From assembly GCA_907165135.1 (NCBI GenBank), contig OU015566.1:12400001-12464000 (forward strand): DNA of 64,000 nt, in the 5' to 3' direction. Positions 1 to 64,000 of the stretch are shown here, in pieces (the first letter of the stretch is position 1; each line of letters starts with the position of its first letter). A program made the position numbers and the translations under genes. The notes beneath the pieces were generated by a model. The model was not told the DNA's origin, searched no databases, and saw only the letters and a program-made list of their open reading frames with translations. Origin of the DNA: Oikopleura dioica. Its lineage: Eukaryota; Animalia; Chordata.

Positions 1-1350
1 AGTTGCCATGATGCGATTCTCCAGGCTCAGATTATCTTAATTAAAGACGTAAATCAAGCGCAAATCTTTCAAAAATCAAAGTATGAAGGGGCAAAATCCT
101 CCATACTTGAGCGCTGGCTTCAAGGAAGAGTACCTGTGGCATCATTCGCGAGCCCATTCATCATCCCCATTAAATTCCTCCCACAGAGCTCCCGACAGCC
201 CAGCCTGCTTCTGGGCACGCCCTCAGGCCAGGCCTGCGGCGGCGCGACGGGATAGTCCATCTCTTCTTTCAAATCAGTCTCGTTCTCATTCTCAAAAACT
301 GCGCCAATTTCGTTCCATTCAAACTTCGACTTTTCCGCGATCGCTCGGTCTTCATCGTCGAACATGCCAAAAAGGATCGGAATCAAGAGGTTGAAAAAGG
401 AGTACCGATCGCGATACGTCTTCAAATAGTCGACCACTTCGATCAGCAAAGCCATTCTGACTGTAGCATTTGTATCGAAGGTTCGTTGAACGAGAATGCT
501 CATGTTCTTTCGCAAATGCTCGGGAGCGGCGATTTTTAACAACTGCCAAGTGCTAGTGACTGTGCTTGCACGAACTTTGGACTGCTGATGATTACTGGAG
601 GAGAACAAAGCTGGAAGCATGAATTCAGCGTATTGATGGAAGTTGTAAGGATAAGTGGCGATCATGTGGCGAAGAATTTCGTTGGCGACAAGGCGAGCAG
701 TGACGAAAGGATCTGCCAGGGTTCGAGAAAGAATGAGCGAGATTTCAGGCATGTAGCCAGGGATCACTTCTGGGTGGTTTTTGATCACTAAAATTTAGTG
801 GTTGGGTTTGAAAAGTTGCGGACAAATTACCTCGAAATATAAGCCTCAGCTGCTCAAGACGCAACTCTTCGCAATCTTCCACGATTCTCTCAGTGCCAAG
901 TCTCGATTCAAGCGTCGGAATCAACCCAGCAAGGAGATTAGGATTGTTGAGTACATCAATGAGCACTTCAATATTTTTCGTGGCGTCGGTTCTGATCGAT
1001 TCGGAATCATCAGCGAAAAGTCGACAGGTGAGCTTCACGATTTGAGGAAGGACTTTCACGTCGCTGAGGACTTCGTAAGGTTCGGAATTGATCACTTTTG
1101 TAAGAATACGAGATCCTTCTTTTCTCTGCGCCCGGGTGGCATTTCTATTGGACTAATGGACCGATTAGGGATGGAAAAAGATGACTGTTTGTACCTGAAT
1201 CTGCTCTGCTTTTCTCAAATTTCCTTCAACTTCGTAGAGATCGTCTTTACTTGCTCCAGAGGGGGCGTTTTCCGGCTCACTTTCTTTCAGAACAGTCACT
1301 TCTTCCTTCTGCTTTTCTATTTCTTCTGTTATCTCTTGAAAGGTAACCAT
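1..1350 (-). CDS. DNAAF5: Dynein axonemal assembly factor 5 (HEATR2), 5' part; gene runs off the window start
   Basis: Spliced ORFs (GT-AG introns at about 1152-1194, 788-830 and 39-134) give LIPTLESRLG..EDCEELRL, YRDRYSFFNLLIPILFG and ENETDLKEEMDY..SRLGCRELC, matching HEATR2/DNAAF5 HEAT-repeat motifs. ATG at 1350. Confidence 0.85.
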
Positions 1351-1558
1351 TTTCGCCCTTTTTCCGATTCCCAAGGGACAAAAGGGCTTTCCAATTCTTC
1401 TTCCAGCAGCAAACGCGCGCTGATTGGACGGACTGGAGAGGACCGCGATTCGCCGAGCAACGCGGTTGAAATCAATAATTTGGCGACTTTTTCGCTGCCT
1501 GGTGAGCTTTTTCTAAAGAAAATAAAAGAAGAAAGGAGTAACTAGAGAAACGAAGATC

Positions 1559-2070
1559 ATGGCGTGGCTGAGCTTTATGCTAGTGACGATTCTATGGGGA
1601 CTGGTCGGAATAGGAGCTCCTATGATGGTGCCTTCAAGTCCTCAAAAGGTAAAACGCAATTCCTAGAATTTTGTGACGCTATAATTTGAGATCTTGCAAT
1701 TTTTTCTTTGATATTTGGGCCTAGAACTGTATCTTCGTAAATATAGAGATCAAATTAGTTGGAATTTTCGGCGAAAAATGACAATTTTGTAATTCTACGG
1801 TCAAATTTCGAGATTGAAAGGAGCGTATTTTTCTTATTTCAGAACTGATAATTATGACAATTTTGAGAAGTTATAGTTTCTTGTATCATCTTGTATTCCA
1901 AAATAACTATTTGATTTCAGTTCCTGATCCAGACGATGTTAATCATGACCGCTGCGTGTTGCTGGTTGCACTGGCTGATCGCCTGGATGTCACAATTGAA
2001 CCCCCTCTTCGGCCCCGTTTTGAGCAAAGAAGCTTCGGAAATCATCCGCTGGAGCTGGGAAGATAAATAA
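1559..2070 (+). CDS. ATP6V0E: V-type proton ATPase subunit e
   Basis: Exons 1559-1648 and 1921-2070 (phase-0 GT-AG intron) encode MAWLSFMLVTILWGLVGIGAPMMVPSSPQK/FLIQTMLIMTAACCWLHWLIAWMSQLNPLFGPVL.., including the diagnostic QLNPLFGP motif. Confidence 0.93.
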
Positions 2071-2394
2071 AACTAGGCTCACCAATTATACCAATTTTGT
2101 TCGTCGAAAATCAAAAAAGGAGCATCAACTTACAGAAAAAAAGCAACAATCTCGTCTCGTGCAATATTGAATATTCAACCATCTTTTTGTTCATCATATA
2201 GTCGCTAAATTTACGATTTTGAAACCTGCAAATTTCATCTTTTGCAACTTTCCTATTTTAGTCAAATTTCAATTTCCATGTACATATTTATTCTCTGTTT
2301 TACTTTGCATTCTCTCTCTCTGTTCAACCGAATAACCATATTTATGCAGAGCGCATTCAATAATAAACTACAAAAATAGCCGAAAGTTTGCGAT

Positions 2395-3815
2395 TCACGC
2401 CGATTTATTTTGCAAAATTTCGTGAATCCAGCGAAGATTTTTCAACGCAGCGGTTTTCATGTAGATTCCAGGACGATTTACTTCGCCACAGCCTTTTCCG
2501 TTGCTGATAACTCCCATGATTGTCCACTTTCCGTCGATCATACAAGCAGCCCCTCCGCCTGAATCTCCTAAAGAAAGGTCTTCACCAGCTTTCGATGGGA
2601 TCTCATACCTTGGCAATCTCCGACGACTCCTGCTGAGTGTCCAAAACAAAGCTCATTTTGTTTTACCACTTGCTTTTCTTCATACTCCCCTCGCCTGGCT
2701 AAAATTCGTATCTACCTAAGACCTTAAAATACTCAGTAGAAGAAGCGTTTATATTTGAGTATTTTATATCTTACTTGAAAGTTGTATATTACAATTTCTC
2801 CTCGGATAATTCCTCAAGACCGCCGCGCCCAATTTGTCCGGAGAACTTCCATCTTTCTTCTGCCCAAATCCAGAAACGATGCATTTGCTGAATCTCGGCA
2901 ATACGAAATTACGCACAGGCAAACAGGCTGGGCGAACGTAGGATGTTTGTTCAAATGGATGATCTGTCTTCAAAATAGCCAAGTCGTAAGAAAGAGTTGT
3001 TGATTTGTACAGCGGATGTTTGAATTTTTCGTATTGAATGTGGCGGACTTGATGAGATTCTTCCTGGCGGTATTCTTTGTATTTTCTATTCAGGTGGCCA
3101 GCAGACGCGAAATAGACTGTTGGCCATCTATCGATGCAATGAGCTGCTGTAAGAATCAAATTCAAGGAAATCAAAGACCCGCCGCAGAAAATGAAGCCGC
3201 CTCGAGTTGATGAAAGACCAACATGCCAGGGAATACGCATTGGTTGAAAATTGTGTCCGTTTTTGGAGATTTCTAGTGAAGAAGAGTCATTTTTGCAGGA
3301 GCTTTCTTTCTTGCTGTGTAATGCCATATCATAACTTGTTCCATTTATTTTCGAATTCGCTCCAAAAGTGACTACAAGTCGTCAAAAAGATTGAAACTTT
3401 CAAGTTACCGATATCGCTGAAGCCCATTCTTATTTTCAACCTGTGATTCACTTTTATCGTCGAAGAACATGCCGTGAATTTGCCACAATCACCGTCTGAG
3501 CATGCTGGAATGCTACAGTATCCAAAGTTACATTCTTCTGGGTTTTTAACTGAGCATTTATGAGAGCTCTGGCCGGTAGAAGTGAAACACCAAGGAGCAA
3601 AACCGTCGTCATAATTTCTGCAAAGCGCAGGTTTTGAACCCCTTTCGATGCAATTTAGGCCTAGAAAGAGTGATATTCCTTGAAAAACTTTTTCAAGAAC
3701 CTGCTCGTGTTATATTTTTGGTTCCTCGATATTGAAGTCCTGTCGGATCATTTTGCTTTAGACACTCTCTTGCAGCTGCTAGAATGCCGAAAATATGGTA
3801 AAGTATGTTTCTCAT
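2395..3815 (-). CDS. Secreted kringle-domain trypsin-family (S1) serine protease
   Basis: Signal peptide MRNILYHIFGILAAA; kringle motifs YRGTKNITRAG, FCRNYDDGFAPWCFT and YCSIPAC; catalytic triad LTAAHC, YDLAILK and GDCQG/DSGG after removing a ~41-nt intron near 2580-2620. Confidence 0.85.
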
Positions 3816-5470
3816 GAATCGGCCAAAATGAGAGAAAGGAAATGACTCATTTCAAATGAGGTCTCTTTTTTGAGAAAACAAACTTTGAAAGATGGCCGTT
3901 AAGGGTGTCCCCAACGATCGAGGTCGAGAGTGTCTAATTCGGTGACTCAAATTTTTCTTTTTATTTAGAAAATTCTGATTCCGAACCTTTTTTCAGATCT
4001 TCAATATCTTATCTACTTCTCGAGATATGGCTTTTTCTATGAGCGCGTTAATGCATTAGCCTTCGATAGAAATGCACTGTGAAAATGGCTATTTTGAAAT
4101 TCTCAATTAAGTGTAGCAAATTATATATCTCCTGAAAGCTTGAAAAATTTGCTTTCTGCTGATACCATTTTCAAAAAGATCCGATGAATTTTACTTATTG
4201 TAAGAGCGCGTCAAAACTCGAAAACACCTGCTCTTTGGCGCCGAAAAAGGGGATTAACCTACTTATCGGTGCATAATCTGAGCTCATGAGAGCCTTGTTG
4301 AAGGATCGAACTATGTTCAGACTGAAATTTGGACAAAAAAATCAAGCGAAAAGGGCCTTCAAATTTGGTTCAAATTTTGTTAAAATCATCAATTTATATA
4401 TTGTATATTTATATATACATTTGATAAAATTATAAAAAATCTGTCTCGATTAATGCAGAGAGAAGTGTTCAAGCAACATGATTCTTTTCGAAATTTGAAA
4501 TTTGAACGAGAAGATTTCAAGAAAAACGATCTCAAAGTTACCCGAGATTACAGAAGTCGACCTTCTTTGAAGCGGCGGTAGGGGATTAACGGATCAAAAT
4601 TTACGAAATCGGTCTCGATTAATGCAGAAAGAAGGGTCCAAATAATAATATTCATATTGATTTTTTATGTAAAAACTATCCGATTAGTAGAATTATTAAC
4701 TCAAAGTTGATCCTGTTTCAAAAAAATCGTTGGGGACACCCTTAAGATTGGTCTGGTGAAAAGAAACGACAAAAACTACAAGAAGAATCTTGTTTTATTG
4801 CAGTAAGGAAGATAAGGAAAAGTAAATGTATTTACAGAAACGGAATTTGTGTTTGGTTGGAAGGACTCCCAGCGAGAGGTAGCGCAAAAGGAATGAGACT
4901 GATGAAAGCTTGGAATTACAGGAAGTACGCCCAGGTTTGCGGTAACTGCTGGGAATAATTCCGTGCAAGGGTTTTCAAAAAGCCCATTTGGGTTGAGCTG
5001 GGAGTCTTTCAATGACGGAAAAGGCTTTGGTGAAGGCGTGTGGAGTTGAATTCATGTAGTAAGTATAAGTAGTAGCACAAGAAAGAGATAAGGTTCGAAA
5101 TATAACGAGAAAGCAATATGAAACTTTACTGAAAATTTCATAACTTCATAAAATGGGTGATATTTTTACACAGACCGAAAAGATCAGCATTTTCGACTCT
5201 CACTCATCAGGATCATGATGATTTGAACAAAGAGGGTTGAAAATGTTGAAGATTTCGTTCTTAGCGCGTGTAGAAGGGAAATAACTATCCAATTTGGGAT
5301 TTTGGTGTAGCCAAAGCGCGGCTAGAATTGTCCAAAAACGATAGGGTCACAGTTTTTTCTCATTCTTCGAAAGAAAAATGCCTCGAAAGGGTCGGAGAAT
5401 TTTTCATTCAGAAAAAATCATTGAGTTTTTATGCCTATTGATAAAAGGCGGGGATGAATCTTTTGGAGGA

Positions 5471-8400
5471 TTAGTTGCCAAGAGGATTAGTGGGAACTCC
5501 AATAGCGAAGTTGTCGCAAGCATCATTACAAGGAGAACCTGTCATGTCGTCCTCGGCGACGCAGACCTGGATGTCGCAGTGGACATGGACGGTCGAGTTG
5601 GTCATTGGCTGGTGGTTCTCATCGATAAACTCGAAGACGGTGTACGAGTATCGATCGAAGTCCTTGGCGGCGCAGGTAGCGGTAGAACTGAACTCTTGCC
5701 AATTACAGTAAATGCTGGAGAACTTACGTTGCGTCAAAGTAGAACGGTTCCCATCGTTCGATGCCTGTGAAAGGCTCTGGGTTATTTCCATTGGTCCAGA
5801 GATTGTAGTCGAGGGTCAAATCGTTGTTCCAGACGGTGCACTTGGTAGCACGGAAAACAGTGTTGGAAACAGATGGGTTCTAAAAACGAATCAGTAACGT
5901 AAATTTGTCTTTGAGCTAAATTACCTGAGTGATAGAGAAGTACATCTTCTCTCCGACTCGGAATGGACCAACAGCTGGCTCAGCAAAGGCATCAGAAGTG
6001 TAGAGATCGAGCTGGAAGGCGAAGGTTCCGATGTTCTCGCCATCATGGGAAGCCATGGTACTGGTAACATTGACGTCGGTATCACCGATGTTGACATTAG
6101 CGCTGTAGACGCAAGAGAACTCCTGGTTCATTCGAGTCTTCATGTTGATCTTAGCGTTCATGTCGATGCCGGATGTGATTGCATTGGTGAAGGTGATGGT
6201 CTCGAAGACATCATCGTAGGCGACAGTGGTTCCGCACTCGTCAAGTTTGACTTCGACTCGGTATCGATCACCCATGGGAACGATGTGGTAGCTAGTCTCG
6301 TTACAGTTCGAGTCCAAGAGGTTGAGATCTTCGGCATTGGTGAAGTCAGCAGCGCTGAAGTAAGCAACCATTCGGTCGGGGTAGCATTCCATTCCAGTGA
6401 GATCTGGAATTGGCTCGCAAGTATTGAAGGAGGTCAGGAACTCGCCATCTGGGCACTCGCAGTATCCAGCGGGGTTACAGACGTCGGTGCATCCTCCGTT
6501 GTTGACGGAACAATCCCAAGATGGTCGTTCGCAAACGAATCGTGCCTTGGTAGTGCAAGCTTGAATGACGTACTTGTCGGTAGAATAGTCCCAGAATAAG
6601 CAATCTCCCACGTTGAGAGTAGCACCAATAAGGTTAGACTGAGCTTGTTGGATAGCATTGTTGATGGCGGTAGCAATCATGGAAATGCTACAGTCTGGGT
6701 CGCCAGGAGTAGCAATCCAGCCGTTGTTGGCATCAATGTAAGCACCAATTGGTGTCTGGGAAAGGGTATCAGTGCAAGTGACACCATCGAAGAAGCACCA
6801 GTCGGTACCTGCATCGTTGACTTTGTAGCCAGTGTAGACTGTGTCGGTGATTCCTGGTTCAAAACCGTCTTTTTCGATCTGCCTGAGTCGACCGTGGGCC
6901 TTGCTCCACACGTTCATGTACTCACTGCAGTCGGTATAAGAAGAAGCGGGAGTGTACATGTCGACTTCTTCGTTGAACAATTGTCCACCATGAGCCAAAC
7001 AGACTGCAGCAGCAGTTTCGAAGTCTTCTTCCTCGACGGAGATACCAGTGTCGATGATGAGACCTTGCTGGTTGGAAACTTCAGTGTACTGGTTTCCGGT
7101 ATCAGAGTCCCAAACGATGGTTGGCTGATTAGCTCTGGCGATGTAGCTGTCGAGAGCGATGAAGTTTCCATTCCCACAAGTGACGGTGTAGTCGCTGAAG
7201 TAGCAATCAAATCCTCCCTGGTTGGTGTATCGAGAGGTAGCAAATCGCTGAGTAGCATCGTTACATGCATATTTCTTGCCAGATTGAATGAGGCCGTAAG
7301 GAACTCGGAAATATTCCTCGCAGAGGATGATTGTTACACCCTTTTTGAAAGCATGGAAGTTCAAGTTGCTAAAGCTGGTAAATGGCTCAGGCGAGATGTA
7401 AATATCGTGGTTCAGGTCGAACTGGGGTCGGAAGAGCCAACCAGTTGGATAGCCTGTGAAATCACAGATAGTACCATCCCCGTTGACGTCGTCGAATCCG
7501 TCGGGACAGACGCAGCTGTATCCAGGATCCAAGTTGGTGCACTGAGCGGCGACAGAGCAAGTGTTGTCAGCGCATTCGTCGACGTCGGAGCAACCGCCAT
7601 TGACATCATCGTAGCCGTAGCCTTCCTGGAGACATTCACACAAGAATGTACCTTTGAAGTTCTTACAGGTACTGTCGGCAGTACATCCACCATCGTTAGT
7701 AGCGCACTCGTCGATGTCAACACATCTATGGTTGATGATATCATATCCATCATCACAACCGCACTGGTAGCTAGAATACGAGTTGACACATTCTTCGGTT
7801 GTTGCGCAAGCATGTCCAGTACCCTCGCCCAAACACTCGTCAGCATCGACGCACTCGTTGTTCTCGTAGATGAATCCATCGGGACATGGCTTGTAGCTCG
7901 CAGCATAATTGAGTACGATTCCGTAGTTCTGAACGAGATCATCGGTGATCAAACCCATTCGGAGCTCGTAGGTTTGCGAGTTCTGGCCGGCGTAGTCACC
8001 AAGATTGTTGATGCCGAGGAGACTATCGTAGTTGTAGTCGTAGTCGACATTGGTGGGATCAGCGAAGGCATCATCGAATCCGCAGAATGGGCCGATGGCG
8101 TTATCATCGGCGTCAAAGATGTAAACCTAGATAAAACAGAAATTGTTTTGCATTGGCAGCTTACCTGGTCGTGTGAGCAGAGACCGTCGTCAGAGTGATC
8201 GACCTCAAACTCAGCGAAGCTCCAGTCCACATGAGTGGTCATATTACCTTCAGAATACCGTGAAAATTATCCCAAGATTACACATGACAGCTTACCCGAC
8301 AGAGAAACCCGAAAAGCATAGACGGAATTTGCTGCGTAGTGGTGTGGTGTGGAAAGTTGCCCAGCGACGTTCGCATCCCTAGAAAGAGTTCAATTGAAAA

Positions 8401-8578
8401 TTATTTCACAGTACGTTACTCACGCTTCAAGAACGGTGCAACTCGGCCCGCCAGATCCGGCAAGGCAGTCCAGAATCGACTGCGGATCTGCGCCGTGGGC
8501 AATTCCAGCACCAAGAAGAGCGAGCTAAACATTCTCTTTACATCAAAAATTCAAGTGTAAAAATCTTACGGTCTTCAT
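5471..8578 (-). CDS. Secreted CUB - 3x Ca-binding EGF - C-type-lectin-like - EGF - ZP domain protein (oikosin/uromodulin-like)
   Basis: Micro-exon ATGAAGACC (8578) splices to signal peptide LALLGAGIAHGA. CUB motifs HHYAANS, HDQVYIFD, GPFCG and LITDDLVQNYGIVLNY. DxDEC cbEGF repeats, FETAAAVCLAHGGQL lectin-like segment, and ZP domain from MECYPDRM to VHVHCDIQVC. No C-terminal TM segment. Confidence 0.85.
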
Positions 8579-8791
8579 GGTGAGAAAACTGCCTTCAATT
8601 ATTTTAAGCGGCACCCGACTACGCTGAATCTAATGCGCTCTCTTTAAATGTGTCGGTGAGATCTGTTGAAAGGTCGGCAAATGCAATTGCTAGGAATTTA
8701 TGCATTTGACAAAAACTCAGAAATGGCTGAATATATTTACAGATGGTTTTATTTACAAATTCTACAGAATCACTCAAAAAGCCTGTTGTTC

Positions 8792-11108
8792 TTATTGAGC
8801 TTGATTGATCGCCGATAACGAGTGATAAGCGCCTCCATGATTATTTGGTACTTTTTGTCGTAGCAGACTGACTGATTCTTCGGCTTTTTCTGGCGAAGAA
8901 AGCCTATCAAAGGATCCAAGACAAAGAAAGGGGGAAATTTTATGTTCATTATTGTGGATCCTTTCTTTTGGGGACGGAATTAAATTGAATGGAGAAGGCA
9001 ACGAGTCATGATTGTTGAAATACGCGAGAATAAAGTCTGTTTTCGCGTACTAAAATGATGTTATTTGAACACTTGTATTCGCGATACCTTCCAAGATTGA
9101 TCCTGTTCCTCCTGTACATTTGTCAAAGTACTTTGAATAGCGGAAATGACCAGTTTAGAAACAACGACGACCACCATCATATGCTGAAATCGCGATATTC
9201 ATTAGCGGAAAAGTCAAAAATCATCGACATATTAACAACGGACTCACATAAAGGGCAAGCATGAGCGATGTGACGTGTTTGGTGGTTGCCACACCGGGGA
9301 TTTCCGTCAGAGGAATATTCGCTTTCGAGTAGATGAACCACTTGAGCGCAACGATGGAGCTAAAATAATTGCCGAATATTCTTGCTTTTCATTCGGATCG
9401 TGAATTTATTAGCTCTTGAAATCATAAACGAGTATCGTTCTAATTTGACCCTATCCGTCAGTGTCATCAATATTAGCATACAGCTGCGCAAGGCCAAATC
9501 CAAAGGCATGAACGACTAACAACATGAGACTCAGGCATTTCCATAAGGCGCCAAGGGAAAATGAAAACGATATCTGAACTGGTCCAAAAGTTCTGTGAAT
9601 CACGTAGAACGATAAAAGCTTCAAAAAAGCCAGTAGAGTGGAAGTTGCAAAAGAAGCTTCAGCCAAAAGAGTCGGATGATAGCCAGACCATTCTTTGACG
9701 GGAGTCGTATCAGATCCATAGTGATAGAACGCATATGCTTTCATTACATAAGAAAACGTGAAAGAGCCAAAGAAGGTGATATACAGTAGTGAGCCCTGTC
9801 TAGCTATGTATTGCTTGAGCCCGTGATAGTATATGTTCTTTGCATCGTGCCAAAGTTGACCAATAATCCAGAGGATGATCAGCCAGTCAAGACAGTTGAA
9901 CGGTGGGCCCGCAGTTTCTCGCGTATGGTAAAATGGGGTGAGTGAAATAAAAAGCAGAAAAGTGATGTAGGAGGCAAGTGAGCAGACAAACTGCAAGATT
10001 GGAATGTTGAGCATCTTCCCTGCCTCAGAATTCGGGGCAACGAGATAAGCAATGGACCAGAGGGGCCAAAGAAGACCGAGGACGAACCAACACGCAGTCC
10101 GAATCAATCCCGATTGACAGATTAAATACGACAGCTCTCCGTACCAAACTCGATTGATGACCTGTTGGCAGTTCGCCTGGCTTAGAAATTTCACCTGCTT
10201 GTATTTCAAGGCTTTTTTGAACAACTCAAGCCGCGAGTAGCGATTTGTGTGATTTAGTTTGAGCAACGCCTCCATTTCGTGGCTGCTTCGCGCGTGGCTG
10301 ATCAGGTCGAATGTGAATTTGTCGACGATCTTTACCAGCTCCAGATACTCTTCCCGGAACTCGATTTCGATCATGGACAGCTCGTCGAACTCGTGTGACA
10401 GCTTGAACGCTGCTTGAATCGGGTCCTTTTCAGTCAAAATGAGCATTGCTGGAGAACAACGGGCTTTATTCACATCTAAGCGGAACCGACTGAGTCTTAG
10501 TGAGTCTTCTTCCGTCTTCGTCTTGCAAACTTTGCAACCACAACCGACCCGATGCGTTCTTGGAATCGTATTGCAGCCGTTTTCGAGCAGAATTGAAAGA
10601 ATCTCGTAGTAGTTTTTCTGAGCGGCGAGAAGAAGAGGGGTCATTTTCATTTGAGAATAAGCTTGCTCGGATTTGATGATTTCCAAGGTTATCTGAGCCA
10701 CAGTCGTTGTTTTGTTTTGCTCATTTTCCAGGAGATATTTCACAACTACATGTATGTGAATAATTTTAATTCTCTGAACATGGCCCTACCTTCGATTGAC
10801 CCAACATCGACCGCTTTCAAAAGCGCCCTAGAATAAAGCATCGGCCAAACTTGAAATAGAACTTGAATCACTGTAATGTCTCTCAAAACAACAGCATATT
10901 CAATCGGCGTTCTTCCCAGATCATCCTTGAAATTCATCAGTTTCTTGCTCTCTTTGTGCTTCAAGATTTCGCCAATCAACTCTGTATCCGAACATCTGAT
11001 GGCGCGGAAAAGGAGTCTCGCGAAATCTTTGATGTCCATATTTCTCCTGATGCTTTTTCTGTTCTCTTTGGATAATCCTGCAATGAGGACATTTGCCCTT
11101 GAGGACAT
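8792..11108 (-). CDS. TRPC-family transient receptor potential channel (divergent); start codon uncertain (11108 or 11244)
   Basis: Ankyrin repeats (GRTPIEYAV, TPLLLAAQKNYYEIL), TRP_2 domain (HRVGCGCKVC..DSLRLSRFRL..DPIQAAFKLSHEF), KFLSQANCQQVINRVWY, multiple TM segments, TRP-box-like SWK/YAK and LPSPFNLIPSP. Confidence 0.85.
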
Positions 11109-11310
11109 CTCATCACCGAAAAGTGCTTTCAATTTCGATTAACTCACCGCAACAAAACACTTTTGCGTATTGATTTTTGAATATATGTGACTTCTGCTGA
11201 TCCCTACTGTATTTTCTTCTTCCTTGTTTCTTACTGAGCTTCATTGAATTCTTTTTAGGGGAAGAACTGCAAGTTACAGTAGGCAACAGTGAAGATAAAA
11301 TCAAAAAGTG

Positions 11311-11383
11311 AGCCTAATGCGGGGCTCGAACCCGCGACCGTTGGATTAAGAGTCCAACGCTCTACCGACTGAGCTAACCAGGC
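11311..11383 (-). tRNA. trnK-CTT: tRNA-Lys, anticodon CTT
   Basis: Reverse complement is GCCTGGTTAGCTCAGTCGGTAGAGCGTTGGACTCTTAATCCAACGGTCGCGGGTTCGAGCCCCGCATTAGGCT: complete cloverleaf with A and B boxes, followed by a TTTTT terminator. Confidence 0.97.
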
Positions 11384-11482
11384 CCGAGGAGTGCTCAGAA
11401 TTGAAAATACTTATCCTAGCACTTTTCTAGAGCCCTCAGTGAATCACTTGTTGATGTTCTAAAAGTACCTCAGTTCGTTGCA

Positions 11483-12429
11483 ATGGGTCGGAAATCCCGG
11501 AAAAAGAGTGAAGTTACAGTAGCCGAGTCGTCGTCCTCCGAGTCACTCACTGACGATTCCGACCCAGAGTCCATCGAGGAGAAGGAGGATGTCAAAGAGA
11601 AGTTCCCCACCCTCGAAGACTTCCTCAATCGCCGTCCGAAAATCTACCAGCCAGTCGACAAAAATGATGCTGGAGCCAGAGTCGGTCAAACTTCAGAACT
11701 GCTCTATGATGCCCTCGAAGTAAGTTTGCTCCTAAAATTTAGATGATAGATTTTGTAGGATTATTCTGTTTTCATGCATTACAGCTTGGCGCTAAAAAGA
11801 AGAATGCGAACTGGAATCGGTAAATACAACGCTAGAATAAACACAACTCAAGAATTTTTTCAGACGAGATCGATCTTGGGACGAAAAAGATCATGCGCAC
11901 GGCCAACATTCCCGGCGGAGAACAGGCAAGCTTCGATAATCAAATCAAGTGGCTCACCGAAAGAGCTCAAAAACGGCGTAATGAAATGGCCGAAATGCTC
12001 GCCAAGGTTAAGAAAGAAGCTGCTCTGATGAAGGATGCGAAGATCAAGATCCTCAAGTTCCCCAAGATGGATGAAGAGGTAGAGCTGCTTTTCAAGTGGA
12101 ACAAGCAGCGAGTGCCGAACATAAGGGATGATTTGCCACAAGTTCTGAAGGAGGTATGAGCTCGTCGAATTAGCACTAGAAATATAAGTATTGTAGACCC
12201 AAGAATTGGTGGACAAAGAGTATCAAGACTTGATGGAAACTATCGACAACGACCACAAAGAAAACCTCGGGACTGGGCTTCGAACTCTTAGATCAAAATT
12301 CTTTCGGTTTTTTCTCATTTATCCTCTTTCGAATTCCAGCTAGCCAAGCTCAAGAAACTCGAACAAAAACTTCACCGAAAGTTGGAAGAGGAAATGGACG
12401 AACTAAAGCCTCGCTGCTCCCTTATGTAA
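11483..12429 (+). CDS. Hypothetical coiled-coil protein with basic/acidic N-terminus and C-terminal CaaX (CSLM)
   Basis: Five exons assemble in frame (11483-11719, 11759-~11819, ~11864-12153, 12197-~12268, 12340-12429). The last exon reads LAKLKKLEQKLHRKLEEEMDELKPRCSLM*. The last intron needs a non-GT donor. Confidence 0.6.
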
Positions 12430-12859
12430 CCAATAAAAACGAACCACAAAAGTTTGAAATCATAGAAGAGTACACTCATTCGACTCAACTTGAGTTGAGT
12501 GATCTCTGCTTTTATTTTCATTTTATTAATAGTCTTTTTTTCTCCATATCTTGTTCTGAGAGAGCAGGAAGTGATTGTTGAATGTAAATAATATCTTTTT
12601 TGTCTTTTTTGAAATATTTTTTAACTTGTGCAGGTGCATATTATCTCAAAGAGGCGCTCCGAAAAGATCAAGTTCTTTTTCGATGCGATGTCTTTTTTTT
12701 TGTTGTTTTCGGAATGGATCGATGAGTAGAAAGAAGATTGCTCCAATAAAAGTATTGCAGTCTGGTAGAGTAAAACTGTACAAGGGTTTTGTGGTTGATA
12801 TTTGATCAATGCTAGTGAGCGGTCTCAAGGAGAGAGGCACGGGAAAGAGAAGGTCTTCT

Positions 12860-13718
12860 TTAGGCAGCGATTCCTTCGAACGACAGGATTCCACGTCCGG
12901 AGGTTTTGATGTCGCTAGAAATGGGTTAGAATATGTCGTGTGCTGATAGCTGGCTTCCAGCTCCTGTTCTCAATTAAGACGACTTACGATTTCGTGGAAA
13001 GATCAGATATTCTGTCGGAAGCATCGAGGTCTTCTGGGGAAGTCAACTGCCACTCAACCTGGATGCCTTCAAACTTTTTCTTGAGCGCGTCTTTGGAGGA
13101 GGCGGAGACCATCTTCTGCCTGATTGGGGCACTATCGGGCGACCAGATAATGAATGTCAACTTGAATAATTAATCGTTAGACACTTGGTAAGAAAAATTT
13201 AATTGATACCTTTGTTCGTTCTCCTGCTGGAACTCCGGGACCCATATCAAGTTTAATGGCAACGTCGTAGATCGCATATCGACACTCCTAAACCCAGAAT
13301 ATGAATAAAAACGATAAATATTTATTGATGAGTATGTTTGATGCTAACTTTTATTGAACCCCCGGCGGATAATAAAACAAATGAGTGTTAGAGACAAAAG
13401 AAGAGTTATGCAACAATCAACAATTTCCGTCTCATTTTTTCCTAGCAATTTTCTAGCTTTGATGTTTCTGAATATAGGATTTACTTACACTTTCAGGCAG
13501 ACTCTGAGTAAATGATTTCCATGCATCTGGAGCACCTTTTTCTTGGACAGACTCTTCGATTGGCACAATCTCTTTGTTTTCTACTTTGAATTGGCAGGAC
13601 TAAACTCGTGATTCGGAATGATTTTTTTGAGGATTGTTACCTTGATCTTTCCAGCTTTGAGTTTCTCCCACATTCCGACGCAGGAGTCATTTGCAGCAAC
13701 ACCGGACATAGACGCCAT
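12860..13718 (-). CDS. CFL: Cofilin / actin-depolymerising factor
   Basis: Spliced translation MASMSGVAANDSC..WEKLKAGKIK..CRYAIYDV..TFIIWSPDSAPIRQKMVSASSKDALKKKFEGIQVEWQLT..LSFEGIAA* matches ADF/cofilin motifs. Confidence 0.9.
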
Positions 13719-15071
13719 TTTGTTTTACTCTTATTTTTTCAATCTAAATTTAAAAAAGGTCAATCTCTAACTTAAATCCTGTGCGGCCTGTCAATAACCG
13801 GCGGATCGGATGAATAAGTTATGGCAGCGCAAATGTGTGCCCAAATTGAAAAATTGAAGACTGCTAGATATACAATTTCAATTTCAGGGCCATTTGTTTT
13901 TACGAATAAAGCCGTCTTCTTGCACAGACGTCGCATTCATCAAAGCTTCGACTGTATATTTTGGTTACCACTGTAGCATACGCACTGTATAAACACGTGA
14001 TTCAGAATTTAAGCGGTTTTGTCTGCTCTTTTGTAAGATTATTTTCAACGAAAACACAGACGACTTCTTTGTTGATTTCAAGACAAAATGGCTAAATCAG
14101 ATGATTTCCTCGAAAATTTCTCTCTTAGGTCGGTGGGTCTCATTCTTTTTGAGAACATGAAAATCTTCAGAATAAAAGCTTCTGAGTTCTCGCAAAGTAG
14201 TGCTAAACGGCAAGTGCGAGACGTTTCCTGTTTGCTGGAGCATTTCTCTTTTAACGTGTGTTGGATTTTGTCGACTCACGCATTTTTAAAGCGCTGTGTG
14301 TACCCTTAATCATCATGCCATGATCATCAAAGTCATCAATAATCATTGCCAGTTACAATAGTTGAATGGAGTCTTTCTCTGGTATTCCACAAGTAAACTC
14401 TTTATACGGGCAGGTTTTTTCGCTTGAAAATGGTCAAAGAAAGGGATAAGGGGCTGTTAGAGAGTTTTGGCTTGGCGACACGGTGGTGTAAAAACGAGTG
14501 GCGCATCTTCCACGATGAAATGGTTGAAAAAGTGGTGGTAGCTCCAATGGGGCGGCGAGAGGCGCCCGGGCGGCCAATCCTATGAGGCACAATCTCCGTC
14601 AAATTTCCTTATTTGGACATCTCAACGAGCGGGGCCACCTCTCCTTTCAGCTACGCAGCGACACCACCGACAACTGATCAAACGGGCGCATTTTTAAACA
14701 CGAAAAATTCACCAACACAAGAATGACTGATTAATGACCTTGACGTCATCCAAAAAGGGAGACATGAATGATGAACTTCAACTTCAAGCTACAAGCTAAA
14801 CACGATGCTTTTGCAGTAGATCGCTGATTGTGCGCAAGAGCTCTCAATCACAAATGAAAAGAAGAAATATCTGAAGAACGAAACCTTCTGAAATTTCATC
14901 GTCTACGTCTAAGGCTTAGACTCTAAGTCCTCAATTTTGTCCGGGATATCTTCAACAGCTCTTTAAAAGATTTAACTTTCATGAATAAGGCACTTTAAAA
15001 CTCTCAACAGTCTACGCTTTTAGTCTAACGATTGGCATTCAACCTAGAATTAAAGAGAAAGAAACAGCTGA

Positions 15072-16769
15072 ATGATATTGCTAAGAGATGAGTATCGAAG
15101 CTTTTATATTTTCATCGCTTCTTTTATTGTTATTTTGGTACTTATTATCAGTTTTGACTCGCGTTGTTAAAATTATCCAAGGTGTTGCTGAATAATCTTG
15201 ACGATGAATCTGCAACTTCTACTTCCCAGTATTATTATCAAACAGAAATAACCCAAGTAATCGAGGAGGAAATCAAGGAAGAGAACATGGAATCAGCGGA
15301 CGAAGAAATAGAGTGGAATTTCATGGAAAATACGGTGATTGGAGGTTGCTGCAAGGATAATTGTGAAGAAATAGAAACTCTGGAAAGAGCTAAGAAAGAA
15401 TGCGTTGGTATGGGCTTAGACTGTATGGGGGTAACTCTTGAGAATGGAAAATATACTCTTCGGCGCGGTCCGAAACTATTGAGGATGGACATTACGGGAC
15501 TCCCCGCTGATGAAGTACCTGTAAAACGAGCATGGGCAAAATGGACAGTAGAAGACTGTACGATGGAAGATTACATAAGAGATCACGGAGAAAATATAGT
15601 GTTGAATTTGACCGACTTTACTGAAGAAAACCCAACTATTAAAAATAGACTGGGTCGGCCAAACACGAAGAAATGCGAGTTCATGTTTGGATACAGCCAT
15701 ATCGGAAAATTACTTCAGTTCAATAAAGATCAACAGATAAATGTACTTCAACAGCCTGAAGATTGTTCTTTCAGCTCTGATTCAAGCTCAATATTATTTG
15801 GCATCAAAACTCTACCCGGCGCTTCAGAATTTCGTCGAGCAATTCGAGAGACTTGGCTCAGCCCAGGGATTTGGAAGTGGCTTGGTTACCAATTAAAAGT
15901 TGTCTTTCTCATTGGAAATCCGACAGGGATTGATTTGGCGGAAGAAATTGAACGTCACAACGACTTACTCATCTTGGACATAGAAGAGAGCCACTACAAC
16001 TTACCTTTCAAAGATGTAGCTTTTCTTAGATTCATCAAAAACCACTGCCAAGCTGATTTCATCTTCAAGGGGGATGATGACATCTGCCTTGTTCCCCAGA
16101 ATCTCGTCACCGAAATTGAAAGACTGAAAAACACCTCTGGAATGGGATCATTTGGATGTTTGAAAGGGCCTGAGTCAGTTACTCGTATTCCATTTTTCAA
16201 ATATTTCGTCCCTCGGCAAATCTACGAACCTGAAGAGTATCCTGTTTATTTCTCCGGCGCTGGTTACGTAACAACGCTAGAATTCGCGCTGAAGCTAGAA
16301 GAGCAGACGTACAATGTTCCGGTTATTCCTTTGGACGATACTTATGTAGGCACTCTTATTCAAGCTGCTAATTTGAGGTAACTAAAATATCAATAATTGA
16401 GCTGAAATATTTCTGACAGTGATTCTATGATGCGCTCTTTGACCAGTTGCATGGGCCTCGTCCCTAGAATTTTTCGCAAAGAAAAAGCCTCAAATGATCT
16501 GTGTACTCTTCGCGGATTCAACTTCGTTCATAAATACCGGGATCCGAACCGTATGAAATACGTTTATCATGACCTCGTTAGCGGAAAATTCTCTTGCAAC
16601 ATCAGGTACAGTAATATCTCTCCATATTCAGCTCATAATCTTCATTTTCATTTCTAGCGCGATGGAAGAATATTGGAAGCCAACGAACGGCTGGAGAAGA
16701 GTGAATTTCACAACGCTAGAAAATGCCTGGCGTGGAAATTTTGAAAGCTTCAGACCTTACTTAGAATAA
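15072..16769 (+). CDS. GT31-family beta-1,3-glycosyltransferase (type II membrane protein) with an extra Cys-containing stem module
   Basis: N-terminal TM segment (44-nt intron removed); motifs LFGIKTLPG..RRAIRETW, FIFKGDDDI, YPVYFSGAGYV and IPLDDTYVG. Confidence 0.88.
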
Positions 16770-17116
16770 TAAAATAATGATAGAACAATAAACTTGAATC
16801 CTCTGCAAACCGGGCCATTGTTTCCTACGATCTTCCTTTTATGAGCTAATTAGCTTCCTAGAATTATTACAAAGCCAGTCACTGTTACGCAAAGAAACAA
16901 CTGGTCATCTAATGCCATTCTCGAATGGACTGGGAGACAAGTAGAGATGCCGCAGGGCGAAAAGGGCGCGTTCAAGCAGAGCATAGATAATTCAGCACCT
17001 AATCGTCCCTTCACTTGAGAAAAGTTACGCTCCTTGATTTACCTAAATTCATTTTTTACGACCGACCTTTAACGGAAAAAAATTACAAAGAGAGAATTTA
17101 AAGTGCTCAATCAATA

Positions 17117-19417
17117 ATGAGGGCGATTTTGTTGCTCCTCGGGATTTCAAGAGCATTGGTGCTAGAAGACGATTTATCGATCGAATGGGCAGTGGAAGAT
17201 GAGACGTTCAGAATTCATGTTCAAATCAAAGGTAAGTAATAATCAGCGTTTATTTGTTTTAAAACAAACATGATTAGATAACGCAAAATATCCGTTTGGG
17301 ATTGGAATAAACAAGCGCGAGGATGGTATCAGCAAAGATTCTGAGTTACTTTGGTTCACAAATGATGATTTCAGCCAAAAATATTTATCTGAAGATGGAG
17401 AACTGCTTTCAACAGAACGTAAGAGCGGATAAAAATGATTCTTTTTATGCGATTATTAGAAACTGCCTGGACTGTCAACGAGCTTTCGGATAGTAAAATG
17501 TACATTATTGAGCGACCAGCTTGCGCAAAAACTGACGACTTTGAATATGTCACCATTGATTCCAAAACCCTAACACTCCTATGGTCAGCACCAGGCCAAG
17601 AACTAACTCGTGACAGCTGGAATTCAAAGCTCATTCACTTCCAAGAATATGGAAATCCACCAAAAGCTGGCTGCGACCCATCGAAAGAGGAGTTTTGCGA
17701 AGATTATACAGGAACTGTTCGAATTTATATGATATTAAATCATGTTTCGAAAGCTCGGTTGATTCTTCTTATCCTCAATCTTCTGAACAATTAAAAAGTG
17801 AAAGCTACGTTAACGGCTGAGCGAACACAGTACTGGTGTAAGCTCGTAGAACTGCCAACTGAACCGTCTCAAATGGTTGGATTTGAACTTATTGCTGAGA
17901 AAAGCGAAAAATACCTTCATCATGCTCTTCTTTACGGTTGCTCAGGTATTGATTATTCTTGAATCTCATTCATTAAAAATGACTTCAGGAATCCCCGATG
18001 GCGATATCAACTTTGATGAAGAATTCGTCTGCGGTGATTACACAATGATACATTTAATGAAGTGTTTCCATGCTGTTGCCATCGCTGCCGTCGGCTCGAC
18101 TTCCTTTGACTACCCCGCTGAAGCTGGTTTCCCACTCGGGTAGGCTATCGACTCTCTGTTCTCTTTCTTTATTTTCATTAGACCCGGCGAGATGCAATTT
18201 GCCATTTTGGAGGTTCACTATGACAATCCTTTTGGCGACAGCGGAATAGAAATGACTTCTGGTAAAAAAAGTCGCTAAAATCTTTTCTTAAAATATCTAG
18301 GTTTGCAATTGAAAATGACCACGAATCTGCGAGAGCAAGAAGCGGGCCATATCTCCGTCGGCGCAACCTGGATGTTTTACCTGCCTCCAAACACTGCCAG
18401 CTTTAACTTGAGAGGGACATGCCCTCATCAATGTATTGAAGCACTTACAGAAGAGGACTATGAAATGAATATCTTTGCACATTCCAGCCACTCTCATGCA
18501 TACGCTCGATCAAGTAAGAATTGATGCTGAAATCTCAAACTAGCGCTTTTCTAGTGACGCTGTCACAAGTTCGCGACGGCGAAGAAATCAAACGCGTCGT
18601 TGATGAGCCTTTCTACAACCGAATGTACCAGGAATACAAGCATACTGAAGAAATCGTCAAAATTAACCGATCAGACGATCTTATCGTCACTTGCGACTAC
18701 TCGACCAAGAACACTTGGGTTCGCGGTGGTCTCACTCAAGAAGATGAGATGTGCTACATGTTCCTACTTTACTACCCGAGAATCAAGGAGCTTAGTTTCT
18801 GCACTGATATGGCCATGTTCGAAGGGGCAATGGAAAACTTGGGAATCGGTGAAGACGACTTTGTATCAACCTACGGGCGGATCGGACATCCAGATGAGCT
18901 CCAAATCGATGGTCAAAATGCCCAACCATGGTTGAACGAAAACATGATGTCGATGAGTCCCGCGAAAGTAAAAGAATATGAAAAATATCTTCAAGACGCG
19001 GAGAAAAACCCTTTCTGCACTGGAAGCTGGGGAAATGTCTTCTCTATCGCCGATCACAGGTCAAATGAGTCAAATGAAGGTGGATATGAGCCCAGAGCGG
19101 AACCAGAAGGGAATGAATATGATGATCTAGAACCTTTCCCCGAGCCAGAACCAGAAGGAGGTGAACATGGAGGTCATATGACAGACCTGATGTTTGATGC
19201 GATCGGGTTCGAGCTTCTCCCACGACCTGAAAATACCTGCTTAGTCAATTTTGAGACCACAACTGCCGCACTAACTCAAGACTCGACTGATGAAGATAAG
19301 GTGCCCAAAGAGGATTCAGGATCAACAGAAAAGCCAGCTACGACAACTTCATCAGCAATAAAAACGGCGATTCCGTTATCAGTACTTTTTTTGCTAATTG
19401 CCATGTACTTTCTGTAA
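17117..19417 (+). CDS. MOXD1: DBH-like copper monooxygenase (DOMON + Cu type II ascorbate-dependent domains) with C-terminal GPI/TM-like tail
   Basis: Signal peptide, DOMON-like N-terminus, TQYWCK, CuH ligands LHHALLY and LEVHYDNP, CuM ligands HSH and EDEMC, hydrophobic C-terminus PLSVLFLLIAMYFL. Confidence 0.85.
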
Positions 19418-19756
19418 ATATTACATAACACAAGCCAATAAAGATGATTCGATATGATTTTGATGATTGTTTGTGTTTAGCGTTTGCCATTGGCAGCTTG
19501 AAGGTCGTGGCGAGGGTGAAATTTGAAAAGGTGCGAAAGTTTTATGGATGCTTATTTCCGTCCCCGTTTGAGCAAATTTACCGTGTCTTTGATTTTGAAA
19601 TTGAACTCTTCTGGTTCATCTTCTTCTTGCTGAAAATGAGCGTTGTTCTCAGCGAAAGTTTCAGTCGAACACGCCTAGGGGCAATTCAGACGCGCCTTCT
19701 GGCGAGTACTTTTGTTGTTCGCCAAAAGACAACACTCAGGCTTTTTGAGTCAGTTT

Positions 19757-19919
19757 GACCGTGTGCCCGTGTACGGTACTTATTCCGGTGTAGTAGCCCG
19801 AAGAGGAGAAAAATTACTCTCGACCAAAAATCATCTCTTTGTTGTCGCCCGGATCGGCTACCCGCGGCGCTAGTAATCAAGGACCAGGGCAGGAGTTGCC
19901 GCGCACGGCCTCGGCTTTT
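19757..19919. ncRNA. Candidate structured non-coding RNA (unassigned)
   Basis: GC-rich island whose ends pair (GACCGTGTGC 19757 / GCGCACGGCC 19901), with internal stems and a TTTT tract just 3' on the + strand. A coding reading on the - strand is not excluded. Confidence 0.3.
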
Positions 19920-20782
19920 CTAATTTTTCAAAAAATCTTAATTTTCTGACACCTAAGCTAATTCATCCCATTAACAGAGAGCTCAAAAGTGAGCCCTGGA
20001 AGAAGATAAAAAAGAGATATTGAAGTACAGTCTGCGTTTCAATAACTACTGGAAGATTTGATCGAATGTTTCAAAATGTAAGATTCGTTTTTGATGATTT
20101 TTATTTTTCATAAATTAATCAGTAAAACCCTTTTGTTGGACATAAGAATCGAATAAATCATTCTTATTTTTCAGTAACAATAAAGGAATAAGATTGATAA
20201 TTTATGAATTGATTTGATATTCAGTGGCTTCTTATATTTTCCTCAATAAAAAGTTTTCTATGATTTAAATGACTTAGTAGGCTGGTGTTTGATAACCTTG
20301 GCATCCTTCTGATCGAGAAAGGATGAGCCGGCGCTCTAGGTTTATTCAATAACAAAGCCACCACCCAAGTACTGGCTCCCTTCCTTCATTTTAGACAAAA
20401 CCAACAACCCTGATCGTGATAAATTGATTCCTTTAGAAGGACAACATTATCTTTTTAGGTTAATAAGTAAGCTTAGCTGACCTCAATGGTTGACCCCGAT
20501 TGACCTTGGAAAAGAGAGAAACGATGAAATGACCGGCTGGGCTGAGTTGGGCCACAGAGTTCAGCGAAAACGATCCTCCAGGTAAATTTTATTTGTCCGA
20601 TCAAGTCGCAAATTAAGGCTCAATTGTGACTTCACAGTCTGGTGTGGATCAAAATTTTTAAGGCCTTATCCACGCGCTTAATTAGCAGATTAATCATCAC
20701 CTAATTAACCCTAATCTTTTGAAAATTTTTCAAAAGTTTTTAGTTTCAACTTCAGAAAATATAAATAAGTTGCATAACTAGA

Positions 20783-23700
20783 ATGAAGCAAAGTATGCTA
20801 GAATAACCTTGAACTTTTTTTTCGACAAAATTTTTATGAGGTGTCCAAGTGCTAAATACAACAGAAATATTTCATCAATGGTCCCTTCAAATCCAAGATT
20901 TCCCTGGAGTTTGTTCATAATAAACCGTAAAATAAATGAGCCAAGCATTGATGAGCGGCATTATGAGAGCGGTAGTTTTCACCCTCATTGATCACTTTGC
21001 CCATCAATGATCCATCAAATCCAATTTCAAAGTTAACTTTAGTATAAATTGCATTTTCGCCCTTGCTTCACTTCTATTCGCCTCGGTCTCCTGCCAAGAA
21101 GCTTCCAAGGAACCTATTCTTCCCTTCTTCACGCTATTTCACCCGGAAGTCAATACCTATCCCCTCTTTGGAACGGAAAAGATCTGGATTCTCCGAAGAG
21201 AGTGGCCCGAAAAGTGGACTCTTGATATTGAAATCGAGCCTGACAACACCCGGCATCGAAAGTCTGGGCTTTTTCGAATAAAGAAGCAGAGCAGAACTCA
21301 AGAGTTTATTTATTCGCTCGACTGGAATTTTTCCAGACAGAAGACTGTTCTTTATGTCGACGACAGGAATGAGTTTAGCATCTTTTTACCGACTTGAATA
21401 ATTGATGGTTTTGTAAATGTTCAAGAGTAAACTCAAATTGAAGACGAATTGTGTTCTCTAAGGCTCCAAGGAAATTCTTCATTGCATTTAGCGGAGATTC
21501 AGCATTCCTTTACTACGGCTGTGCGAAGGCTCTTAAAGGTTAATTACATCAATCACCATCAACCTTTCATTAAACTTGTTATTTTAGGAACCGTCTTCGG
21601 AGATGCTCCCCTCAAATCGCCCATTTTCGACGAAGCACACCTCGAGATCGGATCTGGACAAGCAAAGAACACCGAGTTTCATGGGAAAATACACAAATTT
21701 TCATTTTACGACAGCGCGGAGATCGCCTTTAATCTCGCCAAAGAACGATTCTGGGACGGGGGCAATAATATCCTTCATGATCGTCCTTTTGTAGATACAT
21801 TTTTATAACCAATTATGACGTTTTTAATATTTTTCGTCCCCATCAAAGTCTCCCTGAGTCTAACGCTGCATTGTGGTCCTTCGAGGGATTCATGGCGACC
21901 GAAGCTTACGAGGAGTCTACTACGTTCAAGCGAAGCAAAGTTGTCAATTCTGGCACTGCCACACTTCGTTCTAACCCATTATTAGGCATGGTTTTCTTAA
22001 AAGTTTTCTTCCTTGATTTCAGTAGACTTTCGAAAATCACCATTGAGTGTCATTACCTGCTAAATGTGAATCAACGCCTGACGAACTTGTGAACAAATTT
22101 CAACTTGTAGATGCTCTGTATAATTGTGCTGCCTATTCATATCCTGACGACAACACCATCAAAAACGAGATACTTACTTGCATTGGGTTGAAAATTTTCA
22201 TCATTTTTTCTTTTTATAAATTTTCATTTGACCAATTTTTGACCCAGTTTTTGGCAACAGTACAAATCCAAGCATTGAATGTCTAAATCCGTACTCTCCA
22301 ATCGATCTTCCGAGCTATCGTCTACAATTCCTGCCCTTGACTGATCCTGACGACGGTTCAAAACCTGCCTACAAAGCGATAATTTCCAGCTTGAATCGAA
22401 CATTCGATCTCAATTATGCGAACAGATTTGAGATGACTCGACTCCTCGTTGATCTTTACTCTGAAATTTGGAAAGAAGAAGATGTCACTGAAGCCCTTGG
22501 GTGCAAATCTCGAAGTTGTAATCAATTTGATCCTTTTGACCGAGAAGAGTTTGCACTCGTCACTTCTAGCTGGAACAACGGATCGGCTCCTGAATACTGG
22601 TTTATCCGAAAAGACAACGACCCTGAGTACTACGCCATTCTTGAAGAGCTTCGTGGACCCCTCGGCAATCCTGGAAGAACAGGTCATCCTGGTCGTCCTG
22701 GGTTTAAGGGACCTAAAGGCGAAATCGGCGATAAGGGTGAAGCTGGTTATCCAGGTGATGTTGGTCCGCGTGGCGAAGAAGGCTACAAGGGTTGGAGAGG
22801 CCCGGAAGGAATTCAAGGAAAGCAAGGCGTTGCTGGAACAAATGGCACCCGCGGTGACACCGGAACTCGAGGATTTCAAGGGCCTATTGGACCGAGAGGA
22901 AAAGATGGTCTCCCTGGAGAACGTGGAATAAAAGGAAAGAAAGGCTTTCACGGCTATCCTGGCATGCCTGGTCTTCCTGGCTTCGAGGGTGACAAGGGTT
23001 CTCTTGGAAATCCTGGAGAAGTCGGGCAAGTTGGAAGCCCAGGTCCTATTGGCCCTCCTGGATTCAATGGTCGACAAGGATCAAATGGCACTGATGGACT
23101 TCAGGGAGTCAAAGGTTATCCTGGCGATCATGGAATGCGTGGACTTCGTGGTTTTCCTGGTAGACCCGGTGTCTTTGGGATGAAAGGCGAAAAAGGAAAA
23201 ATCGGGCCAGTTGGAAATCCCGGGATGAAAGGTACCCGTGGCTTGAGAGGATCAGTTGGCTGGAAAGGTGATCCTGGAGATCCTGGCTTGACCGGGCCTG
23301 ATGGAGTGCTTGGCAATCCTGGCCCTCCCGGACCCGACGGTAAAAAGGGTGTCAAAGGACCGGTTGGACCTATTGGCGAGCGTGGAATAGAAGGTGACCT
23401 TGGTCAAAAGGGAATGCGTGGTATCAAAGGATTACCAGGCGATCTTGGCGACAAAGGACCCAAAGGAGAAGATGGCAAATCTGGAAAAGATGGTTGGCCT
23501 GGTAAAAACGGCGAACCTGGTAAACCTGGCATAACTGGTAAGCCTGGAAGAAAGGCGCGTTCCGGCTGGCCTGGAAAACATGGCTTGAAAGGCTGGTTTG
23601 GTAACCCTGGTCCTCAAGGAAAAGAAGGTCCTGAGGGTCCAGCTGGTGTGAAAGGCAAGCCTGGAAAAGTTGGTTGGCCTGGACCTGTTGGAAAACAAGG

Positions 23701-26410
23701 GATTCCTGGTCAACTTGGTCCAATTGGTTCAAAAGGGCTGAAAGGATATCGAGGAAAAGAAGGCGGCGATGGACCAGTGGGATTTCCCGGACCAAAAGGG
23801 ATTAAAGGGTTACCTGGCGAGAAGGGTATCAAAGGAGTAAACGGTCCAGCAGGGATATTCGGCCTTCGTGGTGAACCTGGTGCAAAAGGAGATGTTGGGC
23901 CAAAAGGACACATCGGTACTCAAGGTGAAGAAGGCGGAATCGGCGAAGAAGGAGATCCTGGGCCTATTGGTTTACCTGGAAAGCGAGGAAGACGCGGTGC
24001 ATGGGGTAAACCAGGCCATATCGGTTTCAAAGGTGAACCTGGTCTCGTCGGTGGGCCTGGACCACAAGGCATTCAAGGTCATCCTGGCCCTCTCGGCGAT
24101 CCTGGTCCTCAAGGTCCGGTCGGCCGTAAAGGTGCTGCTGGCCCTCCTGGTCTTACTGGAGAAAGAGGTCGAGTTGGACTCACTGGTATCGAAGGTAAAC
24201 CAGGTCTCAAAGGCGAGCGGGGAGTATCTGGCCTCATCGGTACAGCTGGCGAGAAAGGTTTACCTGGCCCAGAAGGATATATTGGGATGCCCGGTGGAGT
24301 TGGCTTTCGTGGTGATCTTGGTGATAAAGGCGAGCCCGGGCCACCTGGTTTTCCTGGCGCGACTGGTCCGAAAGGCGAGGAAGGTACTCCTGGAAGGCAA
24401 GGACCAATGGGAATCTCCGGAAATCAAGGTACCTTCGGCGACCCTGGCCATATTGGACTTCACGGAAAAGCAGGTCCTCTCGGACCAACAGGTGTTCCTG
24501 GTCGAACTGGTGATCGCGGTGATCGTGGAATAAAAGGAAAACCAGGTCCACAAGGTCCTGATGGCAAACGTGGATTCATTGGCATGACTGGAAATCTTGG
24601 TCCAAAAGGCAAACTCGGACCACGAGGTGCTGAAGGATTCAAGGTTAGATAAATCAGAATTTCAGTCGAGAAAAATAATTATTTAGGGTCAAGTCGGATA
24701 CCCTGGCATTCCAGGAGCTCCTGGTTTAGCTGGAGCTCGAGGTCCAAAAGGACAGACTGGTGATGCCGGCCCTGATGGCCTCACTGGACAAATTGTAAGA
24801 TTTCTCATATTAGCCGAGTCTTATTATATATTCAGGGAGCACAAGGTCCTCGCGGTCTGAAAGGACCCCCGGGTAAACAAGGGGTTACCGGTGGATTTGG
24901 TCGTCCAGGACCACCTGGCATCAAAGGTGAAAATGGACAAGTGGGAATCCCAGGCCAAATTGGCATGACTGGCGATCCGGGTTTTCCTGGTCAGCCCGGT
25001 TTTCAAGGTCCTCCTGGTGAGCGCGGCGAAGCTGGAGAAAAGGGCCTAAAGGTAGTATCTTTTTAAGCGTATAATTTCATGATTATGATAAGGGTTTCGA
25101 AGGACAACAAGGCTACCCTGGAATCACTGGCTTGTACGGACGAAAGGGAGAGCCCGGCTCGGCGGGTCGAATCGGTCGCGAAGGTCGAGTTGGTTTACCT
25201 GGAAGAAATGGTCCACACGGTATTCAAGGAGATCCCGGACAGCCTGGATATATCGGCGCTCCCGGCTTGAAAGGAATTCAAGGGCATCCAGGTCTTCCAG
25301 GAAGATACGGACCCATGGGAACGATCGGCATGCAGGGGAAAACTGGATCAAAAGGCGACTACGGTGATGTCGGCGAACTTGGTCACCGAGGTGCAGTTGG
25401 CAAGACAGGCCCGAGAGGAAGAGATGGCCAAGAAGGCCCGAGAGGTCCAAAAGGATCGAAAGGAAAACTTGGCAAAAAGGTTATATTTTTATTGATAAAC
25501 TTTCTGATAAAATTTCAGGGCATGAAAGGTGTCCGTGGAACTTTTGGACCCGAAGGTCCACAAGGGCGACAAGGACCAACCGGTGACAGAGGAATTCAAG
25601 GAATATCCGGGCTTGAGGGACCAAGAGGAGATCCCGGGCTTCCCGGACCGCCTGGACCACCCGGTGCTCAAACTGCATCTTATTCGTTCGATAAAATGTC
25701 TTACCAAAACGTGAGAATATTGCCTGATCCTGAAAACTAATTGTTTCAGGACATGTTCGTCGGAGTAAAAGAGGATCTCGTAGACCTCAAACGCCATATC
25801 CGACGCTTTGCCAGCCCTAATGGCGCTGAAAAAGATGAAGCCGTCCAATCTTGCGCCGAACTAGGACCGAAAGCTTATGGTCAAAAAGTAATCGATCCCA
25901 ACCAGGGCCATAATGGGGATGCTCTGATTGGCGAATGTTTTGTCCAAGATGATTTCGTCTTAACCTGCTTTTCCTTCGACTTTGAAGATGGTGTTCATCC
26001 AGAAATCAAGGTTAGTATTTTTTTATTATTTGAAAATATGAAGTATCTTTAGCTGACGGCAAGTCAAATGAAAATCCTGGGAATACTGTCCTCCAAAGTC
26101 ACTCAAAAGTTCAACGTCTCCTACTTGGCGGCGAAGCTCTGTACAGATTCAAAAACGATACAAGTCGCCAATTTCTTGCATTATTTGAGCGATTCGAAAA
26201 TCGCCGCTTTATCACTAAACTGCCGCAAAACCAAGTCTAAGGTTTGACATCAATTTTTCTATGTCAGAGAATAGAAAAATTTAGGATTGGGACGAAGAAA
26301 TTTTCCGATTTGAGTCGCCAACAAAACTTCCAATTGGGCGATTAAAATGGCTCAATGGCTTTTCTCCCAACCGCAAATTCATAAAGGAACTGGTCGTTCG
26401 ACTTGAATAA
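20783..26410 (+). CDS. Fibrillar collagen alpha chain (TSPN-like N-propeptide, ~310 Gly-X-Y triplets, divergent COLFI); first exon tentative
   Basis: Signal peptide [24 protein letters not shown]. Gly-X-Y run from 22655 to ~25668 over 5 exons. C-propeptide motifs [37 protein letters not shown] and KLPI. Confidence 0.92.
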
Positions 26411-26724
26411 TTATTTCTTATTTCTAAAATGACCGCGAAAAAAGATCAAAAGCGAACTGTGTTTCTTCCATCCAAATCAACTCAAGAACAATTCCTGACT
26501 CATGAATGAAAAGCTCAGCTCTTAGCACCAACTAGTTCATCAAAAATTCTGTATAATTTCTGTAAACATTACAGTGTAAAGACTAATTCTATATGTAAAT
26601 AAACAATAATTTGTTTCCTACCACTTCGTTGAAGAAAAAATGCATTGTTTTACGCGCAAATATTTGAAAAATGAAGAAATTTTACGAAATCGGGAGAAAA
26701 AAACTAACAAATAAAGCCTTCATT

Positions 26725-27559
26725 ATGAAGGTCAGAGAGTTTCAAAAGAAAGATCCAGACCAAGCTTATGCAATTTGGAAGCATGGAATGTCAGTCGATC
26801 TGACAGAGCAAAGGGTTTGACGGAAGGTGAAATTAAAATCCAAAAAGAAATTAAGATCGACTGGATTTTCAATCTTTTTCACGTCCGCCTCATCCTGCTA
26901 GCTCTACCGCTTGTAGTTCTCTATTGTGGCTATGGAACTACCCCGGTCGGTTTTCTCTATGCAATTGTCCCATCTGGTCTTCTAATTGCTTTCTTGCGAT
27001 ATATGGTTCACTACACTTTGAATGGCTACGTAGCTACAAGAACAGACATGCTCAATATTCAAAAACACCACGGAAAGCGCTTTCTTGTCGCAGAGAACGA
27101 AGATGGAGAAATTATCGGGACCGTGGCGTACTCTGAAAAAACAAAAATATCTACTTTCAAAGTCCGGTTTTGAAGAACAAGATAATTTGCTAATGACATT
27201 TAGGGAGAGAGAATCGGGAAAAAGACGTGGGAAATGTTCTCGATGAGCGTCAAAAAAGAGGCAAGACGACTGGGAGTGGCGAACAAAATGCTTGGTAATG
27301 ATCAAATTAATTTTTTGTTCGTATATATTTTTCAAAAGCCGAGCTTGAAAAACGAGCAAGAGGTGCGAAAATACAGAATATCGTTTTCACTGCTACGACG
27401 CCTCAAGTACCAGCAGTTATTTTCTACAGAAAATGTGGCTACGATTTTGAATTTGAAGATTTTCCAGCTCTCGACCGAGGCTTTATCGGTGCGATTATTG
27501 CTGACTGCTTTTTCAAATTCTGTAAAATGAATATAATCAAGTTTCACAAAGAAATTTAA
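26725..27559 (+). CDS. NAT8/camello-like GNAT N-acetyltransferase, copy 1 (possible 1-nt frameshift at start of exon 3)
   Basis: MKVREFQKKD..IWKHGM, hydrophobic membrane segment, RFLVAENEDGEIIGTV, MSVKKEARRLGVANKML, PAVIFYRKCGY; same 4-exon layout as the paralogs. Confidence 0.8.
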
Positions 27560-27683
27560 CTCCTTCGCAACAAATAAAAGTTCTCTTGAAAAGATTTGCT
27601 GGCTGATTTATGCGCAATAAGCCGCCCAAATATTTGCAAAATGGAGAAATCTTTGCAATACCGGGAAAGGGAAATAGAAAGAA

Positions 27684-28512
27684 ATGGTGAAGATCCGAGA
27701 GTTTCAAGAGAAAGATCAAGATGAAGCTTATGCTATTTGGAAACATGGAATGTCGGTTGATCTGACAGAATACTGGGTTTGTTGCTGACTGAGATAAAAT
27801 TATTAAATAAGTTAGACTGACTGGATTTTCAATCTTTTTCACGTCCGGGTCATATTATTGACCCTTCCGCTTGTTGTTGTCTATTACGGTTACGGCACAC
27901 CTCCGGTCGGAATTCTTTATGCGATGGTTCCTTCTGGTCTATTCATCGGTTTCTTCCGCTTCATGATCTACTGGAACTTGAATGGCTATGTCGCGAGTAG
28001 AACTGATATGCTAAATATCAAAAAACATCACGGAAAGCGATTTTTGGTGGCGGAAGGTGATGATGGAGAGATTCTTGGAACCATCGTTTACGTTGAAGAA
28101 ACTAAGATTTCAACCTTCAAGGTTTGATTTTGAAGAAGCGTTTCACGGACTGAGATTTAGGGAAGAAAACTTGGCAAGAATACATGGGAAATGTTTTCGA
28201 TGAGCGTCAAGGAAAGCGCGAGACGACTTGGAATAGCTAATAAAATGCTTGGTAAGATCTTTCTCAATTTGTTTCTTCAAAACTTTTATAGCGGAGTTGG
28301 AGAAGCGAGCGAAAAAGTCAAAAACAGAGCGAATAGTTTTCACAGCTTCTACTCCTCAAGTTCCTGCCGTCAAGTTTTACAAAAAATGTGGCTACGATTT
28401 TGAGCACGAAGCTTTTCCGACCCTTGGAAGAAGCATTTTTGCGGCAATTTTTGCTGACTGCTTCTTAAAATTCTGTAGAATGGACATTGTCAAGTTTCAG
28501 AAAGAACTGTAA
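27684..28512 (+). CDS. NAT8/camello-like GNAT N-acetyltransferase, copy 2
   Basis: Four exons join in frame through GT-AG introns; MSVKESARRLGIANKML acetyl-CoA motif and PAVKFYKKCGY. Confidence 0.88.
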
Positions 28513-28566
28513 TAGACTATTTCAAATTTTGAAATTTTGCTTGTGAATTTGTGTATTTTTATTATA

Positions 28567-31506
28567 TTAAACAGTTGGAATATCTAGTTTTCCATCAAGT
28601 CTAACATTAGCAGCTGAATGAAGTTTGAGGTGATCAATGGAGTGAATGCAAGAATTGCAGTAAATCGATTTCGGACACATTGGGCACTGTTGGCAAGGGA
28701 AGGGTTGCCCTTGCTCTGGAGGGAAAATGGTGATGCGACAGGAACTGCAAGCCATTGAAGGAATATCGGGTTTGGTGTCGATCGGAGATTGCTGGCTGGT
28801 GAGGGGGGAAGAGGTGATTGAATCGAAGGAGTCCGTCTGGTCCATTTCAGTGATGGTCATTTCGTCAGAAGGTTCTTCCTTGATTTCAGCAGTGGGGAGG
28901 TTTCTAATTGAAATAATAAGACCCGCTGCTTCATTTGGGTAAGGCTTACTTACCCTTGAAGATTTTGCAAGAACGGCAAGAGCTTAGAAATCGCTGCTGG
29001 GTCTGATTGTAATTGAAGTGAAAGGAGCAATTGAAGATGTGCTTTGAGATCGATGCCGGGCAAATTGGCGAGATTCGATAAATTTGGTGATGAAGAGTTG
29101 GGGCTTGAAGCGCTGCTAGAGGCGGTCGGAATTGACGAGGTTTTGACTTGAATCGGGGCGAGTGTGCTGGAAGTGGTCAGCTTCTCGACCGACTTAGGCG
29201 TCATCCGGAAATTGCTGGAAGCAGAAGCGGGTGAAAGAATCGTAGGAGCGATAGAACTTGGTGCCGGCGCAAGTTTGGGTTGCTTGCTTGGAGGACCGTT
29301 GTAGTGGGTCATGGTCAGACCGTTAGCTTTTGCAGTTTTCTCGAAGTTTTTCTTGCGATTTCGCCGTCGGGGAGTTTCCTGCGTGTTTTCGGAGACTACT
29401 CGATGTTTCTAAAATTTAATTTGAAGCCAATAAAAAATTTCTTAGATCTTACCCCGTGAAGTGACCAGTAGAGCGCACACGAATTACAGGCGAGTTTGCC
29501 TGTGTACTGGGGAAAATCGCGTTGAGCGACAAGACCAGGCCTCTTGAGTTCGATTTCTTCCGGGCTCTTTATTCGTCTCCAGAGGGTCGCCGTATTCGTT
29601 CCGCAATTGATGCAAATATTCTTTGAGTTTTTCTTGGCTCCCCCGCGGCGAGATGCTTCTGTCGCTTGTGGGGTAGAACTTGAAATAGTTGGTGTTGCTT
29701 GGACGACTGTGGCATTTGTCGTGAGTGGAATCGAGCTAGTGGGAGACGAACGGGAGCTAGGGATTACTGACACGGCTTGAACCATTGAAGGAAGGCTATT
29801 TTTGTTTCCGGACATCCAGCTCATCTTTTCCATCTCGTTTCCACTAAATTAGTTGATGAAGAAAATTATTCGTCGGGTTTTAAGGGCGCTAGACATGACA
29901 AAGTCTGGAGAAAATTATCGGGCGCGAGCCGGTTATCGAATTACAGACGTTAATTTCTCGTCCCGGTCTTAGTTAGGCTCACATGACTTACGTTGAGGAT
30001 TTTGGCGTCGTCGTGGCGATCGTCACGGGAGTCAGACGCAGAACGTTCTTTGACGCGAGCAGCTTTGAAAGTTGAGCTTGTTGGACGCCGTTCAAATTGT
30101 TCGTGTTCTCTTGCGTCTTCTGAGTGTTGTTATTCTTTGAAAAATCAGCTTTTCTTACCGGTTGATCGCCGTTTGACACGATAAGCGACATGTACTTCTG
30201 TAGATCTGACTGACTGACGTTGTATTTCGCGACTAATTTCAACATGAAACCAGGGTCGCTTTTTCCTTTCGCTTCCTGAATAATTCAATCAAAATCAAGT
30301 TCAATCTATCTTCATTTGATGATCATTCGATTAACTCTTTAACTACCTGTAGGAGCTGCTTGATCCTCTTGATCGTAGAAAGTGGGAGCTTTGTGACTGG
30401 GCAAACGTACGCAGCGGGATTGATTGATTCTGTCTTCCATGTTTTCGGCATCGTGACTTTACCAGTTGTCGCTAAAAAAAGCAATAAATATATGAAAGAT
30501 GAATAAGAGTAGCGGCTTTCTACCTGTTGAGCTGGAACTGGTGTCTCTATACATATTGAAATCAGACGGTTTGATGCTCCACTTCAAGCAGAGCTCGTCC
30601 AGATCTGCGCCTGGATTTTCTTTGAGCTCGTTGTTGATCGCTTTGACTCTGGCGACTTTCTCCTCTTCGGATAGTTTGAGCTGCCTGCCAGGAGCTTGCG
30701 AGCGCTGGCTAGCACCCTAAAAGATTAGTTAGCGTCACCGTTATTTATATAATCGCCCAGATAAGATGAATTTTATGTAAATCTTACTTCTGCTGGCACG
30801 ATCCTCATTGATTCGTACATCAGGAAATTTGAAAATTCAAAGAGATCTCTGTTCATCTTTATGTAGCCATAGTTCTTGAGGTGTTTCGACCTCGTCGTTT
30901 CGTAACAGAATGTACAGACAGATTTAGTCCCGTCGTAGTTGACAAAGCACTCTTTCTTGGCATAGTTGAATGTGCAGCCGACGCAACGAACACTCCCAGG
31001 AGCATTTGTTTGGGTGGATTTGACATGAGCTCGGGCTTTCCAAGTTAGGAAGTCAACTAGAAAAATGACTAAGGCGTCGAGATGATGATCCTACCTTTGT
31101 GGATGTTGTGATGCACTTGCAGCAAATTCTCATCCTCAAAGGATCGGTCACAAACATGGCAAATGTACTCATCTTCATCGATCTTCAAATTTCCTTCTTC
31201 ATCCGAATCTGTATTAGTAATTTCTAGTGACCCTTAGATTGAGTTCATGAATACCAATTTCTGACTCAGAAATAAATTCTGAGGATTGTCTACAGCTGCA
31301 GAGTAGGAAAAGAACATCCTGAAGGCCTACTGATAGACATGGATCGATTCATAGACAAAATATTGAACTCTTCCTGAATCATCGGATTTTGACCTGCTTG
31401 AAATTGAGGAATCAAGGACGAGATCTTCTGGCGACTGTGGTTGGATAATCATGTAGTCAGCAGGAGACTCGCCGCGAGGACCGGCTGGTTGAACTGATAC
31501 AGACAT
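28567..31506 (-). CDS. Multi-domain nuclear protein: C2H2 finger, C4 finger, two HTH-like modules, GATA-type finger with expanded loop, C-terminal ZZ-like finger
   Basis: YICHVCDRSFEDENLLQVHHNIH (~31095-31165); CVGC-x19-CTFC (~30900-30985); LSEEEKVARVKAINNELKENPGADLDELCLKWSIKPSDFNMY and LKLVAKYNVSQSDLQKY; CINCGTNTATLWRR..CNSCALYWSLHG/KHR..RRRNRKK; CSSC..CQQCPMC..CNSC..H. Confidence 0.8.
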
Positions 31507-31589
31507 GCTGGTAGCTTCGTTTCAATTTTCTAGAGAATAGAGATTAGTATACAAAGGTAAATCAAAGAAGATCGGCTCTCCTCGTTGTT

Positions 31590-34500
31590 TGCTCTTTATC
31601 ACTTTGGTGCGATATCAAAAACGAAGCGTGAGAGAGCCAAAGAAAACGCATAAGGATTTATCATTTAGCTTCACATGACTACCCCAAAAAGACGGGACAA
31701 TTAAAAACCCCGACTTTTAATAAGACAGTGGAGGAGTATATTGAGTTGTTTTGACAATGTCTGATTTATTACGACAACAAGGACTTTTCAAGTACTTTTT
31801 TGTTAAAACAACTTCTTTAGATGAAAAAATTTTGTTAAAAAAACTTGTCACTCAATGATTTACAAAGTAACTTGGCCTGATAAAATCACAAAACAACAAT
31901 AGAAAACCTCCGCCAAGGGCTAAAGCGTCCAGCAGGTGAGCTGAGGAGATAATGAGGGCCTAATTTAGTCAAAAGAGGCTCTTTGTTTTCTCTCTTTGAG
32001 CGAGACAAAAAACGGCTACGTCCGTGAAATTGCGTTTCTCGATAAGAAAGAAGGAAAAAAGGAGCGAACTACCGAAGTGTTCAGTTCCAAACTCACACGC
32101 TCGGGGCTCTCTATCGATCGTGGCTCTTATCATCTTGCTGATCGATTTTTTCGGCGATGCAGTAACTGGTAAACTAGAGTTTGGAAATAGAACATAAGGG
32201 TTGAATCCATCGAAAAATCAGGAAAAAAAGACAAGATTCTAATCAATTATCGAGTCACGCTTTTTGCCACTGATAAGTTTTTATCATTTTCGTTATTTTC
32301 CAACCAAGCGGAAAACAAAAACTCGTAACGATCGTCATTTCCTGCCGCTTGTAACCGTGGTGATGGGTTAACGCCCTTATCAGTGTGTTTTTTGGCGTGG
32401 CAATGGCGCAGGATTTCCGTCTTCCTGCTCAGTTATCAATCTATTCATTACTGATACGGTAGTTTACTGCGTATAAACCGGTATATAAAGTGGAGATACT
32501 GATAAGAGGTATATACTGATAAGACGTTATGGATCAACTTTCATATAAGCTTATAAAAGTAAGAAATTGAATGATTATTCAATCCAAAAAATACTACTCA
32601 TAAAGCTTTAAAAAGGTGATAAGAAACTCTCCATACCGTTGTGTAGTCTTTCTTCTTTCAGTTCAGCTCTCTGTCGTTAAAATAAATGAGGAAAATGCCA
32701 AATAAGGATCTCCCCCGCTCTGCGACTGATATGGGAGCGTAAAAATTTCAACTTTTGTTATGCTTTTTTTTCTTCGTTTGTGTTAGAAAATCATCTTCCT
32801 GTTTGGCCTCGGCGCGTCACGGCTCGATATCTCGGCCAGAGTTCTCTCTGATATTTTTTTTCTTTATCTTTGTTCTTATCTCAAAATTGGAGATTTGGAA
32901 CTGGTGCCCCTTCGGTCTGGCGGAGGCTCCGTTCGAGGGTTGGAAAAAATAATGGTCGAGTGGGGTGCCGAGGAGCCGATAGAGCGCGTTTTATTGAATC
33001 CGTGAATCAATAAAAAACGGCCTTTTATCACTGAATAAACCAAATAGGGCGCCCCGCGCGTTGAGAGTGAGCGAGAGAGAGAGAGAAAGAGTAGGACGTA
33101 GGCACATGGAAGAAACAGACGAGAGTGTGTCGACTCTACGCCAACACACCAAACACACCGCACTTATCATTAGCTCGCAGCGGGCAATGCTACAACACCA
33201 CTAGCGACTCACCAAAATCCGAAGCTATTATCATCGAGCCGTTTTATGGCGCGCGCTCTTTTTTTCTGGAGAAGAATCATTAATGCTTATCAATTCATGG
33301 TTTTATTGAGATCTTAGATCTATTTATGTAACTCTAGTCATGAGAATATGAATCGGAAGGATAATATTTCTTGAGCGAATCCAAACAGAAGGGACAAAAT
33401 CGAAGGTCTCCAAAAATTTGAAAATTCTTGCTCAAAAAGAGCCAAATTTAGCGACAAATGAGGCGAAGCTTCGCTTCGCTCTGAGTCTTTCTTTGGCGAA
33501 GATTCGCTTCGCTCATCTTTGGCTTTGGAAAGTTTCACTTGCTGTCCGTAGTTTGCTATGATTTTGAAGCAAAGTGGGACATGTTCTATCGTTATTTGAG
33601 CAGCACAACCTATTTCCCTTTTCATGCTTGTTTTGTTGGAAGGAGCGGACTATTTTTAAGAGATTTGTTTTGTGTCAAATGGACGATTGAACTCCTAAAG
33701 GCCTCGGAGCTTCGCTTATTCAAACACAGACGGCGAAGACGGCAAACCTGATCAAAGCTCAATAGTGATAGCGCGCTGTTTGCGGGACCCTCCATTCACA
33801 ATTCACTATTGACAGTACTGATCTCAGCGAGGTACCGGCCGCGCATGGAATCGAATTTCTAGCGGATCAAAAGCTAAAGTTTGGAGCTGGCTTTCTATCA
33901 TTCAAATTCTCCTTCGAATAATGAAGTCGTCATCTTCCCACGACGGGATTAGGGTTAGTTCTTTAATTGTTTGTAAGAATTATTCAGCATCACAGTACTC
34001 GAAGTGTGGTTATTGCTCGCCTCGTAAATACGAGCTCTTATCAGAGACTCACGGCGTAATTATGCACTATTGAATATAATCAATCATCCATGAACACAAT
34101 CTGCTTATCTTATGTCATTTTATATTTGTTATTAGTGCAGTGTAGTTTAACCAATAGTAAATTAATTATTTCAACGATGAAGACTCTAAAATGAAATCTT
34201 GCTGGAATTAAACTTTTATCAGTAGACTTAGGATCCACACTAGACGACCTACTTTGACTGTCTTTTTTCTTTTGATAAAAATAAAAACGAAGGTCAAAAA
34301 AGATTGGATAAAAACGATTTCCTTGGCTTTCTTCGCCGAGTTCTTGTTTGCCTGCCCTTTCGAATTTTAATTCACCATTTTAGTGATAAAAGCAAAGTCG
34401 TAAAGCGTGGCGCTCCACACTCCTTTGGAAAGGAGCGTTTCGTTTTTTGGATATTATCACGGAGGCAGGGCTTTTTTTGTTTTGCGAGTTGTCTCCAACC

Positions 34501-36040
34501 GTCTCAAGTGGGAGCAAATCCAGCGCTGGGAACGGGATTGTCATTTATGGTCAATATTGTCCTTCTTTTTCTACCAGCCAGGATTCAAAAAATGATAAAA
34601 GGAATCCTCCATCTGGGATCCCAAGTTGACACTGTCGAAAATAAATCTAATAGACAGCGTATCAACAAAACAGTGTAAATACTTTTTCATGAGCAGTAAA
34701 ATAGAACTGATTTGAAAAGACTTACTTTTGAACGAAGTTTTCTTTGTTGAAAAAATCTCTAATTACGGCTATTGGAGCTCTTAATCCGGTTTCTTGAAAA
34801 TTGGAATCGATAAAAAACAACAGGGGCCGGGGAAATTATAATCTTATCAGTCTCGGAGCGACGGGAGTGATGCCGAGCGCAGCGGGATATCTGAGAACGG
34901 AATCAACTGATCAATAAAAGCTCTATTTACTGCTGTTTGCTTAAATAAATATCCGATAAGAGCATTTTTCTTAGACTTGATGGATGAATTCGGAGCTTTA
35001 CAGATTTAGTTTAATACTTTTTCCTCGTGACCAAAAATAGATGTAGAAAAAGAAGTTCTTCAATCAGACACTCGTGAGACCGAATATGGAAGGAGAACAA
35101 CTTGATACCCTTCATGATTGTAATGAGGCTCACTTATCAGTCTCGATCGCGATAATAGCCCCAATCAATATAATTTTCCATCTTCGAATTTAAAAATATA
35201 CTGTCGGGCAATATAATACAGAGAGCTTTCTCGGGCGTTCGAAAAAGAGGGAGAGGAAATGTTATGTAATAAGAAAACCACTTGGAAATCGTTATCTCTA
35301 ACTTACCAGTATAGTAAAGTGGCGACATTTGGTTTAAAACTTGGGGGACAAGAGAATCTCTAGAGGCCCCTCATGAAGTACTGTTGCGTAAGTTTTACCG
35401 ATAAGAAATCTTATCTAGAACTTCTACTGGAAGTCTCTGACTCCACTTAGGTAATCACCTGTTGATAATTGTTGAATGAGCGCGAGAATCGTTGATTCTT
35501 AAGAGAGTCGTCTCCGCGTCGCTACTCTCTCTTATCACTTATTGATGCTCACAAGTTGCGAACAGGATCTTGCGACGGGTTTTCTTGAGACCACTGATCA
35601 GTTAGCCCGCGCAGTTCCAAGTGGTGGCGCCACATAAAGACATCGATGTGAGTCACTCATTGAGATTTAGAGGTGTGTGGGTGCTCCAACTCCTCACGTG
35701 GTGCTGCCAGTGATAACGGCCGCTCGATAAACGACGGCTCGCGGCGTGTTGCCCCGGCTCGGGCATTCAGGCACGCACGCGCCACAATGCCTTCTACCAC
35801 ACCACACATGATAGGGTGCGCACGCTAGTGTACTCTCACCCTAGCTTCGTAGGAAGACAACGAAGAAGTGACATTCAGTCGCGATTTTCCAAGCTCTTTA
35901 TCATTCTCCTACCTACTCATCCATCATCAAACATGTCGCAAAGCTGAGACTCACTATTTTTATTGCATGTCGGTAAAAGAATGTCTGACAGCTTTATTTC
36001 AAGTTTTTTTTACCGCGAGATGACGGGAATAAGGATAAGA
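31590..36040. promoter_or_regulatory. GATA-site-dense divergent regulatory region
   Basis: Manual count gives about 43 GATAA/TTATC, 19 GATAAG/CTTATC and 7 CTGATAAG/CTTATCAG in ~4.45 kb; no convincing long ORF in the region. Confidence 0.7.
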
Positions 36041-36209
36041 GGCCGCTGAATTTACAAATTGTCAATCAAGACAACTAATTTTCGCTGCGAAGATGGTCAG
36101 CTGGTAAATTGTCGGAGTTTCTCATTCGATAATCTGAGAAATTTGCACATGCTCAGCAATAATAATTCGGAGCAGGATTCATCCCGTCCTCAGAAGAGCA
36201 CAAAAAACC

Positions 36210-38496
36210 ATGAGGGTAGGCAAGTTTTCAAATTTTCACGGCGTCAATTTATTTTTTAGGTTCTTCCATTCCTCCTCGCGGTCATTTCCGCTCAAGAATG
36301 TTCCTCCGGAAGCAAGGATCTAACACTCACTCCAGGCGCCACTGGCGAAGACGTCGCCCGAGCAACAATCGCCAAAGTGTGGCAGGTCATCGCAACCTGG
36401 GACTCAAAATACGAAGAGCGTGATTTCTTCCTCCGATATGCCTACGCCGAGACCAATTATGGAGTCGTTATCGTCCACGATGTCCAACAAATCTGGGCAC
36501 TCAGCGAGGAGCAGTTCAAGACGGCCCAGAAAGCGCCCATGGTTAGCAGAGTCTCGAGCGAATTCAACGTCAATTTCGCCGCGCTGGAGTTTGACGAAAT
36601 GAATATACCTACCTACTCGATGCTCGCACTCTTTTTGCTTCTCGATGACATGAATGTCTTCCCGATTCCATTCTCCATCGACGACCAAGCTACCATCTAC
36701 GCAAGTGTAACGAGCAACACCCTGGACGAGTTCAAAGATAGCGTCAACGACCTCGATCAAATCACCCAGAACGAATGTTCCTCCAAATCCCTCGATATCA
36801 TTTTCTTAGTCGACGAGTCCGGATCGGTCGGAATCCAGAACTTCAACCTCATCAAAAACTTCCTCGTCGATTATGCATCTGACAGTAACATCGCTGCCGA
36901 TGCTACTCGTATCGGTGTCCGACCATTCTCCAGCTCAACTTATCTCTATTTCGCCCTGGATGACTATAAGACCAAGAACATCATTCATGAGCTCCAAAAC
37001 ATGCCCTACAATGGCGGTGGAACTGACACGGCTACTGGACTCGATGCTGCTCTCGGCGATTTCGGAAATGACCGACCTGAATCTGTAAAGTTCTTGGTTA
37101 CAGTCACTGACGGTGCTAGTAACTCTTTTGACGCAACTAAAGCGGCCGCTGATCGAGTGAAGGCTGACCCAAGAAACATTCAATCCTTCGCCATCGGTGT
37201 TGCTGGAGCGAACATGGACGAGCTCGAAGCCATTGCTACATCCAAAGACAACATTTACATGCTCAACGGCTTTAGCGACTTCGATCCAATCAAGAACAAC
37301 CTCCAGAACAAAATCTGCGAGGGCAACGTCGAGAACAACAACGGTGGCGACTCGCAAATCGGTGGCAGCACCAGCCAGCCAGGCAAGCTCATCATGAAAC
37401 TTGGAATGTCGGGCAAGGACAACTTTGATGTCAAATCTACTGGCCCATTGACATTCTACATTTCCCGAACCAACCCACAACCCGGACCAGCCGTTTACGA
37501 CAAGACCTTCGAAATAACCACTTCCAACTTGAACACGTGGGTTAATCAAAACGTCGGGTCTGGCCATCAATGGATCTACCTCGGCGCCTACAACTACAAG
37601 CCAAGTAAAGCACTCATCTCTCTGAACATCAACTCTGGCGGCGCGACTTCCCCAGAGGATCCGGATCCAGTCGTCTGTCAGCCAAACGCGCAATGTGTTG
37701 GCGGCACTTGTCAGTGCTTTGACCAGTATGCTAACATCGATGGCGAATGTGTTTTCGATCGCTGTGCGAGTGCTAATTGCTTCAACGGGTACGAATGTGC
37801 TCCTGATACGGGCGACTGCTACTGTCCAGAGGACCATCTTGAGCTAGATGGAAACTGTTACGCTGCAGAATGTCCGGAATCAGTTGTTGAAGTTCATGTA
37901 AGTTTTGCCCGCTAGAATTCAATACTAAATTAGTATTATGCTATCAGAACAACGAATTGGGATACGCTACTGGGGAAATCACCTCTCCCTGGTTCGAGCA
38001 CGGTGCTGAATATCCTCACAACTTCGACTGTACTTACGAGTTCGAGACAATCAGAGCTGAGGGAAGTTGTTATGAAGTCATTCTAGAGCAACCGTTTGGA
38101 ATTGAAGCATCGGCGAACTGTGAAAACGACCGTCTGGAAATCTTTGGCGTTTTAAATGCCGATCAAGGTATTTCAACAGCACTTTTTCTCACAAAAGTTA
38201 ATGATTTAGTAAATATGGATCACTACTTCGAGCGTGATTATGACACAGCCGTTCTTTGCGGTCGAGCCTGTACTGCCGAGACAGGATGGGTAGGCAAGGT
38301 GTGCGGCAATCACTTGAAAATTCGATTCCGCTCCGACCATATGGTCAGCGACATTGGATGGAAAATCAAATGGATCTTGAGACCAAAGGAAGACTGCGAC
38401 TGCCACTGCGAAGAATGTGACGAGTGGGATGGCGAGTATCCAATGTGCGACTACAAAAATGTTAGACCAAAGAACCGAAATCCTGGCAATAAATAA
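36210..38496 (+). CDS. Secreted protein: lysozyme-like N-domain - VWA - unknown beta-rich domain - 2x EGF - CUB (oikosin-like)
   Basis: ATGAGG micro-exon plus signal VLPFLLAVISA; VWA with intact MIDAS (DESGS, GGTDT, VTDG); EGF repeats; CUB (ITSPWF..YPHNFDCTY, FRSDHMVSDIGWKIKW). Confidence 0.85.
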
Positions 38497-38505
38497 TATA
38501 TTTAA

Positions 38506-39471
38506 TCAAAGTTCTTTGTAAAATCGAATCAGCTTCATTCGACTGAACCAAATAAAGAAATCAAAAAATTGTTTCTCGAGAAATCTTGTCCTTCCAATCG
38601 TTGGGAAAGGGTGAAGCTCCCAATCGTAGCCACATTTTTTGTAGAACTTGATTGCAGGATATTGAGGAGTTGTTGCCTCAAACACAATTAATTTTATACC
38701 TTCTTCTTTCGCTCGTCTCTCCAAATCGCCTAGATAAATAGATAGCTAATATTTCAAACTAATAAAAAAGGTCTTACTTAACATTTTTTGCGCGATTCCG
38801 AGTCTTCTTGCGCTGTGCTTCACGCACATTGAAAACATCTCCCAGGATTTATTTTCTATTTTCACTCCCTGTAAAATTTACAGTGTAAATCTATTCAGTC
38901 TGATGTGTTCCGTAATATTTTATTCAACAAAACTTGCCTTGAAGTGAGTTATCTCGGGTTTATCCAAAAAACCAACTGTCCCCAAAATCTCATTGTTTTC
39001 TCCTTCAGCAACAAAAAAGTTCTTTCCGTAGCGCTTTTTGATTTCCAACATGTCTGTCCTGGATTTGACGTAGTCGTTGTTCGATGTTTCAATCATGAGT
39101 CGCAAGTATAAGAGGAAAATTCCAGACGGGAGTATGGAAAACAAAATTGTTTGAAAAATGGTAGAAGCAGGACAAATATAGTGCACAAAAGCGGGTATCA
39201 TCAAAAAAATTACGCGAACATGATGTTGATTTGAAAGCCAAGCGTACATTCCCCTATGAAAATGTTAAATACTTCGAGATAAACCTTGACTTATTGCTTG
39301 GTAACATCGGGGGAAAACGGATTCGGTTGGCCCAACTCCCGCAGAGTGTGAACGTGCAGGAGGTGTCAAGCTGAGTGAAGGAGATGCAAGGAGATCAACT
39401 GCAATCCCATGCTGCCAGATTTCGTAAGCCGAATGTTGATCTTTTTCTTTAAACTCTCTTATTATTATCAT
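38506..39471 (-). pseudogene. NAT8/camello-like acetyltransferase, copy 3; exon 1 disrupted by an ~88-nt insertion (probable pseudogene or N-truncated form)
   Basis: Exons 2-4 are intact and homologous to the other copies. Exon 1 diverges after GIAVDL and has TAA where two paralogs have TGG just before the donor. Confidence 0.6.
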
Positions 39472-39622
39472 TACAAGTTCGGCGAGTTCATGTATTCAAA
39501 GTCGAACGAAGAAGCTTTTTGGCACAAAAATGAGAAAAATCAATAAAACATAACATGTTATGATTGAGTAGTCGACAATTAACGCTATAAAAAGAGAATC
39601 AAATGATACCAATTTTAATATT

Positions 39623-40457
39623 TTAGATTTTTTTGTAAAACTTAATAATGTTCATTCTGCAGAACCAGAAGAAAAAATCGGCAATCTGCCTCTCAGGAAA
39701 TTTTCTGCCAAGCGTCGGGAAGTTTTCAAGCTCCCAATCGTAGCCGAATTTCTTGTAAAATTTAACAGCAGGAACCTGGGGCGTTGAAGCATCAAAGACG
39801 ATTACTTCTACGTTTTCTTTTCTTGCTCTCATTTCCAAGTCACCTAGAAATTCCAGAAAAATACGGATAAGTAGACAGAATACCAAGCAATTTATGAGCG
39901 ACTCCCAATCTTCGAGCGCTGTGTTTGACGCTCATGGAAAACATCTCCCAAGATTTTCCTTCGATTTTCTTTCCCTTGGAATCTGTAAGCTCCATGTTTA
40001 ATTTCAAAATCTACCTTGAAATGAGTGATGTGTGGTTTTTCAACATAAACGATCGTTCCTAAAATCTCTCCATTGTCCCCTTCTGCGACGAGAAATCGCT
40101 TTCCATGATGCGTCTCAATGTCGAGCATGTCTTTTCTGGATTTGACATAATCTTTGTTTGTCAAATGTACCATTAGCCGCAAGAAAGCAAGAAGAATTCC
40201 AGAAGGAAGAGTCGAGTAAAACAGCCCTTGCAAAAGACTCGTCGAAAAGCCAAGGTGATGGACAAAAACGGGCATCAAAAGAATAATAACGCGTATATGA
40301 TGTTGATTCAAAATCCAGTCCATCTTGTCGCTTCGATTTAATAAGAAGCTTCAGAACAAATAGTTACCCAGTGCTTGTTGAGATCAACGCTCATTCCGTG
40401 CTTCCAAATAGCAAAAGCAGCATCTTGATCTTTTCGTTCGAATTCTCTAACTTTCAT
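39623..40457 (-). CDS. NAT8/camello-like GNAT N-acetyltransferase, copy 4
   Basis: MKVREFERKD..IWKHGMSVDLNKHW/MDW.., RFLVAEGDNGEILGTIV, GKKIEGKSWEMFSMS, PAVKFYKKFGY; all introns GT-AG and in frame. Confidence 0.88.
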
Positions 40458-40696
40458 TTTCAGAACTGCTCTGACCATGTTTCTGATTTCATAAGAAGAT
40501 TTGCTCTTACTGCAAATATTTGTCTTGAATAGTTTTCTGTCGATCTTAGTTGTTGTGCAAGACTCTAGAACTTTTGTTGCTGTTCAATTTATTCATGCAT
40601 GTGCTCAATGGCTGAAGAAGTACAGTCTTATGGGTTCATCACACAGTAACATGGAATAAAGAACTTTTAGGCTACATCTACTTGAACTGAATTTGT

Positions 40697-41733
40697 CTAT
40701 ATCATGAGGCTGAAAATAAAGAAGATCGCAGATGCTACCATTTTTCTTTCATCGCTGGTAGAAATGTAGTCCATTCGAGCTTTGTTGCAGCTGGCGGTGG
40801 CACAGTGCTCAACTTTGACGCGTCTGGTAACACTCTTGTTCTCGACGACCATGGGAACGACTGGGAGCTCTTTCGTTTCCTCTCGTATTTGAGTTACTCC
40901 TGCGAGCTGGGAGGACACTCTGCTGCATCCTCGTTTTGCGTAGTAGTATGTTCTTAATTTGAAATCAAGGAAGAGAGCTTGTTCGCATTTTACCTCTCTC
41001 GATTGGTATTCGGATCGACAGCGGTGTAGGAGGAAGTCTCAGAATAACAGCTTGTCGCGTTGAAATCCTCGCAGTCCGACGCAGGTGGAGGGTTTTGGAA
41101 ACAGGCGTTCTAAGAATCGAATAATTTCATTTTAAGGAGAAAATCTTACATTTGCCTCGCTGAATTGAGAATCGCACTGATGACAACGAAGAGGAGCCTG
41201 ATTAAATCTATCGAATCCAAGAGGATTATTTACGCTGATAAGTGCTTGTCCAATACTAAGGGTATCAGCCGCAGTACCAACTGCATATAGCGCTTGAATG
41301 TTGCCGAAGTTTCCAAAGCTTTCCTCTGTCAGTGTCATGGTGCATTGAACGCCATTTTTAGGAATGCACTCAGTTGCGCTGGGGAAGGATGTCACATTTC
41401 GGCCTACCATGGTTCTCTCGTGAACACAGCCCCGCTCAGCGTGAAGAACGTAGAAGTCATCACCAATGTTATCAGAACCACGGGTATTGAAAAAAAGAGC
41501 GTAGCATTTCGAACAGCTCTCCGTTCCGAAATTTGCGGCGTCGGTTGTATCCCAGCAGCCCTTGTTTGGTAGAAGATCCGCTAAAATGAAATAGAAGATT
41601 GGTTATTTCTTAACTTTATACCTGGATTAGTTATGGTTAGAGGCTTATTCCGCTCAATCATCGTTTCGCTACAGACAGTACAGGATTGCTGGGCATAGCC
41701 AAAGGCCAGCAAAGTCGAGAGAAAAAACTTCAT
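40697..41733 (-). CDS. Two-domain Ly6/uPAR (three-finger) protein, probably GPI-anchored
   Basis: Signal MKFFLSTLLAFGYA; CTVC..GC..ERGC and CHQC..C..CY..KRGC..CATASCN patterns; hydrophobic C-terminus VASAIFFIFSLMI. Confidence 0.72.
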
Positions 41734-42278
41734 GGTGAAAACTCTTGCGTCAGCTGGAAAAATGACCGATATTTAAAACAAAATCCACTTGAGATGTCTA
41801 CTTGAGCGAATGTATTAAAAGCGGCGTATAATTATTTATGATGCCTTTGATGCCCGGAAATAATTGATTCTCATTATTTTCTATGATTCCTGCAAAAATT
41901 GACGCATCAAAGGCGCTTCTGGTGGAATATATTTATTTTTGTTGAATTGGAGAACGGATTTTAGAACCGTTTAACTAAAAAAATATGGAAATTGAACATC
42001 GAATTTTGAACAGTGAACTCAAAAATAAAATATAAAGATAAATAAAAAAGAAAGTATATAAGAAAACCTCTTTGAATATAGATAGAGGATAAATAAATAA
42101 AGATATGGAGTGGTTTTAGTTTGAATGCGTCTATAAATTGTTAATTTGAAGACGTTGAATGAAGTTAATGAAAATATTGAATTAACTTGGAAATGGAGGT
42201 ATAATTCGGGAATGGAGTGGAGTTTAATAGACCGAAATAAAAAAGACGTAAATATTGCTGGATATAGTTGCTGATAAC

Positions 42279-43983
42279 TTAGAAAGTGGGGTTGGTAAGG
42301 GGATGGTAACAGTTGGAAGTGTTGGTGTTGGACGGGAATGACGAGAGGGAATCTGTCATCTGGCCACGCTCTGGAGAGCCGAAGGGGCCGATGATTGGGG
42401 TGTAGTGAGTCGTTGCAGTTGTGGCGCCAATGGGAATGTCGACCATTGGAATGGAGCTGCTGAAGAAGTCTCCAGTGTATGGTACTTCTGAAGGGAAAAT
42501 AAGAGGAGGAACTGATTTGGTAAACTTACGAGGTGGAATTCCAAAGGCAGCATCAACAGCAGCAAAAGTGTTGAGATTGGTGAGAGAGGGCTGGGAAGTC
42601 AGTGGAGGAGGAGCCGTAATAGACGTCTGGGATGATGAATGGTGAAGGCTGGTAGGTTGAATGGGCTCCAGTTGAATTGGGATTGGCTGAGGATAGGGCT
42701 TAATGAATCAAAATGAGATGGGAAGATAGACTTACTTGATGGGGGTGGGGAGATCCTTGGATCGGAACAATTTGAACCGGGCTGGCGACGATTTGAATCG
42801 GCTGGTTCATGAACTGCGATCCTTCAGCAAAAATGACAGTTTGTCGGCTGCGGTTAGCCTTCGCATTTGCCAACTTGACTACAAGTCGCTAAAATAAACG
42901 GTTTCTTTTTGCGAATAAGAATTTTTCTTACCAAGCATGGTTCAGATAGCGCATATTTAATGCCAACATCCGCCCATTGTCGATTGTTCATCAAGTCGAT
43001 GACAGTTTGGGCGTGGTCTTGGGTGGGCAGGCGGCAAAAACCAACCGGGTTCTTGCCATCCTTTCCAGCTTGGACGTGGCAGGTGACCTCGTTCGAGCTC
43101 CAATCAATGTCCATTTGATTTTGCTTGAGCTTGTCGGCGATGCACTCTTGGAGGTCTTCTTTGGTGCAGTTGAAGGGCAAAGGCTGGAAGTAGACGTTTG
43201 TCTTGTCTCGCAGCTTTTCCTGAAAAATGATTTATGATAAGAGAAAAGTATCAAAAAACATGATTTGCGGGCGCTTCGTTTTATGGTGTGTAATTTAGGC
43301 CAAATATCTGATCGGGCGTGAGACAGCTCACGCGTTTCATTTCTCAGAACGCTCGGTATCTCTAAATCTTAATCCCCTCTCGCTCAAAATTGCTACCTTT
43401 GCATATTGCGCCGTGTTGGGTCCGACGAGATCGTTGATCTCAGTGACGAATCGTTTGGCAACGTCGATGGAGAGCCCTGGCAGTTTGGATTCGAAATCAA
43501 CGAAGAGAAACTCTTGCGAGACTTCGGGGACAGTTACTTTTGGCGTGATGGTGGATCGCTTCTCCCGGTCGAGGGACATGCTGGCAGTGACGGAGGCGAA
43601 GATTTCGCGGAGATAGTTTTCGACCTGGTTCAAGGTCTGCAGGTGGTAGCGCTCGCGGAGTGGACGGATTTTGATGTAAATGTTCGTCTTGGACTCGACC
43701 TTACCCTCCATGCTTGCTCGAGCTTCGAAGGTGTTCGGAACGAGCGTGAAGGTCTGGCCGCCACTCTGGACGAGAATTGGACCGGTGATCTGCTGAGGGC
43801 CAGGGCCGCCAGGACCAGATCGAGGTGGAGGGGAGTGGCTGAGCGGCATCAGCTGGGTGCCGATGCTGGCATTGCTGCTACAAACAAGTTTTAGGGCCAC
43901 AGAAGGCTTAGTAATGATACGTACCCAGTCCTGGATAAGGGAGGAAAGTTGGTAATGTTGTTGTAATTGAGCTGATCTGCCAT
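42279..43983 (-). CDS. Two-RRM RNA-binding protein, RBMS/Shep-like, with Pro/Ser/Thr-rich tail
   Basis: SKTNIYI, FLFVDFES, QYAK/EKLRDKTNVYFQPLP, VGFCRL and RLVVKLAN follow the RRM1-linker-RRM2 pattern of the RBMS family. Confidence 0.65.
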
Positions 43984-44135
43984 AAAATCGGGTTCGTAAA
44001 TGATTTGATAATCGTCAAACTAAGACTAGGGATGCCATTTGATCATTGAAATTTGAAATTATTGGGATTTGCAACGAAAAATCGAAGAAATTGCTAGAAA
44101 AAGGCGCGTTTTTGCGAGATTCCAATGCTCTAATG

Positions 44136-44387
44136 CTATCCTACGGTTAAAATATACACTTTGAAGCTATCTAGTAACTCTTGTACTGTGAAAGAAAGTC
44201 CCATTTCCTGATAAACGTTGTCTCTGAAGCAGTAACACGGCGCAAAATGGTATGCTGGGGCTAGAATCGGTCCCTCCTGCACTTCATCAACAACAAGTTG
44301 TCTAGAGAGTTCCTCGGAATCGCTCTCCGACTCGCTCCATTCGCTGCCAGTCTCTCTCTCCTCCGGGCAAATAAAAGTGACTTTCAT
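44136..44387 (-). CDS. Small hypothetical acidic protein (83 aa)
   Basis: ATG-initiated intronless ORF, more GC-rich than its flanks, acidic N-terminal half; no family recognised. Confidence 0.35.
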   Translation of the reverse strand: MKVTFICPEERETGSEWSESESDSEELSRQLVVDEVQEGPILAPAYHFAPCYCFRDNVYQEMGLSFTVQELLDSFKVYILTVG

Positions 44388-44721
44388 CGTGTAATTTTAG
44401 ATTTTTGATGTTTCAGAAAAAAATAAATGTTTATAATGAAAAGTTGGGCTTCTTTTTGCGATGTGAGCGGCGTGGCCTGATCCGGTGAAAATCTGGAGTT
44501 TTCTTGAAATTTTTGCTAAAATCACTGGTCTGGGAGACCTTGTACACACGGCTACTAGAGATAATTCACTTGATTTGTATCTTGGTGTTTCCCAAGTCTC
44601 CTAGTCGTCGAATTTCAGCCTTCCTGCATGTCTATGAGACCCTAAGCTTACATAACTACTAATTATATAATATAAACTTTTATTTACAGAATTTTACAGA
44701 GCTCTTTTACAGTTTGAAAAA

Positions 44722-46116
44722 CTAAGATAGAAGGTCAGAAAAGCTGACAGAGTCGCAGGGGGACAAGAAGGGATGATTCAATAATTGTTGGCACGACGCT
44801 CTGCACATCGGATTGAGCGCAAAGCAATTATTGAGAAAGTGGCGAAAAAGCGGGGAGAATCGCTCCGGGAGTTCCATCGGACCAGCAGGTGCCACGGTAC
44901 CAGTGTATCCCGCAATGAGCTTGACGGCCTCGATCGCACTGAACTTGGACATGAGCGGCGGCTCTCCATCGAACAGCTCAAGCGCTAGAATGCCGACGGA
45001 CCAGATGTCAGACTTGATTGATGATGCTCCAAACTTGATCACTAAAAATGGAAAATGAACAAACTGGTTGGAAAAAATGGGGAATAAATTGCTTCACGCG
45101 TGGCTAGGTCACGTGAGCTTGATTTGAGGTGCTTGATTTACACTGATTGATAAACTGGTTTTACGAGTAAAAGAGTTTCTTTTTTGAAAATTGGAAGAAA
45201 ACGCTCAAAAGAAATGTCTCGGTAAAGCTATCTTAGAGTTCAAAAGCAAACTCAATCCCTCGAAAATTCATATTTAAATGTCAAGGTTGCTAAAATTACC
45301 TTCTGGAGCCATCCAATAAGGAGTTCCAATGACAGCGTTTCCTCCACACTTTCCCTCATCATCAGTAACGTCGCAGAAGCCCAGGTCACTCAGGAACACG
45401 TTCCCGTCCTTGGAGAGGAGGATATTATCGGACTTGATATCACGATGAGCAATGGAATTGTGATGAAGCTCGGCTAGGCCTTGAAGCACCTGTCGGAGGA
45501 TGAGAGCGGTCAGTTTTTCGCTGTGACGCGTTTTCTTGCAGAATCTGATCAGATTGCCGAGGTCGGCAAAAGGTGTGACGATCGCCACTTTGAGGTCGCT
45601 ATCGACGGCATCTTCGTAAATGAAGGCTTGATTGAGGGGGAGCAAGTTGGAATGCTCGATGTGCTGCATCGCGCAAATTTCGTTCAGGAGGAGCTGCTTG
45701 TTTTTCAATTTGTTAAGGGGGATTTCCTTCACAGCTACTCTTTCGCCTTTCGCGTTTTCACAGAGATAGACAGTTCCGGAAGATCCTTGGCCGAGGGGAT
45801 GAAGCTTTGAAAAATGATTCCAGGGCGAGTCCTCCACGCAAAGTTCGCACAGTTCCGAGACGAGGTCGGAAAGTGACTCTTCCATGATTTCATTGCTCAG
45901 GATCTCTGATTCGACGATTTCAATTGACGAGTCGAGGGTTGAACTGGACGAGTTGAAGTCAGGATTGAAGGGAATCTCTGTAAAATCGACCGAAGCATAA
46001 CCAGAACCGGCAGAGTCCCAAGACATCGAAGTGTCAATTGAAGTGAAGTCTTCTGAAAGAATCTCTTTTGGCATCTGTTTTCGTGGAGTTGAAAAAATAG
46101 GAGAAGTGGTTTGCAT
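44722..46116 (-). CDS. STE20/PAK-like Ser/Thr kinase lacking a CRIB domain
   Basis: GQGSSGTV, VAVK, LLLNEI, HRDIKSDNILL, DLGFC, GTPYWMAPE/V and DIWSVGI..GEPP; a single intron at ~45043-45300. Confidence 0.88.
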
Positions 46117-49100
46117 TTTTAAGTTTTTTTTCTGCTGTAAGCTGTTTGTTTGTCTGAATCTCCTACTGGTCCAGTTCGGTTTTATGAAAAAAGGATCGCG
46201 CGCCGCGCTCCCCCGCGCTCAAGCGCCACCGGGTGATCGAGAAGCCCAGATTTTTACTGTTATCTGATGATTTCGAAGCGAGCAGGAAACCTGAGCCTAA
46301 GAACGATGTAATCATCTGATCAATACAGGTCAACGTAATGCATGTAATCCGCAAAATAAGCGAGCAGAAAATCCACAGGACAAATTCTAGCGAGAAATGA
46401 CTGACCTGGTAATTTTTGGGCTGAAAAGATTGCTGGTAATTTTGAGCTGTGTAAACAAAAATACTTCTTGCATTTCAACAGGCAATTAAAAATTCTCCAT
46501 CGCTTTTTAGACCAACAACCTTACTAATAGTTGAAGTTTCTTTTAGACTTCAGAAAAACTAACAGCGTAAAACTAATCGCACCTGTTCCTTCCTGAATAG
46601 CTCACTGATTCAGATTTAGCCCGGCTCAGAAAACAAACGATCAGCATGGGCAGTCAGTGAGATTCAAGCTGAGAAAATAATGCAAACGATATTAGATGAA
46701 TAAAGATCTTCAAACGAGTATTTTTGTTTTTCTTTCTTTGTTGCAGTGTTTCAGCGTCTCAGTAGGCGTCTACTGTCGATACAGAAGGTGGAGGAAGGAT
46801 TAGGCTGACAGTGATCAGAGGAAATGGCTTGAAAGCCCGTCTGTCCCGTTTATTTAACCGGAAGAAACCCCAGCGCTAGAATGCTACTCTTCCAATCTGC
46901 TTCAGCTCTTTCAATACCAGGGCGGCGGATCTAACCGCTTAGGCATTTCGGCAGCTCAAAATTTTGAAAAGCAAAGGGACAAAGTCAGCAAGCTGAATCG
47001 ATGGGAAAATCACCAAGAAGTGTTTTGAAAATGAAATTTTCGCGGATTACTGTTTGTACCAAAAACAATTGCAAGGAATTAAAGTAGAGGCATTTTGGAG
47101 AAAACGAGGATTAGGGTAGATTGGACAGCATTTGAAGTTGCAAAGAGGGAGGTAGGACCATTTCGAGGAAGGCAATCTTGGAACACTTTTTCAGCGGAAG
47201 AAATCTAGGTCCGATAAAAAGAAGTGCAAATAATGGAGTGGGCTGGAGTCCGAACCAGCATAATATTTGGTTCGTAATTGAGCTTCCTGCTGGGCTATGC
47301 GTGAGAATACACGCGTAAATCAGCAGCATAAGTTCTTTTACAAATTGGGTCGGTTCGAACTTTTTTTCGCGAAAGGTGCGAAGTTCTATTTTTAGCGCTG
47401 CAAAAAGTTCAAATTCGATGCTCATTTCAGTTCAAGATTTAGTTCGATTCTCGCTTCTTAATTTATTCTCAAGTCGCAAATTCCGGAAATGATTGAATTG
47501 AATCTAAAGTCGGTCGAAGATCAGATAGATGGATTTTTACCCAGAATCGGAAGGGCGGAAATGTGCAGGTGCTGCGCGGATCAGGAGCTTTGATTCGGGA
47601 ATGACCTCTCATCCGATTTATGGCCTTGTGCAAGCAAGTTCCGACACACCTTGCATTTATGAAAATGGCGACTTTATGGCTCCCAGATGTAGCTTTGAAA
47701 TAGTGGTTTCTTCCTAGAGCAAAATTTCTAACAGAAACAAATCTTAATTATTGTCAATATAATTCTTGTAGCTAGTGTTTCGATCGATCTTGCTTTTCTG
47801 AGTCTTTTAGTAGTAAATTTAGACTTCCAAGGCGCTAAATAGACATTTTTATTTGAAAAAGAGACGGCCTAAAGTATCTTTTTCTTTTGAAAATCCTCGA
47901 AAAAAATAATGAGCGTATTTGATTTTCGACTACTTTGTGTACTGGAAATGGATTAACAATGTTTCCTCTGTAAAATCACGTGAGAAGATTTCGCCCGTTT
48001 CCGATTTGCGCCCGGCTGAGCTGATCAAAAGACGATTTCGTCGCGGATATTTTCGAGGAAACGAATTTATGCGGAAATCGTTGGGGGAGTTTATGACTTG
48101 GGCGAGAAATCGCTGAGAAAGTCATATTCCCGAAATTCACGTTGTAAATCAAAGCTATTGAATTTTATATTAGCAGGATACTATCGGGTCGGAAAATTTA
48201 TGGCTCCAACGTCCAAAATCAAAGCTGAGGGCTCTTCTTCCCTTTTCGGCCCTTTGAGACTGTTTCAAAATGAACCACTTCTCTTCTTCTCACTTGCAAA
48301 GTGCAACCGTAATTGACCGCTTATTTGAGCATCATACAGAAAGTTTCTCTTTTTTACCATTTTATTTGTCTCTCAATTGTGGCTCCACGCGATCTGATGA
48401 CCTGAATTTGCAATCGCGATCTAAACACTCGAATTATCATCAATTCTCTTTCGCAAAAGTCGATGATGACAATGAAAGATGGCCCAGATTATCGAAAATT
48501 ATTACGAAAAAAAAGTTCAAAGAACGGAAGATCTGAGAGGGGTCAAAAATTCACACTTGTTGTTTTTAAACTTTTCCAATTGCTCTCTATCAGAATTTCT
48601 GATAAAAAACCAAATTTGAATGAAAAAACGTGAGTTTTATTAAGGGGGTTGTAGTCGCTTTTTGCGATTTCGGGTATTTTTGAACAGCCCTCAGTGAAAT
48701 TTCGGCTGAGGTTGAAGGGTAAAAATTATTTCAGTAGACAGGTTGAACCCTTTTCTAAAGTTGCTATCCCAGAAAAAAAAATTTTCTCGCCCGCTTAAGG
48801 AGCTAGGGTGCCGTATTCACACTCCGACCTCGCGAAATAGCAATTTTGGCCTATTTTCAAACACGTTTAAATTTGTAAAAAACTTGAAAAAAATTTTTAC
48901 CAAATATATTTTTGAGAAGCTTATTCATTCGTCCTCAGTTGCCACCCAAGGAAATTAACCAACTCAAAAAAGTCATTATGTAAAACCTTCGGTCAAAAAA
49001 TGGGTCTCAAAAATCAAAATATCTCGAGGGAGGATAAATCAAAATGGACAGAATTTCATTTTTATCTGTTTTTAACTGCATGAAAATACTATTTACAAAT

Positions 49101-49322
49101 GATTTATATAATCTCTTGACTTGAAAAAAGACTACATGCACACGAATTTTGGCTCAGCGCGGCGCATCATTGCCACGTATTGAAATTTAAAATCGATTTT
49201 TCGGCACTTTTGATTGGCGGAGAGAAAAAAAAGTAGGGACCTTTTTTGTTTGTCTTTTGTTGGGCTATCAGAATCTGAAAAGAAAATTCGGAAATTCCGA
49301 CTTTCGCCAAACCGACTACAAC

Positions 49323-50760
49323 TTAACGTAGAGCGAGTATCACGTGAGCGAATTTCAAAGTAGTGATAATTTCGCGGAAGTACTTTGTGACCCAGTCGCT
49401 GCGGTCTCCGCTTCTACTCAACCTTTCTATCAGCGTTTCCTCAGCAAAATCAGGTTCAGCGACCCCAAAATTAAACTTCCAAGATATCAAATAAGCAAAA
49501 GGGCTCATTTCTTCATCATTTAGAATTGACCTAGCGTTCTAAAAATGACTCCTTCAAAAACAGAATGCGACCTGAGATTCCAACCTTCAATTAAGGTACT
49601 TTCTTCACGTTTATCTTTGTTTTGGTTTGAGGATTGTTAAGTTAGCAAACAGAGTAAAAAATATGAAGGAAATTGTCCAAGAGGGTGTTGTCTGCTACGA
49701 AATTCTGTTGAGGCTTTTGAGATACAGTTGCTTCTTTTTCCGCGATTTCTAAAAATTGGACTCACTTTGTTTTTCGTGTTTTATGCATTAAACGTACCTG
49801 ATATTGCTTTTCTCTACACCAGCCACACGTACAGAGCAAAGCGAAAAACACCAGTACTCCAAGAAGCACCTCAAGAATAATATCATTTATTTGAAAGATG
49901 ATGATGGCCATCTATAAATAAAAGGAAGCGCGGAGGAAATTTAAGAGGTGGAGTTTTTCTAATATTTAAAATAAAGTCGCTATTTTTCTTAAAAAAAATC
50001 CCTATTTTTTCTGAAAAACTGCGGAAATGTTGTGTCATAAGGAGTTGTTTAAGTCTTTCCGGAACTTGCTCCGAAATTTGAGCTTTATTGGTTCTTCAGC
50101 TTTCGCCATAAAAATTCCTCTAATCTACCGCTCTTACCGCTCCTTGAAGCAATCCAGGTTCATATTCTAGCACTATGATCCACGTTGAGTAATATTTGAC
50201 ATTGTCGACTTCGTGGAAATAGAAGCCCTCGTCTCCTAACTGAATGTCGTTGATCGTTATGTCTGAAATCAGTTCATAAAAGCCTGGTCACTCGTTTTCG
50301 TATGAGTTTGGCGACAGAAGAGGAAGCAGTAAATTTTCAGCGGACTAAATTCTTCCGCTGCGGAGAGAGATTTAGTAACCCCGGTTCTCATCAATCCCTC
50401 AAAAGCAAACTTACCAATTTGTTCGAAGCCAGGTTCAAAAACGCAACCGGAAGTTCTCTCGACTTTAAAACGATCAGTTGAGTTTCCGAGGGAGTCGTAG
50501 AATTCGTAATTGCCTTCTTCTTTGTCAAGAAAAGTCGTCACTAGAAAAAGATTAGAGAAATAAATCAAAAGATGTTAAGGGTATCACCTCTTGTCCGATG
50601 CTTAAATCCAGTGGAGTTATTATATGGCATGTAAAAGAGCGTGAAATTTGTCCAGCGGTCATGAATACAGCAGGTAATTATGGCACTAAAATATCATTTT
50701 GACTAAAAAAAATATTTAAAAAAAATACATACCTTGACCCGATTTTTTGTTCAATAAAAC
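49323..50760 (-). CDS. Hypothetical single-pass membrane protein with Ig-like ectodomain (exon structure only partly resolved)
   Basis: Exon-like segments IKWYPSS.., TINDIQLGDEGFYF (DxGxY), hydrophobic ILEVLLGVLVFFALLCTCGWC, and terminal exon ..WVTKYFREIITTLKFAHVILALR*. Confidence 0.4.
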
Positions 50761-52796
50761 CATGTACAGATGAGGGATACCATTTGATAGTGGAGCTCCA
50801 AGCGCGCGAATTAAATAAACACAAAATTGCTAATCATTAAAGAAATAATATTCAAGGTCGCCTGCTTACCGATAAATCTATAAAGGGCATTCATACTTTT
50901 TCTCTCAATTCTTCTTCATTTCAGAATTCTTCCATGCCCTCCGCGGGCTCATATGACCTCAATTCTCTACCACGTTCGCCCCGAATTCTCTCCGCAACTT
51001 TATCTTAACAAATCAGCAATGCGTTAATTATAATAATTGTCAGCTGCCTGGTAGTCAAAATCCCACAGAATAGTATAGCGCTATCAGCTAATAACTACAA
51101 AAACGGCTCGTGGAAAAATTTGCAGGTTATTAACTCGTTCGAGATTTATAGCGCCGAAACAGCCAGCTATAAAAAGTGGTCTTAGTCGACTTTTTGGTTC
51201 AAGTTTAGTTGAAAATCCCGAGAAAGAGATACAGTAGTTCAGATACGGTATTTGAAAGTGAGCTTCAAATTTGTTTTACGCCTTTTCCCGAAAAAAACAC
51301 GTGTTTTACGAATTTCAAAAGGCAGGTAAACTTGCTAAGTTTAGTCACTTATTCAGAAACGGAAAGCTAGAAAAATTGCACTCCACTCAAAATTCAACAC
51401 CCTGACTCAGAGCTAAAAGGGCTCTTGAAAAATGACTCGCAAGAAAGAATGAATGATAGTCTATCATTGAATGATAGATGCTTGACGTTTTTCGAGTACT
51501 CGTATTAACGTATACTTACGAAATCTATCCGTTTTCTCAGTTTTGCTCTACTTTTTACTAATACTCTTCCTTTTAGTGTTCGCCTGTCTCTGAAACAATA
51601 AACGGCTTCCTCACAAAGCGTTGCTTTAAAAATGGCATCGCTGTCACTTCGAAAAAAAAATCCAGCGGAAAGTTAGCCGACGTTTTGCTGACTCGTTGCT
51701 GTCTCTCTTTTCTCAATTAATGCGAATTTGTCAGGCTCACTCCATCATACTAAGCGTGTTCGGATAATTGTTGGGCAATTAGGCCAGCTACACTAAAGAA
51801 TCTCAGCTTGTTACGGCAGGATCTTATGTTTATAGAGCCAGCAAAACTATAAACGACTGACGGCGTAATCCCAGGACCTTATCATCTTCTTTTATCGACC
51901 AATATTTCTGTCGCCGAGGATTAACAAAAAATATTTTTTCGTCAATTTTTTACAACTCTATTTAAAATTTATTAACGAACCATTATTCTAATCGCTTGAA
52001 TTTCTCCTACCACGATTTATTTACCTTGAAGCCTGACCTATATAAATATACCACGAAAATGGCTCTATAACATTTTTTCTCTTGTCCGCGATTTTAGTTT
52101 TCTTGCCAAGCTCAAGAAGCTGTGAGAAAAGCTAAAGGTCGTTAAGGGGATAGTGATCGATAGTGTGTCGGATCAGCGTCAATGCATAAAAAAGCTTATT
52201 CATAATCGTAAGGATACCCTCAGCGTCATCTTCTCTTAGAAGGTTCTTAGACAAAGGGCCCCTTGTCACTATGGATTTTTAGCCAACCCGCGATACAAAA
52301 AATGTCATAACCATGACTTACTTGCTTATTTTTTATCTTTCCCTATTTGAGGGTCGACTTTCTGCTTGACTATTTCGAGCTTAACGTGGTGCCACCCTTT
52401 TTTCATCGTAGGTCAGTTTTTCTTTCGAACATATCTCTAGGAGCTATGAAAGTATTCTTGTCAAATCAAAGTCGTCAAAAAGTCAGTCTGTCCTCTGAGC
52501 GCTATGCGTTGCGCCTTACAGAGCCATTTTTAATCATGGTCGACATGTTTGAATCAGATCTAACGCCTAATTTCATCAAATATCAGTCGAGTTCGCAAGC
52601 CTTATGTAAGGTCGATACTAGTTAAACTATAAGGCTTAACCCCTGGGTAAATCAGATGAAGGACACAGTTGTTGTTTTTTTTGTTTTGAATATTTTTTTG
52701 GGTTTTATTTTAGTTTTATACACAGACATGAATGGAACTATTCAAACAGGAATTTAAAAAAGGGAGAATTGAAAATTTTGTGCGTTTTTCACAAAA

Positions 52797-53551
52797 TTAG
52801 CAAGTGAATGGTCGGTTCTTTGGCTCAACCCATCCGAGGCCGAATTTCTTGTGGTCTTCGTATCGGAAGCATCGAGCGTAACCGGTGACACTGCCGTTGT
52901 CGCACTGGAATCGGCATCGGTTCATCTTTTCCCATCTTCGTTTCATCTGGCAGTCCCAGGTTCCTGCGCCTGGTTCTCGGCCGAGGAGCTGGGTAGCATC
53001 GCAGGAATCGGCGACGGGTCGCTCGATGCAGGATGGGCAGAGTTCGCCAATGAGGAGGTTGGCCTTCTCGTCGGCTTCTTTGAATTCTAAAGGGAAATAT
53101 AAATAAGGGAATTCGATTTTGAATATTTTGCCAAATCAAAAATTTTTCTCTTTGTGAATATCTCTGATAACTTACCAACGTTGATGTCGATTCGTCGATC
53201 GCCAGGGTTGAAGGTGTTCTGGAAGTCGACTCGCCACATTTGGTATCCCTCGTCGGTTGAGGCCATCTCGACGGCTGGAGAAGCAGCTGGTCCGGCAGCC
53301 TTGACGAAGCTGACATCGTTGTCGAAGGTGAGGAAGACGTGGTCCTGGTTGTCCCAGAGAGCACCGACGGCGCCGAGTTTGTTCAAATCGACTTCGATTC
53401 GGAGATTGAAGCAATCTTTGCAGGTCCAGGCGTTGGTCCTGGTGATCTTTGGTGTGATATTGGCGCAGAAGCTTGGTTTACCGGCGGCGGCGCAGGCGTC
53501 CATTCGGACTGTGGCATCGGCAGCAGCTGCGAGAAGGGCAAAAAGCTTCAT
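52797..53551 (-). CDS. Small secreted protein with CBM2-like N-domain and sushi-like C-domain (oikosin-like)
   Basis: Signal MKLFALLAAAADA; two exons (intron ~53089-53174); strong C-ending codon bias; Trp/Cys pattern CANITPKITRTNAW..WDNQDHVFLTFD and C..WDC..CRFQC..C..GW..C. Confidence 0.75.
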
Positions 53552-53610
53552 TTTTTTCTATTTGCTATATCGTATCGATATGAATATGATTTACGGAGAG
53601 TGAAGAGCGC

Positions 53611-53706
53611 TTTTATAGCGCGCAACGGCGCGATGCATGGGGCGCCACCAAATGCGAAGTCCGCGATTTGGTGCTGCACCACCAGCGATGCATGCGCCGC
53701 GATTTG
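53611..53706 (-). promoter_or_regulatory. TATA box plus repeated upstream motifs of the CBM2-like gene
   Basis: CTATAAAA on the - strand at 53611-53618; GCGATGCATG at 53630 and 53685; CCGCGATTTG at 53661 and 53697. Confidence 0.55.
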
Positions 53707-53852
53707 AGAGGGTGACCTGTTGGCACCCCCGCTGACCGCGCACTTGTGATTCTCTGACCATGATTGATATACTTTGTGGGCTTTTCTAGTTAAATAATGA
53801 GAAAAAATGATGATGGAGAATATTCATTTCATCATAAAATAAAAGCCAAAAT

Positions 53853-56800
53853 TTATTTGACAGATAATTTATTGAACTGAGCAACAACAAGATTTTTATC
53901 AAAAGCAATCGCCATATCTCGCGCACTTCTTCCCAGATTATTTTGAACATCTGGATCGGCACCATTTTCAAGTAAAACCTAAAATTCTCTTTTTGAAAAT
54001 AGAATTGATGCTTTCCAGTACCTGGACTAATTTAGCGTTATTATTGATTGTGGCTTGCATGAGTGGGGTTTTTCCTTCATCGTCAGTGATGGAAACATCG
54101 GCGCCGGCGTCGATTAAAGCTAGAATTTTCCTCAGTGAAGGGCAAAACATGAGGGTGTCAAAAATACGGAGGAAAAGTCTCAAATGTTGATCAAACGAAA
54201 TATTGATTTTCATAGTAAGAGAAGTCTAAGATATGTCTGAAAAGACAAGCTAATGGGTGGTTGATGCCAGTAGAAAAAATATCGTTAGAATGGTAATGTT
54301 ACCTTGTGCAACATCAGGAGATCCAGTAACACTGGCAAGTCGGAAAATCGGCGTCCACTAGAAAAAAAGTTCATTCAGAAGAGGAATCTTGAAAGGTTAT
54401 GTTTTTGTAAACAATTGAAAATTGTTTCCTGCTGATTTCTTAATTAGTAATAGAAAGAAGGGAAGATTGAATTAGGGAAGTAATTTTCGATAATGTTACG
54501 ATGTAATTAGCTCGGAGAAGCCACACGGGTTTGCCAGTAAGAAGGGAAAGAAAAATCACTATTCACGAGTTTGTTCGAAACTTGGGCGGACAACTGTTTT
54601 GACATGAAGTGGTTGAACTTCGCTCTCACGTTATGCAACGACACATCCCAGAAAAATTGAATTACAGAAGTCAAGTGAATTACTTCAAGTCAAGTTTAGA
54701 GGACTTAGACAGGAATTTTCGGACGTTCGTGCGAAAGGATGAAAAATCGCATGAGAGTCGTAAAGTTTATTAGAATTCGATTTACGGCGAGCGATACCGT
54801 AATTTTCGACTTATCCAATTTTTAAATTCTACGGCATTTAACCATCAAAGCCCGAGATTTGCGAAAAATGCTCTCTAAAACTAATAAAAATGACGATTTT
54901 TTTTTTATTTTTCCAATTTTATTTTAAAAAAATATTTTTTTACCTGAGAATTGGCGTCAAGAGCATTAACATCGCAATCATATTCTTCACCAGAATTCCC
55001 ATTTTTTGCTGATTAAAAATTCATGTTCCACTTTCAGAAACATTCGAACTAGCTATTTTTTCTCGCTATCTTTGCAAAAATGCACCATGTGAACCTCGCC
55101 CGTTATTTTACAAGTGGCTCGTACGTAAGTGATTTTTTAAAATCTAGAGCAATTTGCACCGTGCCCTTGCTCGTGCATTTCAGTATTTATGTCGCGAAGA
55201 AATTCTTCCGCCAGCTGAGCATTAATTTTAGAATATCCTCTTTTTGGCCTCCTTAATTTTTGAACTTTTCTTATTCAATATTTCGCTCAAGCAATCAATC
55301 AAAAATGTGATGGAGCTTTGGAGGAAGTGGGAAAGGAAAATCCGGTCCTATGAGTCGTTTGACGATGGATACTTTTAACAGGTTCACCATCATAATTTAG
55401 CTCAAGTACGATTTTCGCGGGATTGAGCGGATGAACAACGACTTTTATACCGCGTCATGCTTTTTGAGACCCCCCCCCGTATGTCAAGCGAAAGAAAACG
55501 GTAACTCATCGGCGTGATTGAATTTCAAGCGCTGCCTGGAGAAAGTGGCAGCCACCACGAAACGTTTTTTGGTGAACCGCGTCCTGAGTTAGAATCGACT
55601 GCCCAGTGAAGAGGAGTAGACCCATCGCCGCCTTCTACACCAGCTCCTTCGTCCATTAGTCTAATTGCAACTTCTTCGTGTCCTAAAGAATACTTTCTGA
55701 ATAAACACCCTCACGTTTCGGAGCAATCTTTTATTTAGACGTAAATTATCTTCAACAATCGTGGTAATAATCGACTCAGCAAATAATCGCCGTAAAAATA
55801 TCGGTTCAGCGACCTGAATGTTCTAAAAACAACACCTTGCTCGCTATAAAAATAAAGTGGCTAGAGGTAGTTTTCACAAGTGGCGAATTTTAAGAAGATA
55901 AGAGTGGTCAGAAACGTAGTATGATCTCAAAATTCATCCATCTCAATTCGCCCTTCACGTTTTGACAGAAGTCTATTTGTAATAACTCACTCTGTGTTTT
56001 GCACAGTGTTCAGCGAAATATTTTGAGAATATTCAAAACCTAAGCAATTCCTGAAAATTATCATTTGACCTCGAAATATACAAGCGTCCCAGATTTTTGC
56101 TGAATACGACGATTATTGATAAGAAAATTCAAATCGAGCAGAGGATATTGAACAATTTTTCACGAAAGACTCGATTGGTGACCTTTTTGGTTGATTCTGC
56201 GGTCTTGATTGGCATGTAAACAGGTCCAAAGAAGAAAGTTTGGATTTCAGACTTGCTCATGTCTGCCAGACAAATTAATCGGGATTCAAAGTCACTTTGG
56301 CTGCGTAGAAATGAATAGTTCTTGTAATACATTTCCTGCTTTTGAGTACCAAGAGACACTTAGAATATGATTTATGCAATGCTTTTTAGCATCAATCGAA
56401 ACACATAAGATTTCTAATCTAATAATTTTAGCTTGAAAAGTGTCTGCAGCTGAGCGTACCTGATTGACACGCGAGCATGAGCGCCGTCTTTCCGGAAGGA
56501 TTTTGAAGGTCCAAATCAGGATCATACTCTTTAAGGGATGTTTCAAGTTAATAAGAAAAGCTAATCAATTCTTGGGGATTCGCGCTCCCGTGCCTAGAAG
56601 ACAGTCCAGACATTCCAGCGCGTTGTACGCAGCGGCCGCCATCAAAGGGCTGAATCCGAGCTCATCAACGACGTCCAAATCCACGTTTTTCTCGATCGTA
56701 AGAATCGTTCGCACTTTAACAGCGTCGTCGCGTTTGATTGCTAAAAACATCGACCTCAGAAATTGTGTAAAATCATTTTTCACATATGCTTCGTAAAACC

Positions 56801-57497
56801 GCAAATTACGGATAAAACGGTGTTGTCGACTTCCTCCGGAATAGAGATTCTATTATCGAGTATTACAAAATTTTGCGCTATCTTTAGATGTCAAAATTTA
56901 TTGATGGTCTAACCTTTATTTATGTCGCCAACTCCAATAGGTGGCTTTGTCGTGCAGATTTTCACCCATTCTGACTCTTTAGAACCTTCTTTTCTTCAAA
57001 CTGGTTTTCATTTCTGGCGCTAGAATCAAACAGGCTTGAAATTAGGGCTCAAAATTAATATTTTCATTCAATTATTCGCGTTTTTTTCGTCTTGATGGTC
57101 AAAAATTAAGCCCTATTGCAAGACCATATCAAATTATAAATGAAACCAGTTCCCGTCGAATTCGATCTTGATCCTAAAATGATAGCCCGTTGTGCTTTCT
57201 AGCTCCGCAGCTGAATAGAATTTGTATTTCGAGCGCTTTCGATGCACGTGACTCCTGTCAAAAGTCACATAAAGAGCTACAATTATGTCTACCAAGCTGA
57301 TTTTATCACTGACAAATGAGGCTGTTTCCTCTACATCCTGGATTACACGATGTTCTAAAATCGTAGCACTGGAAGTGACCTTTGTCTAATAGACATGGAA
57401 GATTACCTAATGTTTCGTTGTTGAAGCCAGAGTAGACAAGTTCGATCGTATCATCCTTTTTTCGCTGAATAATGTACCGAAAGGGATCAACAATCAA
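53853..57497 (-). CDS. FANK1: Fibronectin type III and ankyrin repeat protein 1-like; 5' end uncertain
   Basis: Spliced ankyrin repeats [83 protein letters not shown] and [24 protein letters not shown] are colinear with FANK1. An FN3-like ELVYSGF segment lies upstream. Confidence 0.7.
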
Positions 57498-60400
57498 TTA
57501 TCAAATATTCTAAAATAGCAGCATAACGCTACTCGCGCAAATATTTTTAAACCCGGATGACATGATTCACAAGCTTTCGGATTACAATGCTTTGCTTATT
57601 TCAAGAATTTACATGTGACCAGTCCTTCTAAAACCAACACGGGCAATGAGATTGTCGAACCAAAGACTTAGCCATGTAATGATTGCAGAAAAAATTATCA
57701 TTGAAACATTATTTCAAAACAAATATAGCGTAAAGTTAACGTTGACTTGTTTTTCTTCCGGATCACCTTGTTTTTGGAAATAGAAATTATTATGTCGCTA
57801 CAAATAAATGATCTGTAGAACCGCCTTGTTTCTATGAAAAATTGAGGGCAAATAGCCCAAAATAGGGCTTGGAAATAATGCAGATTTTATTATACCAATC
57901 GATTATAATTTGATGTTTATAACTTCTTTGTCTTTCTGATTTGTCAAAATGATTGTAATAAATAGTGTTATAGGGTATATCCCTATTCGCTCTAGAAAAA
58001 TAAAAAAAAGAGCAGACCAACAAGTCGTCTTTTCTTCCTGATTAAAATTCACGAGCTCGGACTACCCTACTTTGGAAAGAGGATCTAAATAGTTGCGTCT
58101 TTCTCGCACGTTGAAAAAATCCGCGCTTAGTACGCAGAAAATTCAAATTCCACACCGCGCCCAAAATTTTTGGTTAGTTTTTCTCAGGTTCAAATCAGCG
58201 CCGCATGTTTGACCAAGATTGAATTGATCCCGTACGAGCTTGATGTTCGTATTTTCGAGCTTCTTCCATTTGATTTGGCACGAGTGGTGGGTCACCTAAA
58301 GAAAAAGTAGCCTTGTGGTTAAATCGGATTTGCAGGTACTTGATAGTTTTGAGCATTTTGAGATTGAAGAGATTGCTCTTATCTACTTCCATCTTTATGT
58401 AATTTTTCGAGAAATAGAAATTAAAAAAAAAACTGATTTTTGACAATGCTTTTCTTTTTGATTTTTTTATAAAGAGACACCCTTATTTATTCTGGGCCAG
58501 AATTTCTGGCCAAAATTTGAAGTATTGCTTCAGAAGCCTTTAATCAAAAAATAATCCCTTTGATCGGCAGGGGAAAAAGTAAGAGCACGTTCGAAAACGC
58601 TGATATACGCGGTTAGATAATCACCAGGGCAAGAAAAATATTTTCAATGAAAAGTGCTCGCGCGAACTTTCCTAGGTCAAAGTCGTTTCCTCGCTATCTT
58701 GGACTCTATCTTTTGGCGATCTATTTAGAGTTCCTTTCTTTTCAAAATAAAGAATAAAAACGTGATCAAGTAGAAAGAGGCTTAGATTTCATTAAAGTTT
58801 GGCTAGATCAGAATATGGAGTTTTCTATATTATGAAAACAGGAAAGAAAGGTTTGTGTGAGGGCATAAACATCATAGAAATGTTTTCTCGCGAGCTTCAA
58901 AAACGGCACTTTTCCGAGCCTTTTCGGAAGTTGCATGCTATCTCGAACCTTTATCACAAAGCTAGAGACTCAACTGTTGCGTTAGAAAAGGTTATCTCAT
59001 GCTCAAACACGTATTTATTACTGACTCACTGAAACGTAAATACAGATTGCATGAACAACAAACTCCCAGAGCCTCAAAAACAAATTTTGCGTGTTCGGAA
59101 TTTTTAGAAAGCTAGAAACTCCAGGAAGAACTTAAGTAAGGAGGCCCCTAATTTGAAATTTTAGTTTCGCATACCTCTGAAATGTCCAAACTCGGCGGCG
59201 TCGGAAGCTCCTCCTCAGACTGAGCACGTGTCGTTCCCAACATTCCTAAAAGACTTTCGAGTAATTGGAAAGGCCAAAGCCACGATATCTCCTATCTCGC
59301 GAATTATTGACGCTGTGGGGAAGACCTGTGGTTATCTAGATTTTTGAACATGCCCGAAACTATTTCAGTTTTGGTCAAAAGGGTTCAACTTTCAAATTCT
59401 TCTTTTGACATCGTAAATTATTTTTTTCTATTATTATATTATGGCTTTCTTATTCTTTACCTTCGTTAAAATCTTCAGTATGCTTTAGTTTTCTGTAATA
59501 ATCTCTCTTTTTTCAGTATAAAAAATTTTTAAGATCTGGCAAACAAAATTGAGGGATAAGTAAATTGAACTCAAGTGCCTCTTTTGTCCGAATAGGATCT
59601 TGACTTTAAAAGTGACCATTCCTCATTCACCCCATTTCTACTTGTTACTCAAACCTTGTAAGATCAGTGACATTCTTCTCTTGAACCCCATTTTCAATTT
59701 TTTTTCTTTCACTACTTATTTTTTGATGTAGGAAGTGTTGCTTTTCCCGTGGAATAGAAGCATTATTCATTAAAACTTGGAACTTGACTCGTTCTTTTGA
59801 AAGAATTGACCTTTATGTTCATCAAAGTAAAAATAAATAACACGCTGATCTCATGTCAAAAAGGCAAAAGCCCATCATGAAAATGGCAGATCTTTGGATC
59901 GTCAAAACAAACTTATTCTTGCGCTACTGCATAAACTCATAAACAACGACGCGTAGATTTAGTATGAGAGCATCTAAAAACGCTTCAAATTGCTTGAAAA
60001 ACTTTTTGTATGGCACTTTTTTGACATGACTTGAAAACTAAGCTTCCAGCTCAAGTACCTTGTTCTTGGGACTTTCAGGCAAGAACATAATTATGATTCT
60101 TTCAAGTAGCGCAGCATTCCAAGGTTTCGATTGGAATTTCTTGGGCTTGACATTTTTATAGAAGAAAGAAGAACCTAATATGCATTTTCTTCAGATTTAC
60201 AGAATCTTGAACTCATCCTGATTGTATCATGCGAAGTCCTAAAAAATATGCAATTTTCTTATGTAATTATTCCTGGAATGCGTTGTTAGGTCAGTTCAGG
60301 TACTCGAAAATGAATCGGCACGTGTTTCTTAATCAGCTATTTATCTTGGTACATAATTTGTAGGCACACAATATTATCTCCCAATAATGACAATGGTCCA

Positions 60401-61455
60401 ATGTAGGGAGAGTCTCTATTTCGTCATTATAACGAGGAATGTCGTGTTGAAGTATAACAAGTAAGGGGACACTTGCGATAAGAGCAAAATGCTCAACTGA
60501 GGCTTTTACACAGCACCTGATTTTGAAATGGCGACTCTTGAATGAATTACCTTCCGCAAGTCAAAAACTCGTCAAAGAATTTCGATAAAAAGATCAATAA
60601 TTTTTTGAACTTCCATTATGCAGCAAATCCGTAATTAAATGCGCAGTTCAATTACGAATTTGATCGATAGGAGATCACGATTTGACAGAAAACCTTCTCG
60701 TGTTCGTTCTTGTTCTGAGAATTTTACCTGAAGCTTGAACTTGTCGCCTTTTCTCTCAAATGGTAATCTGCGATTGTGGTTCGTGGAAAGTCCCGGGACG
60801 AGTTGGATCTTCAGGTGGTAGCTCTGTTGAACTGGATTTCCGTTTGAGTGAATGGTGTCGGGCAAAAGGCAAATAGCACCCGCCGCGGATGAAGCTTTGT
60901 TTGGGCTCCTGAAAGCCAAATCGCGATTATGATTACTGTAACTTGCTTGGTAAACAACATTACAGAACTTATCTTGATCGAATACTCTTTCATTTTTTCA
61001 GCACTGTTTTTATTCGTAAAAAATCGAAACGAAGTCTTCTCGACCTTCAAGTGTGTCTTTTAAAAATTCGATTACGCTTATTTTGAGTTGAAACCACAAA
61101 TTTTTCATGGCCGCTTTTGGAATCCAGGGCACTTGATCTTCCCATTCTTACATCTACTACCGGAGCCGAGTAAAAATGAAACCGTAATCTGCAGCGAAAA
61201 CATGCTGGCTTCCTGGGGATAACATCAGAATTACAAAGTACCGTGAAGAGCCTCCAAGCTCCATTGCGAAAATACAGTATCAGCACTCTTAGAGTCATAA
61301 TTCTGCCATTGCTAGAAAGTGGGTCAAATACAATAAAACCACGAATAACAATCTGTGGCTTCGGTATCAATGACAAGCTGTTTGCTCAGGATCTTCCTCA
61401 ATTGATGAGCTGTCATCAATTCCTTCATGGTAAGCAACAAAAAGAAGAATTTTTT

Positions 61456-62290
61456 TTATGATTTTATTTCGTCCATAATCTCATTGTACATTTTATCAGC
61501 AACAAAGCTCTTCCAGCAAAACTGCTGAAAATCATCCTTTTCTTCCGTTTCTTCCGGTTTATAGACTTCGACTTTCTTAACATTCTTTTTGGCACTACGC
61601 TCTTCGTCGGTCAGGTTCTGTAGCTTTTCGATCTCGGCCCATTGGGAGGAGATGAAATTGATGTTTTGGCAATGAGATGGCGTGGCGGGGATATTGCAGC
61701 TAGAATTCATGTTTACTTTTCTTCCGAGGGGTTCAATTTCCAAACTAGCTCTTGAATTTTGATGGGTTTGAATGTCAGAATCGTTGGAAATATCCGAAAA
61801 GCAGGCTTGAAGGAACAATATTTCAGCAAATAGATCAAAGAGCTTCGAAATTTATCTATCTGTGTCATTAAAACCCGCAGGCTAAGCGTAAAAGCTGTCA
61901 ATCCAAAGAGCGACTAGTGCTAACAGACTGTCACTTCTGATTTATGCAAGTGTACCTCTTCGTCGTTGTTTTTGACATTTTGGCGATTTCTTCGAAGTTT
62001 GATAGCTGTTGGGTCTGCTCAACTACCTTGGCGATGTTTGTGTTTGTATCGCTGACCTTGTCTAAAGAAAAATAAATAGAAAAAGTTCTTTAATTCGAAA
62101 TCTCTTGACCTTCTAAATGATTTAACAAAAGTCTTTTGTCAAAAGACTTGCTAATTAGTAATCAACTTGCCTGTGAGCGAGGTCCCATATCTCTGCGAAG
62201 CTCCGCCACGAGTACCCAAAATTCGAATGTACATTTTCTCTTCTTCTTTCGTAAAAATTTGACCAAGGATTCTCTTTCTATTTTCTATGC
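61456..62290 (-). CDS. Hypothetical protein (at least three exon-like segments; possibly linked to further exons at 59.2-61.4 kb)
   Basis: Open, splice-flanked segments ESLVKFLRKKKRKCTFEFWVLVAELRRDMGPRSQ, DKVSDTNTNIAKVVEQTQQLSNFEEIAK and a 120-codon terminal ORF; no family recognised. Confidence 0.35.
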
Positions 62291-62805
62291 GGATGGATTT
62301 TGAATGATGAAAACTTTCGGCACTTATAATGGTTCTCGAGAAAATTTACTCTCGACGCATGGCGGGGGCAACTTTGAGTCACTCTTGCATCACACAGAAC
62401 CCGGGGTGTGTGCCTAACCTTTTGACCAAGTTGATTGAACAAACCCATCTAGGTAGGCCAACCCTTAATAAGAGTACTATCGTACACGACATAGTGCGTT
62501 TTTCGAATTTGTAATGAACTTTGACAAAAAGTAACAGTATTTTCATTAATTCATTATTAATTACCAAGGTGATACTTCTGAGAACCATGCCAAAACGGCC
62601 AAAAATTAGCCCAACGCACCTTTTTATGATCAATCAATTTGCCGATTTCACTCTCAAGCTACTCATTTTTCCAGCCGCTAGCATCATTAACGGCCTTTTT
62701 AGCATCAGACTTGTCTCATTTCATAACACTAAAATAATTATAATTTGGTTAGTTAGCATAGCGCAAGGTTCATGGTTCCATTTCGAAAGTTGCAGCAAAC
62801 TGAGC

Positions 62806-64000
62806 ATGGTAATATTTTTTTTCAAAGAGAGTTCAATACGTATTAACGATGAGTTTAGTTTCTCCTCAATTTTCTGCTCTTGTGGCAGAGAGGAGTTCTT
62901 GCACTGGACTGCAATGCAGGCTCAGTGGACAAAACAAAAGTGCCGAAATCTTTTGGCCCGGATGTGACGGAATCAACTCTTCGGAAAGTCTGGCCAAACA
63001 TCCATAGCGCCTACCCCACTGTGAATTTCTGGGACTGGTACAAGTTCTTCACCACTTACGCGGCTTACTTTAATCATGGAAAGAGCATCGCGAATGATAT
63101 TTATCAAGTGTGGCCGATTTCGCTTGATAAATATGGAGACATCAGAGAGGTGGATAACTACGACTACACTGTTGCGGAGGAACTGGGTCTTTCTTGGAAT
63201 GAGATGGTCTTTGATCAACTCAATATTCCAATAGTTTCTCTTGTTGCAGCGAATATCTTCTATGACGGTAATTAAAAGAACTCTTAGCAAACACAAGTCA
63301 AGTATTCTAGTGGAGGTGGGATTGAATAATTACTTTCATGGCGGATGGAACACATTCTCGATCAATTTCGGAGGGGCGAATAAAACTCGTTGGGATGAAC
63401 TCGAAGCGAAGTTTGAGTTTCAAGAGCATCTCAATCACGATAATTTTGACCTTCTGGTTGTCGTTGATGATTCTTCCTTGATTGCAGACGATGATTTCCA
63501 AGAAATCAAGAGCTTCATTGAGAATATCGAAACTGTTGCTAATTCAGCTTCGCTTGATATTTCAGTTCATCCTCTAAACGGCGGAAGCTTTCACACGTGA
63601 GCATCTTCATCAGAGAAAATGATGTAAAGAACGTCTTTTAGATTTCAAGCTGGGCCGCTCGATCTGAGCTCTTTCTCAAAAAGCTCAAGCCAAGACCGCA
63701 ACGTTGAAGCAGTTTTTGACAATATTTATGGTGACTTTACATCGGCCAGGTAAGATCGCAAAATAAATCTTTCGTCCGCTATTTTCAGATCCGATGCCGC
63801 AAAATACGTCCTGTTGATAATAACTGGCACTCCCACAGATGATGTATCTCGAATTCAAAAAAAGTATGCTAAAGAATGTCACCTGCTCTAACTCTAGCTA
63901 AAGCCTCCCTGGACATACGCAACTCATTGTCCTGAATATCGGAGGACAACATGTGACTCTTGATGGAGACACGACAAAGAACATGTACGCGTCAACAGCA
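62806..64000 (+). CDS. Divergent paralog of the 36.2-kb VWA protein (N-domain + degenerate VWA); runs off the window end
   Basis: ATG|gtaata micro-exon plus signal FLLNFLLLWQRGVLA. CNAGSVDKTKVPKSFGPDVTESTLRKVW aligns with CSSGSKDLTLTPGATGEDVARATIAKVW. FDLLVVVDDSSLI marks the VWA start. Confidence 0.8.

What the first reader, a model, noticed from the sequence alone, without database searches (positions are those of the whole stretch)
31590..36040. Dense GATA-site array directly upstream of the aberrant GATA factor: candidate autoregulatory enhancer system
This is the largest intergenic region between recognisable genes in this part of a very compact genome. By hand count it has ~43 GATAA/TTATC (about 14-15 expected at 60% AT), 19 GATAAG/CTTATC (about 3 expected) and 7 CTGATAAG/CTTATCAG (32270, 32376, 32499, 32516, 34037, 34843, 35133; about 0.2 expected). 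It also has exact longer repeats: CTTATCAGTCTCG x2, ATACTGATAAGA x2 and CCGATAAGA x2. Other non-coding stretches (46-52 kb) looked close to background on a partial check. Autoregulation through clustered WGATAR sites is established for GATA1/2 and ELT-2. Here the same array could also drive the divergent secreted VWA gene and the flanking NATs, forming a self-contained GATA circuit.
Basis: partly seen in the sequence, partly recalled or inferred. Interest (0 to 1): 0.8.

Follow-up and report, generated by a model that had tools for sequence, protein, structure and literature searches.

The report
Conserved GATA-site array upstream of GATA-like gene
A real, evolutionarily conserved field of about 44 TGATAA-type binding sites fills the 4.7 kb upstream of an unusual GATA-like transcription-factor gene in the tunicate Oikopleura; it is most likely that gene's enhancer region, a well-known kind of element, and whether the gene regulates itself through it remains untested.

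Summary
In 31590-36040, TGATAA occurs 27 times against about 3 expected and is the most enriched 6-mer. The enrichment is specific to T-GATA-A (6x); AGATAR and GATAG are at background. Site flanks share one consensus, A-N-T-GATAA-G-A.

The organism is an Oikopleura (appendicularian tunicate), not a nematode. In the Bergen O. dioica orthologous locus the same array lies upstream of the orthologous GATA-like gene (42 GATAA, 11 TGATAAG in 5.1 kb). The two upstream regions are collinear through at least 11 conserved non-coding blocks (67-92% identity, one with about 120 identical bases). At least 18 of 44 GATAA cores are positionally conserved (p = 4e-5), and lineage-specific sites are enriched too.

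The Bergen locus has no VWA gene, so the array belongs to the GATA-like gene and not to a GATA/VWA/NAT circuit.

The neighbouring protein has a true GATA-type finger split by a conserved 21-residue insert. Binding to these sites is plausible but untested. Four canonical Gata1/2/3 paralogues exist in this lineage and are equally good or better candidates.

Verdict: a conserved homotypic GATA-site regulatory domain, a new member of a known kind. Autoregulation is open. Unchecked earlier notes of this scan report similar GATA-site fields beside a GATA gene and Friend-of-GATA elsewhere in this genome.

The parts
31507..36209 (.). Whole divergent intergenic region between the ATG of the GATA-like gene (31506, minus strand) and the ATG of the VWA gene (36210, plus strand). 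It is the conserved regulatory domain that holds the array.
   Evidence: Start codons were fixed by tblastn of P0052/P0022 and by the spliced signal-peptide match to P0001/P0004. The region holds 44 GATAA, 27 TGATAA and 12 TGATAAG, i.e. 9.35, 5.74 and 2.55 per kb, against 2.43, 0.71 and 0.10 per kb in the rest of the window.
31596..36038 (.). The GATA-site array. It has 43 GATAA cores (20 on plus, 23 on minus) at a mean spacing of about 100 bp. The flank consensus is A(-3) N T(-1) GATAA G/A(+5) A(+6) G/A(+7).
   Evidence: Site list and flank frequencies are: A at -3 is 58% vs 29% elsewhere, T at -1 is 63% vs 29%, A at +6 is 60% vs 30%. TGATAR is 6.0x enriched, AGATAR 1.2x and GATAG 1.1x. There is no excess of close pairs.
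32041..32622 (.). Densest sub-cluster, 0.5-1.1 kb upstream of the GATA-like gene's ATG. It has 10 GATAA cores in 582 bp, including 4 of the 7 CTGATAAG and the ATACTGATAAGA direct pair.
   Evidence: It partly overlaps conserved block B6 and the 32007-32151 block.
31932..32151 (.). Conserved non-coding blocks. B7 is 31932-32015 (92% identity to L004 9418-9498). The second block is 32007-32151 (72% to L004 8407-8537). Conserved GATA sites lie at 31948, 32041 and 32127.
   Evidence: blastn. The two blocks abut in the window but are separated in L004 by an 889-nt insertion that is specific to one haplotype and free of GATA sites.
32256..32401 (.). Conserved non-coding block B6 (79% identity), with the perfectly conserved site CACACTGATAAGGGCGT at 32377.
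   Evidence: Bergen-type RNA reads land here, and their loose ends match L004 exactly.
32718..33200 (.). Conserved non-coding blocks B8 (32718-32836, 79%) and B1 (32932-33200, 89%, with about 120 nt of perfect identity). Conserved sites lie at 33025 and 33164.
   Evidence: There is no coding signature: mismatches are even across codon phases and indels are 1, 3, 5 and 13 nt. This stretch has the highest partial RNA read depth.
33606..33807 (.). Conserved non-coding block B2 (87% identity), inverted relative to its neighbours when the window is compared with the Bergen-type sequence.
   Evidence: blastn strand, confirmed with L011. Alignment.
34335..35805 (.). Distal conserved blocks: B3 34335-34568 (79%), B4 34797-34931 (84%), 35103-35189 (74%), 35527-35548 (91%) and B5 35590-35805 (75%). 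Conserved GATA sites lie at 34385, 34454, 34809, 34844, 34955, 35134, 35532, 35712 and 35726. B5 also keeps a CACGTG and a TGACTCA motif.
   Evidence: B5 aligns to L004 4946-5151, about 100 bp from the end of the Bergen NAT gene.
28570..31506 (-). The GATA-like zinc-finger gene. It has an N-terminal C2H2 finger, a C4 finger, a long-loop GATA-type finger with a basic tail, and a C-terminal Cys-rich region. It is about 64% identical to O. dioica Bergen CBY21357.1 (P0052, 744 aa).
   Evidence: Exon pieces, tblastn, Pfam, accessions.
29477..29614 (-). CX2C-X38-CX2C GATA-type finger. It is a canonical GATA finger split after LWRR by a conserved 21-residue insert.
   Evidence: The spacing and most loop residues are invariant in 10 homologues. 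The two halves align to the GATA-1/GATA-3 C-fingers and their basic tail. Only 34 relatives were found among 1.8 billion representatives. The top 19 PDB fold matches are all GATA fingers.
36210..38496 (+). Divergent neighbour: a secreted VWA + CUB protein gene. Exon 1 is 36210-36215, followed by a 44-nt intron at 36216-36259 and then the signal-peptide exon. On present evidence it is not part of the conserved unit.
   Evidence: Pfam VWA 3.4e-29 and CUB 3.4e-07. Homologues P0001 and P0004 are at 65% and 57%. N-terminus. The gene is absent from the orthologous Bergen loci L004 and L012.
38920..40323 (-). Two N-acetyltransferase ORF pieces (38920-39249 and 39892-40323). Their Bergen homologue directly flanks the array's distal end.
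   Evidence: tblastn gives 50% and 74% identity to L004 4149-4466, inside the called Acetyltransf_1 gene at 4013-4849.

Best explanation
The 4.7 kb between the two start codons is the conserved cis-regulatory domain of the long-loop GATA-like zinc-finger gene on the minus strand. It consists of a collinear chain of constrained non-coding blocks. Through these runs a homotypic cluster of about 44 sites of one specificity, (A)NTGATAA(G)(A), in both orientations and without fixed spacing.

Inferred mechanism: many moderate-to-strong sites for a GATA-type DNA-binding protein with a strict T-GATA-A preference together recruit that factor. They set the tissue and level of transcription of the GATA-like gene. 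Site number is kept by selection while individual sites turn over.

The reader of the sites is a GATA-family protein. My split is about 55% one or more of the four canonical Gata1/2/3 paralogues, about 30% the gene's own product (autoregulation), and the two may coexist.

Shown: enrichment, motif specificity, conservation of sequence, sites and density, independence from the VWA gene, and the non-coding nature of the blocks. Inferred: enhancer function, the target gene, and the identity of the binding protein.
For: - Enrichment and a single extended motif.
- Not a repeat, not a known RNA family.
- The same array sits upstream of the orthologous gene in Bergen O. dioica: L004 has 42 GATAA, 25 TGATAA, 11 TGATAAG and 5 CTGATAAG in 5.15 kb, against 0.23 TGATAAG per kb in the rest of that locus.
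- The same flank bias holds there: A at -3 in 22 of 42 sites and T at -1 in 25 of 42.
- At least 11 collinear conserved blocks at 67-92% identity. The protein is only about 64% identical.
- 18 of 44 GATAA cores fall in the same alignment columns, against 15% of all 5-mers and 12% of composition-matched 5-mers (p = 4e-5).
- Non-conserved TGATAA sites are still 4.5x enriched (P = 2e-6), which points to turnover under selection for density.
- A second Bergen haplotype (L012) is 1.2 kb shorter upstream. It keeps 38 of 42 GATAA and all 11 TGATAAG. The deleted DNA is depleted of cores (Fisher p = 1e-15).
- The conserved blocks show no coding signature.
- There is no VWA gene at the Bergen locus.
- Canonical Gata1/2/3a-d exist in appendicularians.
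- In Ciona, multimerised GATA sites are enough for tissue-specific expression, and Gata.a directly drives Fog.
Against: - There are no functional data: no accessibility, binding, reporter or expression data for this lineage.
- The RNA runs available were of a different O. dioica lineage, so nothing is known about where or when the gene is expressed.
- Only two lineages could be compared.
- A more distant relative's locus (L005-L008) shows no TGATAAG enrichment.
- Low-level RNA reads over the orthologous proximal blocks allow for an upstream exon or a non-coding transcript.
- TGATAA rather than AGATAA is not the classical vertebrate GATA1/2/3 preference (my own knowledge). The canonical paralogues are therefore not an obvious fit either.
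Confidence: 0.7

Rival explanations
1. Strict autoregulation. The long-loop GATA-like protein itself is the main reader of the array and maintains or limits its own transcription, as in GATA1, GATA2 or elt-2.
For: - The array is conserved together with this gene and not with its neighbour.
- Both finger halves and the basic tail align to the DNA-binding C-fingers of GATA-1 and GATA-3: LWRR, CNxC, LY, LH and RNRK are kept.
- The AlphaFold model's core has pLDDT 75-85, and its 19 best PDB matches are all GATA fingers.
- The insert is invariant across homologues, so the domain is under strong constraint.
- Appendicularians have lost Gata4/5/6. From my own knowledge, that is the GATA class usually linked with TGATAA-type sites, which would leave room for a replacement.
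Against: - DNA binding by an X38 finger has never been shown.
- The finger fails Pfam's GATA threshold: 12-24 bits against 26.8.
- The 21-residue insert lies next to the DNA-contacting hairpin.
- Four canonical GATA factors could read the same sites.
- Unchecked notes report similar GATA-site fields at a GATA gene and at Friend-of-GATA in this genome. That fits a shared upstream GATA factor better than a private loop.
Confidence: 0.3
2. Shared bidirectional enhancer. The array co-drives the divergent VWA/CUB gene, and perhaps the NATs, forming a self-contained GATA circuit.
For: - The VWA gene starts only about 400 bp beyond the last conserved block, and two GATA sites (35898, 36034) lie in that stretch.
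- An Okinawa VWA homologue has a modest TGATAA excess in its 3-kb upstream region: 9 TGATAA (3.0 per kb against 1.1 per kb) and 4 TGATAAG.
- NAT adjacency to the array is conserved in Bergen.
Against: - Both Bergen haplotypes carry the full array and no VWA gene.
- There is no sequence similarity between the array and the VWA-upstream regions in L001 or L002.
- The Bergen VWA homologue shows no upstream enrichment next to the gene.
- In Bergen the NAT gene faces the array with its 3' end.
- The gene pair is therefore not a conserved unit.
Confidence: 0.1
3. The conservation reflects an unannotated transcript, either an upstream non-coding exon or 5' UTR of the GATA-like gene or an independent lncRNA. 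The GATA words would then be secondary.
For: - Poly(A)-selected RNA reads from a Bergen-type animal land on blocks B1, B2, B6, B7 and B8, and their flanks match L004 exactly.
- B1 has about 120 nt of perfect identity.
Against: - Depth is very low, at 10-18 partly fitting reads per run, and first mates lie on both strands. Genomic DNA carry-over or enhancer transcription would look the same.
- An RNA function does not explain a 6-25x excess of one short motif in both orientations, or its enrichment among non-conserved sites.
- There is no Rfam match above threshold and no coding signature.
Confidence: 0.08
4. Chance, base composition or repeat amplification produced the motif excess.
For: The region is AT-rich (59% AT). 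An order-3 Markov model, which already encodes part of the motif, absorbs part of the GATAA excess: 33 expected against 43 observed.
Against: - The order-1 excess is 8-50x.
- Even under the order-3 model, TGATAA, GATAAG, TGATAAG and CTGATAAG each exceed every one of 300 simulations.
- No repeat families are present.
- AT-rich controls are at background.
- The array is conserved across lineages.
Confidence: 0.01

Closest known systems
Homotypic clusters of transcription-factor binding sites in developmental enhancers (a general class; named from my own knowledge of the literature)
   Same: Many copies of one short motif occur in both orientations with irregular spacing. They are embedded in conserved non-coding DNA next to a transcription-factor gene. 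Site number is maintained while individual sites turn over.
   Different: The size and purity are unusual: about 44 sites over 4.7 kb, in a genome where intergenic DNA is usually very short. Function has not been tested.
elt-2 promoter of C. elegans (TGATAA sites bound by ELT-2 and acted on by ELT-7)
   Same: A multi-kilobase upstream region of a GATA-type gene is rich in TGATAA. The extended word here (ACTGATAAGA) resembles the nematode intestinal site as I recall it. [quoted passage not shown]
   Different: The phylum is different, a tunicate rather than a nematode. The neighbouring protein is not a canonical GATA factor. In elt-2 the measured self-effect is negative and a paralogue compensates, so the analogy does not establish positive self-activation.
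Vertebrate GATA1 and GATA2 auto- and cross-regulatory elements ('GATA switch' sites; my own knowledge, not checked here)
   Same: Conserved WGATAR clusters lie around GATA-family genes and are read by family members, including paralogues.
   Different: The vertebrate elements are compact modules with a few sites, often combined with E-boxes, and they favour AGATAA. Here the field is far larger, is T-GATA-A specific, and lies beside a lineage-specific split-finger gene.
Ciona Gata.a-dependent early ectoderm enhancers (Zfpm/Fog, Efna.d, and the synthetic G12 construct)
   Same: This is a tunicate precedent that clustered GATA sites alone can drive tissue-specific transcription, and that GATA-network genes such as Fog are direct GATA targets.
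   Different: Those enhancers are a few hundred bp with 2-4 critical sites. Gata.a belongs to the Gata4/5/6 class, which appendicularians have lost.

Membership tests
Homotypic GATA-site cluster / GATA-responsive cis-regulatory module | Statistically significant local over-representation of the GATA motif relative to the surrounding genome and to composition-matched models | tested here: met
   TGATAA 27 against 3.3+-1.8 (order-1 model). It is the top 6-mer against the rest of the window (p 1.5e-16). The maximum in any other equal-sized window is 7.
Homotypic GATA-site cluster / GATA-responsive cis-regulatory module | Sites share flanking preferences consistent with one binding specificity | tested here: met
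   A at -3, T at -1, G/A at +5 and A at +6 are enriched about 2x over GATAA sites elsewhere. The same bias holds in L004. TGATAR is 6x enriched while AGATAR is 1.2x.
Homotypic GATA-site cluster / GATA-responsive cis-regulatory module | Evolutionary conservation of sites and/or of site density at the orthologous locus | tested here: met
   L004 has 42 GATAA and 11 TGATAAG upstream. 18 of 44 cores are positionally conserved (p 4e-5). Non-conserved sites are still enriched. Only two lineages could be compared.
Homotypic GATA-site cluster / GATA-responsive cis-regulatory module | Occupancy by a GATA factor and site-dependent enhancer activity | not testable with these tools
   This needs ChIP or CUT&RUN, ATAC and reporter assays.
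Autoregulatory element of a GATA-family gene (GATA1/GATA2/elt-2 type) | Sites lie in the regulatory domain of the gene whose product is proposed to bind them | tested here: met
   The array is collinear and conserved with the GATA-like gene and is independent of the VWA gene.
Autoregulatory element of a GATA-family gene (GATA1/GATA2/elt-2 type) | The gene product binds WGATAR | tested here: inconclusive
   Contact-residue motifs and the basic tail are kept, and the fold matches GATA fingers. However, the spacing is X38, the score is below Pfam's threshold, and there are no binding data.
Autoregulatory element of a GATA-family gene (GATA1/GATA2/elt-2 type) | Expression of the gene depends on its own product through these sites | not testable with these tools
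   This needs knock-down plus reporter or endogenous read-out.
Canonical GATA zinc finger (Pfam PF00320), for the neighbouring protein | CX2C-X17/18-CX2C spacing | tested here: not met
   The spacing is CX2C-X38-CX2C and is invariant in 10 homologues. No in-frame intron can remove the insert.
Canonical GATA zinc finger (Pfam PF00320), for the neighbouring protein | Score at or above Pfam's gathering threshold (26.8 bits) | tested here: not met
   The scores are 24.3 bits (window exon), 12.3 (P0052), 19.1 (P0022) and 24.5 (P0026).
Canonical GATA zinc finger (Pfam PF00320), for the neighbouring protein | GATA-finger fold with recognition helix and basic tail | tested here: met
   The 19 best Foldseek PDB matches are all GATA-1/2/3/4 or AreA fingers, at rmsd about 2.5-3 A over about 60 columns. 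E-values are weak (0.03 and above) for so small a domain. The halves and tail align.
Shared bidirectional enhancer of a conserved divergent gene pair (GATA-like / VWA) | The gene pair stays linked to the element across lineages | tested here: not met
   No VWA sequence is found in L004 or L012. The VWA homologues lie at unrelated loci L001 and L002, without the GATA-like gene.

The most novel reading that the evidence does not exclude
The lineage-restricted split GATA finger (CX2C-X38-CX2C) is a working DNA-binding domain with a strict T-GATA-A preference. It reads its own 44-site array, which locks in its own expression. In appendicularians, which have lost Gata4/5/6, this new family would have taken over the TGATAA-type input that Gata.a/Gata4/5/6 provides in other tunicates. 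It would act together with the other GATA-site fields reported (unchecked) at a GATA gene and at Friend-of-GATA in this genome.
Probability: 0.2. Interest if true: 0.7.

Novelty: new member of a known kind. Interest (0 to 1): 0.45.

Why it matters
Oikopleura has the most compact and most rearranged chordate genome known. Its cryptic lineages differ by thousands of rearrangements. A 4.7-kb non-coding domain that stays collinear, keeps about 40 sites of one motif and holds blocks better conserved than the adjacent protein is therefore a clear, ready-made candidate enhancer. It is well suited to reporter work in this species.

It also offers a direct handle on two open points:
- what an appendicularian-specific split GATA finger does;
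- which factor supplies GATA-type input after the loss of Gata4/5/6.

The kind of element, a homotypic GATA-site cluster beside a transcription-factor gene, is well known, so the result is useful but not surprising.

Tried and rejected
1. Nematode/ELT-2 reading. This was my first guess from TGATAAG and the look of the splice sites. It was rejected when the VWA ORF matched Oikopleura dioica proteins.

2. An in-frame intron to explain the long finger loop. The only GT..AG candidate is 29 nt and not a multiple of 3, and the loop is invariant in homologues, including a transcript-derived one.

3. Repeat or transposon origin of the sites. None was found.

4. Known RNA families. Only sub-threshold snoRNA-like hits appeared: snoR25 at 30.9 bits against a threshold of 50.

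5. A hidden protein-coding gene in the conserved blocks. Mismatches show no codon periodicity and indels are not multiples of 3.

6. RNA evidence for expression or a transcription start. The four runs laid were Bergen-type, since the loose ends match L004 exactly. Zero depth on the exons is therefore uninformative.

7. A third lineage.
- The metagenome scan with an invariant 26-mer returned only a Bergen-type contig.
- The P0018 and P0019 contigs are under 1 kb.
- P0022 is a transcript contig without flanks.

8. The distant relative's locus (L005-L008). It shows no TGATAAG enrichment and no GATA word among its top 6-mers.

9. A link between the array and VWA-family promoters. There is no sequence similarity.

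10. A literature search for the Bergen accessions. Nothing was found.

11. Preferential close pairing of sites, as a hint of double-finger binding. None was seen.

12. Substitution-level sparing of cores between the two Bergen haplotypes. There were too few changes to tell (2 of 200 against 80 of 3659, p = 0.19).

Full report
**Observation.** Window 31590-36040 holds 43 GATAA/TTATC, 19 GATAAG/CTTATC and 7 CTGATAAG/CTTATCAG at the stated coordinates, and only one further CTGATAAG occurs in the whole 64 kb. The three longer repeats exist and are unique to the region.

The excess is large against order-1 Markov simulations of the region itself:

| Word | Observed | Simulated |
|---|---|---|
| TGATAA | 27 | 3.3+-1.8 |
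| TGATAAG | 12 | 0.6 |
| CTGATAAG | 7 | 0.14 |

In an unbiased comparison of all k-mers with the rest of the window, TGATAA is the most enriched 6-mer (p 1.5e-16). The top 7- and 8-mers all tile one word, ACTGATAAGA. No other 4.45-kb window has more than 7 TGATAA, and the 46-52 kb non-coding stretch is at background.

The sites are not parts of a longer repeat or tandem array. The enrichment is confined to T-GATA-A: TGATAR is 6.0x, AGATAR 1.2x and GATAG 1.1x. Site flanks are biased as well:

| Position | Base | In region | GATAA sites elsewhere |
|---|---|---|---|
| -3 | A | 58% | 29% |
| -1 | T | 63% | 29% |
| +6 | A | 60% | 30% |

Orientation is balanced (20 plus, 23 minus), and close pairs are not over-represented. 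This is the signature of many independent sites for one binding specificity.

**Setting.** I first took the sequence for a nematode. The protein search corrected that: the 512-aa VWA ORF at 36377-37915 matches Oikopleura dioica proteins best, at 65% (Okinawa) and 57% (Bergen). The window therefore comes from an Oikopleura lineage that differs from both annotated genomes.

The region lies between two divergent genes.
- On the minus strand, at 28570-31506, is a zinc-finger gene with an N-terminal C2H2 finger and a GATA-type finger of spacing CX2C-X38-CX2C.
- On the plus strand, from 36210, is a secreted VWA+CUB gene. Its signal-peptide exon, after a 44-nt intron, matches the O. dioica homologues.
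- N-acetyltransferase ORFs follow at 38.9-40.3 kb.

**Comparative test.** This is the decisive part. The exhaustive protein search with the finger exon found only 34 relatives among 1.8 billion representatives. A full-length homologue (P0022) then led to the Bergen O. dioica orthologue P0052 (CBY21357.1) and its locus L004.

In L004, the 5.15 kb upstream of the gene carries 42 GATAA, 25 TGATAA, 11 TGATAAG and 5 CTGATAAG. That is 2.14 TGATAAG per kb, against 0.23 in the rest of that locus and 0.10-0.36 in about 130 kb of other control DNA. The flank bias is the same.

The two upstream regions are collinear through at least 11 blocks of 67-92% identity. The chain runs from beside the ATG out to window 35805, which matches L004 4946, about 100 bp from the end of the Bergen NAT gene. 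One block, B1 at 32932-33200, is 89% identical and contains about 120 consecutive identical bases. Another, B2 at 33606-33807, is inverted between the lineages. The proteins themselves are only about 64% identical.

The blocks are non-coding: mismatches are even over codon phases, and indels are 1, 5, 7, 13 and 14 nt.

In a global alignment, 18 of 44 GATAA cores occupy identical columns in both lineages (41%). This compares with 15% of all 5-mers and 12% of composition-matched 5-mers (p = 4e-5). At least one further conserved site (31948) is visible in the local alignment of block B7.

The sites that are not positionally conserved are still enriched: TGATAA at 3.2 per kb against 0.71 (P = 2e-6). 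Site number is therefore maintained while individual sites turn over.

A second Bergen haplotype (L012) has an upstream region 1.2 kb shorter. It keeps 38 of 42 GATAA and all TGATAAG and CTGATAAG sites. The two segments it lacks (350 and 889 nt) are almost free of sites (Fisher p = 1e-15). The 889-nt segment lies where two blocks abut in the window, so it is an insertion in L004.

**Which gene owns the array.** Neither Bergen haplotype has a VWA gene at this locus. There the array runs from the NAT gene's 3' end to the GATA-like gene.

The closest VWA homologues lie at unrelated loci (L001 Okinawa, L002 Bergen) without the GATA-like gene, and their upstream DNA shares no similarity with the array. 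The Okinawa copy does have a modest TGATAA excess of its own: 9 in 3 kb. Some GATA input into VWA-family genes therefore cannot be ruled out.

Even so, the array in the window is fully explained without the VWA gene. The proposed GATA/VWA/NAT circuit is not supported.

**Who reads the sites.** The finger of the neighbouring protein is a true GATA-type finger that has been split.
- Its N-terminal half (CxNCGTxTATLWRR) and its C-terminal half with basic tail (GKLACNSCALYWSLHG...RRRNRK) align separately to the C-fingers of GATA-1 and GATA-3. A 21-residue insert lies between them.
- The insert and the spacing are invariant in ten homologues.
- It falls below Pfam's GATA threshold.
- An AlphaFold model has a moderately confident core (pLDDT 75-85), in which the insert forms an extra short helix. 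Its 19 best PDB matches are all GATA fingers, with weak E-values as expected for so small a domain.

Binding to GATA-like DNA is therefore plausible but unproven.

Against a private self-loop, three points stand out.
- Appendicularians have lost Gata4/5/6 but keep four canonical Gata1/2/3 paralogues.
- Earlier unchecked notes of this scan report GATA-site fields beside a GATA gene and around Friend-of-GATA, and a second X38 finger gene, elsewhere in this genome. I could not test these. If true, they fit a shared GATA-factor input.

In Ciona, Gata.a directly drives Fog through GATA sites, and twelve multimerised GATA sites are enough for tissue-specific expression.

**RNA evidence.** The four RNA runs offered under the same species label gave no depth on either gene's exons and only 10-18 partly fitting reads. 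The non-fitting ends of those reads match L004 exactly at the orthologous positions. The runs are therefore of the Bergen/Barcelona type, and the absence of exon coverage says nothing.

The reads do show that the proximal ~2.3 kb of the orthologous upstream region appears at low level in poly(A)-selected libraries. That could reflect an upstream exon, enhancer or lncRNA transcription, or DNA carry-over.

O. dioica lineages are reported to have split about 7 and 25 million years ago, with extreme rearrangement since. I cannot say which split separates the window from Bergen.

**Conclusion.** The element is a conserved homotypic cluster of T-GATA-A sites embedded in constrained non-coding blocks. 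It most likely forms the regulatory domain of the long-loop GATA-like gene (confidence 0.7).

Autoregulation remains a live but minority reading (about 0.3). Co-regulation of VWA and the NATs is unlikely (about 0.1). The kind of element is well known, so I rate it a new member of a known kind, with moderate interest (0.45). That interest rests on its size and purity in a very compact genome and on its link to a lineage-specific split GATA finger.

Noticed in passing
window 29477-29614 (-); homologues P0018-P0026, P0052, P0053: The CX2C-X38-CX2C finger defines a very small family: 34 hits among 1.8 billion representatives. The 21-residue insert (IKSPEEIELKRP...) is almost invariant, even in relatives whose remaining sequence is only about 32% identical. 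The AlphaFold model puts the insert in a short extra helix.
   Followed up: partly
window 36210-38496 versus L004/L012; L001 10001-15034: The VWA+CUB gene is present beside the array in the window's lineage but absent from both Bergen haplotypes at the orthologous place. In Okinawa, homologues form a tandem pair at an unrelated locus. This is a gene-sized presence/absence difference right at the edge of a conserved regulatory domain.
   Followed up: partly
window 33606-33807 versus L004 7083-7284: A 200-nt conserved non-coding block (87% identity) is inverted between the lineages, while its neighbours stay collinear. This is a micro-inversion inside the regulatory domain.
   Followed up: partly
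L004 6603-6952 and 8530-9418: Two segments of 350 and 889 nt are present in one Bergen haplotype but absent from the other. The 350-nt segment is also absent from metagenome contig L011, and the 889-nt one has no counterpart in the window. Both are nearly free of GATA sites. Their nature, for example a mobile element, was not examined.
   Followed up: no
window 32179-32572 and 32770-33163; L004 about 7500-8310: Low-level poly(A) RNA-seq reads from a Bergen-type animal cover the orthologous upstream conserved blocks. This may be an upstream exon, enhancer or lncRNA transcription, or DNA carry-over. The 'joint' reported at 32836>32944 is explained by non-homologous sequence between the lineages.
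   Followed up: partly
window 32985-33020 (block B1) and 35590-35805 (block B5): B1 contains a perfectly conserved inverted repeat (TTTATTGA...TCAATAAA) next to a conserved TGATAAA site. B5 keeps a CACGTG E-box and a TGACTCA (AP-1-like) motif in both lineages. These suggest inputs from factors other than GATA.
   Followed up: no
L004 15000-16000: A secondary TGATAA peak (6 in 1 kb, 9 GATAA) lies just upstream of the RRM-protein gene that follows the GATA-like gene in Bergen.
   Followed up: no
window 34684-34755 (+): A weak C/D-box snoRNA-like match (snoR25, 30.9 bits against a threshold of 50, E 0.066). It is probably chance.
   Followed up: no
window 25132-25740 (+): A 202-aa ORF with a strong collagen triple-helix match (3.1e-29). 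It helped prompt my initial, wrong guess of a nematode.
   Followed up: no
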